From contig BROI01000029.1 in the NCBI GenBank assembly GCA_027923505.1, positions 248,001 through 312,000 of the forward strand: a stretch of 64,000 nucleotides of DNA, read 5' to 3'. This document shows positions 1 through 64,000 of this stretch, piece by piece. How positions within the stretch are numbered: the stretch's first letter is position 1; each line of letters starts with the position of its first letter. The notes under the pieces were generated by a model that was given only the letters and a program-made list of their open reading frames with translations, was not told the DNA's origin and did no database searches. Source of the DNA: Mayamaea pseudoterrestris (Eukaryota). Both the position numbers and the translations under genes were made by a program.

Positions 1-275
1 GGCTCAACATAAAGTCTACATAGGCATAGCGCAACATAAAGCATAAAGCAGGCAAGCAAGCACACTTTGCGACTTGCCGCGCGTTACTAGACTATGATGC
101 CTTTACGCGTACATCATGATGATCCGTCGCAGTAACATAAGCAAGAAAGTTTCCAAGGTCTGTTTCTATTGCGTCTAATGGTTAAAATCGCGAGGTACTC
201 TATCCTTTTTGTATCTGTAATGTGGGCTGGTTGCGTTGTCGTTGATGTATTGTATACGATGCATGACCGACCTGT

Positions 276-2333
276 CTAGCAGCACGATTCTACTGACTGG
301 AGGCACGTCAAGGCAGGCTCTAGCTGTACAAGACCGTATCCGTAAGCATTGTCGACACCATATGGTCCCAAGTCCTGCGCCGTTTGTTTCAAGCACTTCT
401 CAACTTGTTGGTTTGTGCAGCTGCGGCATTCCCGCCATATGACGCCTATCGCCCCAGTGACGGCTGGTGTAGCCATCGAAGTTCCATCCTTAATACCAAA
501 ACCAAAATTATTCGTCTCGAAGGTCACACTGGTGCCAAGGTAGTTGCTCAGAAGATTTTGGCCCGTCGCATTATCAACAGCGACGACTGGAATGGAAACT
601 CTTGTGTTGAAGGCCAGCTTTCCGCCGAACGATTGATCAGTCGTGGCCTGATAAACTATTATTCCGATGCCCAGCCCTGCCTGGCACCGCCGAGCTTGAC
701 CTTCATAGCCCTGTCGATTGCTTCTGTTTAGTTGAGTATGAGTATAAAGTTGTCAGCAGTTGTCGTAGCTAGGCGGGACAGTCCACTGAACACGTTAGCT
801 TACCGTTGTATGAGACAAACATGGCCACCAGGACCGGGGCAGGCTTCGGTTGCTGCCTTTCTAGGACATTGAACGATTGGCCCACTTGCTGGAGCATCGA
901 ACATCTTTGATCGCTTCGCGTAAATCCCCATGAGCGTTGAGCCATCTTGCTCCATGGTCAGCACGACAAGCGGAAGACTTTCCGCATTCGTCAGTGGAAC
1001 TGTTGATATGATATTGCGGCCAAACGCAACCAGATCTACTCGATTATTCGTTTGGGAAAACCAGGAGCTTTGCAAGTCCTCGTCAACCGAAGCGACGGAA
1101 ATGACGGACGTGTATGAGGCTGGATAGAGGTACTCGCCCGTCGCCCCGTTATTGCCAGCGGCGGCAACGACGAGACGATTCTGGTTGTAGTAAAGATCGT
1201 CAAAGAATTGGTTCGTCGACTGTAGGTACGATGACACCACAATGGAGACATTGATTACATTGGCACCATTCTGCGCAGCCCATTCAATGGCACTGAGAAT
1301 GTCGCTCACGTAACCAATGCCATCACTCATGAGTGCTTTTCCAATCAGATAGCAAACGTTGCCGTCCGGAATCATGCCCTCGATTCCCAAATTGTTGTTG
1401 CCGAGGGCACCGATTGTCCCCATCACTGCGTGCATGATAATTAATTTGGCGAAACGGTGAGATGAGAGCGAATAGTAAGCGGCATTGCACCATAGACATT
1501 GCTCGCGCACTCTCGTACAAAGGGTATACAACATACCGTGAGTTCCATGTGCGTAGAGCGGAGTACTCCAAGAATCTCCATCGTAGGTGCTGGCAAAGTC
1601 TTGACCGACGCAATTCTCGGGACGTGACCGACACGGCAAGTCATAATGCGAAATGTCTGTGATAAAGGAAGAACAATGAGCATCGTGTCTGTTTGGTAAT
1701 CATGTTACCTATAAGCTCATGTTGCGTTCACTCACCTACTCCACTATCAACAATTCCAATCTTGAAACTGCTCGGATCGCTGCAACTTCCACTCGTCGTT
1801 GCCGTCTTTTCCATAGTCGACTCCATTCGACCAGCGTAGCCAGGCGGCCCTTGAATGTTTGCCACATTGAACGGAACGACTTGACTGGCACAGGTCGCAA
1901 TGAGATCAGGCTCAATGTAGTTGATATTCTCGTCCAAGTCCAAATCGTTTAATGCGGCGACAGAAATGGTGGTTGCCATGGCGTTAATGGACGCAAATTC
2001 CTTGTAGGTAAAGTTTGAAGTGCGCAGCTGGTGCTTGGCGAGTATGCTATCTCTTCCAGCAGTATTGCGAAAACCAATAATGACTTTTAGATCTTCATCC
2101 TGTTGAAGATTTCGTACTCGAGTAGCTAGCTCGTGGTGTACTTTGGTCGGTTGCTGTAGTGGTGCGCCAGCATTGTTCTTGGCCGTGGGCGACGACGAGG
2201 AAGCTGGTCGATCCAACGAGCCATGAGACGCTTCTTCGCCGCCACGGAGGCTTTTAGTCGATTGCGCCAGCAAGCATGGACTCTGGCTGATCAGCTGTAG
2301 GCTGACAAGCACGAGAGAAAGCCTCATGGTCAC
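276..2333 (-). CDS. Secreted subtilisin-like serine protease (S8) with propeptide and PA-domain-like insert; 4 exons (2333-1736, 1656-1537, 1425-804, 723-276)
   Basis: Signal peptide; catalytic motifs IVDSGVD, HGTHVMG and GTSMATP are rebuilt in frame using GT-AG introns 1657-1735, 1426-1536 and 724-803; AAAGNNG oxyanion motif. Confidence 0.9.
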
Positions 2334-2867
2334 TCGTTAAGTGGCGAAAGGACGGACAAGCAATGATGGAGGGCGAAACTTCTCCAAGATCGGCTGGCGC
2401 GCGCTGGTCACACACAAAATGCGTATCACACTGCTGTGGAGTGTACAACGGCTGGAAAGGCTGGCGTCATCATTCCGTCTCAGCGGTTCACGATGTTCCA
2501 CGAGCGCGACGGCGCAACGCAAGGTTTTGGCGCTCGAAAGACTCTCGTCTCGTCTCAACGTTCACTCATCCATCCGCTCTTATCATTTGCACGTCTGTAC
2601 CTCTCACTAGCCTTTCAATCGTATGGGACGATTGCCTTGGTCGTACAATCTTAATTTAGATTGACTTTTGGTTACGAGGCGGTACGAATCACAAGCAGCG
2701 TCGTGACACCCGCTGTCGTCGACTTGGCACTGACGAGCTCGCATCAAGCCTTGATCGGAACAAAGTTCAACACAACAATACGCTTTACGTAACGACGCTG
2801 TATCATCGCTGCGTATTTGGCTTTGAAATCTATTGCATTAAGTTAGAGGAAGGAAAGGAAACAGGGG

Positions 2868-4679
2868 ATGAATCAATTGTTAGACATTATTGCTGCATCA
2901 TCTTTCTTCAACGTTGCGACTGAAATATTAAGCAAATTGCCGAACCAAAGCACTCAGCTTTTACAAGAAGAGCTTGCACATCAGTCTTTTGTTAACAGGC
3001 TGTATTTTGCTATTTCCAATTGCTACGAGATTGTCATGACGACTACCGGCATCTTGCTTTTGCTATTTCTCGCAACCCTTGCCAAGCCATTTCAAACGAT
3101 TCGCTGGAGGAGGAACGCGAAAGGGACCGCGAAGCGTGTAGTGCCCGAGCCGACAATAGTAGGCGCAACATTGGAGGATGAATCTACTACTAGATCGAGT
3201 CAGCAGCGACCGCAGCAATGGATGCAAATGTGGAACGACTTTACGTCGCCACTGACATATCTCATGTCAAAGAATTTTAGCGATTCGCTCAACGAGACGG
3301 ACATTTCCGACGAGTTTGTCTTGACGCCTCGGCCATGCAACGTTCTGCATTTTTGCTTTTTGATGCATGGACATCGAGGCTATAGCCAAGACTTGGCCTA
3401 TTTGTCGGCGCAAATGCGCAAGGTCGCTCTGGCAAAGTTTGCAAAACAAAGTGATGGCTCGAATGAGCAATTTAATGACATTGTCTTGCATGCCATGGTT
3501 TGCAACGAAAAAAAGACGACCGATGGCGTGGTAAATGGTGGCGAGCGTGCGATTGAGGAAATGCTGGAAGTAATCAGACGAGGTGTTTTGGAACGACAAG
3601 CGATGGAGAACGATACTTTGAAATGCCAAGATATTACAATATCGGTCCTCGGAAATAGTCTTGGTGGTATCTATGCTCGATATGCAGTGGCCAAGTTAAC
3701 GGAACGATGGAACTGTACGACTGGAACTGAAGATGAACAATCGACCTTGTTTGCGACGATGAACAACCGAACATTTCGTGTTCACTACAATGTCTTTTGC
3801 ACGACGGCTACTCCTCACTTGGGTATTGCTGGGCATACATTTCTACCAATCCCTCGGTCAGCGGAAATTGGAGTTGCTCATGCCATGGGCAATACCGGGC
3901 GAGACTTGTTTCGATGTAACGATCTGCTCAAGGACATGGCCACTAGACGTGAATATCTTGAGCCCCTTGGCCGCTTTCGAAAACGAATAGCATACGCCAA
4001 TGCGTATGGGACTGATTTTCCTGTTCCAGCTCACACGGCTGCGTTTTTGAGCGAAACGTCAACCTACCCACATCATTTCTCAGACAACTGCAACGCTAGT
4101 AATGTTGTTGTTGAAGACGGTGGGCTCGTCGTCGCCACGCTGCACACTCCAGCATCCAGTGAGTACAGTAGTGGGACAGACTCTACCGATCTGCAGATGG
4201 ATGCTTGGGATGATGATTCGGAGGACCGTAGTGAGTTGGAGTTGATGTCGCAATCACTCGATGCACTGGGGTGGAAGAAAGTTTTCATCGACGTTCGAAA
4301 AGAGATTCCAAAGATTGCGCTACCAATAAGTTTCATTCGAAAAACAGTCACACAAATGACTAGTGGCGGCGAAGTGAATGAGAGCCTGATTGTGGTCGAC
4401 GAGGAGGCGTCGTCGCCGGAATTGATTGAACAGCTCAGAGAGCGAGGCGTGGTCGGATCGAAAGACATCGCAGCCGCTGTGACGGTACCTTTGTTCGATG
4501 AGCAATTTCATTGGCCGATGGGCCACAATATGATCGTAGCTTTCAGTCGATCGAAGTTCAGCGCTTATATGAATAAAGCCGGACGGCCTGTTGTCGATGC
4601 TCTCGCCAAGGCTTTAGTCGAGGAAATTTTTGCTTGGCAACTACCACGCTCAACGGAGCAGGGACACATTGAAGGTTGA
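2868..4679 (+). CDS. DUF676 putative serine esterase/lipase (alpha/beta hydrolase); true start may be a later Met near 3037
   Basis: HFCFLMHGHRG, KTTDGV, GNSLGG nucleophile elbow, TATPHLG, F-x-x-R-x-x-YAN motifs. Confidence 0.8.
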   Translation: MNQLLDIIAASSFFNVATEILSKLPNQSTQLLQEELAHQSFVNRLYFAISNCYEIVMTTTGILLLLFLATLAKPFQTIRWRRNAKGTAKRVVPEPTIVGATLEDESTTRSSQQRPQQWMQMWNDFTSPLTYLMSKNFSDSLNETDISDEFVLTPRPCNVLHFCFLMHGHRGYSQDLAYLSAQMRKVALAKFAKQSDGSNEQFNDIVLHAMVCNEKKTTDGVVNGGERAIEEMLEVIRRGVLERQAMENDTLKCQDITISVLGNSLGGIYARYAVAKLTERWNCTTGTEDEQSTLFATMNNRTFRVHYNVFCTTATPHLGIAGHTFLPIPRSAEIGVAHAMGNTGRDLFRCNDLLKDMATRREYLEPLGRFRKRIAYANAYGTDFPVPAHTAAFLSETSTYPHHFSDNCNASNVVVEDGGLVVATLHTPASSEYSSGTDSTDLQMDAWDDDSEDRSELELMSQSLDALGWKKVFIDVRKEIPKIALPISFIRKTVTQMTSGGEVNESLIVVDEEASSPELIEQLRERGVVGSKDIAAAVTVPLFDEQFHWPMGHNMIVAFSRSKFSAYMNKAGRPVVDALAKALVEEIFAWQLPRSTEQGHIEG

Positions 4680-5001
4680 TTTTTAGTACATAGTTTATAG
4701 CAGACCTTGCATCGCTTATTTTCCTAAGTTGCTATTGTAGAGCAGCTTGCCCCCTTCACTCTCTACGATAATCTGTCATGTTTTGCGATTTTAGTAGGCA
4801 TTTCCTCGTTTGCTAACGGAATCATAGCTATTATCCTCAGAAGGTTGTCGTCCGCTTTAATTTTTGGCTACTAAGTTTTATGCTAATATGATTTATATTC
4901 ACCGCTACTTCCAAGTATTCCGTTCGATCCAACTAGAGCAATCCCGCCATCAACCATAAAAACGCACAAAATCCAAGGCATTTTAAGTGACGCGGATGAC
5001 T

Positions 5002-6690
5002 TTAACGTTCAAGTCCCTGCCACTGCCAGATATCGCAAACTCGACCGTCAACATACATAATTCGAGAACCAACTCGTTCATCTCGATCGACTTGATTGTA
5101 AGCAGTCTTCCAAACACTGCTGACAAAACGAACCTGGGCCGCATAATTGCCTGGAAACATGCTGCTCTTGACTTCATCTCGAATAACATCAACTTTTACC
5201 CAGCCACTGGAAGCCTTGAGGTGATTGTACACCAAGACCTTGGCGCGTTGAACATCGTCGTTGTGTTTGCTCACCGCTTTGCATTTGCCTTGGACGGCGT
5301 AGACAATGCAGGCAACCAAACTGGCCGCAGCGCAAATCCAAAGGTGCTGGCGAAAGGCGGCCCCGAGGAATGAGACAGCCTTCTTGAAAAGCAAGCCCCA
5401 AATCAGCGCCTTAATCGAGTCCCAAGTCGAATTGATAGCGCGCTCAACGCGACACTCGGTTGGGAGCGCTAGCTGATGCACCAACTCCGAGGACAGGCCA
5501 ATCCAAACAGACTCCTTTTTCATTTCCAAATTCAATCCTGACGCGAGACCATTGACGAGGGCAAACTCGAGCCAGGCAGGCGTGTCGGCATCAATGGACG
5601 CATGCTCGTCCAACCCGTTCGCCAGGTCAAAGAAATCGACCATGAGTGAGCCTGTCCAGGATTCAGAGTTTCGGATCTTCATCGACGGTTGTTGAAAGCA
5701 CATGTCCGCCACTGTCAATTCTTTGAGACGGTGAATGATCATCTGCAAAGTGGCCTTGGCAGTAAGCGACAAGTCGCAAGACATGCGATCAGCGGACGGA
5801 ACAAACACCGAGGCTTTGAAGTGGTCAGCGCCGCATGAAATCAGCTCGCCGCCTTCACAACTTCCACCATTGGGGCAAGAAAATATCTTGTTCGTCGCAA
5901 CCGCCATGGCGCATCGTTCCGTATAGAATGTATCGCTCGAGTCCGAATTCACAAAGCATCGAGCGAGCTGAGGAACCGCGTAGGTTGTCATGACTGGCCA
6001 GCTCGTTGGCAATACCAAGACTCCAAGGATCGACAAATACCAGCAAACTGCAGCAGCGCAAGCAGAGAGTACAAGCTTGAGTAGTGCATTCTTCTTACGT
6101 CCACCGAGTCGGTTGGTAGAGACGCGAACATCACCAAAATCGCTTAACGTGGAGTCGCCATGCATACAATGATCCTCTTCAAAGTAAACAATAGAATTAG
6201 CAAAAGTAGCATCTTCAGTAGCGACTGCCGCCGCCAATGGAGCCATCGTCGATGCTGATTTTTTGCGAGAAACAGCCGTGCGAGCATGAACTTGCGGAGC
6301 AACGAAGGCAACGGGCTTGCAGACTGGAGTAGGAGCAACAGCAGCCAATGAAACTTGCTTCTGTACCTTCTTGACTCGTCCAGCCTTGCCAGCACTTTGT
6401 GAAGCAACGACTGGAGCAGGTTTCATTAGAGCGGCAATTGCTTGCGCCGCAATGAGATCATCAACTTCCTTCTTCGCAGCAGCCATTTCCTGAATGCGGA
6501 GCGCGTCTTGAGCAACCCAAAGCTTGGCCTTAAGGGCTTTCTCGGCCATTACCTCCTTTTTGCTTCGCTTGGCAGGTCGAACCATGTGGCTTTCGACCGA
6601 CTCCTCCGTCACGCTGGCGCATGACTTGCGCTTGCTACTGCTGGAAGGTGCAGCTTTGACAATCGCTTTGCGTTTGCGTGCGGGCGCCAT
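5002..6690 (-). CDS. Inner nuclear membrane protein, Man1/Src1 C-terminal (MSC) domain-like
   Basis: Basic NLS-rich N-terminus, two hydrophobic segments, luminal CPNGGSCEGG motif, C-terminal winged-helix-like end (D-x-RV...IWQW). Confidence 0.6.
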   Translation of the reverse strand: MAPARKRKAIVKAAPSSSSKRKSCASVTEESVESHMVRPAKRSKKEVMAEKALKAKLWVAQDALRIQEMAAAKKEVDDLIAAQAIAALMKPAPVVASQSAGKAGRVKKVQKQVSLAAVAPTPVCKPVAFVAPQVHARTAVSRKKSASTMAPLAAAVATEDATFANSIVYFEEDHCMHGDSTLSDFGDVRVSTNRLGGRKKNALLKLVLSACAAAVCWYLSILGVLVLPTSWPVMTTYAVPQLARCFVNSDSSDTFYTERCAMAVATNKIFSCPNGGSCEGGELISCGADHFKASVFVPSADRMSCDLSLTAKATLQMIIHRLKELTVADMCFQQPSMKIRNSESWTGSLMVDFFDLANGLDEHASIDADTPAWLEFALVNGLASGLNLEMKKESVWIGLSSELVHQLALPTECRVERAINSTWDSIKALIWGLLFKKAVSFLGAAFRQHLWICAAASLVACIVYAVQGKCKAVSKHNDDVQRAKVLVYNHLKASSGWVKVDVIRDEVKSSMFPGNYAAQVRFVSSVWKTAYNQVDRDERVGSRIMYVDGRVCDIWQWQGLER

Positions 6691-7646
6691 GGTGAATATC
6701 TAGTCTCTTGGAGAATGAATAATGCAATCGCTTCGTCTCAAAATGAATTTTTGTGCGACACAAGACGCGAGTTGCGGGTGGAGCGATCGCTCGTTTTGTC
6801 CGTTTCGTCTGCACGTCTGGAGGAAAAGCTGAAACCGGTCCGCTCGCCAAAATAGACTCCTCGAGTCGCAGTTTCGCACCTTTTGGCTCATGATCAAAAG
6901 TCGTAAGCCACTCAGGTATGATCATCCCAAGCAGCCCGTCTATGATACTATGATGGAGCCCAGATGGTGTTGGAGTACGCAACAACATGTCCGTCTGCCG
7001 GATATCGGTACCGGTACGACGTCTCTAAGACAAAGAGTATTCTACGCAGTAGCTACTATTGAATCTCTGACGGATCAATGGATCTTATGAGAATTACGAA
7101 AGAACAAGTTCTCGATTAACAATCAATAGCGTAACGTATATTGAGTATCTATTCTGCTAATTGCATGTTTTACCCGTCTACCTACGTTAGGTCATACGTA
7201 TTCTATTCTGATGGAACAATGAGGCTCCCTTCTCTATTAGTCGTCATTTCAGGCTCGTATAAAATAAAAATGATGAACATCAGTGCCGAATCACCTTCGG
7301 TTAGTTCCAATGATGTGCCAAATAGCCCAATACCGCTGAACATGCAACAAGTGCTTGATCAGTGTCAGCAAACTTCAAGGTGGCCGTGTCGCTGCGAAAT
7401 CTATGTACAAACTACAAGATAGTTCATTCAATGTCAAAATATCAAAGTGTATCATTGTTGTTCCACATGTTCGCGGGATTGTGCTATTGGCATGTTATTG
7501 GTTCCTCGCGACATACGTGTTGCGTGCTTTGCTGATTGGACACGCTCGATACCGTAATTAGTCATCACCGTTTCTGTCCGAAGCTGAATTGTCCGTCCGT
7601 CCACAATTTCAATTATCCATCCGATGCTTCATATAGACTCTTTGTG

Positions 7647-9113
7647 ATGGACTCCGAATCTCTTGACACAAGTAAGAGAAAGACCGACGACAATGAAAAC
7701 GACTCAAGCAGTGGAACGCTGGCGGATCGGCCACTGCGTCGAAGGTACGGAGATGAATCGCCGTCGGAGCAAAGGAAGAAACAGACCCAAGAGCTTGCCG
7801 AGCTGCGCCAGCAAAGTGAAGCACTGAGACAAGAAGGTGGTTTAAATCCTGAGGACAAGCAGCGGCAACTTGGTATGATTTATTCTCGAAGAAAGCGACT
7901 TCGCGCAAAGCAAAAAGAGTTGGAGCTAGAGGAAGAAATTGAGCGTGTTCGAGCCTCGAACCAACAGCTCAAGGTTGACAATTCTCGCCTTGAAGCTATA
8001 TATTCCGTAGTGATGGCCCAACTGTCTCAACAGACGCAACTGTCCCACACGACTGCCCCTTTGCTTCCCTCACAATCAGCATTTGCCCACGTACACGCTG
8101 GTCAGCCGCAATGGCCCTCCCATCAAAGGCTACCCTTCGGGCTGCCAACAAGCTCATTGGAGTTACCAGGTGCATATCTCCATCCACCATTGCCTCATTT
8201 GGGAGATACCGGGCACTCTCTCGTTCCTTCCATGTATCACTACCATCGTCACGTCGAAATGAGTGGCACGCCGGCAACAATGCCGTCTTTACAGGGTGCA
8301 ATCGCCAATCAGGCAATATCCGACTGGCAAAAGGCGGCGGTCTCCCAGAACCTCCAATATGCGGAAATGGACGCAATACCCCGGGTATCGACAATGCCAT
8401 CGCTCCATGATACTTCTGACAACCAAACAATCTCCAATTGGCAGCGCGCACCAGCGCTTCAAACCCAACACCTGTTTGGGTTGGAAACCATGCCGAGGGC
8501 ATCAACAATGCCGTCGCTACATGCGCCATTCACAAATCATGCTCCTTCCAGTATGCAGCGGGGCGTCGCGAGCCAGCATAATGAAGGGTGGGATGATATT
8601 ACAAGGCAGCAGCCTACAATTCCATCGCACGAAGTTTCCATGGGCCGAGATCAGCCACAAAGTGCCTCGACGCAGTTCTCATTTGCTCATACTCCCAACC
8701 ATATGCGGTTTGGTCAGCAGCATACTCCCTCGTTCCAAGCTTTTAATGCGAGTGGCCACTTGGCACAACATTTGGGCAACGATGCATTGGCCGAACAGGG
8801 GCATGCGCACACGATGACCGATCCGCAGCACTTGCACAACACGAACATGCCTCCTGCTGCGCATCCTTGGCCATTCATTGATCCATCGTTAGATACAAAC
8901 ATGCTGCGCATACAGCCAATGACTTTGTCAGAGGGAGGAAACCAACAGTACGCAACGTCTGCCGTTGCGCGTGCTGCCACGCAGTTTCATCCACCCTTGG
9001 ATCAACAATTTTTTTTGCGCCAGCATGGACAGACTTCTCAGCCAGCTAGCGAGATTGCAGGAGACGATGCGGTCGTGGACGAGTATCAACCAAACCAGTT
9101 GAACTATCCGTAA
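7647..9113 (+). CDS. bZIP-like transcription factor with Q/H/P-rich low-complexity C-terminus
   Basis: Basic region KQRQLGMIYSRRKRLRAK followed by Leu/Ile heptads (LEEEIERVRASNQQLKVDNSRL). Confidence 0.7.
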   Translation: MDSESLDTSKRKTDDNENDSSSGTLADRPLRRRYGDESPSEQRKKQTQELAELRQQSEALRQEGGLNPEDKQRQLGMIYSRRKRLRAKQKELELEEEIERVRASNQQLKVDNSRLEAIYSVVMAQLSQQTQLSHTTAPLLPSQSAFAHVHAGQPQWPSHQRLPFGLPTSSLELPGAYLHPPLPHLGDTGHSLVPSMYHYHRHVEMSGTPATMPSLQGAIANQAISDWQKAAVSQNLQYAEMDAIPRVSTMPSLHDTSDNQTISNWQRAPALQTQHLFGLETMPRASTMPSLHAPFTNHAPSSMQRGVASQHNEGWDDITRQQPTIPSHEVSMGRDQPQSASTQFSFAHTPNHMRFGQQHTPSFQAFNASGHLAQHLGNDALAEQGHAHTMTDPQHLHNTNMPPAAHPWPFIDPSLDTNMLRIQPMTLSEGGNQQYATSAVARAATQFHPPLDQQFFLRQHGQTSQPASEIAGDDAVVDEYQPNQLNYP

Positions 9114-9428
9114 CAAGTCAGCCGGCAGCGGATGTGATCTCTGAGCAATTTCGTGGTATTGCTGGTGTCGGCGCAGTAGATATGGGCGGAAATGGGTAAT
9201 GTAGTCTTGTGTACACTAAACTCAAACGGTGTGGCTTTCGCATCGTTTATCAACTTGTATATGCCGGGGATCGGGGAGTAATGTAGCGATGACGATGCGC
9301 ACTATCTGCGGCGGCGAGAGGATCGCATCCAAAATAGGACGCTGCGAAGCATCGCACCGGTACTCAGTACCTTCCGAAAACATGCCACTGCCACTGCGGT
9401 TGCCAATCATGAATCTTTCGCCATTAAG

Positions 9429-10346
9429 ATGAAGCCGTTCGCACCTGAAACGCTTGCAGTAGCTGTATCAGCTGCTACTCTACTAGCTTATCGAGCATTG
9501 CGTCGAAAAAATCTCACAAACAACGGGGCTGCTGCTGGATTTATTGTCGGCTTTTTGCTCGTCGCAACTGGCCTCCGAGGATTGAATCTTTTCGTCTTTT
9601 ATCAACTGGGAAGCATGGCGACAAAGTATCAATCTCAACGGAAAGCAATATTGGATGAAACTGTGTCACAAACATCAACTAGAGGCATCAAACAAGTACT
9701 AGCAGTTAGTGTGATTGCCGTGATTCTGTCACTTTATCACGCGACTGTCCACGGAGCCGAGCAAGCCTTCACAAGCGACCACCCAGCGCAAACCAAGCTT
9801 GCCTGCGCCATTTTGGCTCACCATGCCACGTCGCTGGCGGATACGTGGGCGAGCGAACTCGGCATGCTTTCGCGCGAGCAGCCAAGGTCTATACTATGGC
9901 CGTTTCGAAAGGTGCCTGCAGGAACGAATGGAGGCGTCACGTTGACTGGAACATTGTGGAGTCTATTAGGAGGAGCATGTATAGGAATTTCAACCGTTAT
10001 ATTGGATGCCTTGTCGGGAATACAGCCTTTGCGAGCGATTCGCGTCGTTGTATTCGCGGGGTGCTGTGGGCTGCTTGGGAGTGTGATTGACTCTATTCTA
10101 GGAGCAACGCTACAAATCACATACTGGAACGAAACAACCAAGCAAGTATCACATAAAGCGGCAAAAGAGTTACATTCAATCAAGTCATCAACTCTATTGA
10201 GTGAGACCAACAAGCGTATAATAGGAGCGAATATCTTGACGAATGAGCAAGTCAACTTTGTCAGTCTTATATTGTCCACCTTCATCGGCGGATGGATTCT
10301 GGCACCATGCTTTTTTATTGACGTGACCAAAAAGTACATAATATAA
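9429..10346 (+). CDS. DUF92 / TMEM19-family membrane protein
   Basis: ADTWASELG, VPAGTNGGVT, GSVIDSILGATLQ, NEQVNF motifs; multiple transmembrane helices. Confidence 0.9.
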   Translation: MKPFAPETLAVAVSAATLLAYRALRRKNLTNNGAAAGFIVGFLLVATGLRGLNLFVFYQLGSMATKYQSQRKAILDETVSQTSTRGIKQVLAVSVIAVILSLYHATVHGAEQAFTSDHPAQTKLACAILAHHATSLADTWASELGMLSREQPRSILWPFRKVPAGTNGGVTLTGTLWSLLGGACIGISTVILDALSGIQPLRAIRVVVFAGCCGLLGSVIDSILGATLQITYWNETTKQVSHKAAKELHSIKSSTLLSETNKRIIGANILTNEQVNFVSLILSTFIGGWILAPCFFIDVTKKYII

Positions 10347-10354
10347 CTTATTTC

Positions 10355-11470
10355 TCACTCTGGAAGTACGCTCGTCAGGCCTCGTATGCAGTCCTTTGCC
10401 TCTTGCTCAATGCGCATGATAATGTCGTAAGTTCCTTCCGAAACAGAGTCGACATGACCAACTCCTTCACCACAAAGTACTCGTAGTTTGGCTGGATCTG
10501 CAACGGCCTGCGCCGCATTAAAGTCAGAAAGAATCTGACTATCTGATTTCGCAAGCTCCTCCTGCAGTTCATCGTATCGGCCATCCCAGCGTTCCGTTGC
10601 ATCGTTCCTCAAAGCTCCAACCGAGTCATACGGACGTGGCCACTTGGTCGGGGCTACCGCATTGTTGAATTGATCAAACACGGTTGTACGTAACACGTCG
10701 TCGCACGTCTTGCCCAGCAATTGCGCTTGCACCGCTGGAGACCCAATACTTTCAACCGACGCCCACAGCCGCGTCCCCAAAACGACTCCGTCACAGCCCA
10801 GCGCCAATGCCGCCGCCATGGCGCGTCCATTCATGATTCCACCAGCGGCAACGATTGGCACCCGAGAGCCGAACTCTTGCACCAATAAACTCGAGAGTGC
10901 CAAGGTTGAGCTTCCCAACTCGCGGCGCATTCCATGACCACCAGCCTCACTGCCTTGAGCAATCAAGCAATCGACTCCGGCATGTACGGCTTGTTGGGCT
11001 TCGCGAAAGGTTCCGACTTGGGCAATGAACTTGCAATTGTGTTCGTGTGCGAGTTGAACGTTGGAGACAAGTTTGGTCGTGTCATCTTCGTCATCATCAC
11101 CAGCTTCCTTCTTGCCATGATACATAATGGACGGCGCAAAAAACTGAATAAACTGCGGTTGATGCTTGATTAGTAACTGCTCGAAACGTTCCCATCCAGA
11201 CTCGTTCTGTAAGGCGGCGAATCCAATGAATCCAAGCGACAATGGTGCATTCAACGGAGCGTGTTTGCGAAAAATTTCAACCTGCTCCTCCACTTGCTGC
11301 ATATTGTCATTATATCCAGCAGCGACGAATCCTAAACCACCCGCTCGACACGTTTCCGCCGCCATTTTCCCACCAGCAACGCCTGCCATGGGGGCGCTGA
11401 TGATTGGCAGTCGCAGTGGAACGGAGCGCGTCAAGGCCGTGTTCCACTGCGATGACGATGATGATGTCAT
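10355..11470 (-). CDS. Nitronate monooxygenase / 2-nitropropane dioxygenase-like FMN enzyme
   Basis: PIISAPMAG, AGGLG, QGSEAGGH, AAGGI, GVVLGTR motifs. Confidence 0.9.
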   Translation of the reverse strand: MTSSSSSQWNTALTRSVPLRLPIISAPMAGVAGGKMAAETCRAGGLGFVAAGYNDNMQQVEEQVEIFRKHAPLNAPLSLGFIGFAALQNESGWERFEQLLIKHQPQFIQFFAPSIMYHGKKEAGDDDEDDTTKLVSNVQLAHEHNCKFIAQVGTFREAQQAVHAGVDCLIAQGSEAGGHGMRRELGSSTLALSSLLVQEFGSRVPIVAAGGIMNGRAMAAALALGCDGVVLGTRLWASVESIGSPAVQAQLLGKTCDDVLRTTVFDQFNNAVAPTKWPRPYDSVGALRNDATERWDGRYDELQEELAKSDSQILSDFNAAQAVADPAKLRVLCGEGVGHVDSVSEGTYDIIMRIEQEAKDCIRGLTSVLPE

Positions 11471-11886
11471 GGCTGCCAGCCTCAGTGTAGCCTGCATGCA
11501 ATCAATACAGTCGATGAGATGAGTTTTAAAGAGTATCCAGGTAGAGAAAGTGATGGGATGTTTCGAACAAAGATCCAAATCCTGCGTGTTCCGTGAAACC
11601 GACAGTTGAAGCGCGTTTGAAAGCATGTCATAGCGTTGATGAAGAGTCGGAGCGTTACTCCAGGGCATACGTACGCAGTCGTCGCGGTCGACCCTCCGTT
11701 TTCGGCTCCACCATGATCGACGAATAGACGAGTGACACGCTGTCCCAACTGTACTATAGCAGCCAGAGCTCTAAACTTCTCTTCACACCAAAAAAGCTGC
11801 TGCCAACGCGGTCTTGCTTTGGCAGTTTTCGCTGAAACATTTAGCCGACAATTGGCAATCCACAACGCAGGATCAGCACGACAAGA

Positions 11887-14152
11887 ATGGTTTCGTGCCT
11901 GTATCATTGCAGATGGCAACCTTGGCGGATATCAGTGATTGTATACCTTCTTTTGCTTCAGTCAGTTTCGGCTGGTTTTATTGATATAGATACTCCTTTG
12001 GATAGACGAACGACGACTTCCTTAATTGACGGCTCTGAATATGAATTGGTAAGACCTTACCATGCTCGCTTTTGAAGGCGTGTCGGAGAAACTTAATCGT
12101 TTATCCATGAAGCAGCTTGCATCGTTTTCCTCCTGTCGTCCTACTTGAATTGTCTACAATCTTTTCTCTAACGCGTACATATCAATTATTAGGTCATGTC
12201 TGACGAATTCAATGTTGACAATCGTACGTTCGGCGACGGACACGACGCAACCTGGACGGCCCTGGACAAGTCGGATGACGACTCGTCAAACGCCGGCGGC
12301 GGTTCCATGCAGTTTTACAATTCGAGTGCTGTCACCACGGAGAATGGCTACTTGAAAATTAGCAGTTTTATTGATCGAACAGAATGGACCCGGTATGATC
12401 AAGTTAAAAAGGCTTGGAAGAAGGAACGCAAGAATTTTACGAGTGGCATGGTTCAGTCATGGAACAAGTTCTGCTTTACGGGAGGTATCGTTGAAGTGGA
12501 TGTCGTTTTTCCAGGTGATCCTTTTGTCGGAGGCTTGTGGCCAGCCGTATGGTTGCTAGGTAATCTTGGTAGAGCCACGTACTTGCCGTCGACAAACAAT
12601 ATTTGGCCCTGGAGCTACGACAAGTGTACAAGGGAGCTTCAAAAGGCGCAAACGATTAGTGCCTGCAATCGAGAGAACCATTTTGGAATGTTTCCCTTTC
12701 GTGGAAGAGGGGCAACGGAGATTGACATTGTCGAGGTAATGACGGGTGACTCCAATGGACCATTACCGTCGACTCGGCCGCCGATTAGTTTGCCTTATGC
12801 CGATCTGACTCTACAGGTAAGTGGAGAAACGTGAGCGAAAGGGCATCATGTAGGGTGCAACTGGCGGCTCATATTGCTTCTTCTTGTAGGTCGCTCCAGG
12901 TATTCCCAAGAATCGACCACAATCTGGGCATTTGCCTGTGCGAAAGACTAGAATTTCTGGTCACACGGCGTACGCTGCGGAAACTTGGTACACTGGCCTT
13001 CACATGGAAGGTAATACATCCATCAACCCATTCTTTTACGGAACGTACATGGCTGAAACAAAACCGGAGGAACCAGTGTCGCGAACTAAGCAGGAGGCGT
13101 TTCAGGCCGATGCCGTTGGCGTTGCGCATCAGCTCACACCGAGCCACTTTCGACACCCACATACGTTTCGACTCGAGTGGCAACCAGGAGCAGGTGGACG
13201 GATCGACTGGTTTGTCAAAGGCTATCAAATAAATGAGACGCTAGCTATTGAAGGTGACGGCAAAGGTCACGATTGGGTTCATGTTTATGGTTTGGAAGAC
13301 AGCGTGTTGAGCTCTTTGACGGGTGCTCAGATTCCAATTGAACCGTCGTATCTCATTATGAACACGGCAATTTCGTCCACTTGGGGATTTCCGTACGATG
13401 TACCAGAATGGTGCACTAAATGCTTCGACTGCGAAGATCCAAAGTGCCAATGCAATTTCAATCCAGGTTTTTGTGAAATGATGCGAACAGGGAGTGTCAA
13501 TTTGAACATCGACTCGATCCGCGTCTACCAAAGCAAAAATGATGATGCTCATGTTGGTGCGCCTCATACACTGGGTTGCGATCCTCCCGACTACCCTACA
13601 AAGGAGTGGATAATGGGTCACTCGTACCGATATATGAGGAACCCACCGTTTTCCTTTAATGATCATGGCTTGCCGCTGCAACGTGTGCCAACTGGAGGAG
13701 GCAGTTGCGTAAGTGACAGCGACTGTGGCGGCCATGTCGAGAATGAAAATTTGACTGCAGCATACGATGAACTGCGAACGTATGGTCGACGGACGAAGTC
13801 TCTAGAAAAGAGCATGGGGCGAGGGCGATGCGTCGATTCCATGTCTATAGCTATTTTCTCGTCCCTTGGAGGCAAAATGTGCGAATGCTTTGACGGATAT
13901 TCGGGGCCAAATTGCATGTCTTTGCGGCACATTGACGATGCACCAAGCGCGTACAAGATTCGAATGAATCAGTCGCCTTTTCATCGCATCGAGAATTTCG
14001 AGGCTCCCCTTTTCTTCCTTGTATCAATCAGCGCCATGATATCTTTGCTCTTTGCCTTTGGAGTAACTAAGACTCTTCGAGACAAGCGAGATCGGCTGAT
14101 GCCTCTGCGGCCTCCTCCGAAAGTGGATGGGTATCGGGGAACGAGTATATGA
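11887..14152 (+). CDS. KRE6/SKN1-like GH16 beta-1,6-transglycosylase (chrysolaminarin branching candidate); exons 11887-12048, 12193-12816, 12890-14152
   Basis: Signal peptide, MSDEF, SGMVQSWNKFCFTGG, GLWPAVWLLGNLGRA, GRGATEIDIVE catalytic ExDxxE, C-terminal EGF-like Cys pattern and transmembrane helix; introns join in frame. Confidence 0.9.
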
Positions 14153-14397
14153 TACAAATTACTTTCCCATATTGCTGTACATTAATAAAGCTGCGTTTAA
14201 CTATTGAACTCGGTTTGTACTCGCTTCCGTACCTCCTGCTTCTGCTTGGACATGAGAAACGAGCGTACTACTGGTAGTGTTGTGGACGCAGAGCTTACGT
14301 TAGCTGAATCGTGGCATCGTAGCGGTACTCCATTATTTTTGAAGCATGTGCTTCGCACCTCGGATCCGATTTTGAAATGTTTAACAGCCGCACAAAA

Positions 14398-15828
14398 ATG
14401 ACATCCGTCGCAACCATGAAGCTCTCCTGCTTTATACTATCGCTCTGCTCTGTTTTCGCACTGTCGGTGGCTCAGTCAGCACCGACTTCTAATCCTACTG
14501 AGTGCCTTAGCAGTGACTATGACCCATCGATCGATTACTTTCCCATAAAAGTTCAACCATCCGAGGCGACGACCTTTTCTATAGAATATTTCAACACTTA
14601 CAAAATTGTCAAGAACCTCAACAGCAACAACACATACTTGCTCTATCAGTGCGGAAGTCAGATCCCAGACGATGCAGATATTTCTCTGTTTGACACTGTC
14701 CTCTCCATTCCCATCGACCAAGTCGGTTTGTCCCAGACGACGCAGATCACCTACATTGAGCAACTGGGATTACTGAATAACATTGCTTTCTTTTTGACCG
14801 ATCCCGAGTACAACTCCAGTCCGTGTTTTGCAGATCGCATCGAAAGCGGAGATGTTTGGCTGCTGCAGGATGGACGGCCTGATACAAGTGGAGTGGTCGA
14901 CACAGCTACGGACGATGCTCTCGCGCCCCTCAACGACTTGGTTGCCTTCACCAGCCCATTCGACTCGTACATTAACACGACGGCGACTCGGATTATTGTC
15001 TCTGAGTTTGCTGAAACAACCAATCAAGCCATTTTTGAGTGGCTCTACTTTTACAGCGTCTTTTTCAACGCCGAGGAGCTCGCAACTAGTGTCGTTGCTG
15101 CAGCCGATGGCGAGTATGATTGCATCAAGACCAAGACGCAGTCAGTTTCGTCCGACTCATCTCGCCCAGTTGCACTTTGGGCCTACTACAGCGACTATTG
15201 TGCGGGCTGGTCGATTGGAAAGTGCCCTAGCTACTACTGCGAGTTTGCTCGGGACTCGAACGTTGATCTCATTGAGGTAGCTGACGATTTTGGCGAGATT
15301 GTGGGACAAGATGCCTGCGCTGGTGACAACTTTTTGACCATTGAGCAGGTGGTGGAAGTAGGCCAAAATGCGAGTCACTGGTTCTTCATGGCTCCTTACT
15401 GGAACACCACCTATGAGACGTTTAAAGAGCAACTTGATACGATGAAGAGCGTTCAAATGCAGCAAGTTTACGACTACCAGGAAGCCGGAGAAAATGCGTG
15501 GTACCAGGAACGTTTGGCCGAATACTACAATGTCTTGCACGACTTTTGCGCCACTATGAAAACATGTCCAGCATACGTAGGACCCAAGTGGTTCAGAAAC
15601 GTCTTTACCGAGGAGATTGGAGACGAAGGGGACTGCTCCGACCGAGGCAATCGATTCCCGTTCACGTTCGATGTGTGTGATGTTAGTGGTGATGATGCAA
15701 GTGGTGCTGCCGGCGACGATTCGTCACCGAACGGATCTGGATCAACATCTGCTTCTTCTCATTTGAAAATGTTAGTCGGTTTCGCAATGCCGGCTGTGGC
15801 TACGACGCTATGCCTCGCTTTTGTTTAA
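14398..15828 (+). CDS. Cobalamin acquisition protein CBA1-like / periplasmic-binding-protein-fold surface protein
   Basis: Signal peptide; DYFP...F-x-I-x-Y...YK-x-V...YLLYQCG and E-x5-AIFEW-x-x-F...FFN-x-E motifs; Ser/Gly linker plus hydrophobic C-terminal tail. Confidence 0.65.
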   Translation: MTSVATMKLSCFILSLCSVFALSVAQSAPTSNPTECLSSDYDPSIDYFPIKVQPSEATTFSIEYFNTYKIVKNLNSNNTYLLYQCGSQIPDDADISLFDTVLSIPIDQVGLSQTTQITYIEQLGLLNNIAFFLTDPEYNSSPCFADRIESGDVWLLQDGRPDTSGVVDTATDDALAPLNDLVAFTSPFDSYINTTATRIIVSEFAETTNQAIFEWLYFYSVFFNAEELATSVVAAADGEYDCIKTKTQSVSSDSSRPVALWAYYSDYCAGWSIGKCPSYYCEFARDSNVDLIEVADDFGEIVGQDACAGDNFLTIEQVVEVGQNASHWFFMAPYWNTTYETFKEQLDTMKSVQMQQVYDYQEAGENAWYQERLAEYYNVLHDFCATMKTCPAYVGPKWFRNVFTEEIGDEGDCSDRGNRFPFTFDVCDVSGDDASGAAGDDSSPNGSGSTSASSHLKMLVGFAMPAVATTLCLAFV

Positions 15829-15984
15829 AGTCTAAAGCATGGAGCACAAGGTTGATACAGAATTATATGCTTGCGTAGCGCTCTACTAATTCCAGAAATT
15901 ACGCCTTTCAATTTCGTTATCTGTTATATGTTTAAAGTGAAAGAATGATTGTCGTTCGAGAAAGCTCGCGGTGATGTGCTTCGT

Positions 15985-18726
15985 TTACTGGAAGTCAACT
16001 GCAGGATTATTCTTAAGCTTCTTTTGAATCGGCGACAACCCGCTCATGAGTCTTCGTTTCGGGTCTGCGGACATGGGAAAGGGAACTGGGCTTAAACCCT
16101 GATCACTCCAGAATGATGTCTCGGCCGTTGCTTCTGTAGACGGCGTATTCAATTGCTTGATCATGCCACTCGTGTCGAACGACATGGCAGCTGCCTGGCG
16201 GCTAAAGCTTCGAATCGGCGTATCGTCAGTTGTATAGGGCGATGCGGTGGATAGATTATTGAACGAGTACACCTTCATCGCCGAGGATGATAGCTTAGGA
16301 ACGTTGCGTGAGCGGGGCGCAGTTGGTGGTGGCATGATCTCTCGGTCGTGATCATTTTCCTTGTCATTCAACGACGCGAAGCACTTGTCAAGTTCCGCTT
16401 CATCGCTGAAGAAGCCAGCAATAGCAGTCTCTCGGTACAGCGGCGACACTGAAACGCGACTGCAAAGCCGCATGCCACTGATGTTCTTGCCAATGCTGGA
16501 GTTGCTTCCGATACAAATGTTGACGACAGAATGTGGCGGAGTCGTCGGTAGAGGAGTCGCCTTGCAATCAGTGGAAAAGAGTGTCTTGTTCAAGGTAGCG
16601 ACGTCTTCCGGAGAAAGGTTGGAAAGATCCTCCTTTGTGCAGGGCGTGTTGAATGTATCCTTGAGACTGGAAATTGGCGGAGACATTCCTTGAACAGACA
16701 TGAAACCAGGACTGGCGGCGAGACTCATTCCAAGACCATCGATACCCAGGGACTTGGGAGTATCAAAGTCAAAGATGGATTTGCGGGTCGTGGAAAAGGG
16801 CATGGCGTGATCCATTGTCTTTGCACAGCTGGCGGGCGTTCGGATGCATGCCATGGGCGAGAGCTTTGGTTCAGTCATGTCTGGGTTAATTGATTTAGTC
16901 TGCGGCTGGTTTGTTGTTGCCGACAACTGTGCAGCTTGCTGCAAAAGTAGTTGAGGTATGCTGGGAAACATGCCATGAGGTTGCGGCATGCCAAAGTGAG
17001 CATACGGCGTATAGTACTGAGAAGCGTGAACCATGCCAGCCAACGCAATGCTGTTGTAATCGAATACGTTGTCCTGAATTTGCTTGCCATCTATGCTGCT
17101 TCGAGACTTCTTGGCGGACGCGTAGCTGCTCGTCGAGGAGTCGTTCAAGCTTGCGTCGGACCAGCGTGTTTGGCGGTGCTGAGATTCCGCCGAATCAGTT
17201 TGTCGAAGGGCATTGAGATCCATGTTATGAACGGCAGCAACCGCATCGTCTAAATCTCCGATCTCGTAACGCCCTTCTGCATTAGGTTGCACCTTTTCTT
17301 CCTCGATGTTCATTTTCTTGGCAATGTACTTTTCGAGTTTCCGGCGAATGGAACTGTTCCAGTGATTCTTGATCGCATTGTCGGTCCTTGGCAAGCAATG
17401 AACGCGAAACGCGAAAGGGTTAGTAAGTTTGCAGTGTTAGCTAAGCGTTCGTCAAACATCGAAATGATACAGTTAGAACCTTACTCACCTTCCAGGCAGC
17501 AGCTTGGCCATTTCCGCCCACTTATTGCCCAGCTCAACGTGGCATTTCAAAATGATGCGATCCTCCTCTGGCTGCCAGGCTTCCTTGCGAATGTTGGGAT
17601 TCAAATGGTTGTGCCACCGCTCGCGGCACTGCTTTCCAATTCGTCCCGGCAACTCCTCGGCAATGAGCGACCATCGCTTTGCTCCATGCTTCTGGACGAG
17701 TTCAACAACCTTCAAGTCTTCATCCTCCGTCCACGGCCCAGCCTTTGACGTGCCATTCTTTAGCTTTTGGTAGCGCGTCTGACATTCGCTCGTGGTGCGT
17801 TCGCCTTTGAACTGCGAGGCAATCTTGTTCCAGTCATCGGTTCCATACTTCTCGACGGCTTGTTTGAGGAGTTCGTCGTGTTGCTTGGGCCATTTAGGAC
17901 CACTTTCCTTGTTGCCGGTGCTCCCGTGCGGCGTTGGAATCATTGTTTCCTTCATTATGCGCGTCTGCATGGATGCTGGATTTCCAGCTGCGGAAAGCAC
18001 TACTGGAGGACGCATCATGCTGCCTCCGTGGGAGTGACGATGATGTGGCGGAACATGAAGGTGATGGTGCTGCTGCATATGATGGTTTGGTGTACTCTTG
18101 ATTCCGCTCGCATTGCTATCCAGTTTGGAAGGTTTCTTGGTGCTAGTCAACGAAGACGAAGTCTGCTGCTGCGGAAGAAGAGTGGCTGACTGAAACGATT
18201 GTTGCTGCTGCTGGGTGAGCGGTCCGTTCGGCATGCCAGTTGGAGGAGGCATCGAGTACGGATAGTGCGAGTAGTAGGCTGGATGGTGCGCCTGCATGTA
18301 GACCGGCTGTGGATACCCTTTGTAGGCCGATGGATGGTTAGGATACGCTGCTGCCGCGGCTGCAGCATGCTTAGCGTAGGAGCTTTGCTTAGCCATGGTT
18401 GTGCCTGGAGGCTGCATGGCGTACATGTGTCCCGAGTAGTATGGATGCATATGGCTGGCGGTCGAATAAGCAGCGTAGACTGGACCAGGAACCATGGAAG
18501 TTTTCTTCTTTTTCTCGGATCGCTTCTTGGATTTGGTGCTGCCTCCACCCATACTCTTTTCGTCGAAGTCGGTTGCCTGCTGTGAAAGTGATGGCGCAGG
18601 TCCTACGAGCTTGGCGAGTTCAGCTTCAAGACGCCGAGCTTCCACTTCATCGGCGCTTGCGTCAGTCGTAGCTATCGGTTCAAGAAGCTCCATAGCATTG
18701 GCTTCATTTTCATTGTTAGAAGCCAT
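15985..18726 (-). CDS. Three-repeat MYB (R1R2R3) transcription factor; intron 17387-17488
   Basis: Three Myb repeats incl. GPWTEDED, GRIGKQCRERWHNHLNP, GNKWAEMAKLLPGR|TDNAIKNHWNS joined across a GT-AG intron. Confidence 0.92.
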
Positions 18727-19146
18727 CGTGAACAAGTTATCGACTGAAGATGATGTGATGGAAGGAAACAAGCAGAGGGAAGAGCGACGATTTGTATCGG
18801 CTCGGCTAGATTGTGTCTGCTCGGCTAATGTCCGGACTCGTCCACGTAGAAGCTACGTCGATCTTGTACCAAGAGGTGAACTCGCATGGGGGCAGCGCGC
18901 CGGCCGAGTAGGTAACGACTTTTACTACATGTAGCTGAACGCAAGCAGGCTTCAACGGATAATTTCAAACACGAGTCCTGGTCAGACTCTTATCCCTTTG
19001 CGACCTATCGCCTCCGACGTCCCTCCAGCCTTAAAAACGACGATGGTTTCCGCGTTTCTGCCGCAACATGTCCATTTTGAATGACGAGATGCGCAACTCG
19101 CAAGAGTTGATTATTAGCGACGATTGAGATTTCATCATCCCAGAAA

Positions 19147-20310
19147 ATGAAGCGTCTTGTTCCTTTAATACTCTGCATTTTTTGCGTAAACTCATTGTCG
19201 GTGCATCGGCTGAACACTTCAAATGCAGCAGCCGTCTATACGAAAAACAAGGCGACTACAAATGCGAAGCTCGAAACGATTGTGCGACCAGTAAACAAGA
19301 CAGGCGAGCAATCCCTTAAAGGACGACAGGTGAAGGACATTGATCTTAGAACATTCAAGCTGTCATCCCCAGACTTGCGCTCGCAACTCAAGTACGTTCG
19401 AAATGGTCACGCTGTTCTACGGAATGTTCTGCCAAAAGTTGCCCTCAATGCTATCTCGGCTCATCTCAAGGAGCATGCCATAGCTAACAGGATTCAAGCC
19501 TACCAACAAAAGGTTGCTGTGATGTATAATGATAGTCAGCTGGCCGAGTCGTTGAAGACAATAGCCGATTGTCGTTCGCACCTCGACCGCAAAGGCATTC
19601 ATACGCTCCCGTTCCTCCAATACTTTCACACTTGGCGATCCATTCCAATAGTGCTCGACTTGGCTTATTCACTTGCTCCAGTAGCGGCCACACTCATGGA
19701 CTGTTCCAGCGTTCGCCTCTACCAGGACTCTCTCTTTTACAAGTCGGCATCGGACGACGCGCACGGACCAACTCCCTGGCACGTGGATGCACGCATGGCT
19801 CCATTTGACACCAGTCATATGATCACATTCTGGATTCCGCTTCATGATATTGCTTCTGGCGAAAGTGGTCTTGTTTTTTGCAGCAAGAGTCATGCTGATT
19901 TCGCCCTACCGTTTTGGAGCCCCTACAATGACAAGGAGAAGGGTGCGAAGAAAGCGAGTGCCTGGCACAACTTGGAGGAGCGCTACAAGCACCAGGTGGT
20001 GGATTATTTGCCGCTGGAACTGGGCGACGTTACAGTGCATTCCGGATGGACGTTGCACTGTGCAGATGGATGCGATCGCGCCGCGGAACGATGGGCATTG
20101 GCCATTTCCTTTGTCGACGCGCAAGCGCCAGTTCGAGCAGGCAATGACGCCGTGGACAAGGGTGACAATGAAGACATGTGGTCTTATCGGGAGTGGTTGC
20201 GTACAGTACAAACCCAACGAGCTGGTAGGTCTTTATATCAGCTGTGGCATCATCCGCTTGTACCCGTCCTTTGGCCGCCGTCGCAGCAAACCAAGCTGAA
20301 GAGGGAGTGA
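19147..20310 (+). CDS. Phytanoyl-CoA dioxygenase (PhyH)-family Fe(II)/2OG oxygenase with signal peptide
   Basis: TPWHVD...ITFWIPL...GDVTVHSGWTLH (HxD...H triad) and distal Arg. Confidence 0.85.
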   Translation: MKRLVPLILCIFCVNSLSVHRLNTSNAAAVYTKNKATTNAKLETIVRPVNKTGEQSLKGRQVKDIDLRTFKLSSPDLRSQLKYVRNGHAVLRNVLPKVALNAISAHLKEHAIANRIQAYQQKVAVMYNDSQLAESLKTIADCRSHLDRKGIHTLPFLQYFHTWRSIPIVLDLAYSLAPVAATLMDCSSVRLYQDSLFYKSASDDAHGPTPWHVDARMAPFDTSHMITFWIPLHDIASGESGLVFCSKSHADFALPFWSPYNDKEKGAKKASAWHNLEERYKHQVVDYLPLELGDVTVHSGWTLHCADGCDRAAERWALAISFVDAQAPVRAGNDAVDKGDNEDMWSYREWLRTVQTQRAGRSLYQLWHHPLVPVLWPPSQQTKLKRE

Positions 20311-20868
20311 TAGCTTCATGTTTTGACAAACTCATCGATGTGAAGCATAGCTAATTTGAGCAGGTTTTTACGGTAGACCTTTGTATTGGGTCGATGGGAA
20401 GGAATGTCCTTGGAAAGAGCATAGCTATAGCCATCTACCGGCTGTCCGGCGAAGGTAGGAGTATAAAAGAATAGCCTACTCTCACGGCTGAAAACAAGAG
20501 GTTTGCATACACTTTAGAATGCCAATGTGTAATTATGTTGACGATGCGCGTGTATCGTTCTACGACTACGAAGGCAGTAGGAATGAGCAGCCGGAGTGTC
20601 GAGCTTGATATGGCATCTATTGCCCTTGTCTAAAATGTACCGAGTTCATTTTGTCTGTGAGGCCGCAGGGCTATCTGAATGGGGCGACAACTCTGTCCTG
20701 TGTCATCATGACAGTAAGCCCTAGCGAAACATCTTTACGAGTAAGCAAGATTGGGAAAGTATATACAGTATATATAGTATACTGTCTTCGTGCTTCTTGC
20801 ACGTTGTGCGTGCCGCCTACGAAATGGCTCACAATTCACATCGCACATCACCGACTCACAATTTCAAA

Positions 20869-21570
20869 ATGAACCATGCACTTGCTCTAAATAACATAGC
20901 TATCTCGCTTTTACAAAGCCAATGCTATGATCAAGCATGGGAGACACTTCACGATGCAGCCCAGCTTGCGGGCAATGCACCATCATGTCTCAAATTCGAC
21001 GCCGACTGCTGCTTACAGGACGCGGTTGCTAGGCAATGCCGACCAGAGCCGTCCACATCAAAATGCTCGCTTACTTTGCAAGTGCTCCCACATTATGCTG
21101 ACTCAGCCGCCTGCTTACATGCAACCAGCTCGGGAGTTGCGGCCATTATGATCCGACTGGATACCTTCGAGTTTGCGACCAATGACGACGACGAAATTTG
21201 CGATGTAAACAGAACATTCGTTCTTCACAACTACGCGATTGCCTCATTGGTTGTTGCCTTGGCGAATCCTGGCGCGATCACGTCGGCGTCGCTCCTTCAA
21301 AATTGCCTCAAGTTGTTGCTTCGTTGCCAACAAATTCTCGCAAGAATTAGTGGCAAGGCCATGCTCAGCAGTTGGGACTTGATGCACAAGGTCTACACGT
21401 TGGCTCTTATTAGCACGAGCAACCTGTTGTTGGTTTTAACACGCCTGGGTGCAGGCCAATTCCAGTTGGAAGCGGAAGAGTTAGAGACAAAGTTGGAGTC
21501 GTTAAGACAGATTCTTGCCAAGCTAGATCCCCCCGCGATGTCGCATATCCTGGCTGCAGCTTCCGCATAA
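20869..21570 (+). CDS. Hypothetical helical (TPR-like) protein
   Basis: Uninterrupted 233-aa ORF, ALALNNIAISLL...A start and 'AAASA' end resembling expanded diatom helical families. Confidence 0.55.
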   Translation: MNHALALNNIAISLLQSQCYDQAWETLHDAAQLAGNAPSCLKFDADCCLQDAVARQCRPEPSTSKCSLTLQVLPHYADSAACLHATSSGVAAIMIRLDTFEFATNDDDEICDVNRTFVLHNYAIASLVVALANPGAITSASLLQNCLKLLLRCQQILARISGKAMLSSWDLMHKVYTLALISTSNLLLVLTRLGAGQFQLEAEELETKLESLRQILAKLDPPAMSHILAAASA

Positions 21571-21618
21571 GTAACTTTACAGAATGCTAAAAATTATAAC
21601 GAAAGCTAACCATGATAA

Positions 21619-22770
21619 TTATTTTGGTTGTATCCACGCCTCCCTGATTCGGTCCCGTTGACCTGCGCCTGTCGAACTTGGCCGAACAGCCGTTGTATTC
21701 CTCTTGGCGGCCACGGAGATTCGATGATGCTGCGGATGGGAAGTGGTAACTTCGTACTTTGCTGGCGTTGTCCGTTTCAAATGAGCATTGCCTGACGATC
21801 GACTTGTCCGACCATCGCGTCGCACACCTGGTCCACTCGCCGACGCTGGAGTTTCGTCCCACAACTGTCCAATCAGCAATGTCAACAACGCACCCATTAA
21901 CCCCAGAACGATTCCCAAAATTCCTTGCCAGGATGGTGGAGATGTTTCCTTGACAACGAGTTGGGTGCGTCGGTGCTTTACATATGCGTCAATCTTGCTC
22001 AGAATGGTGCGGACCCTTCGCTTGCTTTGGGCTATGCGAAACTTGCGCAGCACGAGACGGTATCGGCTTTGCTGTTGCTCATTCTCAGCTTGACTCGAGT
22101 CATCATTCAAAGGGTCCAGGTAGTCTCTGATTGCCTCCAGATTTTTGACAGGCTGATCATTATAGTCACCACCTTCATGCACTTGGTTCTCTGCTGCTGC
22201 CGAATTAGTCTCTTGATCCGTCAAGACGAGCGCATACGAAACGTAATGCCCATTTGCATCAGGTCCCTTGGAGCTCGGTTTGCCAGGTGGTGAATACTTT
22301 TTTCCTTTCTTATATTGCTGCTGCTGCCGATTCGCCATGTAGTCGTCGTTAACGTTGGGCTCACCTTCCACGTACGCGCCTTGCGCATCCGTCTTGACAG
22401 CCACACCTTCCAGCAACTGCCGCCGCGGAAACTCGAAACGAATCTTGCGCCCCCATCCGAGCGGCATGATTTGCAACTCGCACGTAGTGATGCGACAGTT
22501 CAAGTGAATGTAAGCGTTCGAGTAGCGTATCCAGCGAATGCCCATGTACAACAAAAAGAGGAAGAATAGTAGACTGCAGTACGTGGCGCGAGTGGCGAAA
22601 CTTGTTTTGTGCCAAGACTTGACAATGGACTTTTCTAAACGAATGTTACGGGCCGAGCCGTCGTTGGGGTTGGACCGAAAGGTGAAGTTTGATGATCGTG
22701 CATTGTTTCCGGATGTCGTCGGGAGGCCTTGGTTGTGATTGCGACGACGAAAGAATGAGGAAAGTGCCAT
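21619..22770 (-). CDS. Hypothetical two-pass membrane protein
   Basis: 383-aa ORF with two hydrophobic helices flanking a soluble domain. Confidence 0.6.
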   Translation of the reverse strand: MALSSFFRRRNHNQGLPTTSGNNARSSNFTFRSNPNDGSARNIRLEKSIVKSWHKTSFATRATYCSLLFFLFLLYMGIRWIRYSNAYIHLNCRITTCELQIMPLGWGRKIRFEFPRRQLLEGVAVKTDAQGAYVEGEPNVNDDYMANRQQQQYKKGKKYSPPGKPSSKGPDANGHYVSYALVLTDQETNSAAAENQVHEGGDYNDQPVKNLEAIRDYLDPLNDDSSQAENEQQQSRYRLVLRKFRIAQSKRRVRTILSKIDAYVKHRRTQLVVKETSPPSWQGILGIVLGLMGALLTLLIGQLWDETPASASGPGVRRDGRTSRSSGNAHLKRTTPAKYEVTTSHPQHHRISVAAKRNTTAVRPSSTGAGQRDRIREAWIQPK

Positions 22771-23181
22771 GTCCCAGCAGCTAAAAAAGACTTTTGAGTT
22801 CGGTAATGTTCAATTGGAGTGTTTCGCACTCGGGATGTGGATTGGATGATTGGATCAGGTCGTGTTTCTGCTCACCACAAGAATTGCTGCTCACCAATGA
22901 GTGCGCCGTTTCCAAACTTGAAAATGTGCTACAATTTCGGCAGCTCTGCCTCACAAACTACAACCTTCGATGGAGACTAACACTTGCTTGTAGAATAACT
23001 GACTACTATGTGGCTGCAGGCAATGGAGAATGTTCGCTCCATGGCCGTCGGCAGGCAGAAGCTTATGAATGAGGCCGCTCAGTGCTGCATGTCGTACCGG
23101 TAACTTTGTGAACCGATGAGACGCTTCAAAGATCTTCCGCGAACGACGGCCACACAAAAAGCTATCGCCACATCTTTCACC

Positions 23182-24850
23182 ATGGTTGATGCTGCAGCAA
23201 CGGCTGTCAATTCCGAGGTCGGAGCAATAAGCGATCCTCCATGCCGCGTCTTGGCGCGCAGCAAGACCAAGGTGGAGTTTTTTGTGGTGTCGGAGCGAAA
23301 TGGAGGTGCAGCTGCATCAGCCCCTTCTCCGACGGTCCTTCATGCCGGCCCGACATCATGGCAACAGTACGCTCCAGATGGAAGCTGCGTTTATCTGCAA
23401 ACGCCAAAGGGAGTACTCAAGATTGACTTGACGAATGACAAGCTAGAGCCGAATGGAGACGCCACGCCGTTTCTGCAAAGCACGACTGCAAGCGCCATTC
23501 AGATGATGCATGTTTCGCCTTCGGGATCCTTTTTATTGACTTGGCAACGGCCGACTCCCGATGATGCCAATAATCTAAAACTATGGAGCGCTTTAGATGG
23601 AGCTTTACTAGCGAGTTGGCCACAAAAGCAGCTCCGTCGCGAGTCCTGGCCAACGCTACAATGGACTTATGATGAAAGGTACGCCTTGCTTCTGGTTCAA
23701 AATGAAATTCGCGTTTATCCACAAACAACCATACGAGCAGCTGGCAAGGATTCGAGCAATACACGGTTTACGGACAAAATTCGCGTGCAAAACGTTAGCT
23801 GTCTGAGTGTCGCGCCGCAAGCCAAAAACGGCAGCCCCTACTACTTTACCACCTTTTGTCCGGGAGGCAAAGACAAGCCGGCTCGAGGTGCCTTTCAGGA
23901 ATACATTCCTGGTCAACCTGACTTGCCGGCTCGTTTATCAAAATCATTGTTTCAAGCTGAAGAAATGAAGTCGCATTGGAGTCCTCAAGGTGATGCCGTT
24001 CTGATATCGCTCCAAACATCGGTTGATCATTCGGGTCAGTCCTACTACGGCAGCTCCCAAGTCTTTCTCATGGCAGACTTTGTCACGGATGCTGTAGCAG
24101 TCGAAGGCGTCACTCCGCCCGTCATGGCTGTCGAGTGGATGCCTCACCCGGAACGACCGCCGGCCTTTATTGTTGTCGCAGGCAAAATGCCAGCTTTGGC
24201 GTCCCTGCACCACGGCCGCACGGGCAAGCCAACCTTTTTGTTTGGGCAAGCGCACCGCAACACTGTACACTGGAGTCCGCATGGAAGATTCGTGTTGATC
24301 GGAGGATTTGGGAACTTGGCGGGTGGCATGAGCTTTTGGGACAAGAATAAATGCAAGCTAGTGTCGGGGTGTGCGGCGAATGTGAACAACCAGTTGAGAG
24401 CAGAAGCTGTTGTTGGATGCCATTGGTCTCCCGATAGTCGCATGGTGCTGACTAGTACAACATCACCGAGGATGAATGTTGATAATGGCATGCGACTGTT
24501 CAAGTACAACGGAAGCGAACTGAAAACTCTTCCGTGGGACAATGCTGCGTATCGACCTGATCAGTTGTTGGAAGCCACCTTTGTGCCGGCGAATGTTGAT
24601 GTATATCCGGATCGACCGCAAAGTCCCAACCTAGTGGAGCAAGAGCAACAACAATTGCAGAAGCAACAAGTACCCGGCAAGGCAAACGGACCAGTGATTT
24701 TTACCAAAGCTCTGCCTTCGTCATCTGCAGTAGAAGACTCGAAGCCAGTTGCGCGCTACGTTCCTCCGTCAGCGCGAGGAAGGGCAGGGGGCGGAACTAG
24801 CCTGGCGGAACGCATGCGAAAAGAAAAGGAAGGAAGCCTGCAGCAGGCCA
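23182..24850 (+). CDS. EIF2A: Eukaryotic translation initiation factor 2A, 5' part (beta-propeller), interrupted by retrotransposon
   Basis: SGQSYYG, HRNTVHWSPHGRFVLIGGFGNLAG, TTSPRMNVDNG, YVPPSAR motifs typical of eIF2A. Confidence 0.92.
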
Positions 24851-25151
24851 TCTTTGCCGCAGCTGAAAGCGGAAGGAAAAGACTACACTATATGTTACAG
24901 TCGCCAGCGTGGCGACACCATACGGCTTTGAAAGCTGCGTGGTTGCAGATAAGCCCCTGAGCGTGTTGAAGAGCATCCTTTGATCCTCCTTCGCCCTGCT
25001 CGGAGCCATTCTTTTGAAGAAGGCAAGCTCCTTCCAAGCAGCCCCTCCTGTTGTTGTTGTTGTTGTTGCTACAGTCGCTTGTCCTTTGATTCCTTTAGAG
25101 AGCTGCCTCGAGTGCTGCTTTTGACAAGGAAAGAAGATAGAATTAAGTGCA
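24851..25151 (+). repeat. Split direct repeat A1 (301 bp)
   Basis: Matches 31500-31803 apart from one TGT microsatellite unit (6 vs 7 copies). Confidence 0.95.
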
Positions 25152-25158
25152 TTCCTCC

Positions 25159-27313
25159 ATGGCCGCCGTCAATGGAGCTGACGCCGCTGCCGCAGCCGCC
25201 GCCATTCCTTTTGCCGGGGCCACTCTCCCTACGGTCACCTTCCTTGCCCGTTACAGTCAGGCAAGTAATGATCCTTTGAACGGTGAATACAATGGTTTGA
25301 ACGGTCTCACTCGCACTGCCGATCCTCCTTTAACTGCAGCTGATTGCTTTAAAGGTTTGGTCGACACGCCCTTGGAGACCGCTCCCATCCTTGTTGCTGC
25401 CTTGGTCGAGGCCGACCAGCCTCTGCATGGTTGCATTCACGCCATTGTCGGGGCCCAGCGGTACCTTGCCGTTGCAGGTCGCACCAACCGCTGGGACAAT
25501 CGAGTCATCGGTTTTGGTACGGAGGTTTTCCAAGGCACGGCAGGCCTCGTCGAACTGACGGTGGCAGATTTTCATCTCAGTCCATTGAACGGGCACTTCA
25601 CAAATGTGCCAGCGACATTGGCACAAACAATGGAGCGATTGCAAGGCTTGCCTGCTGGCACTGAGTATTTGCCTCCATTGCAGCCGGTTGACGAAGACGA
25701 TGCGACCATTGTCCAAGGTCGTGCGCGGATGGTTCAGGCCTTGCCCGTGCGGTTCGCACCGCTGGTGATTGGGCAGGGTTTTACGCGGCGCGAATTCTTC
25801 GACCGTTTGGCGCCGGCTATTATTGATGCGGGGCTGGAACATGTCTTGACCAACCTTTGCACTTGGCTAAAGCTATTGGTTACTTGCCGAGCCGCTGATG
25901 GAGTGCCTACTATTCCAGGGAATTGCACGAGCCGCACCGAGCTGGGATGCCGATGTGGCCCGGTTCACCTCGACCAACTTGCGGCGCCTCTTGCCGGACT
26001 TGTTCGCCCAACCCGATCCAAATCAAAGTGCTTTGGTCAACCTTCTGGAGCGCCAAGCTAATGATGCAGCCGAAGTCCGAGCCCGTGAAGAGGCTCGCGC
26101 CGAAGCAGCCAAGGCACCCAAGAAAGTCTCCGACATTTTAACTGCGACACAATTACGGCGCACTAGCATCATGCTACGCATTGCTTCACCAAGTGGCTAT
26201 CCCGAACTGCACCACCTCCTAGCCGCCACGGCTGACAAGGACAAGCGCAAGGTAGTGCAAGACCATCTAGTTGAGGGTGCGGTGGCAGCGGGTAACCAAG
26301 ACTATGCTCCTATTGTGACGCCGCACATTAGCCGACGGCTTCAAGATGGAGACTTTGCAGGCGCCGACAAGGATGATTTTAGTGGAGGCATCAATGTCTT
26401 CATGATGGTACCACCCAATCTGACTGTTCTCCAAGGCTCAAACATGTCAGCTGAAGTCCTCCAAGCGGCGCAGGCGCATGACGACATCCTAAGTGGCGGT
26501 CATGCAATCACCTACCAAGATACTAAGGAGCTCCAGGCTGTTACTTCCAAAGTGGTGCTGCCAACCAACTACTTCCTGGCAGCACGCATGTGCCGGGCCT
26601 ACCTAATCCTCCTCACACAGTACTTTGGGGAAGATCATGAGCTTGTCTGCACATTGGAGCATTGGACCAAGACATTTGAAGCCAACATTCCTACCTATCA
26701 GCACGCCTTGGCTAGCCTTGGTGAGCAGGGACCCTCCCTCATGCTGCGAGCAGTCCAAGTCCGCTTCCACCGTTGGTTCAAGACTATGGAGACTTCTCCC
26801 ACCTACAAGGCCGTCCCGGATCTGGCCAGTGTCATGGAGGACTTGGAAATTGGCAATCTCTCTGTCCTGCCTCCTTTGCCTGCCAAGTATTGCACTCAAC
26901 TAAGCAAGCAACTCAACAAGGCAGCCGACATCCCAGGATCCATCAAGGTTGGTAGCAGTGTCAACAGCAAAGGCACTCATACCACCGCAGCTTCTACTTT
27001 GACTGGTGCAAGCGGCAACAGTCCTTCTACCAAGGCGAATGAGGTGGTCATCAACCTGGATTACAACCCAGCCTTTGAAGCCTTCCAGAAGGACAAGCGC
27101 CAACTCCGCTTGATGAGGAAGAATCCCGAGGACAAGAGTTGGCCCACCAAGGATAGCATCCCAGGACTCGCTACTGCTCCCTGCATGGCTTATCATTTGC
27201 GTGGCAAATGTGACTCATTGTGCAAGCGCAAAGCCGACCACATCCAGCATAGTCAGGCAGCTGATGATGCCTTGTTGGCTTGGGCATTGGAGCATCTTGA
27301 GCCCCGCAATTGA
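25159..27313 (+). CDS. Retrotransposon Gag-like ORF1 with C-terminal Cys/His zinc finger; +1 frameshift near 25918-25922
   Basis: Overlapping ORFs 25147-26061 and 25898-27313 join as ...PTIPG/IARAAPSW...; CMAYHLRGKCDSLCKRKADH finger. Confidence 0.75.
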
Positions 27314-30300
27314 CGGTCCGGCGGGCGGATCCCTATATGTTATAATCCGCTGACGCCTGCAACCTCTGCTGTTCCACCATCCAGAGTCGCAGGTCCAGTT
27401 GTCGAAAATGAAGAAGTAGTTCCAGTAATTAAGTCGCCCAGTAGTAAACGTTTTAAATCTACTGTGTCACCTGTCCTATCTCCTGAACTTGGTAAGCAAG
27501 CTGGCGTGCATGTTGTGCAGAAAGAACCATTGTTACTGCCCACACCACGTCTCTTGCCTACTGCTGCCAGGAATGTAATCAAATTGGCCTCTGTCCCCGG
27601 TCCCACTGCGTCCCTGGTCCAAGTCCAAGCAAGTCAACTCCAAGCAAGTCGTCAAGTTGTCCGCCCTGAGTGTCGTCCAACCTTGGCTCCTAGCACCAAT
27701 CCATCTGTTGCCGTCACACCTACACACCAGGCTGTGGCTTCTCCAGGCCCCCTTGAATCGTCTGTCGCCGTCGCACCTGAGGATGTGGCTTCTCCAGGCC
27801 TTCACACCGCTGATGCCTCTCCAGTGGCTGCTCCAGTCCCATGTACTGGCGCCTCCCCAGTTGTGGTGTCACACCAAGCCATGGCTCCACACTTGGTTGC
27901 CAGCAAGGCTGCTCCTACCATGGCACCACACTTGGCATTCAGCAAGGCTGCTCCACTCTCAATGGAAGCCACTGCTGCACCTGCACAGTCACCTGCCATG
28001 GCAACTGGCTGGGCTCCACACTGGGCCTCTCAGCCAAAGGCACACGACCTGGTCTCCCCAAAGGCATCTGCACCTCCTTGCACTTTGCCTGGCAGTCTTC
28101 CTACATCCAAGTTGCCTTCACACACCAACACCTCATCCTTGCAACTACTTGATGATGAATTGGGGCAGCTGGTTCAGGAGGCATCTGCACGTCTTGCTTT
28201 GTCTCCGGATTGGCGTGCCTTTGTGGAGGCCAGCCGCGGCGCCTCTGACTTACAGCCCAGCGTCAAGGATCTGGATCATCCAGCTGCACATTTGCTACAC
28301 CAATTGGATGCACGTGGCGCACCAGCCATTATGCAGAAAAAGCCTTGGACACTAGCACAAAAGCAAATGGCGCTCAAGAGGGGCCCTCACAAGTCTGCCT
28401 TTGAACACACTGCTTTTCTGCGGGAGGAGTTCACTGACATGATCAAGAAAGGCCACTGGACCGTCCTACCAGCCTCACAGGTCCTTGGAATGGAACAACT
28501 CCGACTCAGTCCACTTGGTGTTGTGCCTCAGCGCGACCGGCGACCTCGGACCATCTCCGACTACAGCTACTTTGGGGTCAATGATGACACTGCTGCAGTT
28601 GCGCCACTGGAGTCCATGCAGTTTGGCCGCACTTTTTATCGTTTGCTGCAACGCATTGCTCGAGCCAACCCCCGCTATGGGCCCGTCCACATGTCCAAGT
28701 TGGATATTGCTGATGGATTTTACCGTGTGCGTTTGCTGCCTGGAGATATCCCCAAGCTTGGTGTCTTGTTTCCTCAGTGTGCTGGTGAGGAGCCTCTGAT
28801 TGCTTTTCCACTCACACTGCCGATGGGTTGGATTCATTCTCCACCCTATTTCTGTGCAGTGACAGAGACCATTTGTGACTTAGCCAATCAAGCCTTCCAG
28901 TGTGGTGCCAAGTCACCACCGCCTCACCGTCTGGAGTTACAAGCTCAAACCTTACCAGCTACCACCACTCCAACACCCCTGCCTGGAAGTGTGCCCGCAC
29001 AAGGCTCTGTCCCACCTATTGTGACTGTGGAGGATATGCCCATCAATGATCCTAGTGTGGCGCCTCTTCCTGCTCCACGCCAGCGCTCTGATATCCTCCA
29101 GCGTCCTGTTGCATACAATGACTTGTATGTGGATGACTTGATTGCTTTAGCCCAAGGCAATCCGGATCGGCTGCTAAGGTTGCAACGTGTTCTCCTGCAC
29201 ACATTTGACCAAGTTCTACGCCCACTGGAGCCCACTGACTTACCTGCTCGTCAAGAACCAGTGTCTGTCAAGAAGTTACTCAAAGGAGATGGTGCTTGGA
29301 CCACTCGCAAGCAAGTCCTGGGTTGGTTGGTTGATACCGTCGCCATGACTGTTGCATTGCCAGCCCATCGCCTGGAACGCCTACGTGAGATCCTAGCTAG
29401 TATCCCTCCTACTCGGCGCCGCATTGCCACCAAGCAGTGGCACAAGTTCTTGGCGAGCTGCGCTCCATGTCCTTGGCCATTCCTGGCAGCCGTGGTCTGT
29501 TCAGTTCCTTGCAAGAGGCCTTTCGCCATCCTGATGGTCACTCTGGTCGTTTGCGGTTGACCCAGGCAGTGCATGACTTTCTGGAAGATTTTCGATGGAT
29601 TGCGGCTGGTCTAGAGACACGACCAACACGCATTGCTGAATTGATTCCTGATGACCCGGCTATTGTGGGCACTACTGATGCATCTGGTCGTGGCGCTGGG
29701 GCCGTGGCCTTTGTCTCCATGCCCACCAATGCCCTACAACCAATCTTGTGGCGTGCCAGGTTCCCTCCTCACATTGAGGCGGACTTGGTGAGTTTTGACA
29801 ACCCACATGGCACTATTACCAATAGTGATTTGGAATTGTTTGGGACGGTTCTCCATCATGATGTTTTGGCACACAATTTTGACATACGTGAGCGCACCAT
29901 TCACACCTCCCATGACAACACTCCGGCTGTCGCTTGGCAGCGCAAGGGCTCTACTACCTCCACTGGCCCAGCAGCATACCTCCTCCGATGCCAGTCCTTG
30001 CATCAACGCACACATCGCTATGTTCCCCTCCATGATTACATTCCTGGTCCAGTGAATGAAATGGCGGACAAGGCCTCCCGTTTGTGGCATTTGTCTGACT
30101 CTGAATTACTCACCTACTTTAACACTCATTACCCACAGCCTCTACCTTGGCAACTGTACCAACCACGACCCGCGATGCTTTCTACCATGATTACCGCACT
30201 GTCCAAGACCAGATCCGTGCCGGAGTCGTTCCTTCAAGAGCCGCCTCCGCGGACAAGCATTGGGCCTCATGGTGTGACTTCTGTCTTGAACACCATCTCG

Positions 30301-30672
30301 ACCCTTTCCTCAAAACCTTGGATGACCCAGTCCCAACTCTCCAAGTCTGGGCAACCCGTTACCGCGATGGCCGACTCTCCGCCAGCGGTCAACCCGTCCG
30401 CGCTGCAACAGTGGCGGACGCCATCCGTGCGGTGGGCCAGACGTTCGCCCGCATGGGGTCCCACGACATTCGACAAGATTCCTGTGGCAAAATTGACTAC
30501 CGGCTGCAGCAACAATTTAAATGCTGGCACCGCGAAGATCCAGCCCCTACTCGCGTCAAACCAATTCCGGTCACCATTGTGCAACACATCCTGGCCCAAG
30601 CCTATTCTGGACCAGGCTCACCTGCCCTGCAAACCTTTGCCGACATCATCACCCTGGGTTTCTTCTTCTTGA
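27314..30672 (+). CDS. Retrotransposon Pol: Pro/Ala-rich linker, reverse transcriptase and RNase H; -1 frameshift near 29443-29447
   Basis: LSPLGVVPQRDRRPRTISDYS, KLDIADGFYRV, LPMGWIHSPPYFC, YVDD; RNase H TTDASG, NSDLEL, DNTPAVAW, ADKASR; frame open from 27314. Confidence 0.92.
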
Positions 30673-31295
30673 TGCGCCCTGGTGAGTACACTGGCACCCA
30701 CGGTGGCAACACCCCACCACTACGCCTAGGTGCAGTCCAACTCTGTCTGGGTTCCCGCCGTCTTGATCTCTTTGCTGCACCAGCTGCAGATTTGTTGGCG
30801 GCTTCCCAGGTGTCGTTCACATTTGATAATCAGAAAAATGGTGTCCGCGGTGAAGTCATTAGCCAAGGCCGCACTGGCTTGTTCCATTGCTGTCCGGTGC
30901 TTGCTGCTGCTCGGCGCATTCTTTATTTGCGTGAGCATGGTGCTACTGCCCACACACCGCTTGCAACCTACTGGTGTGCTAATCGTCCTCTTGGCGTCAA
31001 GAATGGGGAGATTACGCGCACCCTTCGCAATGCTGTCATCGCACTTGGTCCTACCCTGGGCTTAGACCCCTCCGACATTGAGGCTCGCTCCCTGCGCGCT
31101 GGTGGTGCTATGGCTCTCCTCAATGGCGGCTGCGATGACAATATTATAAAATTGATGGGCCGCTGGCGTTCTGACGCAATGCTACGCTACCTGCATGGCA
31201 CTGCTGCTCACACCACCGGCTACGCTGCTCGCATGGTCCAAGGTGGCACCTACACCCTGGTCCCTGGCACCTTTGTCCCGCAGCAGCCCATCTAA
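30123..31295 (+). CDS. Retrotransposon tyrosine recombinase (overlaps the pol 3' end, no 5' ATG)
   Basis: FFFLMRPGEY (R), NQKNG (K), CCPV, RSLRAGGA (R), GRWRSDAMLRYL (W, catalytic Y). Confidence 0.92.
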   Translation, partial: HSLPTASTLATVPTTTRDAFYHDYRTVQDQIRAGVVPSRAASADKHWASWCDFCLEHHLDPFLKTLDDPVPTLQVWATRYRDGRLSASGQPVRAATVADAIRAVGQTFARMGSHDIRQDSCGKIDYRLQQQFKCWHREDPAPTRVKPIPVTIVQHILAQAYSGPGSPALQTFADIITLGFFFLMRPGEYTGTHGGNTPPLRLGAVQLCLGSRRLDLFAAPAADLLAASQVSFTFDNQKNGVRGEVISQGRTGLFHCCPVLAAARRILYLREHGATAHTPLATYWCANRPLGVKNGEITRTLRNAVIALGPTLGLDPSDIEARSLRAGGAMALLNGGCDDNIIKLMGRWRSDAMLRYLHGTAAHTTGYAARMVQGGTYTLVPGTFVPQQPI

Positions 31296-31381
31296 CCTAC
31301 CCACCACACTCGCTTCGCTCGTTTCCCACCCGTCTCTTTGGGTGTCCTTTGTCCTCCAAGATGAAAAGTGGGTGGCAAGGA

Positions 31382-31499
31382 GGCGCACGCCTTGGGGCGG
31401 CGAGGAGGCAAATTAAGTAAAATGCCTTACTCTCCACCCAACTGTGTGCCATCCTTAAAACCCTGTAGCTGGAAGTAGTGGCTAAGACGGGGAAACCCG
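31382..31499 (+). repeat. Split direct repeat B1 (118 bp)
   Basis: Identical to 31822-31939; abuts A2. Confidence 0.95.
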
Positions 31500-31803
31500 T
31501 CTTTGCCGCAGCTGAAAGCGGAAGGAAAAGACTACACTATATGTTACAGTCGCCAGCGTGGCGACACCATACGGCTTTGAAAGCTGCGTGGTTGCAGATA
31601 AGCCCCTGAGCGTGTTGAAGAGCATCCTTTGATCCTCCTTCGCCCTGCTCGGAGCCATTCTTTTGAAGAAGGCAAGCTCCTTCCAAGCAGCCCCTCCTGT
31701 TGTTGTTGTTGTTGTTGTTGCTACAGTCGCTTGTCCTTTGATTCCTTTAGAGAGCTGCCTCGAGTGCTGCTTTTGACAAGGAAAGAAGATAGAATTAAGT
31801 GCA
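31500..31803 (+). repeat. Split direct repeat A2 (304 bp)
   Basis: Copy of 24851-25151 with one extra TGT. Confidence 0.95.
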
Positions 31804-31821
31804 CCCACCCTCCCGTCCCTC

Positions 31822-31939
31822 GGCGCACGCCTTGGGGCGGCGAGGAGGCAAATTAAGTAAAATGCCTTACTCTCCACCCAACTGTGTGCCATCCTTAAAA
31901 CCCTGTAGCTGGAAGTAGTGGCTAAGACGGGGAAACCCG
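31822..31939 (+). repeat. Split direct repeat B2 (118 bp), right end of element
   Basis: Identical to 31382-31499; separated from A2 by an 18-bp C-rich spacer. Confidence 0.95.
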
Positions 31940-32304
31940 CTAAGATAGATGCCAAGAAACCAATACCAGCAACCGTCAAGAGTGCGCTGACTGGTAAAGC
32001 GATTCCTGGTTTAGTAGCTGACACGGGTAAGAGTGCTTCTGCTTTGAAACGAGAGAAGCAAAAACTCAAGAAGCAGCAAGAGGAAGCCAAGCAGAAGCAA
32101 CAGGAGATACTTGAACAACAACAGCAACAAGCGGAAGCCCAAGAGCCAGTAGATCCTGCTAAAAGAAGTAAGAAAATCAACAAAATATTGAAGCAGATTG
32201 ATGAACTGAAAACCAAGGATCCATCTGCGCTTGACGAGGATCAAAAGGCAAAGATTGCGTCGGAAGCTGGTCTACGGGAAGAGCTTAAGAAGCTAGGAAT
32301 ATAA
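31940..32304 (+). CDS. EIF2A: eIF2A 3' part (C-terminal coiled coil)
   Basis: [17 protein letters not shown]...[12 protein letters not shown]...EL resembles the eIF2A C-terminus; in frame with the 5' part once the element is removed (GCC A|CT AAG ATA). Confidence 0.88.
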
Positions 32305-32331
32305 TGAGGTTAAGCATACTGTAATATCCTT

Positions 32332-34620
32332 CTAGCTAAGTCGTCGCAATATTCGCATCGCAAGTTGCCCCCTTTCCTCGTCGAGGCCTTCTATTTGTAT
32401 CCGTACGCCGTCACCGCGTGCAAGTGGCCCATCGATGCTATCTGATACGAATGCGACACCAATTGGAACATTCTCAAGACTTGGTTCAACATATAACCAG
32501 TCGCCAGTATTGGACGTAGCTTTCACTAGGCCGTCGCATTCTTTGCCGAGTAAATTTTGAATCTGATCCAGGCCTCCGAGTTGCTTCGACAATCGCGACA
32601 ATCTTTTTGTTACCTCGCTTTCTCGTTTTAAATCTTGTGGACTCTTATCTTGCGTGGATGCGTCCATCGTCAATGAAAATTGTCCCGAGTTCTTGGAGAC
32701 GGACTTGACAAAAACGTCCACTTCATCGCCAACTTTGAGAAATTGAGGCCTAGGCAGAGCCTTTGCACTTGCTGTAATGTGTGAACGAACTTTTAAGGTC
32801 TCGTCAGTGTCAGCGTCGTCATTCGCCTCTCTCGTTCCCGTGCCCTTGTAAGACAGCGTGCCATCGTCATTTTGTTCAAACATGTGCGTAATATCTGCAT
32901 CGTCTCCTTCTGCGTAAACAACATGCTTTTCGCCGGTAGCAGGATCCATAAAGGTCAGTGAACCATCGTTGCCGTGCTCAAACAAGTGTGTCACGTCCTC
33001 CAAATCGTCGTCATCCTCCGTCATGAGCATTTCTGTTTCGCCCGTGTCTGGATTCGCAAATGTCAGCGACCCATCATCATTCTCTTGGAAAAGATGAGTA
33101 ATGTCTTCACTCTCTTCTCCGTCTTCGTCAAAATCAGCAGCATCGAAATTAAGTTCGCTAAGCATTTCTTCCGCTCCTTCGTCCTCGTCATCGGACCAAT
33201 CATCATCTCCAAACTCTTCCTCTTCCTCGTCATGATTGCATTCTGTGTGTAACTTTTGTGACGATCTGTCCTGAGCCGCTACAGCGTCGCGAAAATTTAA
33301 GCGTCCCCAGCACTTTGCCCATGACTTATCCTTGCGTAGCCGGCGTATGCCACAGTCAATCAATGCACCACCCTTGGCTAGTCGCACCACTGTGCCCCGC
33401 AATTCCATACCAACCGATAATTCATCTAAACGGTATCCAAAATGCTTTGATGATGATGTTGACGGAACTTCATCAAGGTCCGCCTTCGCAACATCGTCGC
33501 TGGACGAAGAGTCTCCCTTTTGTGAGCGATCCCGAGTCGAACGTCCAGGATTCAAGGCGACGACCAACAGAGGCGAACCCGCATCGCCGGCTGGATCATA
33601 GTCAAACACCGCAGCTTGGTGCAAACTTCCATTTTCAATGGCTGCTTCAAGTGAGAAGTCGTTAGCCTTGCTTGGATGTATGCGAAGCGCGGCTGATAAA
33701 GGTCGGACGCTGTAATACTTGCTGTGTGTGCTGTCTTTCGACCTTTGTTTGGGATTTCTGATGCGAACCATGCCAGTATGTTGCAATGCAGCCGCAGCGG
33801 CATCGTCTTGATCATTCTCAATGTCATCGGCAACTTGAAATTGCAGTACCGCAGCGGTTTGTGCGCGTCGCTGGGCCCGCATCCTGGATGTCGCTGCTTG
33901 AAGCAACAAACGACTATTTCCGTCAGCTTCTTCCTTTTTCACAAGCTTGACTCCATGTGCATCCTGTATTTGCTTGCTGGAGAATAATGCTTTGACTAGT
34001 TCATTCACATCTTCGTAGCCGAGGTTCGCAGCCTCTTGCCGGAGACTCGACTTCAAGTGCGACCGATATCGCTGCGCCAATTCCACCGCATCCAGTTGAA
34101 TGCCTCCTTGAACACTTCCAGCAGATTGTCCAAACTTGTCCAGCAGATATACCAAGTTGCGTGTGACGGATGACGCGCGATCAACACTCAAAATGCTGCA
34201 GGGCACCAGTAGCGGGCTTCCCGACCGCCGCCGCTTCTTCCACGCTTTGCGAGCCCGACTGACATCGCCGACTTGAATGTTGAGAATGGATCCAGGCATG
34301 AATGCAGAATAGAATGTATTTGATGGACTTGTTTGTGTCATGAATTCTGTCAACGAGGATTCTTCGTCATCGCTAGAAGCGGAGATGACTTCCTCGTCCA
34401 CGACCTTCTCGACAAGAGCATCTTCTTCGTCTTCATCGTCAGACACAAAGTATTCTGGAACCTTTCGTTTCGATGGTTTATTGAATAGCCGCGTCGGGCT
34501 GTGTTTGTAACTCGATCCAATGATACATTGCTCTTGTCGAAATGGACGATGTGAAATCGAAAATGCCGATGACTCGCTCGCAAATGTCGTCAGGAACAGA
34601 GAAATGAGGTAAATATTCAT
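32332..34620 (-). CDS. Plastid-targeted S1 (OB-fold) RNA-binding domain protein
   Basis: Signal peptide ending SSAF; S1-like segments LSVGMELRGTVVRLAKGGALIDCG and LKVGDEVDVFVKSVSKNSGQFSLTM. Confidence 0.7.
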   Translation of the reverse strand: MNIYLISLFLTTFASESSAFSISHRPFRQEQCIIGSSYKHSPTRLFNKPSKRKVPEYFVSDDEDEEDALVEKVVDEEVISASSDDEESSLTEFMTQTSPSNTFYSAFMPGSILNIQVGDVSRARKAWKKRRRSGSPLLVPCSILSVDRASSVTRNLVYLLDKFGQSAGSVQGGIQLDAVELAQRYRSHLKSSLRQEAANLGYEDVNELVKALFSSKQIQDAHGVKLVKKEEADGNSRLLLQAATSRMRAQRRAQTAAVLQFQVADDIENDQDDAAAAALQHTGMVRIRNPKQRSKDSTHSKYYSVRPLSAALRIHPSKANDFSLEAAIENGSLHQAAVFDYDPAGDAGSPLLVVALNPGRSTRDRSQKGDSSSSDDVAKADLDEVPSTSSSKHFGYRLDELSVGMELRGTVVRLAKGGALIDCGIRRLRKDKSWAKCWGRLNFRDAVAAQDRSSQKLHTECNHDEEEEEFGDDDWSDDEDEGAEEMLSELNFDAADFDEDGEESEDITHLFQENDDGSLTFANPDTGETEMLMTEDDDDLEDVTHLFEHGNDGSLTFMDPATGEKHVVYAEGDDADITHMFEQNDDGTLSYKGTGTREANDDADTDETLKVRSHITASAKALPRPQFLKVGDEVDVFVKSVSKNSGQFSLTMDASTQDKSPQDLKRESEVTKRLSRLSKQLGGLDQIQNLLGKECDGLVKATSNTGDWLYVEPSLENVPIGVAFVSDSIDGPLARGDGVRIQIEGLDEERGQLAMRILRRLS

Positions 34621-35016
34621 TATGCTCTTTCGTTTATAACAGTGATGGATATCTTTGTTTGTTTTTTGGAAAGCAAGCTTTTGTTGCTGGGCTGATCTAT
34701 GCTGCAAAGAATGGAAAACGATTGGCGCTGCGAGAAAGATGATGTTCATTGCCGCTGCGATGTCAAGCTACTTTCGTTTAACTGTAAGTGTACCGATAAG
34801 CTTGATCACAGGTGCACGGAAACGGAGCATGATGACCGATACAGTACTCTATCTCTTAGTATTGTTCTATTCATAAGCTTATTGGAGTGCCAAGAGACAG
34901 CAAGCACAAGATCACCCATTGAGGTGATCATGGACAAGCTTTTATGACGAGACGAGCCATCCTCTTCAAATCAACAGCACCAACTTCCTTACGAGTACAG
35001 CTCCTATTAATACCCT

Positions 35017-35860
35017 CTATTGTCGTTGCTTCCAGGCACAGTCAAAGGGCGGTTCGAAAAAGTCGAGCCACTCATCAACTCGCTTTGAATCGGCTTCACT
35101 CGGTCGCTCCAACATGAGAATGACATTGTTGCATTGAAACTTTGGGTCATTGCTGCCCACGGCGCCTACCATGGTATCAAAGTCAAACGTCCTGCTGGGA
35201 ATCATGCGTCGCTCATACTTGGCACCAACAATCTTGACAGCGGTTATACCTACGAGTACATCGCCGACTTGCACCTTGGCCGTGCGAGCGGCGTTTCCTC
35301 CTTCCACAAGCTCCTTGACGAACAAACCCCGACCGGCGGAAATCTCTTCAAAAACAATTCCCAATGGTTTGGAAAGAGCGACTTCATACAAGCCGGTTGG
35401 TAGCTGAAAAATTTCGGGATATTCTTGTCGATCGGCATCGGGAAAAGGTTTCATCCAGTCATCGAATCCATTGTAAAACTGTAGAATGGCATGACTCTGT
35501 CAGTTGTTGATTTCATGCGTTAAAATATGCTAATTGAACACCAAGGATTCATTCTAGATGAAGATAATCTAGTCAAATTTTGTGACGCATCATTCGACGT
35601 TCTTGCATGCCGACATCTAGCTGAAAGCATAGTACTGTACATACCTTAAAATTTCCCTTGCCAAAGCTCAAACCCCGGTTCCACATGAAGGAAGTGTCAA
35701 TGGCAGTTGCGAATCGCTGAGTTGTTGTTGGCTGTCGTCGTTGTTGATGCCTTGAAGCACATTCGTTTCGCATGATGGAAACCGTAGGCGGGGCAAACGC
35801 AGTCGCACATGACAGAAATAGACTAATCGAGAGGAGTAAGAGATAAGAGCAACGTTGCAT
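35017..35860 (-). CDS. Plastid-targeted PDZ-like domain protein; intron 35479-35644
   Basis: ATAFAP presequence; LSKPLGIVFEE...GGNAARTAKVQVGDVL PDZ-like motif; intron joins GNFK|FYNGFDDW in frame. Confidence 0.75.
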
Positions 35861-37152
35861 TGTACTGAGTTTCTAGCTTGAGCAATAGGCGTCTATGTAC
35901 TCGTTATGCGACTATTGTTGAGCAATACGGAGTGATGCAATGATGCAAGGTCGAGCGATGGAGCGATGACGGGTGCGGGGCGCTGTCGCAGTGAGTACCG
36001 GTCAGAGCGGAGTTTGGCTCATTGCTTGGATGTTGTCTGGGCTCGGCGTCGTGCCGACCTCTTTCGTCATCAGCATCTTCTTGAACAGTACTACGTTGCT
36101 AGACAGGCTTTGCTACGTAGACTAAACTATGTGTGGCAATTTATTCATGTCCAGTGAGCTGGTCATGCGAAAAGTGATACAGGCACTTTCGCGTCAATTC
36201 AAAAGGTGCATTGCATTACAGGAAGGTGAGACGAGGCTGTTGCTACCTAACGCACTAGTCAACTAAGTCTTACTAGGTAGAAGTAGCTACTAGTTACACG
36301 CAGCGCGTACTCCGATACTGGTAATTTAGTTGTACCTGCCCCCAGGTGCTCTGCGCTGATGACGGCCTTGCTGTTCACCGACTCGCAGACAGGCGACATT
36401 GGACAGCTGTCGAAACTTGAACAACTTTTTGCAACTTCGCAAACAATACCTTTAGTGGCATGCATTCGCCACCTTCCATGCTTCTTGGACTTCTGCTACA
36501 ACAATTGGGCTATTGACGCACCAACTCGGGTAGCTCGCTGTGCCCTCCAACTCCGACAATCCTTATTGAAGGTAGCAGGCCGCTGCAAGCAAGACCAACG
36601 GAAAGCAGATGGTCTGGTTCGCAACTGATCGTAGTGTAACACCCTCGTGCGTACTAGAGAACAATTTCTTTGCCCTACCTACTTTACACGTCGCCAATGC
36701 GCTCAACGGCGCAAGTTGTGTCTTGAAGGCCGCTTCGGTTCAACTATCGCTAGCTGCCAACTTCAATGATGCGATATTTGCCTCTAAACCAACCGAGTCA
36801 TCCGGGCAACTTTACCACCAGCCTTTTCATTAGCTGGCTTCTAGGGCTTCCTTTGGTCGCTAACTTCAATATTCGGATTGGTTGTAGATTCCCCGCTTCA
36901 AGTTAAAAGTTAAGCCTTCCACGCAGCGAAGCATTCCAGCTCTTCTCGGAGTTGTTCGATGACAGCGAGTTCTTGTTCTTTGTCCCCGATTTTTGCCACG
37001 TTGGTCGAGGAACACTGATGTGGTAGACTAGGCTTCTGCCGACCGGAACGACCCTCTCAAACTCAAACATGGCCTTCAAAGTTTACCTCGGGGGCTCACA
37101 ATATCGCTTGCTCTATTAATTATCAAAACTCTTTCTCAAAAACCCTTTCGAA

Positions 37153-37668
37153 ATGTGCAACGCAAGATTTGTTTACCAAGTGCCCCAGAAGCTCGCCCGT
37201 GGTCCTGCTTCTGACGCTGTGGAAAAATCCAACAAGCGACAGCGCTCTGCATTAAGCCGCGTTGCGGAAGGCACAGCAGTGACGTCCTTTAATTTCGACG
37301 CACTTTTTGATGCGGTCTGCGAAGAGGACGCTTTTCCCTCCATTGGCTGGGATATCGAGGATCGAAGCTTTGCATCTTGCTCCATGTCATCGTCGTCATT
37401 GACCGACTCGATGAGCTCTGACGATGAAGATTATTCGGAGGGCGCATTCACTGCCGGTAAAGGCAACAAGCGCGCTCGCTCTGGTATGCTTCGAAGCATT
37501 AGTATCATGACCGACCTTGCGCTTTTAGAGCCTTCGACTGACAAATGCAATGACAAGACACCCTTGATTCAGATCCGAAGGTTTGATGAGTTGCTGAAGA
37601 CCCGCTTTCATTCAAGTCTCATGCCCAAACCAACCGAGCCACTGTCTGTCGCAGCCTGCGCCTCATGA
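37153..37668 (+). CDS. Hypothetical small Ser/Asp-rich protein
   Basis: 171-aa ORF with FPSIGW and GMLRS motifs; preceded by a pyrimidine-rich 5'UTR-like tract. Confidence 0.5.
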   Translation: MCNARFVYQVPQKLARGPASDAVEKSNKRQRSALSRVAEGTAVTSFNFDALFDAVCEEDAFPSIGWDIEDRSFASCSMSSSSLTDSMSSDDEDYSEGAFTAGKGNKRARSGMLRSISIMTDLALLEPSTDKCNDKTPLIQIRRFDELLKTRFHSSLMPKPTEPLSVAACAS

Positions 37669-37902
37669 ACACTTTTTATAAAGAATCTCCACACAATTTT
37701 TGAACATACCTGGAGTAAGGCTGCATACCATGTACATACCGAGTCAGCCTTTTGTTTGCACTATGCAGTTTTCCATACACAACATAGTCAACGAAATTAA
37801 GTTAGCTATTCTTAGTACTTCATATACTACATGTATGATAAGTCATACAGCATGTACAAACACGCAGCGAACATATTACTGTCATAGCTACAACGCAGTC
37901 GC

Positions 37903-38901
37903 TTATCCTGTCATTACGTCATTTTCCTTCTTATCCGCCGCCTCGTTCAACTTCTTAATGCAGTCTTCCGTGACACTCTCAATTTCCTGTTGAACGCGAA
38001 AGGCATCATCCTTCGAAACATGTTCAAGCTTGCCTGCCAAACCCTTTTTCACCACATTCAACGTGCTGCGCCGGACTCCACGGATTTTCGCGCGATACTG
38101 CTCGGTGCGCTTGCGGAGCTGCTGCGCCGTCGCTTGACGCGTCTCCAGACTCACGCGCGGCAATGGAATCTTGACTTGACCGCGTCCATCATCGTCCACG
38201 GATGGATTGAGGTTCACCATTTGGTTACGAATGGCGGTCGCTACATTCTTGGCCAGTGACGGGTCAAAGCAGTTGGCGTAGGCGAGCGTTGGACTCGAAA
38301 TGGTGACTTGCGCAATGGAATTGAGCGGGACGTTAGCACCATATGCATTGACAGTGACAGTGTCAAAAAGGTCGGCCGATGGTTCGGATCCTCGGATTCC
38401 CCTAAGACTGTCGACAAACTGGTTAACAATATCATTCATGCGTTTGCGCGTTTGTGCTGGGTCGGGGAGCACACTGCCGTCCGCTTCTTCCTCGGTTTCT
38501 TCGTCATCATCTTCCCTATCCATGTCATCATCATTCTTTTGCAATGCAGTAGAGCTTGCTTTGACATGGTCGGCGATGACATCGTCCTTTTTGCCCTTCT
38601 TGACAAGCTTTCGATCCTTCTTCTTTTGGCGCCGCTCCTGCGCCTCCTTGCGACTTTGCTCATGAGCTTGATCGTCTAGTCTGTCCAGATGTTGACCCAT
38701 TTTGGCAGAATGATTGCTCATGAAACGAATCTGATTAGTCGGTTTGCATAATAGAGGTGCTGGTGGACATTGCAGCAGAGGAAACGAACGCCCTGTCACC
38801 GTCCATCTCGACGTGACCGTGACGAATGGATGCACGCGACCTAGGACCCTTTTACCGACTGTACGAGCCAGGTTTTTCGAAACTAGTGAACTAGAGTTCA
38901 T
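37903..38901 (-). CDS. frr: Ribosome recycling factor, probably mitochondrial
   Basis: IRG-x-x-P...VNAYG-x-x-VPLNSIAQV, D-P-S-L-x-K, LNPS, IPLPR, SKDDAF motifs; Arg/Ser-rich transit-like N-terminus. Confidence 0.88.
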   Translation of the reverse strand: MNSSSLVSKNLARTVGKRVLGRVHPFVTVTSRWTVTGRSFPLLQCPPAPLLCKPTNQIRFMSNHSAKMGQHLDRLDDQAHEQSRKEAQERRQKKKDRKLVKKGKKDDVIADHVKASSTALQKNDDDMDREDDDEETEEEADGSVLPDPAQTRKRMNDIVNQFVDSLRGIRGSEPSADLFDTVTVNAYGANVPLNSIAQVTISSPTLAYANCFDPSLAKNVATAIRNQMVNLNPSVDDDGRGQVKIPLPRVSLETRQATAQQLRKRTEQYRAKIRGVRRSTLNVVKKGLAGKLEHVSKDDAFRVQQEIESVTEDCIKKLNEAADKKENDVMTG

Positions 38902-39216
38902 TGCTAGCAAGAGAGATAGCTTGCAGATTGTTGAGACATATATAAACACTAGCAGCTGCCTCCCTTCATTGCTTTTGGTTTGCTGCGCAGGTTGGACCGC
39001 GTTTAAATGGGTACCGGTAAGACTGCCTCTATGACGATCTTTCACTTGCATCTTTTACTTGTACTTGCAGACTACCAACACAACTAGAACCTCCATGGAG
39101 ACGCTGATGTAGGGCCGCCAATCATATCCTGCATGCATTTAACTTTCTTCGAGTCACTACAGAGCAGAAGCATACGAACATTTACGTTCTACAAGTACAT
39201 TGCAAGTGAACTTCCT

Positions 39217-41673
39217 CTACGCTTCTTCAATGACCTTTAATGCCGACTCAAGATGGGAAAGGCAATACGGTTGCACAAATGCAAGTGAGCGAGCACTAAA
39301 ACATGATAGGCCCACAATCGCAGCCATGGCATCATTCAATGGTCCATTAGCCTCCCTGTCGCAAAGTAGAGCCGCCAAAACAGATTTCTTATCTCGGTCA
39401 CCAAGTCCTTGGCACTCAACCTGAGGAAAATTGACATCCAGCGATTGTACATCACTATCTTCATAGTGATTTTGAGCGAAAAATCGGTCGGCAATCACCT
39501 CGATATGATGCGATGTGATAGTTTCATGATTGAATGATAGTCTGAGCAAATGATTGATAATTGAAAAATCGAAGCAGCAGTCTTCACAGAGTTCTGCTCG
39601 ATGCTTCACGCATTTCACAGATGGAGCCTTCCCTGCTCGATACTTAATGTAGAGCCCAAGTTGTTGAACATTTTCGGGCCGGACAGCAATCGGAACGTCT
39701 GACCCACGAACTCGGACCGGGTATCGGCCCTGAGAGTTTAGGCGCCCACTAACGGTAGCAACTTGATCATTAAGAGCCGGTTTAGCTACAAGCCCTCGTA
39801 GAACGACAGCCTCACCTGAATGTGGACTGTCCAGTTCATAGTCGCCAATTGTCGGGCGCGCTTTTTCAGCCTTCAAATTCGTGGCAGCACATTCGGGTTT
39901 ATGAAACGGCCAGTCCGCCTGCAAGCAAGATTTGCTGCAATATGGACGGCTATCGCACCCGCTACAAGTATGAAGGACACCGCCAATCTTATCTTCGGCC
40001 TCGAATTTAAAGCAGAGCTCGTGGCCACAGCGGCAAAGAATCATTCCGGGTTCAGCGTCCTCAACAAGAGGCTGCTGCTCAGGCACCACTTTAACCATTC
40101 CAAGGCTTGCATTCCAATCAACATGAGGAGCGACATATTCTAAGGCCGCCCGTATCGTGCCATGATAGGAGATCAGCGGCCAGAAAAAGTTCGGGTCTTG
40201 GGCAATAAACAACGGATGCGCGAGTTTTGGCTTGTACGCCACCAATGTTCCAAGTACTGATTCCACATCTGCGCGACAATATGTTTTAAAGGTTTCTGAC
40301 TGCAGCTCGCCAGTGAGATTCCGCCACACCGCAGTTCTTCCGCGAGCTAATAAGGTTTCATACAAAGATAGCGCAACTCCGCCGTGCGAAACAGCTTCGA
40401 GACGGATGCGAGCAGCAGCAAGACATTCCCAACATGCTACTTCACTCTGTCCAGATTTTGCTTCACTGTGGACGCATAACACTGCAACGTTTTCCTTCAG
40501 AAGCTGGTCGTAAAACGACTGGGTCATTTCGTCGGACGCTGTCTCGTCGCATTGTGGCATCGGAGGAACTTGATAGTAAAATGAGTCCTTTACTCGTGTA
40601 GATCCTGAATAAGTTTGTGCTGTGGCGCCTTTGCAAGTCCCGCGTCGGCCGTATCCAAAATTAACGGTTAAATTCATTAATCGTACCAATTCAAGCAGTT
40701 CGCGCAGTTTTGTTGCCCCTATAAGCACCACATCCCCCGTTTCTCCTCGTCTGGGCTGGCTCCCAACAGTAAGAGTGGGAGTGGGCGCGGCAAAGGGGGC
40801 GAGCATGCAGTCAAAGTCATTCCGCACGGTGTTCGACAACTTGGTGAGCAAACCAGTCAAGTTAGGGCAACATTGGTTCGCACTCGCTCCATAGGCGGGA
40901 ACTCTGTGTCTCATTTGCTCAAAACTGTGTATTAGAGCATACAGCTCACGCGGAATCAAAGTTCTCGTCTCAAGTATTTCGCTAGCTTTAAAACTGTGTA
41001 TAAGCGTTGCATGCCATAACCAGTCACTGCTCGCAATAATGTTCTGTCTCACGCCTTGCCCAATATTATACATATCGGCAAGAGACTGCATTCCCAAACC
41101 AATGCCTCCTTTTGCTGCCTGCTTAAAGTATTTAAACGCATACATATCCGACTTTAAAACCTCCATATTGCCAAAATCGCCTTCATCCTGCGACGTTGGA
41201 ACAATGAACTGGGATCGGTGACGGAACGCGATTCCTGCCAAGTACGCCGCCTCTGGAGAGCCTTCATTTGCAAGATCTATGTACATCTGATTCTCAGATC
41301 CGTCTGGAACATTGTGTCTCATCATATACTGCGTCACAAGAGGTCTGAGCTTGGTATGAACAGTCTCCTGCAACTCTCGCTTGGTCGAGTCGATGTTTTC
41401 CGGGGCACCATGAAGACTAAATGATCTTGGATCCGTGCCTTGTAAAAAGGTTGATTGCTGCGGAGGTCCCGGACATTCATGCTTTCCGGTGGAAATGGCT
41501 TGCTGCTGACAATTGATGCTGCAGAAGCGAACTCTGGTACAGACGCACGTGACGCGGTCGCTAATCGTCGCAAGGCTCCGTTCGCAGTTGGCGCAGAAGA
41601 CGGCATCCACACTGCGATTCAGCGTCTTGTTCTTCTTCCCGGACTTTTTCTTCTTGTTATTCTTTGGAGGCAT
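39217..41673 (-). CDS. MYND-type zinc finger protein with Sel1-like repeats
   Basis: CANC...C-x-C...FCSINCQ...HEC and CSGCDSRPYCSKSCLQADWPFHKPEC; AFKYFKQAAKGG...LADMYNIGQGV Sel1-like. Confidence 0.75.
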   Translation of the reverse strand: MPPKNNKKKKSGKKNKTLNRSVDAVFCANCERSLATISDRVTCVCTRVRFCSINCQQQAISTGKHECPGPPQQSTFLQGTDPRSFSLHGAPENIDSTKRELQETVHTKLRPLVTQYMMRHNVPDGSENQMYIDLANEGSPEAAYLAGIAFRHRSQFIVPTSQDEGDFGNMEVLKSDMYAFKYFKQAAKGGIGLGMQSLADMYNIGQGVRQNIIASSDWLWHATLIHSFKASEILETRTLIPRELYALIHSFEQMRHRVPAYGASANQCCPNLTGLLTKLSNTVRNDFDCMLAPFAAPTPTLTVGSQPRRGETGDVVLIGATKLRELLELVRLMNLTVNFGYGRRGTCKGATAQTYSGSTRVKDSFYYQVPPMPQCDETASDEMTQSFYDQLLKENVAVLCVHSEAKSGQSEVACWECLAAARIRLEAVSHGGVALSLYETLLARGRTAVWRNLTGELQSETFKTYCRADVESVLGTLVAYKPKLAHPLFIAQDPNFFWPLISYHGTIRAALEYVAPHVDWNASLGMVKVVPEQQPLVEDAEPGMILCRCGHELCFKFEAEDKIGGVLHTCSGCDSRPYCSKSCLQADWPFHKPECAATNLKAEKARPTIGDYELDSPHSGEAVVLRGLVAKPALNDQVATVSGRLNSQGRYPVRVRGSDVPIAVRPENVQQLGLYIKYRAGKAPSVKCVKHRAELCEDCCFDFSIINHLLRLSFNHETITSHHIEVIADRFFAQNHYEDSDVQSLDVNFPQVECQGLGDRDKKSVLAALLCDREANGPLNDAMAAIVGLSCFSARSLAFVQPYCLSHLESALKVIEEA

Positions 41674-41952
41674 TGTCTGGGATTTGGTAGTTGTTTTACT
41701 AGACCTGTGGAAGATACAGCAAGCCTTTTGTAAGGGACAAGGTGTGCGAGCTTGGATGTTGTTGGTTGCAACACGCAAGCCATAAAGATATCTTAGTACC
41801 GGTGAGACGCAGCGTGGCTGGTACAGTAGCCGTTGCGACCGTTTCGAGCGCCAGTCGGCCATGGAACGGTCGCCGGGTTCACATTTTCTTACCCATCCGT
41901 TTCATACTTCGTCTTCATACCTCCTCTTTTACACTCAATTTGACGACGCACC

Positions 41953-43308
41953 ATGATTGAAATCTGCTGTTGCATAGCTTTAGTACTCGTTGTATCAACG
42001 AGGCAAATAGCAGGCGCCCCTCTCTACGATCAAGAATTTCCGTCTGCTGAAACTGAATGGATCTCATTGTCACAACATGAAAGTTTCCAGCCAGCTGCAA
42101 CAACTCACGACGATCCGCGGGTCGCTCATGCGCAGCGTCGCTTGTCTAGCGAGTACTCGTCAAGGTTTGCAGACTCGGCAACTTACTATGATGAATACTC
42201 AACGGCATGGCGACTGTTAGGAATGTACATTGATTGTAATATTGACGCGGACAGTGGCGACAGACGACTGAATGGAGATGATGATGGCGTTTCAAATGCA
42301 TGGGACGATGATCAAGCTGGAGCTTCGGCAACTTGTAAACGATTTCTTCTTTGGGCGGCGGTAAGTAGATGCGCTTGCTTCGGGACTTGAACAGTTTCTG
42401 CTTTGTTTTCTCAATCGCTATTCACCTCATTACAGTACGTCGACTTGAGCTATCAAGGCGGAGGCATTGGCGAGTACCAGTTCCATGACGCTTCAACGGA
42501 TGAGTGGGATACATCTGCCTGTGAAGCCACCAAGAACAGTCGCTGTGCCAAAATGGACTGTCACCTGCCAAATACACATTTCACACTTTTGGGATTTTTC
42601 AAAAACTACGATTACGATGACTGGATGGAGCAGCTCTTCAAGCATCAAGCGTTCTGCTTGTGGAGCCAGAATCAGTACAACTTTATGGACAAGTATCGAG
42701 ACTGGTGGCCACAGGGCTGCAGCAGTACAGGGAAGAAGGACGGAAATGGCTATGTTTACATCGATATAAAACCAGGTACTGGCGGCACCATGGGCCTTGG
42801 TCTTTACACAGATAGCTCATGTACCATTGAATACAAGCGTGGTCGAGTTAAGCTGAGTAATGTCGTGCAAAAATACTACGGCAGTAGTGTCAATGACCAT
42901 ATCGACACTTGGAACGAAGCGTTCTCGACGTTCCATACTTGCCAACCGTGCAAAGCATACACATTGTCGACATCTCGAAAAGATGATATCAAGGAAAATG
43001 ATCCGAACAATGGCTACTTCCAGTGCGATGATAACGCAGATTACACCAATGTTAATCAGTGCATGAAGTTCAAAACACACACGGATACGGATGTTGCTAG
43101 CTATAAGGAAGTGGCCGCAGCTTCTTTCCAGGGCACGATCCAATCTAGCTACGCAGCTGATATAACGCCAACGTTCTGGGGCAAATGGGGCTTGTTCATC
43201 ATATCTGTGCTAATATTTTTGGTGGGTTTAAGTGCGTGCGTTTGGTCGGCGCGACCACCCCGAGTGCTATCAAAGAGAAGCGTCGTTTCTACCGAACCGC
43301 TCATATAA
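41953..43308 (+). CDS. Cys-rich type I membrane protein of unknown function; intron 42361-42435
   Basis: Signal peptide, RRL motifs, YIDC / RCAKMDCH / CQPC motifs, C-terminal transmembrane helix; intron joins LWAA|YVD in frame. Confidence 0.7.
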
Positions 43309-43407
43309 ATGCGCAGCATAATGTCTGTATTTTTGTCATTATACCTTATTTTAAAAGTTATCGTGCGAGAAGAGTTGTCGTAGGCTTCTTTTATTTAAAA
43401 AAAATAA

Positions 43408-44754
43408 TTATTTTGCGTATTTAGCGCAGTTGAGATTCACCTGCGACCATCCTTGTCGTTTCAAATTGTCTTCAACGCCATCAACATGCGCTATGCCCAT
43501 GACTGCCACCATGACCGTCTCCTGAGTCAAGCTATCAATCCCTGCTGCCATGTAGGCATCGCGCTCCGTGAGCATGACTTGCACCAGTGCCGGCGCAATC
43601 TTGCGCATGGCGGTCAACAAAGAGCGGACCGACTCTCTCGATTTGATGCTTTCCACAAAGGTTGTCAAGTCTTGCTTCATGGAGTCGGGACTGCTATTGC
43701 TCATGATTGTTGGTCCACCAACCAGTGCCTTCATACTTTCTTCAATTTCACTATCCGCTTGCAGCAGCCTTTTCAAGTCCGTCGCAGCCAGTGCCTGCGT
43801 GAGTCGTTGCAGGGTTAACTCAACGTCCTGATCACCCAACACAATATCGGATCCAATCGCTTGGCCCTGTCGAATCGCCATGGCGAATTCGTCGCCTGGC
43901 TTGAAACCAGCATTGTCAAGGTTTTGGTACATGCCGCGAATGGCATTGCCGACCGACGCGGTGGATGCATCCATAATCATGGAACCTAGGCCGCGTCGAG
44001 CAGGACGAGTCGTTGGTGCAACACCAACGGGAGGTAACGTCCTTGGCGCCGCAGCCTTGCTTGTTGACACTGCTGCATCTCCAAGTTGCATCTGCTGCTG
44101 CTGTTGCAACAATTCTCGCTGTCGCTCCACCACGTTGGGAATAATGATGCGTGTCGGCACCGTCTTTCCGTCATTCCCAATGGGCGCATCCATGGTCAAG
44201 ACCACTTGCTTGTCGCTGCTGTTTGAGTCGGTGACACTTTTCGACACGGCTCCTCCACCGACGCGCTTCAAGTCGAGCTCCACAAAGACTGCGTTAGGTT
44301 TGATTTGCCGCACCAAGTCACTGGCCAGTTGCGCCGACAATTCACTAATATGAGCAGTTCCCAGCAAATAGACTAGTCGATCTCCGCGCTTCCAGACAGT
44401 GACGGTGGCGTCGCATGTAGCACGGTTTGTTATTACGCGAGGAGATGCAGCGAACGCGTTGGATGGATGAAGCAGGATCAGTGATGCCGACGCAGTGGCC
44501 GATGCAGTTGCAACGCTCTGGAACCAGTTTCGTCGAGACAAGGATGATTGTTGACATGATGTACTTTCGTCCTCAATCTCGTCGCTAGCTTGTCTATTGA
44601 ACAATGTTAGTGCACAATCAAATCGAGAACCTTGATGGATCGATAAAGAGCGCACCGATTTTGCAGCAGGTAAAGATGTTGGGCGTGGCGACGTCCATCC
44701 GAACGAAGTCTCCGCAAAGGCCAGAATCAAGTAGCATAAAAGATTCGACTTCAT
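43408..44754 (-). CDS. TraB-family protein, probably plastid-targeted
   Basis: YLLGTAHIS, PNAVFVELD-x-x-R, EF-x-x-A, VLGDQDV, ERDAYMA, AVMGIAHVDG motifs; N-terminal signal peptide. Confidence 0.88.
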   Translation of the reverse strand: MKSNLLCYLILAFAETSFGWTSPRPTSLPAAKSVRSLSIHQGSRFDCALTLFNRQASDEIEDESTSCQQSSLSRRNWFQSVATASATASASLILLHPSNAFAASPRVITNRATCDATVTVWKRGDRLVYLLGTAHISELSAQLASDLVRQIKPNAVFVELDLKRVGGGAVSKSVTDSNSSDKQVVLTMDAPIGNDGKTVPTRIIIPNVVERQRELLQQQQQMQLGDAAVSTSKAAAPRTLPPVGVAPTTRPARRGLGSMIMDASTASVGNAIRGMYQNLDNAGFKPGDEFAMAIRQGQAIGSDIVLGDQDVELTLQRLTQALAATDLKRLLQADSEIEESMKALVGGPTIMSNSSPDSMKQDLTTFVESIKSRESVRSLLTAMRKIAPALVQVMLTERDAYMAAGIDSLTQETVMVAVMGIAHVDGVEDNLKRQGWSQVNLNCAKYAK

Positions 44755-45071
44755 AGTTTTGCTGCGTAATTAGTGAATGAAAAAGCGTATAACTTAAAAG
44801 AAAGGAGGCTTGGAGAAGAAGTGATTGCTCCTCGATGATGATGGTCGCGCGAGAAGATTCTCTCGTCGTCGGATCTGCAATGCAGTACCGATGCGATAAA
44901 TTATGCGAGTCATACCGGTATTGCGATCGCGGTCGGACAAGTCAGGCTCCGCCGCGCCGCCGCGTTCCAACAAAGCAGAAACGGCTTGCTTGACCGCTCC
45001 ACTTACTTTGACTTTCATCAATTTAGCATCTACTATAAACTGCTGCATTGATTTATTGGAGGACGTCGTCC

Positions 45072-47378
45072 ATGTCGTCGGCGTATCGACTGTCAAATGG
45101 CCTCGATCGCAGCTCCATTCTGCTCGGTTTCTGTGTCGGAGCTACCTGCGCCTCTCTACTGACATGGTGCGCGGCAGTCACCATTCTTCAACGACGAAGA
45201 GGAAACAATGGCGAAACAAATGGCAATACTGATATAAATGCTACGCCATATTCAGCTTGGTGGGTATGGAAGACTCCTGACGAGGCGCTAAGCCATATTG
45301 GAGAATTTCCGGGCGTTCGGAATCGACGGACCCGATGGCCCTGGGATCGCAAGCAGCATCGATCCGACACCATGAGCAGCAACAGCAGCAGCATCAATGG
45401 CGATGACTATCAGCTTCACGATGATTTGCTTGGCACGAGCGAAACCTCGAAAAAAGCATCATCAGCGCCTCTATTGAATGGAGGCGGCAGCATGATGGCG
45501 TCGTCGTCGTCAAGTCCAGAAAAGAAGTCGGACTTTTGCATCGGAAGTATCTTTGGACTTGATGTCGGTGGCACGTTGGCCAAGCTTGTCTACTTTGAAC
45601 AAAAACCTGAACATGTCACGCTAGATTGCACTGATCATCGGAGGGAGCGCTGGTACCGACATTCCGCAAGTGCGCGCGCCGTTTTGTTGGCACGACGAGG
45701 TAATGACGACTTTGCGACAAATGGCGAAGCAGATTCAGCGCAACGAAATGGAAACTCCCCATTGCGAGAAAGATCAGGGAGCATATCAGGGAATTGTCGA
45801 TTGCATCATTCCAAGGCATCGAATGATGATTTGCAGACCATGAGTTTGTTGCGACAAGAATCCGTGCCTGACAATTTAGCTGCCTATGCCCAATCAACGT
45901 CGCTCATGGGCTTCTACACGACGGATTCTATGGATCAAATGTCTAAACAGCAAGGTTGGCAATCAAATGCGCATAATGCATCTGGAGTTAATAGTGCTGC
46001 CACAGATAGTGCCGGCATGTCATCGTCTACATCCACAGTTAACATGCGCAAGGTCCGATCCATGCTCGACTTGAACAAGTCGTCATCGCAAAATTACAAT
46101 GATGCACTTGATCGCTTTTACAATTTTGCAAGACGCATAGATTCATATCGGGAGGGTGTCAAGGACCACAAGCTCAGCTTTTACTCACGCAAACTTGGAG
46201 GAGAGCTTCATTTTATACGATTTGAAACGAGACGCATGTCCAATGCCATGGACTTGATTCGGGCCAACCATCTGCATTTGAATATACGAGAAATGGGAGC
46301 TACGGGCGGAGGGGCTCACAAGTTTGCCAATGTTTGGAAGGAGGAACTTGGAATTGACATTGCCAAGCAGGATGAAATGGATAGTTTAGTAGCGGGCATG
46401 CAGTTTGTCTTGGGAACTGTTGTTGGCGAATGCTACACATACAAACCACCACTTGAGGAAGATGTATCAAATGCAACAATATCGAGAGCAAGTAGCATGT
46501 TGTCGTCCGACGATGACTTTAATGTCGGAGACGGTCTTCCGCTTGACGCGGATGACGCTGATGGAACGTCAAGTACCCCTCGCCGTAGCAGTAAGGATGA
46601 TGTTGGCAAGGGTGATGAGTGGTGGCTGTCCAGAAAAGTGCAGCGAGACTCTATCTCGCAAGCATCGACGTATCCATATCTTTTGGTATCCATTGGGACG
46701 GGTGTGAGCATACTTCGAGTTGACGGGCCTCGCAAACATGTGCGCGTCTCTGGATCTACTATTGGCGGAGGCACCTACTGGGGACTCATCCGACTGTTGA
46801 CCGACATTGAAGATTTTGAAACGGTAATTCGTTTGGCCGAACGAGGGGATCCCTCGAAGATTGATCTGATGATTGGCGACATTTACGGCAACAAGCCAGA
46901 GGTCTTGCAGAAAATGGGTTTGGCACCAGACCTTGTAGCATCTTCGTTTGGTAAACTCATTGCTAAGGAAGATCCAGCGAGTGGTCTGAAGGAGGAAGAT
47001 ATTGCTCGGGCCTTGCTGCTCATGATCACAATCAACATTGGTCAGGTGGCTTATCTAAATGCACAACTACACAAAACGTCAAGAATATACTTTGTCGGTA
47101 ACTTCTTACGAAGCAACTCGATATCGCAAAAGCGCCTTTCGTATGCGATCGACTATTGGTCAAAGGGTGAAATGGAAGCTTTGTTTCTGGAGCACGAGGG
47201 CTACTTTGGAGCGCTTGGTGCCTTTCTCTTGAGTCAAAATATTCCTCACGATCTTGGCCCACGACTTACATTTCAAGACTCGCTGCCAGCATCACTGGAC
47301 AAGCTGGACAGCGACTGGACCGCCGAGGAGCGTCCGGCATTGCTACAAAAGCGGAGCCATACATTTGGATCGCTTTGA
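45072..47378 (+). CDS. PANK: Type II pantothenate kinase (fumble family) with N-terminal hydrophobic segment
   Basis: GLDVGGTLAKLVYF, ATGGGAHKF, DEMDSLVAG, YPYLLVSIGTGVS, GGGTYWGL, ASSFGK, HEGYFGALGA. Confidence 0.93.
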   Translation: MSSAYRLSNGLDRSSILLGFCVGATCASLLTWCAAVTILQRRRGNNGETNGNTDINATPYSAWWVWKTPDEALSHIGEFPGVRNRRTRWPWDRKQHRSDTMSSNSSSINGDDYQLHDDLLGTSETSKKASSAPLLNGGGSMMASSSSSPEKKSDFCIGSIFGLDVGGTLAKLVYFEQKPEHVTLDCTDHRRERWYRHSASARAVLLARRGNDDFATNGEADSAQRNGNSPLRERSGSISGNCRLHHSKASNDDLQTMSLLRQESVPDNLAAYAQSTSLMGFYTTDSMDQMSKQQGWQSNAHNASGVNSAATDSAGMSSSTSTVNMRKVRSMLDLNKSSSQNYNDALDRFYNFARRIDSYREGVKDHKLSFYSRKLGGELHFIRFETRRMSNAMDLIRANHLHLNIREMGATGGGAHKFANVWKEELGIDIAKQDEMDSLVAGMQFVLGTVVGECYTYKPPLEEDVSNATISRASSMLSSDDDFNVGDGLPLDADDADGTSSTPRRSSKDDVGKGDEWWLSRKVQRDSISQASTYPYLLVSIGTGVSILRVDGPRKHVRVSGSTIGGGTYWGLIRLLTDIEDFETVIRLAERGDPSKIDLMIGDIYGNKPEVLQKMGLAPDLVASSFGKLIAKEDPASGLKEEDIARALLLMITINIGQVAYLNAQLHKTSRIYFVGNFLRSNSISQKRLSYAIDYWSKGEMEALFLEHEGYFGALGAFLLSQNIPHDLGPRLTFQDSLPASLDKLDSDWTAEERPALLQKRSHTFGSL

Positions 47379-47783
47379 GAAGGCCATAAAGCCGATGATA
47401 GCATGATATGTGCCTTCACACTTCACGCTGCTGAAATATATTTGCCTTGTGTTATTCCTGGCTGTCCTCGAGTGCCCGCTCATGTATACATAATCACTTA
47501 TCAAGAAGTGGACGTGGCCATGATTCGCTTTCATTCTACTTATAATCAAAATAGGGCTTTGCTAAATACAGTACCTTTTCGGTAAAACTTATGGTGCAGT
47601 CGCAAAGCTTACTGCTTTACAATTGAGCGCGATCGCATTTTTGATAGAAACGGGGACATAGATCGAGTCGCATCGTTACACAAGCTCCTCGGCGCGGCGC
47701 GTCATGCGACGACGCCGATGAAGATCTTGCAAGGCTGCACTTGCACAACAAGGCAAGCTAGAGTAGCAAGCTTATCCTGCGCA

Positions 47784-49022
47784 ATGAGACATCAGTCGAT
47801 TGCTCTCATCGCATCATGCTTTGTAATGCAAATCGCGCAGGCGTTTATAAGCCAGTCGTCGACGAATCGAATAAGAATCCTGCATACTCAATCAACGACT
47901 CGTTGTCACGCCGAGGCTCCAAGCAAGAACAATTTTCAACACGCACTCGCCATACTGGCGATGCCATACAATACATTTGATCGAATTAACAATGAAGCGA
48001 TCCTAGAGACAATCTTACCTCGGACCAACAAGCTGTCCGTTGTGTTGCGTTGTCACGGCCAGCCTCCTTCCATTGCTTCCTTGCGTCGCTACGTTGGGAC
48101 AATCTACTCGCAACTATGGGACTGCACCGTACTGGATACGCAGAATCCAGATTTACCAAAGGTTGTTGTCTACCCGGCACATTTGCCGAACAGCGCACCG
48201 GAAAGCTGGATAACGATTCAACCTGATTTGGACTGCATCATTAGTCGAAACGAATACTTGGGATGGAACTCGCAGGCTGCAGGTGGAGAAGGCCTTGCTT
48301 ACCAGCAAACAGAAGGACAGGGAGGATTGGAGGCGCATGTACGATCTGTGAATGCAGAACGAACAAGTCGAAAGCTAAAGCCAGTACAGGCATGGCCAGT
48401 GGATGCCAAGCGAGTGGTTTCAAATGACAATGAGCATGTCATATTTTTGGAGGACGAGGACGAGAAGGTTAGTGCATCTTCAGAGACTGAGAAGGAGGCT
48501 TTATCAACTTCATTCTTTGGAGGATCCGTTGGAACACCCAAACTCTTTGAAAGTGTCGCGGTGGGCGGAACGTTTGACGGGCTGCACTATGGACATTGCA
48601 AACTGTTAACACTTGCCGTAAGCAGCGTCGAGCCGCGGTCTGGACGACTACTGGTAGGCATTACCAAGGACGAAATGCTTGCGAAAAAGGAGTTTGCGGA
48701 GTTTATTCCAACGTATGCGGAGCGGGTTCAAGGCGTCTACGACTTTCTGGCGCGGCTTGCGCCCGGCATGCTCAATCGTGTCCAGATTGTTCCACTTGAG
48801 GACAATTTCGGCCCGCCGGGGCATGCTGACATTTACTTTGATGCACTGGTTCTATCTCATGAGACTTTGGAGACTGGTATTGCTTTGAATCGGCATCGCA
48901 CCAAGCATTTGAACCTGCATCCTTTGAAACTGCTTTGCACGGAGCGAACGGAAGCGCATGGCATGAGCTCGACGCAACTGAGGCGGTTGCGCGCACGAGC
49001 GGCACAATTAGTACCAGAATAG
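47784..49022 (+). CDS. Eukaryotic/archaeal-type phosphopantetheine adenylyltransferase (CoaD)
   Basis: VAVGGTFDGLHYGHCKLL (HxGH), D-x-FGP, ALVLSHET, SST-x-LR; signal peptide ending AQAF. Confidence 0.85.
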   Translation: MRHQSIALIASCFVMQIAQAFISQSSTNRIRILHTQSTTRCHAEAPSKNNFQHALAILAMPYNTFDRINNEAILETILPRTNKLSVVLRCHGQPPSIASLRRYVGTIYSQLWDCTVLDTQNPDLPKVVVYPAHLPNSAPESWITIQPDLDCIISRNEYLGWNSQAAGGEGLAYQQTEGQGGLEAHVRSVNAERTSRKLKPVQAWPVDAKRVVSNDNEHVIFLEDEDEKVSASSETEKEALSTSFFGGSVGTPKLFESVAVGGTFDGLHYGHCKLLTLAVSSVEPRSGRLLVGITKDEMLAKKEFAEFIPTYAERVQGVYDFLARLAPGMLNRVQIVPLEDNFGPPGHADIYFDALVLSHETLETGIALNRHRTKHLNLHPLKLLCTERTEAHGMSSTQLRRLRARAAQLVPE

Positions 49023-49197
49023 ACTAGTGTTAACACTAGTGAATGGCGTTGATAGTTGACGAGTTGAATATGACCAACAATGCAGCGTACGACGTAATAA
49101 TATATACGACTATGCAGTAGCACCAGTACCGCTACGATATCACACTTGAAAATAAAAGAAAAGATCCCTCTCGCCATTCATTTTGACGGAAATCACC

Positions 49198-51009
49198 ATG
49201 GCGCCACCTGCTGCTTCGGCGGACGCTGGCATGTCACGTGCGGCCAAGCGACGCTCGAAAAAGAGACAAAAGCAGCTGCATCCAAATGAAACCGAAGATG
49301 GATGCACCGAACAAAGTCAAGCCACTCGGCAGACGCCAGACATGAAGAAGCAGAAAATGACTGCAAAACGACGCGACGAAGTCGATGATACAGAGCAGGA
49401 GGAAGATATCATGAGTTTAAACGAATCAGAGTTGGAGGAGACGAGAGAAAAGGTGGCGAAGAAGTCCGTCAAGAGCACTGATAAAGCAGCTACGTTGCGA
49501 TTACCGCCAGGAGTGACTCGACTTGTCCAACTTCTTGGCGACGAACATGACGTAACATCGACGGATCGAGCAAAGCATCTACTTTCATTTCTACTCAACA
49601 TGCCTCTTAAACACTTTTACAAGGATTATTTCGAGAAGAAACCTCTCTTGGTTCAGACCATGAAGAATCGAGATCGCTTGGGTGGATTGTTGGATCTTGC
49701 AGCAATTCGCACCATGATGCAGACGCAAAAGCTTTACTACGGAAAAGATCTAAATGTGACTCGGTACGAGCTGCAAAAGGATGGTGTCAAGCGACGAACG
49801 ACGCTGGATCCGGTAGATGGAGACGTGAAGAAGCAAGTAGATGCATCGATATGGTCCGACTTTTACCAGCAAGGGTGCACAATTCGCTTGCTTTGTCCAC
49901 ACAAGCATATTGATCCAATTCACGCGCTTCTTAGCAATTTAGAAACTGAGTTTGGCTGCATGGTTGGATCAAATGCCTACCTGACGCCTCCCGATGGGTC
50001 GCAGGGATTTGCCCCACACTACGATGACATTGACGCGTTTTGCTTGCAACTGGAGGGGCGTAAGCGGTGGAAGGTGTATGCACCCTTGCACATGAGCGAA
50101 CGGTTACCGCGAGTCAGTAGCGAAGATTATGTGGCAGCTGATCTCGATGGAGTCGAGCCAGTGTTTGATGTACTTTTGGAACCAGGGGATGTGTTGTACA
50201 TGCCCCGTGGCTGGATTCATCAGGCGTGTACCCTACCCGACTCAAACGCTAGCGAGAGCCAACAACATTCATTGCACTTGACGATATCTACCATGCAGCA
50301 GTGGGCATGGGTTGATTTGATTGAAATTGTCATGCCAGAAGCGCTGCAAGCTGTCGCAACTGGTGAATTTACCGCTTTGAGGGAGGGCTTACCAAACAAA
50401 TTTCTTGACTATATGGGCACCATGCATCATGATCCCGACGATACTCTTCCAGACATTCTCAAAAAGAAAATGGATGAAAGCATAGACGACGTCGTTGAAG
50501 AGAAGAGATTGTTAAAGGAGCAGTTTTTATCTCAGGCAAAGAAACGCATTGCGTTGGTAGCGAAGGAGGCGTCGAATTTAATAGATGCTGCTTGTGATCA
50601 GTTAGGCGTGCGCTTCATATCGGAGCGCTTGCCACCGGCACTTTCTCTAAAAGAAAAAGCGCGAACTGATGCGGGTGTATGTGCTTCATTCAACGTTTTG
50701 CCAGGGACAATGTGCCGTATTGCTCGTCAGGGGATTGCACGCCTCGTCATTGACGACGGCAAGGCGGTATTGTTTCATTGCTGCGATAACTCCCGCGTGT
50801 ATATGGAAAAGGCGTTAAATCCATTGGAATTTGAACTGGACGATGCCCCGGCTATAGAGCAGTTGCTTACAACTGTCGAACCTCGTTGGATAATGGTGAA
50901 TGACTTATTCCATGATTCGATTGATGATAAGGTTGCCGTTGCTCAAGCTCTATTTGATGAGGGTCTGCTTGCCGTCTATTCACCATCAGAGAGCGACGAA
51001 GAAAAGTGA
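49198..51009 (+). CDS. RIOX1: NO66/RIOX1-like JmjC ribosomal oxygenase / histone demethylase
   Basis: VGSNAYLTPP, QGFAPHYDDIDAFCLQLEGRKRWKVY, LEPGDVLYMPRGWIHQA, SLHLT. Confidence 0.88.
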   Translation: MAPPAASADAGMSRAAKRRSKKRQKQLHPNETEDGCTEQSQATRQTPDMKKQKMTAKRRDEVDDTEQEEDIMSLNESELEETREKVAKKSVKSTDKAATLRLPPGVTRLVQLLGDEHDVTSTDRAKHLLSFLLNMPLKHFYKDYFEKKPLLVQTMKNRDRLGGLLDLAAIRTMMQTQKLYYGKDLNVTRYELQKDGVKRRTTLDPVDGDVKKQVDASIWSDFYQQGCTIRLLCPHKHIDPIHALLSNLETEFGCMVGSNAYLTPPDGSQGFAPHYDDIDAFCLQLEGRKRWKVYAPLHMSERLPRVSSEDYVAADLDGVEPVFDVLLEPGDVLYMPRGWIHQACTLPDSNASESQQHSLHLTISTMQQWAWVDLIEIVMPEALQAVATGEFTALREGLPNKFLDYMGTMHHDPDDTLPDILKKKMDESIDDVVEEKRLLKEQFLSQAKKRIALVAKEASNLIDAACDQLGVRFISERLPPALSLKEKARTDAGVCASFNVLPGTMCRIARQGIARLVIDDGKAVLFHCCDNSRVYMEKALNPLEFELDDAPAIEQLLTTVEPRWIMVNDLFHDSIDDKVAVAQALFDEGLLAVYSPSESDEEK

Positions 51010-51074
51010 TGCGGCGAGAACTACAGATAATTGCTTTGTGCATGTTTTACCAATTAACTGTAAAAAAATAAAAT

Positions 51075-54000
51075 TTACAACGTTCCTGCCTCCTTGCGTG
51101 CCAAATAATCTTTCAGACTCAAACCTTGACGAGCACGCATAGGCCCGGCATTCTTCTTAACTCCTAGACCCAAGCCAAGCGTCGACGCTTGTGCCAGACC
51201 CTCTTCGTCGATCGCAAATTGGTGGATATCGCTGAGCGCGGTTCCCTTTTCCTTCAGCTCTTGTACGAGGGATGGCTCGTCAGCGGGCGACTCGTCACGA
51301 CTTTCTTTCTTTTCATCTTCTTTTGATTCCTCTTCTTGCTTGTTTTCGTCTTTAGCATCCTGCCCTACGTCCCACAAAACCTTGGGCTTCACGCGACGAC
51401 GAGCAAAAAAGTTCAGTTCCACCTTTTTCGTACCAGAAGCCGTCACATCATCCTTCTTTTCTTTCGTCTCGCGTGCAGCACGCTGATTTGCCTGCAATGC
51501 TCGCTCGTTTACTTTAGCCCAATTTTTGTCTTTCGTACGCATAGTGAGCTTCGATTTGCGTTGCTGAATATGCTCTCGTAGTGCTGCATCCTCCTCTTCT
51601 CTGCCCTTTAACTGATTAACGGCATCCTCGAGTTGCTTCTCAGATTCTTCCAAGCTCGTCTCCAGCTCCGATACTTCATGGCCAGAAGCTTCTAGAAGTC
51701 TGCTTTTAATGTCTTTGATGCGAAACTCTGCCTCCTGAACTATATCCTTCGCTGCCTGTACAGCAACTGCCATTCTTGTCTGCTCCAAGCCAAGGTTAGC
51801 AAGTGACTTGCCTTGCTTGCGCCGCTTTTGTAAGTTGTGCTCGATATCTTGCGTTGTATACGTATAATTCATAACCAGTTCGTCTTGCAAACGCCTCAGT
51901 TTCGTAGCGCGACGCTTCGATAAGACTTCAAGGCGATTGTTCTTCTGTGTAACCACGTATTTGTGTACGTCAGACTCGTCCGGAAGCACGTCTGATATGA
52001 GGTACATGGGAAAATCACGCGCGCTCTTGCCGAATTTTAATGTCAATATAATGTTTGTAGTGATGGGTTTGTCCTTTCTTGGGTCGGCGACCGGCAGTTT
52101 GTAAGTTGTATCGCCATGTTTAACTTCGACAATCTCGCAAAGACGATACACTTTCTCTCCAGAATCATCTTCTCCAATACAAAGGCGTACAAAACATTCT
52201 AAAATGGCTGCCTCAAAGAAGGGCTCGTGACACCAACGAGCAAGGCGACGGCGAGGTATGGTGCACTTTCGAAAGTCTTCCAATGTGGCTTCCACCTCGA
52301 CACGAGTTGCTACTTCCTCGCTCTGTTTGCGAGGCTTTTTCGTCTCTTGCGAAGGCAATTCATCGTCATCGATATCCATATCATCGTCCGATGCCTCCTT
52401 GTCGAGCTTAGATGACGTTCCACCGCGTGCCGCCCGAGCCTTCTTCTGCTGCCAGGGCTTAAGACCTGCTTCCTCATAATCATCATCAGATTCGTCGTCG
52501 TCGTCATCAAACTCCAGACTCTCATCGGACGACTCTTCTATTCTCGACTGCTGTTGCTGAATTTGCTTTTCTCGCTTCAAGGCTGCCAATGCTGCTACCT
52601 TCTTGCTCTTGGCTTGCTTCACATCGCGGTTGCGCCCAGACTCGCGTCGATCAGTCAAGGCTTGTGCCACCTCCTCGTCGCCAGCGCCTTTCTTTGGCTT
52701 CTTGGCAGAAGGTTTTTTCGTTACTTCGGCCTTGCGCTTCTTGTCAGCAGACTCCTTCATTCTGTGATAAATGAAAATGCAACAAGTTAGATTCGTGTCC
52801 AGAGATGTATTAATGGCAGACAAAGCTACAGAAACTCACTTGGCTTCTCGTATCGCCTTTTTCATGTCTTGTGCAGCCTTCAGTTTGTCAAAGCGTTCAG
52901 CAAAGATAGCCTCGCGTTCCAATTCCGGGAGGGCGTCCAGCATTTTTCGATCGTCCTCATTCTGGATCAAGGCTTCCGTATTGTTGATGTCAAGTTCCAT
53001 TTCATCGTCATCGCTACTGATATCATCGTCTCCAAAATCGTCCTCCACTTCCGAGTCTTCTTGAATAACCTTCTTTTTGGCTGCCGCACGCTTTGGCCGA
53101 GTTTTAACAGCTGCTTTCTTGGAAGCCATTTCGTACTCTTCGTCCTCCTCTTCTTCTTCGTCGTCGTCAAGCTCCATCTCTTCATCGTCGTCGTCATCAT
53201 CATCATCCAGCTCCATCTCTTCCTCCGACGACTCTTCTTCCTCCGAATCTGCCTTCTTGCGCCGAGCCGGCTTCCCCCGAGTCGCAGGTTTCGCTGCTGC
53301 CTTCTTGACGACTGGCTTGGCAGTTTCCTCAATCTGCTCTTGCTCCGGTGGACGCAACTGCTTGCCTCGAGAGACTGGAGTAGGAACAGGCTTGGTCGTT
53401 GCTGCAGGTACTGACGGTTCCATCTTCTTTTCCGTTTCAATTTCTGGCTCGGGATCTCGACGCAACTGCTTTCCGCGTGAAGGCGACGGCATGATGGAAG
53501 CGTTTTGCTGCTTGGGCGGTTCCTTCATTATACTCACGCCCTTGTCCACAACGTCATCAACCTCCATCTCATCGTCTCGGTCCGGTCGGCGAAGCTGCTT
53601 TCCGCGAGGTTCTGGACGAGCCAGTTGCTTGCCGCGGCTGATTGGTATGGGTGCCACAGGCTGCTGAACCATCATAATCGGCTGCTGCGGTGGTACTTCA
53701 TCATCCTCTGGTTCGGAGCGTCGAAGCTGCTTTCCGCCGCTCGGGGCTCGATAAATGTTCGAAGCAGCAGACTGTTGTGGCTGATAATGTTGCTTGGGAG
53801 GATCAACTTCAATCACTTCGTCATCGTCGTCATCTTCCTCCGATTCATCGTCTTGCGGAGGCGGCATCATGCGCGCCAGACTCTTTCCACCGCGACCCGC
53901 CGTGACGCGATAGGGCTGCTGCATTGGCGGGGGTTGCACTGGAGTCTCCTCCGCCTCTTCCTCCTCCTCTTCGTCGCTTTCCGCCGGCGCAGGCGCATGG

Positions 54001-54614
54001 AGAAACTTTTTACCACCGCCCCGAGGAACGACGCGTACAACTGGCTGCTGTGCCGCCTCGTCTTCCTCGTCATCATCTAATTCGGAGTCGTCCTCGTCGT
54101 CGTCATCATCATCTGCGGCGCTGAAATGTAGAAGGAATTAGGAAAGGATCAGTATCGAAATTATATTCATGTTTTCAAGGCCGTACATCACCAAAACTCT
54201 TAACGTCATATTTACCTTGGCCTCAAGTATTTGCCACCCGGCGCTCGCAGCTGCTTGCCACCTCCCGACCGCTGCGGGTATTCATCGTCTGGTTCACTCT
54301 CGGAGGAATCCTCATCTTCCTCCTCCTCATTGGGTCGATTCAACTGCTTGCCGCCACTGCTGCTGCCCGGAAAGGTTCGACGAATATTTGGCTGTAAAAT
54401 GGGATACAACACGAGAAAGGTGTTAGTCCAATGCTCAATCCTACCTTCGATTTTCCAGCACAACATGTGTTACGACACAAAATTGATCCCAGGGACCAAG
54501 AAAAATGATTATCCAGTGCGCAAGCGTGACAGTTCCAAAGACTTGATGGTGAATAGTGACGAAAATGATCCTGGATCCGTCGCTCAAGTCATCCTTCTCT
54601 CCATGACCTACCAT
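51075..54614 (-). CDS. RTF1: RTF1 (Paf1 complex) with HMD and Plus3 domains; introns 52762-52839, 54121-54215 and probably 54392-54611 (start uncertain)
   Basis: EDDRKMLDALPELEREAIFAER (HMD-like); RRRLARWCHEPFFEAAILECFVRLCIG...YRLCEI (Plus3); FFARRRVKP. Confidence 0.85.
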
Positions 54615-54955
54615 GACTACCGGTTGCTTTCGTTGTATCCTCTGCCCTTGCTCAAGTATGGTCTGTCTCTTCTCGCAACAACAGTGGTTTGATTGCGACT
54701 GCGAAAGACTGCGCGGATCGCTCTCGCCATGGCCACATGGCCACTGCTTCATGTTCGGGGGTAAACCTCCTCTGCCCCTGGAAGCCTCAGAACCGGTACG
54801 ACTTTTGCGCGACTGACCGCGCCGCCACCGTCGAATTTGACAGATCATCAGCACAACAGGCAAAGAAGGCAATCCCTCATTCTTTGATCCCGCTGGTGAT
54901 AGTGTTGCAGATATACATACTTTTACTCTTACTCATTTGAGACGATTTGCTCATC

Positions 54956-56530
54956 ATGGGATCTGGATTATCGAAACACCCTGATGAGATCCGAGCTGAG
55001 CAGCAACAACAGCCTTCATCGCCGTTACGATTTCCTTCAGAAGCTGCAGCACCCGATAATGTTGAGCCAGAGTCGGCAGTACTTTCAGAAGAGAAAGGAG
55101 GAGGCAGCGGAGGCAGCGGCGGCGGCGGATGCCCCATGAAGCGCACCGATGGATCCTACAGTTTCGACTGGAAGGCGCTGTTGCGTCCAGACTTTCCGCA
55201 TCGTCAAGGTGCGCCGACATCTAGGGCGAGTGAGGATGGTGTAAAGGAAGCCATGAGCAACAGCAACAACAAACAACTACTAGAACAAAGTGACACGTTG
55301 CCAGCTGGTGGTGGCGGCGGCGGATGTCCTGTAAAATCAAAGGCAAATTCACAGCAGGAGCAGCATCCTCAGTATAACGTTTACTCGCAACCGCTCGATC
55401 CAACCAACAACATGCCGCAAGTGGCCAACCAGCTACCTTCGCCCAACCAACGCAAGGAGCTTAGTACGGAGCGTGTTTCGAGTAGCATACCCAAGGGTGG
55501 TGGCTCCTCAAGTAGTGATACTAACGGTACTTCGTCTGCATCAGCAACGACATGGACCTACCCATCGCCGCAAATGTTTTACAACGCACTCAGCCGCAAG
55601 AACAAGCTTGGCGACACGACGGAGGATGACATTGCCAATGTTGTCACGCTGCACAACCACATGAACGAAAAGACGTGGCGCAAGATTCTGCAGTGGGAGC
55701 AGGTAGTTGAAACTAACGCTGATGAGAGCAATCCCCCAAAGTTGCTGCGCTTCTTGGGACGACCATCGGATCTTTCGCCAAAGGCGGCATTCAAGCACTA
55801 CTTGCTGGGCCATCCACTTCCGTACGATCGACACGACTGGACCATTGTTCACGAGCGCGATGGAAGCACGCGGCGCTACGTCATTGACTACTACCACGAC
55901 GAGTCGAAAAGCGAAGCGAGCGGCGCCGAAACGGACGACAAGGACGTTGCGGCAACACCCAGTTTGTTGGTTGACGTGCGGCCCGCCGCGGATGATGTGA
56001 CATCCATCTATAGTCGATTCATCAGCATGCCGTATGCGCGACGAGTCGCCAAGTCAACAACATTTGAACCGCTACCTATGGTTCCATCAACAACGATGAA
56101 GTCGCAGGTGCAGGAATCCATTCAAGTCTGGCAAAGCATTCAAAAGCAAGTTGCGGCCGGTGATGAAAGTGAAACTGACGACGACAGTGAAAGTAAGAAT
56201 AGTTTGCCTCGCCTTACAGAGACGCAGGCGCGCACGCTTGCCCGAGAATTTGCTCAGGTTGTTGGCGACTGTCGAGCGGCGCAGAAGCGCGTGAGCGATT
56301 GCAGCAACGACATGGAATGCGCACGAGCAAGCATGGACTTGACAGTATGCATGGGCAAAATTGTGTGTCCGCTGCAGCATGCGGCATTGACCAAGGCACT
56401 GTCATCTAGCTTTGATGGCGACGCCAAGATTGAAGCAGCATTGAACGTGCTGAATGATTGTGTCAGGCTGAAAACGGTGGACCATAAGAATGCGAAAGAG
56501 TTGTATCCGAAACTATTTAGCAAGTCATAA
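54956..56530 (+). CDS. HCCS: Holocytochrome c synthase (cytochrome c heme lyase) with C-terminal extension
   Basis: MGSGLS N-terminus, CPM/CPV heme-regulatory motifs, LSTERVSSSIP, WTYPSPQMFYNA, HN-x-MNE, SPKA, PYDRHDW, RYVIDYY, DVRPA. Confidence 0.92.
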   Translation: MGSGLSKHPDEIRAEQQQQPSSPLRFPSEAAAPDNVEPESAVLSEEKGGGSGGSGGGGCPMKRTDGSYSFDWKALLRPDFPHRQGAPTSRASEDGVKEAMSNSNNKQLLEQSDTLPAGGGGGGCPVKSKANSQQEQHPQYNVYSQPLDPTNNMPQVANQLPSPNQRKELSTERVSSSIPKGGGSSSSDTNGTSSASATTWTYPSPQMFYNALSRKNKLGDTTEDDIANVVTLHNHMNEKTWRKILQWEQVVETNADESNPPKLLRFLGRPSDLSPKAAFKHYLLGHPLPYDRHDWTIVHERDGSTRRYVIDYYHDESKSEASGAETDDKDVAATPSLLVDVRPAADDVTSIYSRFISMPYARRVAKSTTFEPLPMVPSTTMKSQVQESIQVWQSIQKQVAAGDESETDDDSESKNSLPRLTETQARTLAREFAQVVGDCRAAQKRVSDCSNDMECARASMDLTVCMGKIVCPLQHAALTKALSSSFDGDAKIEAALNVLNDCVRLKTVDHKNAKELYPKLFSKS

Positions 56531-56579
56531 ATAAATAAAAATTATGCGTTATAAGATTATACAAAATGTAGCTGAGCTG

Positions 56580-58037
56580 CTATTGCTCCATTGCTTGTAT
56601 CTGCGGCTGTTTAGTAATTGTTGCATGCTGTGCCGCGCTGACGCCGGCGACATGGCCCGTGCCCCAGCAATTAAGAAAATTATAGCCGCCAGTGACACCA
56701 TCAACGTTGATAAGCTCACCACAAACATAGAGACCAGGCACCTTCTTGCTCTCCATAGATTTTAAGTCAATCTCTTTCAAGTCAACCCCACCTGCCGTGA
56801 CGAATTCTTCCTTGAAGGTACCTTTGGATGTCATTTCGAGACTGCATTCGGCAATCTGTTGCGCCAATGCGCGAATCAGCTTTTTTGATACCTCGCCCCA
56901 GCGAACTTGCGCGTCAATGCCGGCTTGTTGCACTAAGGACGCCCACAGTCGACGAGGTATATCCGCTTCAATAATCGGACATGTCGTGGCAACGAGCTTT
57001 TTCGTATGAATGTCCGTCAACGCCCAAAGCTTTTCAAACACTTGTTCAGTATTGCTGCCCAGCTTTGGTGCCCAATGGACTCTTAAATGTGCTCTGTACC
57101 GAACTTGGGCAAACTCTCGCGCTGCAAACGCACTCAAACGCAGGGCACACGGACCCGACAATCCGTGATGGGTAATGAGCAAGGGTCCTTCCTGTTGAAT
57201 CGTGACCTTCTTCGGCTTGGAGCCGCCACCAGTACTTGCAACATCCTCCAATTTGAGTTGAATCATTGCATGAGGTACCGAAACACCTGATAGCTCATGC
57301 AGCAGTCCACCGGGCTGGACGGCGAATTTGCACGACAATGTAAACAGGGAAGCAACGGTTGGAACAATAGTATGTCCGAGATTCGCCGCCAGCTGGTAAC
57401 CCACAGCTGAAGATCCTGTCGCTAGTATGATTGCATCGAATGAAAGTGTTTGAGGCTCCGTTTCACTCCGTCGCTGAACTACCACTTGAAAGTTGCCGTG
57501 CGGTGTGACGTTAATGTTTGCCACTCTACTTTGGAGTTGCACAGTCACCCCAGCGTCGTCGGCCGCCTCCATCAGGCATTCCATAATGGTGGAGCTACTA
57601 TCCGTGACTGGAAACATGCGGCCATCTGCTTCCGTTTTTAGCTGAACGCCTCGTTGCTCAAACCATTCTCGAGCCTCTGACGGACCAAACTGCTTTGTAT
57701 ACAACCCTCGGAGCTCTTTGTTGCCACGAGGATATCCTTGCAGAATAGTAGAAACTGACTTGCTCGTATCATGCATGACATTGCAGCGGCCTCCGCCTGA
57801 TATTTTTACCTTCTGGAGCGGTTGCTGCGTGGCTTCGAACACTGTGACAGTCAATGATTCGTCCGAGTTAAATGATGCAGCGGCAATGGCGCTGAAAATA
57901 CCGCTAGCCCCGCCGCCAATGACTCCGATACGATGATATTTTTGACTGCGTGAAAGACCATGAGTCGAGAGCTGACGAAGCATAACGAGGAGTAAGTAAC
58001 GTTGCGGATAGAGGTACCGGTAGCGCTTCATCATCAT
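56580..58037 (-). CDS. HI0933/YhiN (BaiN-like) family flavoprotein
   Basis: VIGGGASG, KVKISGGGRCNV, GRMFP, LATG, LITHHGLSGP, VTAGGV, GELINVDGVTGGYNF. Confidence 0.92.
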   Translation of the reverse strand: MMMKRYRYLYPQRYLLLVMLRQLSTHGLSRSQKYHRIGVIGGGASGIFSAIAAASFNSDESLTVTVFEATQQPLQKVKISGGGRCNVMHDTSKSVSTILQGYPRGNKELRGLYTKQFGPSEAREWFEQRGVQLKTEADGRMFPVTDSSSTIMECLMEAADDAGVTVQLQSRVANINVTPHGNFQVVVQRRSETEPQTLSFDAIILATGSSAVGYQLAANLGHTIVPTVASLFTLSCKFAVQPGGLLHELSGVSVPHAMIQLKLEDVASTGGGSKPKKVTIQQEGPLLITHHGLSGPCALRLSAFAAREFAQVRYRAHLRVHWAPKLGSNTEQVFEKLWALTDIHTKKLVATTCPIIEADIPRRLWASLVQQAGIDAQVRWGEVSKKLIRALAQQIAECSLEMTSKGTFKEEFVTAGGVDLKEIDLKSMESKKVPGLYVCGELINVDGVTGGYNFLNCWGTGHVAGVSAAQHATITKQPQIQAMEQ

Positions 58038-58391
58038 GGTCGCAGTTGTGGTCAAAAAAAATTGACGAGTCGCTGAGTACCGAAAGGACGCAAAACAATC
58101 ACTGTCGCAACGCGTTGGATCCGTTTCGTGCTTCGCTTCCACGACGTGACCGCAAAACCAGCGACGGGCCTCCCATCGCAGCCAACGTGGCTTCATTGTC
58201 AAGCGATCGCACTCGCTCAGCGCAAGAAGCTAACGTCCACGATCTTGCTGTTTAATATGGTGCAAGAGCGAGGCTTAAAACCAGAGCAGCCACAAAGCGT
58301 TAACGAGTTACAGGGCATGGCGTGTCGAACAAGTCGTTGTCGTGCATTGAATGCTACCAATGAAGTAGCCTCCTAAGTCGTATCTGCTAAT

Positions 58392-59729
58392 ATGACATCG
58401 CTAAACGAAGAGAGGGACTTGGGCACACTAATAGCAGTCACCAAAGGCGGCGATTCACCGCCAACTGAGGTGGTAGAATTGACGAACTCATCGAACCAGT
58501 CACGTTTAAGCCTCTCCAGTCCCATCGCTAGCAAATCACTCAATACATTAGTGGCGTCTCATGAAAAGCATAGAAATGAACAGATTGCAAGGATGATGGC
58601 ATTTTTTCGTGGAGAAAGTCTTGACGAAGCCTTTAGCAAGCTAAAAGTTGCTCCAACGAGTCGACCGACCTCAAGGCGCCTGGCTCCACAAGATCTTGTC
58701 GAACGCATTTTTGACGATGGCTTCAGTGATGCGTACTTGAACGATGGGGAAAGCATGAGGATTCTTTTGTTCCTTTATGCGAGGGAGTATTTTGCAAATG
58801 ACGAACACCGACGCAAGCGCGAGTTGACCATTTTCCTCGACTCGCGCACAACTGGCCATCAACGTCTCATGCGAGTCATCGAATTTAAACACGACACAGT
58901 ACTGAGTGACGGGGCTTTCCAAGAGTGGATGGATATATTGACTGCGAAAGGCTACCTTGGAAACGATTTGCATGCAGGCGTCAAGATGATCTTTGAACTT
59001 TTCAAGCTTCAGATCGTCTTCCGACGCCAACTAAGCGGCAATTGCTTTCTACAAGCTGCTGCAGTAATGCACTGCTACTTGCTACAAATGGGTACCAAGA
59101 GATTCGATGGAATAATGGATCTGACGAGATACGTTCGGCAAGAGTATGACGACGTTCAGCTTTCTGCTTACACGCTGGACGATAAAGGCGGAACGTCTGT
59201 CAGAAACCTCAAAGAGCTCCTCCTCCCACGAAGCGCCATCATCATCATGGACTTTGTGGATGCTGACTATGACTTGGTGAAGGAATTTGTCGAACTACCG
59301 GCTACCTTGCGTCATTTGGAAACATATGGACCGGCACTCGTGTCAAACTTCAAGTGTGATCCTGACTTTATGGAGTACGGAAATAATCAAAGAGGACAGG
59401 AACTTGTTCTTCCATTGTTCGATGGCCAGCAGGACGAAAGCAAACAATTGAAGGGAGGTCATGCAATGGTCTTGGTCGCAATGAAACCTGTTGGGCCATT
59501 AGGAGACCGGCATTGGATTTTGTTACTCCAGAATTGGTGGGAGAGAATGCAGTTTGTTGAAATCACGGCGGAGTACTTTGTCAGCAGTCAAGCGTCCCTC
59601 ATTTGGGCCATGATTCTTCCCACTGAAATGCCATCTACACTTCCTGTCACCAAAGCTTTATATGCTGAGACGCATGTCGATGGATGCGATTCGCTTTACC
59701 CACTCCCACTCGACGGTGAATCGGAGTAA
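58392..59729 (+). CDS. Papain-fold (clan CA-like) cysteine peptidase-like protein, no signal peptide
   Basis: RRQLSGNCFLQAA (Q...C), GGHAMVLVA (H), LLQNWW (N). Confidence 0.7.
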   Translation: MTSLNEERDLGTLIAVTKGGDSPPTEVVELTNSSNQSRLSLSSPIASKSLNTLVASHEKHRNEQIARMMAFFRGESLDEAFSKLKVAPTSRPTSRRLAPQDLVERIFDDGFSDAYLNDGESMRILLFLYAREYFANDEHRRKRELTIFLDSRTTGHQRLMRVIEFKHDTVLSDGAFQEWMDILTAKGYLGNDLHAGVKMIFELFKLQIVFRRQLSGNCFLQAAAVMHCYLLQMGTKRFDGIMDLTRYVRQEYDDVQLSAYTLDDKGGTSVRNLKELLLPRSAIIIMDFVDADYDLVKEFVELPATLRHLETYGPALVSNFKCDPDFMEYGNNQRGQELVLPLFDGQQDESKQLKGGHAMVLVAMKPVGPLGDRHWILLLQNWWERMQFVEITAEYFVSSQASLIWAMILPTEMPSTLPVTKALYAETHVDGCDSLYPLPLDGESE

Positions 59730-60208
59730 GTAGGTAGCAAACTATGTTCCCATATTTTTAAACAAAGGAATGAGACTGACAGACGGAAAGACTTTCGTAA
59801 AAGTATTGCTGCGGCCTCTTGTCTGCCGGCTTTAAAAAGATAGTCCCGTACCGGTTGGGTTTCTACCGTACGACGAAACTGCGATGCGAGCTGATGAGTA
59901 CCGTAAGGATTTAAATCGCATCGCAGCGTTACTAAATTGCCGATCTCATTCGCATTCGCATTCATTTTCTCTTGCCAGCGGCGAGCCAACGTGACTGGAC
60001 GCTCGCCCTCGCAAACAACTCAGCAAGACAGGTACAAGTGCACTTAAAAGGCAAGACACAGGTTTGACCTCGAGCGAAAAGCGTCAACGGGAGGCAAATT
60101 TCCAAGCCGCAAGCAGTGAGGCGTACCGAACTGATTGTTTCTTGTGCATCGACTGTGAACTTTACGACCGAAAGAGAATCCCACGATTTGGCTTTCATAG
60201 AGACTGAT

Positions 60209-61539
60209 ATGGCTTCGCGTAACGAAGAGACGAGGGACTCTGACATTCTTGCAGTTGCTGAATGCGAGGATTCAACGCTGACGGATGATGCATCAATGAA
60301 AGTGTCGGATCTGGTGCAATCTACTCCTCCATCTGGCAGGCAACCCAACGCCAACACGGCGTCACATGAAAACCGAAAGCAGAAGCAGATTGAAACTATG
60401 ATGGAATTCCTTGGTGTGAGGACAATTAATGAAGGATTCAAAACTCTCGAGTTGTCTCCAGCGAAGCGACCAATCGTGAAAAAATTGAGTTTGCAGGATA
60501 TTCTCGGGCAAATATTTGACGATGGGTTCAATGACGCCTTCATGGTTGACACCCCCGAGAACAAGAACAAAGCAATTCTGTTGTTTCTTTACAACAAGGG
60601 ATATTTTAAAGAGGACGCTGAGCGACGCAAACACGATATATCCATGTTCCTCAGCACACGAACTATTGGCCAAGAACGCATGTTGAGAGTCATTAACACA
60701 TTGCACGACAAGTGGAGGCTGCATCGACCGAGAACCAGGCGTACTACGAGGAATGGCGAAACTTGTTGACGAAAGGAGGTTTCATTGGGCCTTCGGAAAA
60801 GGAGAACATCAGGTCGATCTTTAATCTTCACCAGTTGACGATCGTTTTCCGTCGACAACTCGGCGACATGTGCTTTCTCCATGCCGCTGCTGTGATGCAT
60901 TGTTACTTGCTACAGATGGGTACCGGGCGGTTTGATGGAATGATGGACCTTGCTAAATATGTGCGACAATGCTTCGATGATGAGCAACTCTCATCCTACA
61001 CCCTCGCCGCAGCTGGCGGGAGCAGTTGTGCGATTTTAAAGCATAATTTGAAAGTAAAGAAGCTTCTAAGCTGGGACTCGGAAGACATTCGAACAGATCT
61101 GATTGATAATTTCACCATCACCTACCCCGAAATTTGGAGTTGTCTACAAGCCTGTGGGCCGGCGCTTGTCAGTCACTTTGCTGTCGACACCAACTTTTAC
61201 GAGAGCCGGCTACCACAAAATCGCAGTGATCGGTGCTTGCCTCATTTTAGTGGGTCATACAATAAAGATAAGCACGAGGGCTACCATTCAATGGTTTTGG
61301 TAGCTATAAAGCGCGGGGAGACGGAGTGGACGCTCATCCTGCAAAACTGGTGGGTTGAAATGCAGTTTCTTGAGGTGACCGCGGAGTATTTTGTCAGCGC
61401 TGGAGCGGAACTTATCTGGGTCGTCAAATCCCAGACCGAAATGCCTATCAAGTATCCACTAACGAAAGCAATTTTGGCAGATACGCAAATTGACGGGTGT
61501 GATTGTGGCTCTGGCAGAGCCATTGACTGTGATTTGTAA
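60209..61539 (+). pseudogene. Tandem paralog of the papain-fold protein, split by a 1-bp frameshift at about 60710 (pseudogene or sequence error)
   Basis: ORFs 60116-60769 and 60712-61539 align end to end with 58392-59729 (IFDDGF-x-DA, IVFRRQL, CFL-x-AAAVMHCYLLQMGT, QNWW). Confidence 0.7.
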
Positions 61540-61749
61540 CTAGGTAAACTCATACTTTATCGGGAAAAGTTAATCGCCTATTTACTGGTTGTCAATACTT
61601 GCTTTCTGTGCAAGTCTATGACACATTCTCGTGGGTTTGGCAAAGTGCATGCGAGCGAGATCAAACGGGATCTTTTCCTTCGTCTTACCGGTACTAAAAG
61701 ATCGAGAAATCGGATCGACGCGGAGCGTCATCAATCACAAAGCAAGATT

Positions 61750-63852
61750 ATGATGTTATTCGAGGCGCGATCAAGAGCCGCAATCTTTTCTCTGTGTCTG
61801 GTATTTCAGCTATTCGAGTATAGAACTGCCGAAGCTTTTCTCCTGACTCGAAAGAACACGCGAGTGCCAGCGCTGGGCGGATCTGCTAACGATTTTTCAT
61901 CGTCGAAACAGCTTCACGATGACCTACGTCTGCACGAAAATGATCAACGGAGTATGCTTTTACAGGTCTTGTTTAACAACTCGTTGACAGAAGTTACCCT
62001 AACCGGTCAAGCGAAGTTGAAAACGACGAGCGAGTCCGTCTTGCAAGACTGTGCTGTATTAGTGTCGCCGCCAGATAGTCTTGAGGACTTGGGCTTGGGC
62101 CATGCTGCCATGCCAGCACTCCTCGTTCCCTTGACACCACCGCAACTAAAGCTTCTTCAATGCACCGCAATGAAACTGCCGCAATCCAAGTGGACACTCA
62201 TATCATCGCTGAATCCACTCTTGGTGAACCGCGACGGCGCTTTGTGTGACAATATTCCTTGGGCCGAGTGGACGGTTGATCCGCAGCAACGCAATCGCGA
62301 TGCATCCAACAATATCATTGCAACCAAGTATCACTCTGGAAAGCGAGATGCCTACAATCGATTCCTGGGCAAGGACTGGGCTGGTTCTGCGACTGCCAGT
62401 GTTGGATTGCTGCGGAGCGTTTTGGATCAAAGGCAAGACTCGGCAAAAAATGACCTTGACGAAAGTGGCACCAAGATTCTTGACGACTTTGGCTTGGACC
62501 AAGAGTCGCAAACGCAATTGGCGCGTCGTATTTGGGAGATTCAGTATCGCGAGGCGCAAATGGATTTGGCGGAGATTGAGTCGAACTTGGCAGTCGCAAC
62601 GCAGCAAGCGAGAAATGACGTGAGCGTTTGGGAGCAACAGCGAAACGTTGCCGCCCAAGCATTGCAGAAGCTGCAAGCACAAGGGCAATCAAGCACTAAA
62701 GGTGAACTACAGTCCAGTGCGTTGGACAAGCCGACGAGAAATGCTCCGCCATACCGAGGCGCTTCTGGCTATGATCCTGCTGCCGCCGAAGATACGGCAA
62801 CGTACCGCTCGCCCTATGACTTGCTCAAGGAAATTATAAAAGATCAATTGCAAGCGGAAATGGTTGGCGCCGTTCTAGAAATATCAAGTCTGCTGCAGGC
62901 GACCGTGGGTGGAGCATTGGTTATCCGACGAATATCCGCCAAGGAATCTATTTCCATTGCAGGTGAAACATTATCTATCGATAATACATCGGAGGACTAC
63001 GGAAATCCCAACGTGACAGGCCGCACTACCATTGTCGTGGAATGCGACGCGGATGAAGCCATTGGTATGGCACTGGCCTGCGATGTGCCTCTCCACGTGG
63101 AGACTGAGCTTTTCGATCGAGCGAGCGTCATGTGCCAAGTCAAGGATGACGACCATTTCAACGCAACTTCCACCAGCTATAAGTCATTATTACGCACGTG
63201 GAGAGCCATGGATAGCGAACTGTCTATATTAAAGGAAGGCCAATATGTTAACCAGTCGAAAACGGAGCGAGTGCTGGCGGTTCGCAGTCCGCGATCGACC
63301 TCACTGTTTGATGCCATGTTTGCGATGCCGCCGCCTCCATCATCGCCCGTCTTTCCAACTGATAACCCCGTTAAAACGTTAAATGAATATGACGCATTGT
63401 CAGTTGTTGATAAAGCACAAACCTTGCAATCAATGAGCGGATTCAATGGGCGACTGCCCAGACCTCGAGTTGTGCGCGAGAAGCCATCGTCGTTGGATGA
63501 ATTACTAATACCCCTTGTAGATGAGTCGGTTCGCCGACAGTACCTAATTCGCGATGCCAAGCAGCGAGGAGACACGGTGACTGCCGCAGAATTAGAATCT
63601 CGCAAGAGTCAGCGGCAGGTCGCAAAGGAACGAGCGGACTTTGCTCGAGATATGGGCAAGGATGACGAGGCCGAATATTGGGAAAACGAAGCTAACTTCT
63701 TAGAAACACTTCGAGCGGATGCGACCCAAGACGAGGGTGCATATTCAGAGTGGCTTGATCGGGACGAGTGGTACGAGCGGCAACGATTGAAACTAGCAAA
63801 GCGAGTGGACAAGAAAAAGTTAGGAACGTTGCTCGATGGGATTGACTTTTGA
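61750..63852 (+). CDS. Plastid-targeted protein with possible bifunctional-nuclease (DUF151)-like and UVR-like segments
   Basis: Signal peptide ending AEAF; SPYDLLKEII...VECDADEAIGMALACDVPLHV resembles the BFN pattern; C-terminal helical hairpins. Confidence 0.5.
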   Translation: MMLFEARSRAAIFSLCLVFQLFEYRTAEAFLLTRKNTRVPALGGSANDFSSSKQLHDDLRLHENDQRSMLLQVLFNNSLTEVTLTGQAKLKTTSESVLQDCAVLVSPPDSLEDLGLGHAAMPALLVPLTPPQLKLLQCTAMKLPQSKWTLISSLNPLLVNRDGALCDNIPWAEWTVDPQQRNRDASNNIIATKYHSGKRDAYNRFLGKDWAGSATASVGLLRSVLDQRQDSAKNDLDESGTKILDDFGLDQESQTQLARRIWEIQYREAQMDLAEIESNLAVATQQARNDVSVWEQQRNVAAQALQKLQAQGQSSTKGELQSSALDKPTRNAPPYRGASGYDPAAAEDTATYRSPYDLLKEIIKDQLQAEMVGAVLEISSLLQATVGGALVIRRISAKESISIAGETLSIDNTSEDYGNPNVTGRTTIVVECDADEAIGMALACDVPLHVETELFDRASVMCQVKDDDHFNATSTSYKSLLRTWRAMDSELSILKEGQYVNQSKTERVLAVRSPRSTSLFDAMFAMPPPPSSPVFPTDNPVKTLNEYDALSVVDKAQTLQSMSGFNGRLPRPRVVREKPSSLDELLIPLVDESVRRQYLIRDAKQRGDTVTAAELESRKSQRQVAKERADFARDMGKDDEAEYWENEANFLETLRADATQDEGAYSEWLDRDEWYERQRLKLAKRVDKKKLGTLLDGIDF

Positions 63853-64000
63853 TTGCCAATTTGGAGATATCTCACGTTCGACAGAAAGCGTACAGTAGCT
63901 TCATGATACATGTTTGTAATGTTAATTTATATGCATATATATCGTACGTGATTCTTTGCTTGCTACCGGACGCGATGCTAGCAAATCACAGCTGGTTTGA

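Follow-up and report, generated by a model that had tools for sequence, protein, structure and literature searches.

Within the window, i.e., the 64,000 nucleotides of contig BROI01000029.1 from Mayamaea pseudoterrestris that were analysed, the coding region of a host gene for eIF2A is split by more than 7 kb of foreign sequence. The question arises what kind of element this is, whether it entered the gene recently and whether it is intact. As a whole, the locus is very probably best explained by a Ngaro-like retrotransposon of the DIRS order that inserted recently and conservatively into eIF2A. All positions given below are those of the window, and all features lie on the forward strand. In agreement with the diatom host assumed in the original prediction, the best named matches were to M. 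pseudoterrestris.

The whole element extends from 24851 to 31939 (7,089 bp) and is arranged in the order A1, gag, reverse transcriptase (RT)/RNase H, tyrosine recombinase (YR), B1, A2, 18 nt, B2, with all reading frames between the repeats on the same strand. Repeat search and global alignment reproduced the predicted split-direct-repeat layout A1...B1A2B2. The 5' terminal repeat A1, which contains a (TGT)n microsatellite (24851-25151, 301 nt), recurs as A2 (31500-31803, 304 nt), the sole difference in the global alignment being an additional TGT in the microsatellite of A2, while B1 (31382-31499, 118 nt), which adjoins A2 without a gap, is 100% identical to B2 (31822-31939, 118 nt), the 3' end of the element. 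Inspection of the sequence places an 18-nt spacer (31804-31821) between A2 and B2. Perfect repeats as long as these (301 and 118 nt) are far from anything that chance would produce. The sequence across the B1|A2 junction is that expected of joined element ends, i.e., the end of B2 followed by the start of A1, and both this B|A arrangement and the A-18 nt-B arrangement are also present in the metagenomic relatives L050 and L013. Three other repeat families of 36-115 nt occur in the 10-kb region, and the repeat search returned no inverted repeats of at least 30 nt in 23500-33500. The GC content is 0.54-0.55 in the interior of the element vs. 0.47-0.51 in the flanks.

With regard to the insertion site, the 5' part of the eIF2A gene occupies 23116-24850 (578 codons plus 1 nt; Pfam PF08662 eIF2A, E=1e-49) and its 3' part, an exact continuation of the frame, 31940-32304. 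As assembled, the 5' frame enters A1 and reaches a stop at 24960; rejoined across the element, the translation is open to the stop at 32302-32304, and the insertion point lies in the C-terminal coding region. Flank alignment and the exact in-frame rejoining of eIF2A revealed no target-site duplication at either flank. An empty site is present in a contig of run X1, in which 24850 is joined to 31942 with two letters between them, corresponding to the length of the rejoined site. This contig of 1,962 nt has a depth of 35.9, equal to the depth of its own flanks, and differs from the assembly at 6 and 13 letters in its two flank pieces; it therefore stems from another haplotype or strain. The insertion is conservative in that the target neither gained nor lost a base.

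According to the published split-direct-repeat model, A1 equals A2 and B1 equals B2 at the time of insertion (PMC6681497); here, the 419 bp of repeats (301+118 bp) carry 0 substitutions. Furthermore, P0001, an annotated Pol protein on another M. pseudoterrestris contig, is 99% identical to that of the element (8 of 928 compared residues differ). Because both the empty-site contig and the 99% identical Pol exist, the insertion is young and polymorphic, just as its predicted youth would have it, and the uninterrupted eIF2A site is still in existence. The summed depth of element contigs is roughly 3-6 times the flank depth, the element thus being multi-copy in the run contigs, and loose contig ends at the start of A and the end of B run into other flanks. 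The family looks recently mobile.

The junction data are assembled contigs of four runs, and the order B1-A2-B2 is beyond their reach. None of the contigs listed is seen to bridge the 5' junction, and reads are seemingly cut at (TGT)n runs, as might be expected if the insertion or the repeat layout had arisen during assembly, through the wrong joining of a repeat or the duplication of an end. Such an artefact is nevertheless very improbable, as the flanks fit together in frame and with single-base precision, just as they do in the independent empty-site contig, an X3 contig leads from 31911 in B2 into the 3' flank, albeit with only 29 nt inside B2 and thus under the 31-nt rule, and unrelated contigs from metagenomes show the A-18 nt-B, B|A layout too, as do the Ngaro elements described for another host (PMC8547959).

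The coding region was compared with relatives from 80 metagenome loci, frame counts being based on the 32 loci of at least 5 kb. The 5' part of gag (25159-25920; ORF 25159-26061) lies in frame 1 and extends to a GGG run, and the 3' part (25918-27313; stop-to-stop ORF 25871-27313) lies in frame 2 and ends at the stop TGA 27311-27313. Both parts share one frame in relatives L034 and L059, and the same-frame ORF before the gag stop spans 686-750 codons in 14 of 19 uncut relatives, 594 codons in one and 480 codons in the assembled copy. As seen in the metagenomic relatives, the gag of this family comprises about 700 codons, is in frame with pol and is divided from it by a single stop. Near its C-terminus it encodes a zinc knuckle, C-x8-C-x3-C-x5-H (27182-27241; weak match to Pfam zf-CCCH_12, E=0.035), and a CCCH knuckle is present at all 31 loci with enough upstream sequence, the assembled copy counted.

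The one-frame, one-stop arrangement of gag and pol in the relatives suggests that Gag-Pol is made by readthrough of the gag stop. Exactly one in-frame stop separates the two in 33 of 33 rows (TGA in 21, TAG in 11, TAA in 1), the base following TAG is G in each of the 11 cases and a stop-N6-GGY motif is found in 31 of the 33 rows. Comparison and folding point to a candidate readthrough signal (27311-27357) that consists of TGA-C, a 6-nt spacer and a 38-nt hairpin (27320-27357) with a conserved GGC...GCC base. The predicted hairpin of the assembled copy has a folding energy of -15.3 kcal/mol (z=-2.06); across the relatives the mean z is -1.05 vs. -0.42 for controls (Mann-Whitney p=0.07). Helix pair counts are modestly above controls, with the helix derived partly from those same sequences, and RNAalifold returned no consensus structure for the post-stop region of the relatives; taken together, support for the hairpin is weak. 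A full-text literature search for Ngaro elements with readthrough yielded nothing on topic, judged by title.

The first part of pol, in frame 2 (27314-29451; stop-to-stop ORF 27314-29560), begins with a linker of 189 open codons rich in Pro, Ser, Ala and Val, and in the Pol model the stretch of 86 residues that follows the first ATG of pol is disordered. The RT follows, with YVDD at 29126-29137. RVT_1 matches the assembled copy at E=0.036 and 14 of 28 relatives (best 6e-6), the pol family profile matches HIV-1 RT (E=0.0022) and the AF2 model of Pol (pLDDT 75) matches the RTs of CaMV, MLV, HERV-K, foamy virus, Ty3 and HIV with E values from 5e-13 to 1e-10. The second part of pol, in frame 1 (29452-30672; Pol alignment and AF2 model), comprises the connection, RNase H and a disordered tail. 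The invariant RNase H residues are D at 29677, E at 29833, D at 29914 and D at 30067 (D600, E652, D679 and D730 in the numbering of the Pol alignment). The model is folded up to about residue 790 and alignable over about 700 columns to chains containing RT and RNase H, while residues 792-831 and 856-930 have pLDDT values below 50. RT and RNase H share one frame at 30 of the 32 loci of at least 5 kb.

The YR reading frame (30123-31295), identified by homologues, alignment, AF2 and Foldseek, lies in frame 3, i.e., -1 relative to pol, and overlaps it by 550 nt. Its catalytic set is complete (R185, K238, R322-x-x-R325, W348 and Y356, all invariant alignment columns), with R-x-x-R unchanged in all 20 aligned relatives; 1336 homologues were found. 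The AF2 model (pLDDT 79) matches Cre (Foldseek E=5e-7, TM 0.53-0.62) and also Tn1549 integrase, lambda Int and XerA, so that the predicted content of gag, RT/RNase H and YR is corroborated by same-strand ORFs and by folds matching RTs and Cre. Pfam returned nothing for the ORFs of the element at E<=0.01 and just sub-threshold matches at E<=10, among them Phage_integrase (E=0.17). The conserved N-terminus starts at a TTG (30147-30149) where some relatives use ATG, and the first ATG (30453) corresponds to residue 111; the YR of most metagenomic relatives is likewise without ATG. We know of no description, for Ngaro elements, of gag, stop and pol in one frame or of a largely ATG-less YR.

It is barely credible that the locus is an ordinary LTR retrotransposon of the Copia/Gypsy kind or a retroelement with a Crypton DNA transposon nested inside it. 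Ty1/Copia elements are the main repeats reported in M. pseudoterrestris (PMC9724779) and Cryptons occur in P. tricornutum (PMC3212892), but Pfam searches gave no match to a DDE integrase or protease, and neither an LTR pair nor a target-site duplication was found. The overlap of pol with a YR in the -1 frame is kept in 32 of 32 relatives of at least 5 kb, on account of which the YR is part of the element.

The prediction of a complete element is only partly borne out, as the assembled copy carries two 1-nt frameshifts, each of them absent from the contigs at that site in 4 of 4 runs, and the YR frame opens with TTG, not ATG. The first frameshift is the change between frames 1 and 2 in gag at 25918-25920, where the contigs of all four runs have one base fewer; at the second (29450-29451), a GG run 1 nt short places the RT thumb and RNase H in different frames, and in all four runs the contigs carry one more G after 29451. 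Both are changes in the length of G-runs (GGG vs. GG and GG vs. GGG). The assembled copy is either a dead copy or correctly inserted but mis-assembled at two G-runs. If the frameshifts are real, this would be a dead-on-arrival or later-mutated non-autonomous copy that was moved in trans by intact copies such as that encoding P0001, a serious possibility, although we lean slightly away from it. The deviation of the assembled copy from the contigs of all four runs at both sites speaks for it, as do P0001 of the same species, which is uninterrupted at the second site (...WHKFLGELRSM...), and the reported action of DIRS-1 RT in trans (PMC7192593). On the other hand, length changes in short G-runs are what typically remains as error in Nanopore assemblies. 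The M. pseudoterrestris genome was published as such an assembly after polishing with short reads (PMC9724779), which have no unique placement in a multi-copy element. Since rare variants are dropped from Logan contigs, these cannot show the state of the copy at the eIF2A locus itself.

Membership in the Ngaro-like group is assigned from structure alone, and structural features of such elements have been argued to be homoplasious (PMC4157794). Of the predicted Ngaro/PAT type, the Ngaro-like part is retained and the PAT-like part set aside, because the tail after RNase H is disordered and holds no methyltransferase. Neither the Pol model nor Pfam gave a methyltransferase domain after RNase H, and Pfam at E<=0.01 matched no family besides RVT_1 in 28 relatives. 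It is unlikely that the element is instead PAT-like or DIRS1-like within the order, even though the split direct repeats also occur in PAT-like elements, some of which have a gag zinc finger, and loss of the methyltransferase has been proposed for a Pat1 lineage in C. briggsae (PMC4157794). The Pol tail holds no folded domain, and a DIRS1-like affiliation is further opposed by the absence of inverted terminal repeats. As a lead only, a YR homologue with 52% identity has its nearest Atlas clusters labelled as Bacillariophyta, Basidiomycota and Mollusca; Ngaro elements are reported from molluscs (PMC4157794), and those of fungi are the topic of PMC3783388.

For the Ngaro-like element, we infer a replication cycle along the lines of the published split-direct-repeat model. 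A transcript shorter than the element would be reverse-transcribed by its own RT/RNase H, the internal B1|A2 junction, which bears the joined-ends sequence, would serve to restore both ends and the Cre-fold recombinase would then recombine the product into the chromosome. Gag-Pol would result when ribosomes read through the one gag stop (TGA-C), possibly helped by the hairpin 6 nt downstream, and translation in the -1 frame, which overlaps the Pol tail, may yield the recombinase. Integration of a circular cDNA, originally put forward as established, is a model instead: for DIRS-1, the cDNA is described as mostly linear and single-stranded, and the circle junction could not be amplified (PMC7192593).

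The element belongs to an already known class, the rare retrotransposons that use a tyrosine recombinase for integration. The Ngaro-like superfamily, reportedly treated by Poulter and Goodwin in 2005 and by Goodwin and Poulter in 2004, is said to include zebrafish DrNgaro1 as well as fungal, cnidarian and mollusc elements. Like its members, the diatom element is a YR element without methyltransferase, with internal copies of its split direct repeats downstream of YR (PMC4157794, PMC6681497). The proposal of a poorly described lineage goes too far, as DIRS-order elements are listed in TE annotations of diatoms, with 14 copies in P. tricornutum (PMC5859163), a DIRS category in F. cylindrus (10.1101/2025.04.02.646770) and LTR/Ngaro in C. 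muelleri (10.64898/2026.04.27.720831), and as the Ngaro layout is known from the stramenopile Cafeteria burkhardae, where A1-[ORFs]-B1A2B2 elements of 6-7 kb encode GAG, RT/RH and YR (Hackl et al., 2021, PMC8547959). With the latter, as described there, our element shares the repeat layout, the size, a GC content above that of the surroundings, the ORF order, a stramenopile host and insertions that are polymorphic between strains. Compared by description only, the Cafeteria domains are detectable by Pfam (PF00078, PF17919, PF00589) whereas those found here are sub-threshold, and the YR motif is His-x-x-Arg vs. Arg-x-x-Arg; in addition, one Cafeteria type reportedly inserts mostly in endogenous virophages (PMC8547959), and the eIF2A copy lies in a host exon.

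The diatom element differs from PAT-like elements in having no methyltransferase and from Dictyostelium DIRS-1 in having no inverted repeats. In PAT-like elements, RNase H is followed by a methyltransferase domain. DIRS-1 also has such a domain, its ORFs stand in another order and its inverted terminal repeats are accompanied by an ICR. Common to the diatom element and DIRS-1 are RT/RNase H, YR and joined ends inside the element (ICR vs. B1|A2 junction), and the ICR is experimentally essential (PMC7192593). Pat1, kangaroo and Toc3, all PAT-like, resemble the diatom element in their A1/B1/A2/B2 repeats and YR, and Pat1 in its gag zinc finger as well (PMC4157794).

In its presumed mode of expression only, and not in family membership, the element resembles MLV, in that a lone stop divides gag from pol within one frame and is followed by a short spacer and a G-rich structured region. 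MLV, representing the gammaretrovirus type, forms Gag-Pol by stop-codon readthrough. The two have no sequence relation, and among the diatom element and its relatives the stop varies between TGA, TAG and TAA, and the predicted structure is a simple hairpin with modest covariation support.

With regard to its terminal structure, the element at positions 24851-31939 of the window has exactly the arrangement of the original prediction, A1...B1A2-spacer-B2, as borne out by a repeat search and by global alignment. The search, performed on 23500-33500, returned a long direct pair (24848-25068 and 31497-31717) that is extended by a second one (25037-25151 and 31689-31803), and alignment of the resulting copies A1 (24851-25151, 301 nt) and A2 (31500-31803, 304 nt) left one TGT microsatellite unit as their sole difference. 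The shorter repeat, B1 (31382-31499) and B2 (31822-31939), comprises 118 nt with 100% identity according to both procedures. A2 adjoins B1 without a gap and is separated from B2 by 18 nt. Inverted repeats of 30 nt or more were absent from the same interval (0 pairs). The GC content is 0.54-0.55 in the element vs. 0.47-0.51 in its flanks, and no further copy or fragment of the element occurs elsewhere in the 64-kb window.

As also predicted, the repeats enclose gag, reverse transcriptase (RT)/RNase H and tyrosine recombinase (YR) genes on one strand and in that order. Open frames on the plus strand are located at 25147-26061 (frame 1), 25871-27313 (frame 2), 27314-29560 (frame 2, beginning directly after the stop of the preceding one), 29401-30672 (frame 1) and 30123-31295 (frame 3). 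None of the element's open frames matched a Pfam family at E<=0.01, and relaxing the threshold to E<=10 gave sub-threshold matches only, to RVT_1 (E=0.036), Phage_integrase (E=0.17) and zf-CCCH_12 (E=0.035); the Pfam scan of the element contained neither rve nor any other integrase family. Rfam returned a single match at chance level (E=0.93) for 24700-32100. Word-limited homologue searches, on the other hand, scored at least 761 relatives of the RT part among 8,000 candidates and at least 1,336 relatives of the recombinase. The best RT match among those listed is P0001, a 930-residue hypothetical protein from Mayamaea pseudoterrestris with 99% identity, while nearly all remaining RT relatives are metagenome proteins that share 45-60% identity and are encoded by contigs of roughly 6 kb. 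One further relative of the RT/RNase H protein (Pol), P0090 (550 residues, from a 2,458-nt contig), is filed under Janthinobacterium sp. in NCBI/UniRef and probably represents eukaryotic contamination in a bacterial assembly.

Family-level comparison identified the Pol domains. RVT_1 was matched by 14 of 28 Pol relatives (best E=6e-6), and an RT family profile matched HIV-1 RT around motif A (E=0.0022). Neither P0001 (phmmer) nor the YR family profile had any match among PDB sequences, and therefore predicted folds were needed instead. The AlphaFold model of Pol (pLDDT 75, from a 28-sequence alignment) is confident over residues 90-360 and 400-790 and matches RT or RT plus RNase H chains from CaMV, MLV, HERV-K, foamy virus, Ty3 and HIV-1 with E=5e-13 to 1e-10. 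YVDD and invariant D, E, D and D residues are present in RT/RNase H. The tail that follows RNase H is predicted to be disordered (pLDDT under 50 for residues 792-831 and 856-930), such that a methyltransferase domain is absent; at E<=0.01 the 28 Pol relatives contained no Pfam family other than RVT_1.

The catalytic signature of tyrosine recombinases reads R ... K ... H-x-x-R ... H/W ... Y. The AlphaFold model of YR (pLDDT 79) matches Cre (E=5e-7, TM 0.53-0.62) and furthermore Tn1549 integrase, lambda integrase and XerA. All 20 aligned sequences share R185, K238, R325, W348 and Y356, in a putative register to Cre that follows the usual motif and the fold match. In all 20 sequences the usual histidine of H-x-x-R is replaced by an invariant arginine, R322 (residues 322-325, window positions 31086-31097). 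Pfam's Phage_integrase stays below threshold on this Arg-x-x-Arg recombinase family. No known family was detected for gag, the C-terminus of which carries a knuckle of the form C-x8-C-x3-C-x5-H in 31 of 31 loci including the window. A homologue search with gag yielded a single match, P0241 (M. pseudoterrestris MPSEU_000020600, 466 residues; 60% identity over 27% of the query), and tblastn added eight metagenome loci with 21-28% identity. P0241 may stem from a second, diverged family or from a gag-derived gene in M. pseudoterrestris.

The open frame upstream of A1 carries an eIF2A domain (PF08662, E=1e-49). As assembled, it runs into A1 and stops at 24960, having lost its last 121 codons and gained 36 codons read from A1. 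Rejoining 23116-24850 to position 31940 onward gives a frame that stays open to 32304 (699 codons), from which it follows that the element resides within coding sequence and that no base was duplicated or lost; accordingly, the flanks rejoin exactly and in frame, with no target-site duplication. On the minus strand, a neighboring gene for an acidic, Asp/Glu-rich protein of 805 residues (32332-34749) starts 28 nt past the eIF2A stop.

Logan contigs from four coded sequencing runs (X1, X3, X6 and X7) were compared with the window over 22500-34500; in all four runs such contigs show presence, not absence, and the order of repeats is not provable from them. Run X1 contains the empty site as a contig of 1,962 nt, the depth of which (35.9) equals that of the flanks. 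It connects positions 24850 and 31942, between which it has two letters, and is thus of the same length as the rejoined eIF2A with one synonymous letter different. As this contig also has other letters at 6 of 106 nt before and at 13 of 1,854 nt after the site, it stems from another haplotype or strain. Run X3 is identical to the window beside the 5' junction, and one of its contigs spans from 31911, 29 nt within B2, into the 3' flank; an empty-site joint is not listed among the X3 contigs, which cannot show absence. M. pseudoterrestris is diploid with 2.97% heterozygosity, and its Nanopore-based assembly was polished with short reads and purged of haplotigs (PMC9724779). A heterozygous insertion fits such a genome, and the element may constitute a heterozygous knockout of the translation factor eIF2A. 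For DIRS elements, the crossover has been proposed to involve a trinucleotide or microhomology (PMC7192593); here, target and B|A junction have only CC in common, two bases left of the junction, and three left and three right flanks revealed no common motif, these sites being too few to conclude.

According to the split-direct-repeat model, A1 equals A2 and B1 equals B2 at insertion (PMC6681497). Substitutions are absent from the 301+118 bp of repeats, while the flanks of the filled and the empty site versions differ by at least 0.7%. P0001 is encoded on a different M. pseudoterrestris contig, and of the 928 residues that could be compared with Pol of the window, 8 differ. Summed contig depth, which is not a copy number, is about 3-6 times higher in the element than in the flanks (114-139 vs. 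31-55 in X1; 500-976 vs. 76-142 in X3), and loose contig ends at the start of A and at the end of B continue into other flanks. Taken together with the empty site, repeat identity, P0001, depth and loose ends point to a number of near-identical copies located at different sites, with one or more insertions being unfixed. The very recent insertion that had been proposed therefore stands, on account of the unchanged repeats, the X1 empty site and P0001. Runs X6 and X7, which come from the study that includes X3 but bear the names of other organisms, contain pieces of the element within 24892-31684 (0-5 differences, depth 2-5) and almost none of the eIF2A flanks; these pieces could reflect an element family in common, closely related organisms or library carry-over.

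The element had also been called complete. This holds for the repeats and for the presence of gag, RT/RNase H and YR frames, but not for reading frame integrity, as gag and pol are frameshifted in the assembly. In all four runs, and at the full contig depth at each site, the contig there has one base fewer at 25918, where the window has a GGG run, and an extra G after 29451, where it has GG. The run lengths of the contigs would unite both gag pieces in one frame of about 717 codons; the frame that precedes the gag stop comprises 686-750 codons in 14 of 19 uncut relatives and 594 in one, compared to 480 in the window. Likewise, they would let RT read into RNase H, as is the case for P0001 (...WHKFLGELRSM...) and 30 of 32 relatives. 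Whether the run lengths in the window represent real lesions of this copy or residual homopolymer errors is close to evenly balanced.

The architecture of the family was derived from 80 metagenome loci, with frame counts taken from loci of at least 5 kb. Non-permuted relatives of this length have the order gag, RT/RNase H, YR, and the permuted contigs of unit length are compatible with this order when read as a circle. Split-repeat logic is evident in locus L050 (355 nt twice with an 18-nt gap) and locus L027 (421 nt twice with an 11-nt gap), while locus L013 shows A-18 nt-B followed by A. Past YR, a local repeat was found in only 5 of the 24 contigs with at least 800 nt there, two of which (L027 and L050) are clean. 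Start-to-end overlaps indicative of unit-length cyclic assemblies characterize 16 of 32 contigs of at least 5 kb. As a de Bruijn graph yields cyclic assemblies from A1/A2 anyway, these overlaps are no evidence for circular DNA. In L013 (1-8958), L036 (1-8352) and L050 (4674-5401), units are arranged head-to-tail (periods of 5,766 and 6,161 nt) or as BA-18 nt-BA, reflecting either tandem arrays or cycles of the assembly graph. Tandem arrays would be expected if the recombinase integrated into a resident copy.

Family comparison points to a particular mode of Gag-Pol expression. Upstream of RT, a long same-frame ORF precedes the first in-frame stop in all 33 rows in which it was found, window included, and the frame is open from the gag stop into RT. 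This stop is TGA in 21, TAG in 11 and TAA in one of the rows. A reassigned codon is ruled out, since three different stop codons occur at one place, and a conserved frame that gag and pol have in common, interrupted by one stop, is as predicted for expression of Gag-Pol by readthrough. G follows each of the eleven TAG codons, and GGY occupies positions +7 to +9 past the stop in 31 of 33 rows. The stop context in the window is TGA-CGG, which we take to be a leaky one. A hairpin follows at 27320-27357 (-15.3 kcal/mol, z=-2.06); in the window and in GC-richer relatives its 5' end is a conserved GGC and its 3' end a conserved GCC. Values of z<-2 were obtained for 8 of 31 post-stop sequences vs. 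1 of 31 control windows, with a mean z of -1.05 vs. -0.42 (Mann-Whitney p=0.07), and RNAalifold returned no consensus structure for 24 or for 16 post-stop sequences. A 10-pair helix, defined from some of the very sequences on which it was tested, had 62.5% of cells paired vs. 56.4% in shuffles (reached by 1 of 500) and 44-52% when slid, and a covariation score of 0.263, which 0 of 500 shuffles reached (0.178), sliding of the helix giving 0.13-0.20. The post-stop hairpin is suggestive only.

In all 32 loci of at least 5 kb, YR lies in the -1 frame relative to Pol and overlaps the Pol tail. Its conserved N-terminal domain starts at TTG 30147-30149 in the window, in the context ACC TTG G, while some relatives have ATG at this place. 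A contig from run X6 (29907-30258) is identical to the window, such that the TTG is not confined to the copy in the window. An ATG located 45-80 codons before the conserved DPVPxLQV motif is limited to 13 of 48 loci. Among 40 distinct loci, the aligned codon is TTG in 14, CTG in 10, ATG in 6, GTG in one and another codon in 9 cases; it conforms to NTG in 31 of 40, as dictated by a [P/S]-W motif in the overlapping frame of Pol, and 21 of 40 combine a purine at -3 with G at +4. YR might be started by near-cognate initiation, by frameshifting out of Pol or from a processed RNA. A -1 slippery heptamer was not apparent by eye in 30121-30200.

To our knowledge, no order of retrotransposons is less well understood than those with a tyrosine recombinase. 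Tentatively, and with somewhat less than even confidence, the observations can be read as a large, mostly environmental, sub-Pfam Ngaro-like clade with its own expression logic that is mobile now in Mayamaea. Gag-Pol would then arise from programmed readthrough of one stop, with stop-N6-GGY and a hairpin 6 nt downstream as the signal, and a Cre-fold Arg-x-x-Arg recombinase would be translated without AUG from the -1 frame, its N-terminus lying at an NUG codon in a Kozak-like context set by the [P/S]-W of Pol; one insertion would have knocked out one eIF2A allele in a culturable host with a small genome. If true, this would make it tractable to study how split-direct-repeat YR retrotransposons replicate and integrate, a cycle that is as yet unproven. 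Experimental tests of the replication model of YR retrotransposons are known only for DIRS-1 (PMC7192593), and M. pseudoterrestris is readily cultured and has a 30-Mb genome (PMC9724779). A young polymorphic insertion with a known empty site in a culturable diatom offers a handle on integration, circular or linear intermediates and expression, and the disrupted eIF2A allele illustrates that Ngaro-type elements can disrupt diatom genes. Comparison within the family yields testable expression features, i.e., readthrough of the gag stop and an ATG-less recombinase in the -1 frame, in addition to the RxxR active-site variant, for a large environmental clade that is missed by Pfam-based annotation. 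These expression features leave the classification unchanged, as the element is of a known kind.

On structural criteria the element is Ngaro-like, a membership that is structural only. It combines an LTR-type RT plus RNase H, a YR in place of a DDE integrase and the layout A1-[ORFs]-B1A2B2 with internal repeats 3' of YR, and has the order gag, RT/RNase H, YR, no methyltransferase and no target-site duplication. A PAT-like element, the other half of the predicted Ngaro/PAT assignment, is structurally disfavored by the missing methyltransferase domain after RNase H, and a DIRS1-like element, which would have inverted terminal repeats and an internal complementary region, by the lack of inverted repeats of 30 nt or more. 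The lack of an LTR pair, DDE integrase, protease and target-site duplication argues against Copia or Gypsy LTR retrotransposons. VIPER-like elements have their YR frame upstream of RT/RNase H and reside in kinetoplastids, whereas YR is located downstream here and the host is a diatom; this group is likewise disfavored. Split direct repeats occur in VIPER-like elements as well (PMC6681497). Layout and criteria follow PMC8547959, PMC4157794 and PMC6681497, and structural features of this sort have been called homoplasious (PMC4157794). Atlas neighbors of one YR homologue belong to Bacillariophyta, Basidiomycota and Mollusca, which is a lead only.

With regard to the suggestion of a poorly described lineage, the passages covered of the literature on diatom Ngaro/DIRS and Phaeodactylum transposable elements contain no description of the anatomy of a diatom element; Copia is named as the main repeat class of M. 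pseudoterrestris (PMC9724779), in the supplementary repeat tables of which the family may be listed. The suggestion overstates novelty, as DIRS/Ngaro elements have already been annotated in diatoms and other stramenopiles: Cafeteria has Ngaro (PMC8547959), Ectocarpus harbors elements of the DIRS/Ngaro-like type (PMC3145265), P. tricornutum is listed with 14 copies of DIRS (PMC5859163), the annotation of F. cylindrus includes DIRS as a category (10.1101/2025.04.02.646770) and Chaetoceros muelleri has 0.1-0.3 Mb of LTR/Ngaro (10.64898/2026.04.27.720831). Alongside these, the element is a real, very young and polymorphic Ngaro-type YR retrotransposon inside a diatom eIF2A gene, of a kind that is already known.

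Follow-up and report, generated by a model that had tools for sequence, protein, structure and literature searches.

INTRODUCTION

In murine leukaemia virus and other gammaretroviruses an in-frame stop codon stands between gag and pol, an RNA structure lies a few bases downstream, and much Gag but little Gag-Pol is made. The signal is a pseudoknot placed after an 8-nt purine-rich spacer, and in murine leukaemia virus the stop is TAG followed by G. Alphaviruses, tobraviruses and coltiviruses use readthrough as well, with a UGA-C/CGG context or a 3' stem-loop; UGA-CGG and UGA-CUA make up the type II readthrough context. How retrotransposons of the DIRS order set the ratio between structural protein and enzyme is, to our knowledge, largely unknown.

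The DIRS-order literature, in the portions available to us, covers separate or overlapping ORFs only, and our literature search found no in-frame gag-pol stop or readthrough reported for the order, although earlier element descriptions could mention it. For Ngaro, a layout of split direct repeats A1-[ORFs]-B1A2B2 has been described (PMC8547959), and the same layout for Ngaro, PAT and VIPER (PMC6681497), in the accessible parts of both papers. In Tca2 (pCal), a Ty1/copia element of Candida albicans, stop suppression was proposed from a gag-pol stop and a predicted downstream pseudoknot; according to a review, a reporter assay did not confirm it (PMC7175516). Here we describe an element from the diatom Mayamaea pseudoterrestris in which gag and pol share one frame across a single stop codon. 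All positions refer to the window, by which we mean the whole 64-kb stretch of contig BROI01000029.1 that was analysed. For comparison we used contigs of public runs and related metagenome loci.

RESULTS

A DIRS-order retrotransposon and its proteins

The window contains one copy, and no further ones, of a 7.1-kb tyrosine-recombinase retrotransposon with split direct repeats (24848-31939; Table 1). Its repeats are arranged A1-[ORFs]-B1A2B2 and its genes run gag, RT/RNase H, recombinase, both as in Ngaro and PAT, and none of the ORFs matched an integrase or protease family in Pfam. The element is a diatom tyrosine-recombinase retrotransposon of the DIRS order, similar to Ngaro and PAT.

Table 1. 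Features of the element, in window coordinates
Feature	Position	Strand	Remarks
Split direct repeat A1, element 5' end	24848..25151	+	98.7% identity to 31497-31803 over 307 columns
gag, N-terminal part	25159..25917	+	first ATG 25159; frame differs from remaining gag in window copy
gag, C-terminal part	25918..27310	+	ends in weak CCCH-like motif
Candidate leaky stop, in-frame TGA between gag and pol	27311..27313	+	
Spacer CGGTCC, 6 nt	27314..27319	+	length conserved, sequence variable
Hairpin 3' of the stop	27320..27357	+	fold, covariance model and covariation
Pro/Ser/Ala-rich linker opening pol	27314..28303	+	no ATG before 27881
pol, N-terminal conserved block and reverse transcriptase (YVDD)	28304..29451	+	frame broken after 29451 in window copy
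Remaining pol: RT thumb, RNase H-like part, conserved C-terminal tail	29452..30672	+	continuous with RT in P0003
Tyrosine recombinase ORF	30123..31295	+	fold match and conserved residues
Split direct repeat B1	31382..31499	+	100% identity to 31822-31939
Split direct repeat A2	31497..31803	+	pairs with A1
Split direct repeat B2, element 3' end	31822..31939	+	pairs with B1

At a Pfam cut-off of E 0.01 none of the four ORFs matched a family; zf-CCCH_12 on the C-terminal part of gag (E 0.035) and RVT_1 on the pol ORF (E 0.036) fell below it. A profile made from 33 relatives reached HIV-1 RT at E 0.0077 only. The RT has 819 relatives, with precomputed PF00078 on 15 of 120 among the matches listed, while an RT profile scan of viral contigs gave 11 pattern matches and no relatives. 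The RNase H part is putative; we assigned it from motifs that we recognised and not from a tool match. In our pol alignment conservation extends to a tail motif, W-x-TP-x-V-x-WARR-x-P-x-WGP; the C-terminal part matched no Pfam family, and the tail of about 190 residues looks too short for a methyltransferase domain, which Ngaro-like elements lack behind RNase H.

Relative to the pol tail the recombinase ORF is in the -1 frame. The two overlap by 550 nt in the window, and an overlap of 355-1198 nt is present in every one of 62 rows, which comprise 61 loci and the window. This is unlike Ngaro, where ORF overlaps are not usual according to the accessible text of one description (PMC3266345). The predicted structure of its product (pLDDT 82.5) has Cre recombinase as top fold match (E 4.7e-7, TM 0.57-0.68), followed by XerA, Tn1549 and lambda integrases. 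R185, K238, R322, R325 and W348 are invariant in the alignment and Y356 is found in at least 90% of rows. By sequence alone the resemblance is weak: Phage_integrase matched 5 of 27 recombinase members (best E 0.0011), and a PDB sequence search returned no match. Judged by fold and conserved residues, a tyrosine recombinase replaces the DDE integrase, as is characteristic of the DIRS order. An ordinary -1 frameshift into this ORF is unsupported, since only one locus has a canonical -1 slippery heptamer near its start, and the conserved first residues are a by-product of a conserved pol motif in the other frame. The recombinase may be translated from a spliced mRNA.

The stop between gag and pol is kept in other copies

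Translation confirmed the layout of the junction given in an earlier note on this DNA. Gag ends AAT TGA, CGG TCC GGC follows in the same frame, and no further stop interrupts this frame for 748 codons (27314-29560), a stretch that includes the RT motif YVDD; its first in-frame ATG is 189 codons past the stop. The window copy has two single-base frame breaks in G runs, which may be assembly errors, and because of these breaks the copy itself may be dead. Collapsed contigs of the runs X1, X5 and X6 (depth 296, 561 and 3.7) depart from the window sequence in three places, namely 27245, 25918 (one base fewer in the GGG run) and behind 29451 (an extra G), and P0003, 99% identical, reads through the latter break in-frame (KFLGELRSM). 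The N-terminal ~250 residues of the relatives' gag match 25222-25917 and the C-terminal parts match 25979-27253 in the second frame; in intact copies gag is about 720 codons long. All three contigs cross 27311-27313 unchanged, so that the sense codon for which the earlier note had proposed to look in sister copies is not seen there. A short diverged X5 contig over 27279-27317 shows 5 differences from the window.

We collected 80 related metagenome loci, of which 12 lacked the gag end. In 66 of the 68 assessable loci gag and RT share a frame, interrupted by one stop in 59 of them and by two in 7; in 2 the frames differ, and in none are they fused or is a sense codon found at the stop; with free frames about one third would be in phase, and the loci are related by descent, so these counts are not independent events. 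On the protein side 406 gag representatives match at E<=0.001, and the full-length ones share the end of the gag ORF. Among the best 150 gag relatives, from 1.84 billion representatives searched, none exceeds 893 residues; none is therefore long enough to be a fusion. The 56 distinct junctions use TGA (41), TAG (14) and TAA (1). An RT tree with 53 rows, confined to the clade of the window element, requires at least 6 changes in the identity of the stop. RT identity within this clade goes down to 44%.

The sequence directly behind the stop is less constant. Behind TGA stands C (13), A (11), T (9) or G (8), whereas all 14 junctions with TAG have G as the next base. The earlier note had regarded UGA-CGG with a downstream stem-loop as the signal, and the window does read so; a conserved CGG or CUA after UGA was not found, however, and TGA-CGG occurs in only 7 of the 56 junctions. 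We would amend the claim: what is conserved is a stop followed, after a spacer of 6 nt, by a hairpin of two helices. The post-stop stretch, measured from the stop nearest RT to the RT match, spans 72-418 codons in the relatives. In the L001 clade a second TGA lies 1-2 codons from the start of that match.

A covarying hairpin at a fixed distance

Folding 27320-27357 alone reproduced the pairing that had been described (-14.1 kcal/mol), with an outer helix GGCG/CGCC (27320-23 with 27354-57), an inner helix GGCGGAU/AUCCGCU (27324-30 with 27345-51) and an apical UAUA/UAUA (27334-37 with 27341-44); the helix begins at the seventh base past the stop. Taken alone, the window hairpin is not above chance: 10 of 200 shuffles fold equally well for the 38-nt hairpin (z = -1.84) and 46 of 200 for a 71-nt fold (z = -0.69), and the 90-nt MFE structure at the junction adopts a different pairing. 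The junction matched no Rfam family at E<=10, nor did any other part of the window reach a gathering score. Significance comes from the relatives. A covariance model built from 14 relatives, excluding the window, was run against both strands of 450 kb and found 28 matches at E<=1, all starting at a gag-ending stop; in the window it matched 27311-27363 (29.3 bits, E 6.6e-4) and nothing else in the 64 kb. A second model found 36 gag-ending stops and no other site, and these 36 are all that the models reach; a long-loop clade (L056, L068, L070 and kin) is missed.

The covariation that the earlier note had asked for is present in the inner helix, where 6 of 6 pairs show changes on both sides and GC is swapped for AU in 2-10 of 29 rows per pair. 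Paired cells amount to 96.7% against 81.8% in shuffles, and cells with both sides changed to 38 against 12.2 (0 of 500 shuffles reach either value), in alignments that are model-fitted and whose seed was chosen with our own hairpin finder. Slid alignments, as controls, are 24-58% paired, and RNAalifold recovers the same two helices independently. The outer GGC/GCC never varies and gives no covariation signal; its invariance could reflect Gly and Ala/Pro codons. The peptides encoded by the two arms vary with the lineage (G-R-R/A-A-E, G-W-R/P-L-K, G-K-R/S-L-R); it is the pairing and not the peptide that is kept. Positions +7 to +9 are GGC throughout and read as Gly in every case, and the next residues are mostly basic. 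Helices start at offset 6 from the stop in 40 of 56 junctions, at offset 5 in 32, at offset 7 in 34 and at other offsets in 3-21. A strict hairpin rule is failed by 16 of 56 junctions and is permissive, being passed by 26.7% of other GGY sites. When a fixed 50-nt segment from +7 is ranked by stability within its locus, it falls in the top 10% at 29 of 56 junctions, with 5.6 expected.

Coding constraint without a start codon

The first in-frame ATG falls anywhere from 5 to 234 codons past the stop among the junctions, and the search for a separate pol start codon yielded no conserved ATG. A 930-residue database protein begins at the position of 27881. Over 10 pairs of sequences, with 20 hairpin codons skipped, the ATG-less stretch shows 88, 51 and 132 differences at codon positions 1, 2 and 3; for the three longest comparisons dN/dS amounts to 0.14-0.28, and shifted frames give about 0.8-4.5. 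By this substitution pattern, the stretch evolves as coding sequence in the pol frame.

DISCUSSION

The features by which programmed readthrough might be recognised are found together in this family. The in-frame stop is conserved among relatives with an open, in-phase frame behind it, and the downstream part lacks a start of its own and shows coding-type evolution. A 3' RNA structure sits at a fixed short distance and covaries, with an invariant outer helix and a long-loop clade that the models do not capture. Programmed stop readthrough yielding a Gag-Pol fusion is probably the best explanation, as the earlier note had proposed; comparison supports it, and the contrary observations named there that we looked for, such as a sense codon at the stop or gag and pol in separate frames, did not overturn it. 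Ribosomes would translate gag and mostly terminate at the UGA, releasing Gag. With the stop in the A site, the hairpin would sit at the mRNA entry of the ribosome. Occasionally a near-cognate tRNA would decode the stop, and translation would proceed in-frame through the Pro/Ser-rich linker into RT and RNase H. The outcome would be a Gag-Pol fusion at a low, fixed ratio to Gag, by the same logic as in murine leukaemia virus. We infer each of the actual readthrough, its stimulation by the hairpin, its efficiency and the inserted residue.

Like gammaretroviruses, the family combines an in-frame gag-pol stop with a downstream structure and has G after every TAG. Unlike in them, the structure recognised is a two-helix hairpin, the spacer is of 6 nt and free sequence in place of the 8-nt purine-rich one, UGA is the usual stop (41/56), no protease follows the stop, integration depends on a tyrosine recombinase, and the signal matches no Rfam family. 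With alphaviruses, tobraviruses and coltiviruses the window shares UGA-CGG and a stem-loop within 10 nt of the stop, but what the family conserves is the spacing and the hairpin. Like Tca2, the element has a gag-pol stop and a predicted downstream structure, whereas Tca2 is an LTR element with an integrase; the failed prediction there is a warning for inferring readthrough here.

Other explanations have to be weighed against Gag-Pol readthrough. The TGA could be a nonsense mutation that interrupted a formerly continuous gag-pol frame in a decaying copy, and the two single-base breaks of the window copy would suit such decay. However, the contigs of three runs carry the TGA but not those breaks, the stop is at the same place in 66 of 68 assessable relatives with no fusion among them, and the best 150 gag relatives are all too short to include pol. 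This comparison already contradicts a nonsense mutation, which we find scarcely credible. It might also be possible that pol is translated separately, whether through initiation at an internal site or a non-AUG codon or through a spliced or subgenomic mRNA, with the hairpin serving packaging, dimerisation or pausing. Spliced mRNAs are plausible in the family if the recombinase ORF is reached by splicing, and for Tca2, as far as the available text of that paper goes, weak promoter activity at the gag-pol junction was reported besides the failed reporter assay (PMC7175516). Separate translation is nevertheless unlikely: it leaves unexplained why gag and pol share a frame and why one stop persists through repeated changes of identity, there is no conserved ATG while coding constraint begins directly past the hairpin, and the hairpin holds its 6-nt distance from the stop.

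A further possibility keeps readthrough but assigns it to the local stop context or to host factors, so that the post-stop sequence would be conserved for the peptide motif x-x-G-[RKWG]-R that it encodes rather than for a functional RNA structure. The invariant Gly with the basic residues behind it, the lack of covariation in the outer helix and the constant G after TAG all fit this. Against it, every inner pair changes on both sides, the GC to AU swaps alter the encoded residues on both arms, and stability is enriched at the position of the hairpin; a peptide motif alone is thus quite improbable. Finally, the frames might be joined by other recoding, namely termination-reinitiation, ribosome bypass or RNA editing of the stop. 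Nothing specific speaks for these, although each fits a same-frame layout without a start codon. Known reinitiation sites have an AUG near the stop and the junctions have none, and all three stop codons occur, which disfavours a single editing chemistry. We consider other recoding very unlikely.

Readthrough here would be a known strategy in a new variant, and one that our literature search found unreported for the DIRS order. We give roughly even chances to a broader reading, by which the whole old diatom clade makes Gag-Pol by structure-stimulated readthrough. The signal would be of a new class, in which any of the stops is followed by a 6-nt spacer and then by a two-helix hairpin that contains an asymmetric internal loop; in one subclade a conserved Pol motif would hold a second, obligatory UGA, and the recombinase would possibly come from a spliced mRNA. 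For annotation the family carries a warning, as gene callers break such elements apart at the stop and pick an arbitrary internal ATG to begin pol, the 930-residue database protein being an example. The candidate readthrough cassette of about 50 nt, with UGA, UAG or UAA, would be useful for work on diatom termination fidelity and for tunable expression. The conserved in-frame stop and the covarying hairpin offer a concrete, testable mechanism for the ratio of Gag to enzyme in the DIRS order and, if true, would carry the Gag-Pol readthrough known from retroviruses over to elements integrating by tyrosine recombinase. If the clade-wide reading holds, the signal would be the first defined recoding element for diatoms, and the DIRS order would have a layered control of expression like that of retroviruses.

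The retrotransposon and its surroundings

The window holds one retrotransposon, at 24848-31939, and no second copy of it was found within the 64 kb. Its split direct repeats follow the order A1-[ORFs]-B1-A2-B2, the arrangement described for the DIRS-order elements Ngaro, PAT and VIPER (PMC8547959; PMC6681497), and the ORFs come in the order gag, RT/RNase H and tyrosine recombinase. Scores of these ORFs against sequence libraries are weak (RVT_1 E 0.036; Phage_integrase E 0.17; zf-CCCH_12 E 0.035). The recombinase was judged by fold: its structure model (pLDDT 82.5) matches Cre (E 4.7e-7) and then the Xer, Tn1549 and lambda integrases, so that its predicted identity as a tyrosine recombinase is clear, and the alignment agrees, with R, K, RxxR and W invariant and Y near-invariant. 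Among the matches listed, 819 relatives, the nearest database protein (99% identical) is a hypothetical protein of Mayamaea pseudoterrestris, one further relative comes from Cylindrotheca closterium and the remainder from metagenomes and run assemblies.

An ORF for the translation initiation factor eIF2A lies directly 5' of the element. Repeat A1 starts within the final ~110 nt of this open frame, which places the element at or within the 3' end of the eIF2A gene. Head-to-tail tandem copies are seen on four metagenome contigs, L007 (stops at 2556 and 8322), L002, L059 and L004, where gag, or the stop with its hairpin, recurs ~5.8 kb downstream.

Features of the element and its 5' flank, in window coordinates
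Feature	Position	Remark
eIF2A ORF	23104-24957	PF08662, E 1.2e-49
Split direct repeat A1	24848-25151	98.7% identical to A2
Gag-ending TGA	27311-27313	preceded by AAT
Hairpin	27320-27357	-14.1 kcal/mol
First in-frame ATG past the TGA	27881	
Pol/recombinase overlap	30123-30672	
Pyrimidine-rich run, box and CAG	30108-30138	
Conserved CAG	30136-30138	candidate 3' splice site
Split direct repeat B1	31382-31499	100% identical to B2
Split direct repeat A2	31497-31803	98.7% identical to A1
Split direct repeat B2	31822-31939	100% identical to B1

A stop codon is kept between gag and pol

Translation of the window bears out what the earlier note had read at the junction, where gag ends in TGA and the frame runs on into the RT, with its first ATG far behind the stop; the open stretch past the TGA counts 748 codons. 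Might this TGA be a mutation private to one copy? Logan contigs from four public runs were compared with 25800-29700. The high-depth contigs of three of them (X1, X5 and X6) span the TGA unchanged, with no alternative letter, and differ from the window by C>A at 27245, by a missing base at 25918 and by an extra G behind 29451; a short diverged X5 contig over 27279-27317 was not counted for the stop letter. These sequences argue against a private mutation with modest support, since the contigs come from two studies and possibly include the sample from which the window was assembled. Relative to the contigs of the three runs, the window has a surplus G at 25918, within a GGG run, that breaks its gag frame, and lacks a G after 29451, which breaks the pol frame in the RT thumb. 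Gag of relatives aligns to 25222-25917 and to 25979-27253 in two different frames, and the 99% identical database protein reads KFLGELRSM uninterrupted across 29451. Because both breaks lie in G runs, they may be real mutations or assembly errors.

The layout was then compared among relatives. From an RT-profile search of metagenome contigs the best 80 of 403 relatives were retained, with RTs 44-63% identical to that of the window, and the frame of the gag end was scored against the RT frame in each locus by means of an HMM trained on 22 full gag ORFs. Twelve contigs have no gag end. In 66 of the other 68 loci gag and RT share one frame, as in the window, with exactly one stop in 59 and two stops in 7; gag and pol are fused in none. 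The two exceptions, the near-identical loci L067 and L069, have the RT in another frame, with several in-frame TGAs between the hairpin stop and the RT, and both retain the end of gag, a TAG and the hairpin (L067:3594, L069:367; 40.1 bits). Since the covariance model described below finds stop and hairpin directly after gag, the difference is probably a later break in the linker that both loci share.

Intact gag ORFs have 669-778 codons, and that of the window would have ~720 without the extra base. A search with the C-terminal part of gag against 1.84 billion representative proteins gave 406 matches; among the best 150, none exceeds 893 residues and the full-length ones terminate within a few residues of the gag end. 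At 56 distinct junctions the stop is TGA (41), TAG (14) or TAA (1), and its identity changed at least 6 times on a quick maximum-likelihood RT tree (53 rows, three junctions being left out for RT pieces of <250 residues). The one-frame layout, the changing identity of the stop and the gag-length proteins together indicate that the boundary retains a stop, of whatever identity. The base after TAG is G in 14/14 junctions. The earlier note had proposed UGA-CGG with a stem-loop as the signal; the hairpin survives the comparison as a covarying structure, but UGA-CGG occurs at only 7 of the 56 junctions, and judged from these sequences the family does not rely on it.

Five loci that form a clade carry a second in-frame TGA (L001:2668, L044:1912, L050:1240, L011:4067, L035:22), homologous to about window 28445-28450. 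It stands in the context TTG TGA C within a conserved Pol motif, HPAAxLLxxL-*-RxGAPV, at a position occupied by Asp in the window and by D, H, R or K in other relatives. Four of the five loci are in the RT tree, where they group with an SH-aLRT of 94. As this TGA is kept across diverged members, it must be decoded if a whole Pol is to be made, which makes it a candidate for a further readthrough site; no conserved hairpin is evident behind it in this clade.

A conserved RNA hairpin follows the stop

The hairpin of the window pairs as the earlier note had drawn it. Against shuffled sequences it is unremarkable, both over 71 nt (z -0.69, 46/200 shuffles equally good) and over 38 nt (z -1.84, 10/200), and in a 90-nt context the minimum free energy structure picks different pairs, so the window alone decides nothing. 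Among relatives, inspection by eye and a simple finder gave a 3-bp helix exactly 6 nt past the stop in 52 of 56 junctions, GGC closing on GCC. Behind a bulge of 0-3 nt comes an inner helix of 4 bp or more, whose loop measures 3-77 nt, and the 3' side has a bulge of 0-5 nt. A stricter rule is passed by 40/56 junctions as against 26.7% of other GGY sites (2207/8262), and the count of helix starts peaks at offset 6 (40, compared with 32 and 34 at offsets 5 and 7 and 3-21 at the others). Independently of the finder, a fixed 50-nt segment from +7, ranked within its own locus, falls in the most stable tenth in 29/56 junctions and in the most stable twentieth in 18/56; the window's own junction is at the 9th percentile.

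A first covariance model was built from 14 relatives, picked with our own finder and with the window left out. At E<=1 it gave 28 matches in 450 kb, both strands, all of which start at a gag-ending stop, and its sole match in the 64-kb window is 27311-27363 (29.3 bits, E 6.6e-4). A second model, built from these matches, gave 36, again only at gag-ending stops; neither model reaches a clade with 43-65-nt loops. In the second-model alignment, which is itself fitted to the covariance model, 96.7% of cells can pair compared with 81.8% in shuffles (0/500 reach this value), double-change cells number 38 compared with 12.2 (0/500), and sliding the partner by 1-3 columns lowers pairing to 24-58%. Each of the six inner pairs has changes in both partners, in line with the covarying stem that the earlier note would expect, and GC to AU swaps occur in 2-10 of 29 distinct rows at each of the four innermost-scored pairs; the three outer pairs (GGC/GCC) do not vary. 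RNAalifold, unaided, predicts the same two helices. Between lineages the residues encoded by the arms differ; the pairing and not a peptide is conserved. No Rfam family matches the junction (E<=10) or the window (gathering score). In four loci (L003:97-160, L033:2026-2090, L023:2248-2310, L010:3523-3585) the 6-nt spacer can pair with bases just 3' of the hairpin, so that the stem reaches back to the stop; in L033 this pairing can take in the stop codon as well. The window shows no such pairing.

The frame behind the stop is under coding constraint

Could pol instead start at an ATG of its own? The first in-frame ATG lies +5 to +234 codons past the stop across relatives, a range that leaves no conserved start. 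Related loci were compared in ten pairs over the ATG-less stretch, with its first 20 codons left out because of the hairpin; an eleventh pair offered no codons that could be used and was dropped. Differences at codon positions 1/2/3 number 88/51/132. In the three longest comparisons dN/dS is 0.14 (100 codons), 0.27 (97) and 0.28 (84) in the pol frame, compared with roughly 0.8-4.5 in shifted frames, and weaker pairs give 0.4-0.95; some loci recur among the pairs, so the ten comparisons are not independent.

The recombinase ORF and a candidate splice acceptor

In all 62 rows (61 loci and the window) the recombinase ORF is in the -1 frame relative to the pol tail, which it overlaps by 355-1198 nt, with conserved residues in both frames. 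Its own ATG often comes after >100 codons of the homologous region (+110 in the window), and near its start no canonical slippery heptamer X_XXY_YYZ was found, one locus excepted. At the ORF start lies the pol motif (Y/F)-P-Q, whose Gln is encoded by CAG in 47/47 distinct sequences, and also in two more that lack the Pro codon; in the part of pol upstream of it, Gln is CAA 479 times and CAG 311 times. A pyrimidine-rich run precedes the conserved CAG, and an ACTCAC/CTCAC or CTAAC box stands ~25 nt before it. This CAG looks like a 3' splice site and may serve a subgenomic recombinase mRNA.

Proposed readthrough as a route to Pol

We propose programmed readthrough at the gag stop as the most economical reading of these patterns. 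Most ribosomes would terminate at the stop and yield Gag, and a fraction would decode it with a near-cognate tRNA and continue into Pol. With the stop in the A site, the 6-nt spacer would set the hairpin at the mRNA entrance, a placement reasoned from the familiar geometry of the ribosome and from viral signals. Among gammaretroviruses Gag-Pol readthrough is classical, and it has also been suggested for some LTR retrotransposons. We regard readthrough in the window element as quite probable and go no further, because a similar prediction for Tca2 is reported to have failed in a reporter assay (PMC7175516).

A full-text literature search returned no description of gag-pol readthrough in tyrosine-recombinase elements, and the covered portions of publications on Ngaro, VIPER/TATE, DIRS1-like and ALOG-DIRS elements do not mention it; the founding papers and a 2003 survey of recoding signals lay outside this search, so that we make no claim to priority. 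Gag-Pol readthrough is a known strategy which, allowing for a possible earlier report, would apparently be new in tyrosine-recombinase elements.

Follow-up and report, generated by a model that had tools for sequence, protein, structure and literature searches.

The Ngaro-like tyrosine recombinase (YR) retrotransposon of Mayamaea pseudoterrestris contains a candidate alternative intron that covers its pol coding region, and both splice-like sites of this intron are conserved among diverged relatives. Using a 64,000 nt stretch of contig BROI01000029.1 (positions 248,001 to 312,000; hereafter the window) together with related loci, we propose that one transcript probably yields Gag, Gag-Pol by readthrough, and a Gag-linker-YR protein by readthrough plus splicing. 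In this model, a single full-length RNA would serve all three products. Unspliced RNA would be translated into Gag, terminating at the TGA at 27311, and readthrough of this stop, aided by a hairpin 6 nt downstream, would extend translation into Gag-Pol. A fraction of the RNA would be spliced from G/GTAAGC (27491/27492; slashes mark exon boundaries) to CAG/ (30138), removing RT and RNase H. Since the donor is in phase 1 and the acceptor lies at the end of a pol codon, the join would shift the frame by one base into YR, and readthrough of the same gag stop on the spliced RNA would produce Gag-linker-YR. The mechanism predicts a Gag-recombinase fusion. The sequence-only reading of the window had put forward such an alternative intron, and the conservation of donor, acceptor and phase supports it, with splicing as the process that these sites predict.

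The element and its candidate intron

The element is 7089 nt long and lies on the forward strand (Table 1). It has the gene order gag, RT/RNase H, YR, with a YR frame that overlaps pol, and split direct repeats in the order A1-ORFs-B1-A2-B2, with the internal repeats 3′ of YR. The insertion has no target-site duplication; on this the element ends agree with a contig from runs X1 and X3 in which the site is empty and 24850 is linked to 31942. As far as the excerpted definitions go, gene order, overlap, A1-B1-A2-B2 repeats with internal repeats downstream of YR and lack of a target-site duplication are all Ngaro-like traits (PMC4157794, PMC3783388). The same excerpts separate Ngaro from DIRS1/PAT by the absence of the methyltransferase (PMC4157794, PMC3783388). 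We found no Pfam match to this domain on the pol tail, which is short beyond RNase H (about 150–180 aa); the missing match is weak evidence, because Pfam gave zero matches on the ORFs of the window element and missed RT and YR as well.

A tblastn search with the RT and RNase H segments of the window gave 42–64% identical segments in the same order at 60+ loci; the pol ORF contains a YVDD motif, and PF00078 is precomputed for the relatives P0123 and P0127. In YR, residues K238, R325, W348 and Y356 (query numbering) never vary across the 36 sequences of alignment A1 and R185 hardly varies, and we take these five to be the catalytic residues of the recombinase. Relatives of the element occur in diatom genomes and in many metagenomes, and gag and the leader are poorly conserved among them. 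The window copy itself carries one extra G in gag (run 25918-25920) compared with the main contig in each of four runs, and lacks one G after 29451 in the RT region compared with all run contigs.

Table 1. Features of the element in the window (positions in the window; all on the forward strand).
Feature	Position	Strand	Basis or detail
Whole element	24851..31939	+	Ends from empty-site contig and repeat ends
Terminal repeat A1	24851..25151	+	Repeat search, repeat ends read
gag-like ORF	25159..27313	+	ATG 25159 to TGA 27311-27313
Single in-frame TGA, gag/pol boundary	27311..27313	+	Context TGA CGG; window and relatives
Shared exon tail after the stop, 59 codons and one base	27314..27491	+	KRFK basic patch; ends SPEL-G
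Hairpin, starts 6 nt past the stop	27320..27357	+	GGC...GCC base; candidate readthrough stimulator
Putative 5′ splice site GTAAGC, phase 1	27492..27497	+	Window sequence and family conservation
Proposed alternative intron, 2647 nt	27492..30138	+	Equals pol coding region in unspliced RNA
Low-complexity Pro/Ala/Ser-rich in-frame insertion	27498..28156	+	Directly 3′ of the donor
RT and RNase H homology	28268..30216	+	Homology to relatives
Putative 3′ splice region	30118..30138	+	TTTAAC candidate branch site, pyrimidine-rich stretch, CAG
Proposed exon 2, tyrosine recombinase ORF to stop	30139..31295	+	ORF and alignment A1
pol C-terminal tail, other frame, over YR start	30139..30672	+	Dual-coding overlap
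Repeat B1	31382-31499	+	Repeat search
Repeat A2	31500-31803	+	Partner of A1 in repeat set
Repeat B2	31822-31939	+	Repeat search

The intron had been proposed from features of the window copy, and the observation holds to the base. The donor reads CTT GGT AAG C, its Gly codon occupying 27491-27493; the exon would therefore finish with G 27491, and GTAAGC would begin at 27492. Counted from the first base after the gag stop (27491-27314 = 177), the donor falls in phase 1 of the pol frame. The acceptor tttaacactcattacccacag (CCCACAG/) ends at 30138, and its G opens a YR-frame codon (30138-30123 = 15). Joining the two gives the junction codon G/CC, which takes the post-gag frame into the YR frame. 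YR had been noted to have no ATG until deep inside the protein, and in its frame (30123-31295) the first Met indeed comes after about 110 codons.

A lone GT..AG pair with matching phase is expected by chance in 1 of 3 cases and is unremarkable; the window pair stands above chance because diverged relatives retain the two sites as well as their phases. The window donor (GTAAGC, with T at -2) is weaker than the family consensus. At the 3′ end, a pyrimidine-rich stretch precedes the AG, and the family motif is TAY or TTY followed by CCN CAG (55/59 clusters, with AAG in 2). About 17 nt 5′ of the acceptor lies TTTAAC or TTTGAY, which fits the branch-site consensus yUnAy; the same bases encode F-N or F-D in pol, and in the window TTTAAC also makes the YR-frame TAA at 30120-30122. 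The introns of the family, at a predicted 1.9–2.6 kb, would be long by diatom standards, as introns in diatoms tend to be short. Both this length and the weaker donor of the window copy count against the intron.

A second copy of the ELG motif, which lacks a donor, lies at 28157-28175 after the Pro/Ala/Ser-rich insertion. We considered a shorter in-frame intron that would excise the insertion and nothing else (27498-28156), and rejected it on finding by eye no in-phase acceptor near this second motif.

Conservation of the putative donor and acceptor

The sequence-only reading had asked for conservation in relatives as a check, and we carried this out on 78 related loci clustered at 80% YR identity, 32 clusters holding the donor region and 59 being scored for the acceptor. 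Donor, acceptor and phase are all kept. Every one of the 32 donor clusters has a phase-1 GT inside the motif L-(G/S)-(K/E/T/D). Its Gly codon is GGT in 30/30 clusters against a background of 22%, and in the two clusters with Ser the codon is AGT. The following residue is encoded by AAG wherever it is Lys (13/13) and by GAG wherever it is Glu (15/15). T is found at +6 in 29/32 clusters, and A at -2 in 23/32, while TTA and CTA together account for 19% of Leu codons at other positions. The resulting family consensus is AG/GTRAGT.

The acceptor is similarly constrained. The Gln codon of the pol motif (Y/F)PQ is CAG in 55/59 clusters and CAA in none, against 41% CAG in the background, and an AG falls on this same codon in 57/59 clusters (the 55 with CAG, and AAG in L035 and L072). 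In L050 and L077/78 the acceptor has moved to an in-phase CAG further 5′, inside a longer open YR frame. Within the 16 codons 5′ of the acceptor, Gln is encoded by CAA 34 times and by CAG 12 times.

Both sites lie within coding motifs (ELGK and FPQ), so their conservation is partly at the protein level, and for this reason we argue for selection on the RNA from synonymous positions only. Control codons were taken from other invariant residues. The Gly of PxGVVPQ is GGA 9, GGG 6, GGT 3 and GGC 1 times; that of LGELRS is GGC 11, GGT 10, GGG 7 and GGA 6 times; and the invariant P-Q Gln is CAA 10 and CAG 9 times. Synonymous choice is thus fixed solely at the two splice-like sites. If GT and AG merely followed from two conserved pol peptides, ELGK and FPQ, and from codon bias, other invariant Gly and Gln codons should not use all their synonyms as they do, a replacement of Gly by Ser would not be expected to come with AGT, and a lost acceptor codon would not be expected to come with an in-phase CAG further 5′ in an extended open YR frame. 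Given these codon counts, we consider chance combined with protein constraint very unlikely.

Splicing in silico gave an in-frame join at 28/28 loci. Between the gag stop and the YR stop, 25 of the joined frames stay open over 422–501 aa; of the other three, two run past the contig end and one carries a later stop. Other matches to the donor consensus number 10 on the sense strand against about 27 expected, and 44 on the antisense strand against 73; once base composition is allowed for, sense-strand avoidance of other donors is no more than modest, a point against the model. Use of both sites by the spliceosome, and their use as a pair, would follow from these patterns; we pair donor with acceptor because the phase fits and no other target is seen.

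The two sites could also be real and unpaired. The acceptor would then, for example, take its donor from early gag or the 5′ leader, giving a YR-only mRNA translated from an NTG that overlaps a pol Trp codon, and the ELG donor would have another role, for instance binding U1 to control premature termination. YR conservation does start at an NTG in most of the 59 clusters (TTG 22, CTG 12, ATG 5, GTG 1), followed by G, and excerpts of work on Ty1/Copia describe U1 at a donor as both enabling splicing and inhibiting premature termination (PMC5580714). However, the NTG is forced by the TGG codon of pol and the base at -3 is random, and the linker-to-YR frame kept at 28/28 loci would be needless if YR began independently. 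In the poorly conserved gag and leader we came across no second conserved donor. We therefore regard separate use of the two sites as unlikely, and favor a single intron that joins them.

The gag stop and the routes into the YR frame

Gag and pol share one frame with exactly one stop between them at every locus that holds both. Among 29 loci the stop is TGA in 18, TAG in 10 and TAA in 1; all 10 TAG stops are followed by G, and the window has TGA C. A hairpin follows. In minimum free energy folds, the conserved GGC is paired as the hairpin base in 25/29 loci, and the hairpin was at its post-stop place in 14/15 folds, with z-scores of -0.03 to -5.6. In L004 the hairpin begins further downstream and the GGC is unpaired. 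The sequence of the inner stem varies between relatives. When the sequences after the stop were aligned with MAFFT, RNAalifold recovered only 3 pairs, the GGC/GCC base, because loop lengths differ between relatives, and single-sequence folds were used in its place. The single in-frame stop in all relatives with the region, followed by a hairpin, supports the readthrough that had been suggested for the window, and stop-codon readthrough would then be common to Gag-Pol and to a Gag-YR fusion.

Relative to pol, YR always occupies the -1 frame. In many loci this frame is closed by a stop just 5 codons 5′ of the acceptor, which confines entry into the frame to a narrow interval that includes the CAG. 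Two simple routes were rejected. An AUG of its own is doubtful for YR, as only 16/59 clusters have an in-frame ATG close to where the ORF starts, and the base at -3 is random. A canonical -1 frameshift from pol into YR would use a slippery heptamer X XXY YYZ, which is found in 0/59 clusters. A Pol-YR fusion could still be made by non-canonical frameshifting or other recoding in the overlap, with the splice-like motifs as by-products. The constant -1 relation agrees with such a route, as does the distant relative P0200, in which pol and YR are in one frame and fused right after FPQ. The missing heptamer speaks against it, and it leaves the fixed GGT (30/30) and CAG (55 clusters, CAA 0) at synonymous sites unexplained; we consider recoding distinctly improbable, and splicing remains our preferred entry into YR.

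DIRS1/PAT-like elements resemble the family in having a YR frame that lacks an evident start codon and overlies pol, as described in excerpts of PMC3783388. They differ in having a long stop-free bridging frame, whereas in many members of the diatom family YR is closed a few codons before the acceptor, so that a route into the frame other than DIRS1/PAT-like bridging is needed.

We looked for traces of the spliced form in proteins and in DNA. No spliced protein product was found among 120 of 947 near-length homologues, 7 longer proteins and 150 representatives; these collections do not include the family of the window element, the best identity being 72%. Among loci with 70 nt or more of sequence before YR, 73 in all, we saw no RT-less contig or spliced retrocopy with gag or linker joined to YR, and the joint of 27491 to 30139 is absent from the DNA contigs of the four runs. 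These negative results count against the model. L048 is a 5′-truncated copy that starts upstream of the acceptor.

Comparison with other retroelements

Retroviruses use one promoter, an upstream 5′ splice site and a 3′ splice site immediately preceding the downstream gene; env starts at an AUG of its own, with the donor sitting in the leader. In MuLV-type gag-pol, an in-frame stop is followed by a short spacer and then an RNA structure. The diatom element would share with these the single promoter, the splice-site layout and the gag/pol stop followed by structure. It differs in that its donor lies after the gag stop, its spliced product would be a readthrough fusion, and it is without a protease or DDE integrase.

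According to excerpts of the respective reports, the Ty1/Copia element EVD produces its shGAG RNA through a conserved alternative intron in its own coding region (PMC5580714), and BARE, also Ty1/Copia, is alternatively spliced (PMC3735527). The common point would be an alternative intron in the coding region that gives a subgenomic mRNA beside the unspliced genomic RNA (PMC5580714, PMC3735527). In Ty1/Copia, however, the excerpts describe the spliced mRNA as Gag-only, raising the ratio of structural to catalytic proteins (PMC5580714), whereas splicing of the diatom element would drop RT/RNase H, shift the frame, express the integration enzyme and need readthrough of the gag stop.

We found neither a spliceosomal intron for YR expression nor a conserved gag/pol stop with hairpin described in the literature for any DIRS-order element. 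In the excerpts of PMC3783388, the overlapping YR frame is noted only as frameshifted or overlapping. A conserved alternative intron would offer a concrete mechanism, so far left open, for a start-less recombinase that overlaps pol. If the mechanism is correct, subgenomic splicing, known in retroviruses and Ty1/Copia, would reach a third retroelement order, and a natural spliceosomal intron would for the first time be seen as part of the life cycle of a tyrosine-recombinase retrotransposon. The conservation supports the splice module as a putative new expression strategy for the Ngaro-like class, and the splice route may be a general answer for start-less overlapping YR frames in other DIRS-order elements.

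DIRS/Ngaro-like elements have been reported in the brown alga Ectocarpus (PMC3145265). For diatoms, from which the lineage described here comes, we found only Cryptons reported in the excerpts of PMC4157794. We lean towards a diatom-wide Ngaro-like lineage in which one readthrough signal and one shared exon of 40–122 codons, often with a basic NLS-like patch, serve both the unspliced Gag-Pol and the spliced Gag-YR, the splice making the one-base change of frame. Annotation is affected as well: in the gene models of five diatom genomes, pol and YR are joined in five different ways, none at the conserved sites.

The element, its copies, and its relatives

The window contains a mobile element whose layout is of the Ngaro type of the DIRS order, as this layout is defined in PMC4157794. 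Its ends were set by the repeat ends and by a contig that joins 24850 to 31942 over the empty site (runs X1 and X3, two of the four sequencing runs with DNA contigs matching the window), and target-site duplication is absent. The gene that carries the insertion is eIF2A-like (PF08662, E 1e-49; window 23104-24850 and 31940 onward), with the element in its 3′ part; the insertion is polymorphic, since X1 and X3 contain a diverged allele lacking the element. The A1 and A2 repeats are 98.7% identical, and among their few differences is the length of a (GTT)n run, one unit longer in A2 (31700-31723) than in A1 (25049-25069). A Pfam search with the gag-like, pol, and tyrosine recombinase (YR) frames yielded 0 matches, so that identification of the frames rests on homologues.

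Repeats and reading frames of the Ngaro-type element in the window
Feature	Coordinates	Strand	Basis or remark
Whole mobile element, 7089 nt	24851-31939	+ (ORFs)	empty-site contig and repeat ends
A1 repeat	24851-25151		split direct repeats
gag-like frame	ATG 25159 to TGA 27311-27313	+	
pol frame, RT and RNase H	from 27314	+	phase same as gag
YR frame	30123-31295	+	-1 relative to pol
B1 repeat	31382-31499		split direct repeats
A2 repeat	31500-31803		split direct repeats
B2 repeat	31822-31939		split direct repeats

Against the main contigs of all four runs, the window copy has one extra G in a run at 25918-25920, and against every contig of these runs it has one G fewer after 29451 (29451-29453). 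Each change disrupts a frame, gag or pol, which the majority copies keep intact; when their letters are used, gag forms a single frame and pol continues through KFLGELRSM into RNase H. These frame-breaking differences indicate either slight damage to the window copy or assembly errors in it at two short G runs.

Using the YR frame in a homologue search, we found about 950 relatives, the named ones including proteins of the diatoms Cylindrotheca, Fragilaria, Cyclostephanos, Skeletonema, and Thalassiosira. Metagenome contigs scanned with a YR alignment gave 78 loci (L001-L078), the only selection being two peptide patterns close to the C-terminus of YR. By tblastn with window segments the layout was identical everywhere, with Gag, RT, and RNase H sharing a frame and YR at -1 to it. 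Several related contigs are tandem or circularly permuted. L005, L051, L076, L068, L077, L078, and L056 have a second gag after YR, or two full copies head to tail, and might represent tandem arrays or assembled circles. The 73 loci with the acceptor region described below, window copy included, fell into 59 clusters at 80% YR identity. Most pairs of loci are 42-55% identical in YR, and synonymous sites should therefore be saturated.

Conservation of the splice-like donor and acceptor

The sequence-only reading had proposed a 2.6-kb intron whose removal would fuse the post-gag frame to YR without RT and RNase H. The splice-like sites and phases are confirmed, and all coordinates were borne out on re-reading the window sequence. 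The donor lies at 27492 in phase 1 (Gly codon GGT at 27491-27493, GTAAGC starting at 27492), the acceptor CCCACAG ends at 30138, where a YR-frame codon begins, a TAA at 30120-30122 stands ahead of the YR frame, and the donor-to-acceptor interval is 2647 nt (1883-2279 nt for the predicted introns of relatives), with an in-frame join. The YR frame also lacks an early ATG, its first Met being ~110 codons in, within the conserved domain. Neither G difference of the window copy touches the sites. The interpretation of these sites as spliced passes the comparative test that the same reading had set, conservation of donor, acceptor, and phase in relatives, as judged from the following cluster counts.

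At the donor, SPELGK of the window aligns with (D/E)-L-(G/S)-(K/E/T/D) of relatives, usually ~105 nt before the RT homology. We tallied the donor by hand in the 32 clusters containing the region, window included, and found GT at phase 1 in 32/32. The Gly codon is GGT in 30/30 clusters and the Ser codon is AGT in both Ser clusters, and the codon that follows is AAG (13), GAG (15), ACG (3), or GAT (1), never AAA or GAA. Position +6 is T in 29/32 and position -2 is A in 23/32, and the consensus across clusters is AG/GTRAGT, which is the standard 5′ splice site complementary to U1. For comparison, the RT and RNase H regions of the same loci have a background usage of 22% for GGT, 58% for AAG, 46% for GAG, and 19% for TTA+CTA, and the invariant Gly of two control motifs is encoded by GGA 9, GGG 6, GGT 3, and GGC 1 in one and by GGC 11, GGT 10, GGG 7, and GGA 6 in the second.

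Long low-complexity in-frame insertions lie directly 3′ of the donor in the window lineage (27498-28175) and in the lineage of L015, L022, L042, and L049, where the donor motif, as SELGE, is likewise further upstream. On their upstream side remains the ELG motif with the donor, and beside RT a copy of the following helix that lacks the donor; because they arose directly after the donor, the exon boundary looks like a domain boundary.

The proposed acceptor AG closes the Gln codon of the (Y/F)PQ motif of pol. This codon is CAG in 55/59 clusters (L055/57, L059, and L076 counted as CAG by direct reading of CCN CAG) and CAA in 0/59. AAG, retaining the AG, is present in L035 and L072. The site is missing in L050 and L077/78. 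Each carries, at a more upstream position, a CAG in the pol frame that matches in phase and comes with a good pyrimidine run, and its YR frame is open far enough upstream to take in this relocated CAG. Gln elsewhere in the same loci is CAG in 41% of cases, the 16 codons immediately upstream of the acceptor hold 34 CAA and 12 CAG, and the control, the invariant P-Q Gln in RT, is CAA in 10 and CAG in 9. The YR-frame residue started by the acceptor G varies among Ala, Glu, Asp, and Gly, so that the G, not an amino acid, is what is conserved. We also observed a 5′-truncated copy (L048 7978-9143) that starts in RNase H, 11 codons upstream of the acceptor, with ~7.9 kb of unrelated sequence before it.

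Predicted product and other routes into the YR frame

With a single base left over at the donor and an acceptor that coincides with the end of a pol codon, the join would shift translation to the YR frame. The tail of exon 1 has a length of 1 mod 3 in 28/28 loci with gag stop, donor, and acceptor, and the predicted join is uninterrupted for 422-501 aa from gag stop to YR stop in 25 of these; two others run past the contig end and L071 has a later stop. Many loci have a YR-frame stop 5 codons upstream of the acceptor, a by-product of pol TTT AAY or TTT GAY, which limits entry into the YR frame to a short stretch containing the CAG. The conservation of both sites suggests that donor and acceptor would be paired and spliced. 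No spliced product or RT-less copy was found among the run contigs, protein homologues, and metagenome loci searched, and the sequencing runs found for the window included none of RNA.

Two other routes to YR were rejected. An in-frame ATG that could serve as its own start codon, within the stretch from the YR-frame opening to 15 codons beyond the conserved start, is present in only 16/59 clusters, and a canonical slippery heptamer for a -1 frameshift is present in the same interval in 0/59. The codon at the conserved YR start is NTG, since it overlaps the pol TGG, and the base at -3 is random. Gene models of diatom genomes disagree on the pol-YR junction, putting it at five different positions, which looks like ab initio guessing.

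In some relatives pol and YR form one continuous frame: the distant P0200 with the fusion directly after FPQ, P0207 through a frame change further upstream, and P0122 with ~35 RNase H residues missing. Such fusions may solve the same problem in another way, or the copies may be damaged. In the window (30139-30672) and nearly all loci, pol remains open for 340-660 nt beyond the YR-frame opening, and this tail over YR, which has a recurring WASTPFSKPSKTKY-like motif, is either functional or a mere shadow of the YR frame.

A literature search found no description of splicing as a route to YR in DIRS-order elements. For DIRS-1, the introns described in PMC7192593 are artificial reporters, and the nearest analogue found is in Ty1/Copia, whose alternative splicing is conserved (PMC5580714). 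The proposed splicing would be a new expression strategy in a known element class.

The gag-pol stop and its hairpin

Gag and RT are in the same frame with exactly one stop between them in every locus with both homologies. The stop of 29 loci is TGA in 18, TAG in 10, always followed by G, and TAA in 1. Starting 6 nt past the stop, a conserved GGC pairs with a closing GCC to make the base of a hairpin (stop and hairpin together at 27311-27357 in the window, and at the equivalent position in L001-L077), and in single-sequence folds the inner stem varies in sequence between loci while the pairing stays. The hairpin is in the MFE fold of 25/29 loci, and folds accompanied by shuffles had a hairpin at this place in 14/15, with z-scores of -0.03 to -5.6; in L004, among those shuffle-tested, the hairpin starts further downstream and the GGC is not paired. 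Owing to unequal loop lengths, RNAalifold returned just the outer three pairs. The arrangement of stop plus hairpin matches known readthrough stimulators and is likely a readthrough signal, its conservation suggesting that gag-pol would be made by readthrough. Such a signal was not found described for this class in the literature searched; the original Goodwin and Poulter descriptions of Ngaro/DIRS lie outside that search and may bear on it.

The stop is also followed by the peptide X-X-G-(K/W/R)-R. The shared linker after the stop (27314-27491 in the window, and the corresponding stretch in 28 loci) contains a basic K/R cluster in 19/28, such as KRFK, KKRK, KRRR, or KRQR, which may be a nuclear localisation signal common to both predicted fusion proteins.
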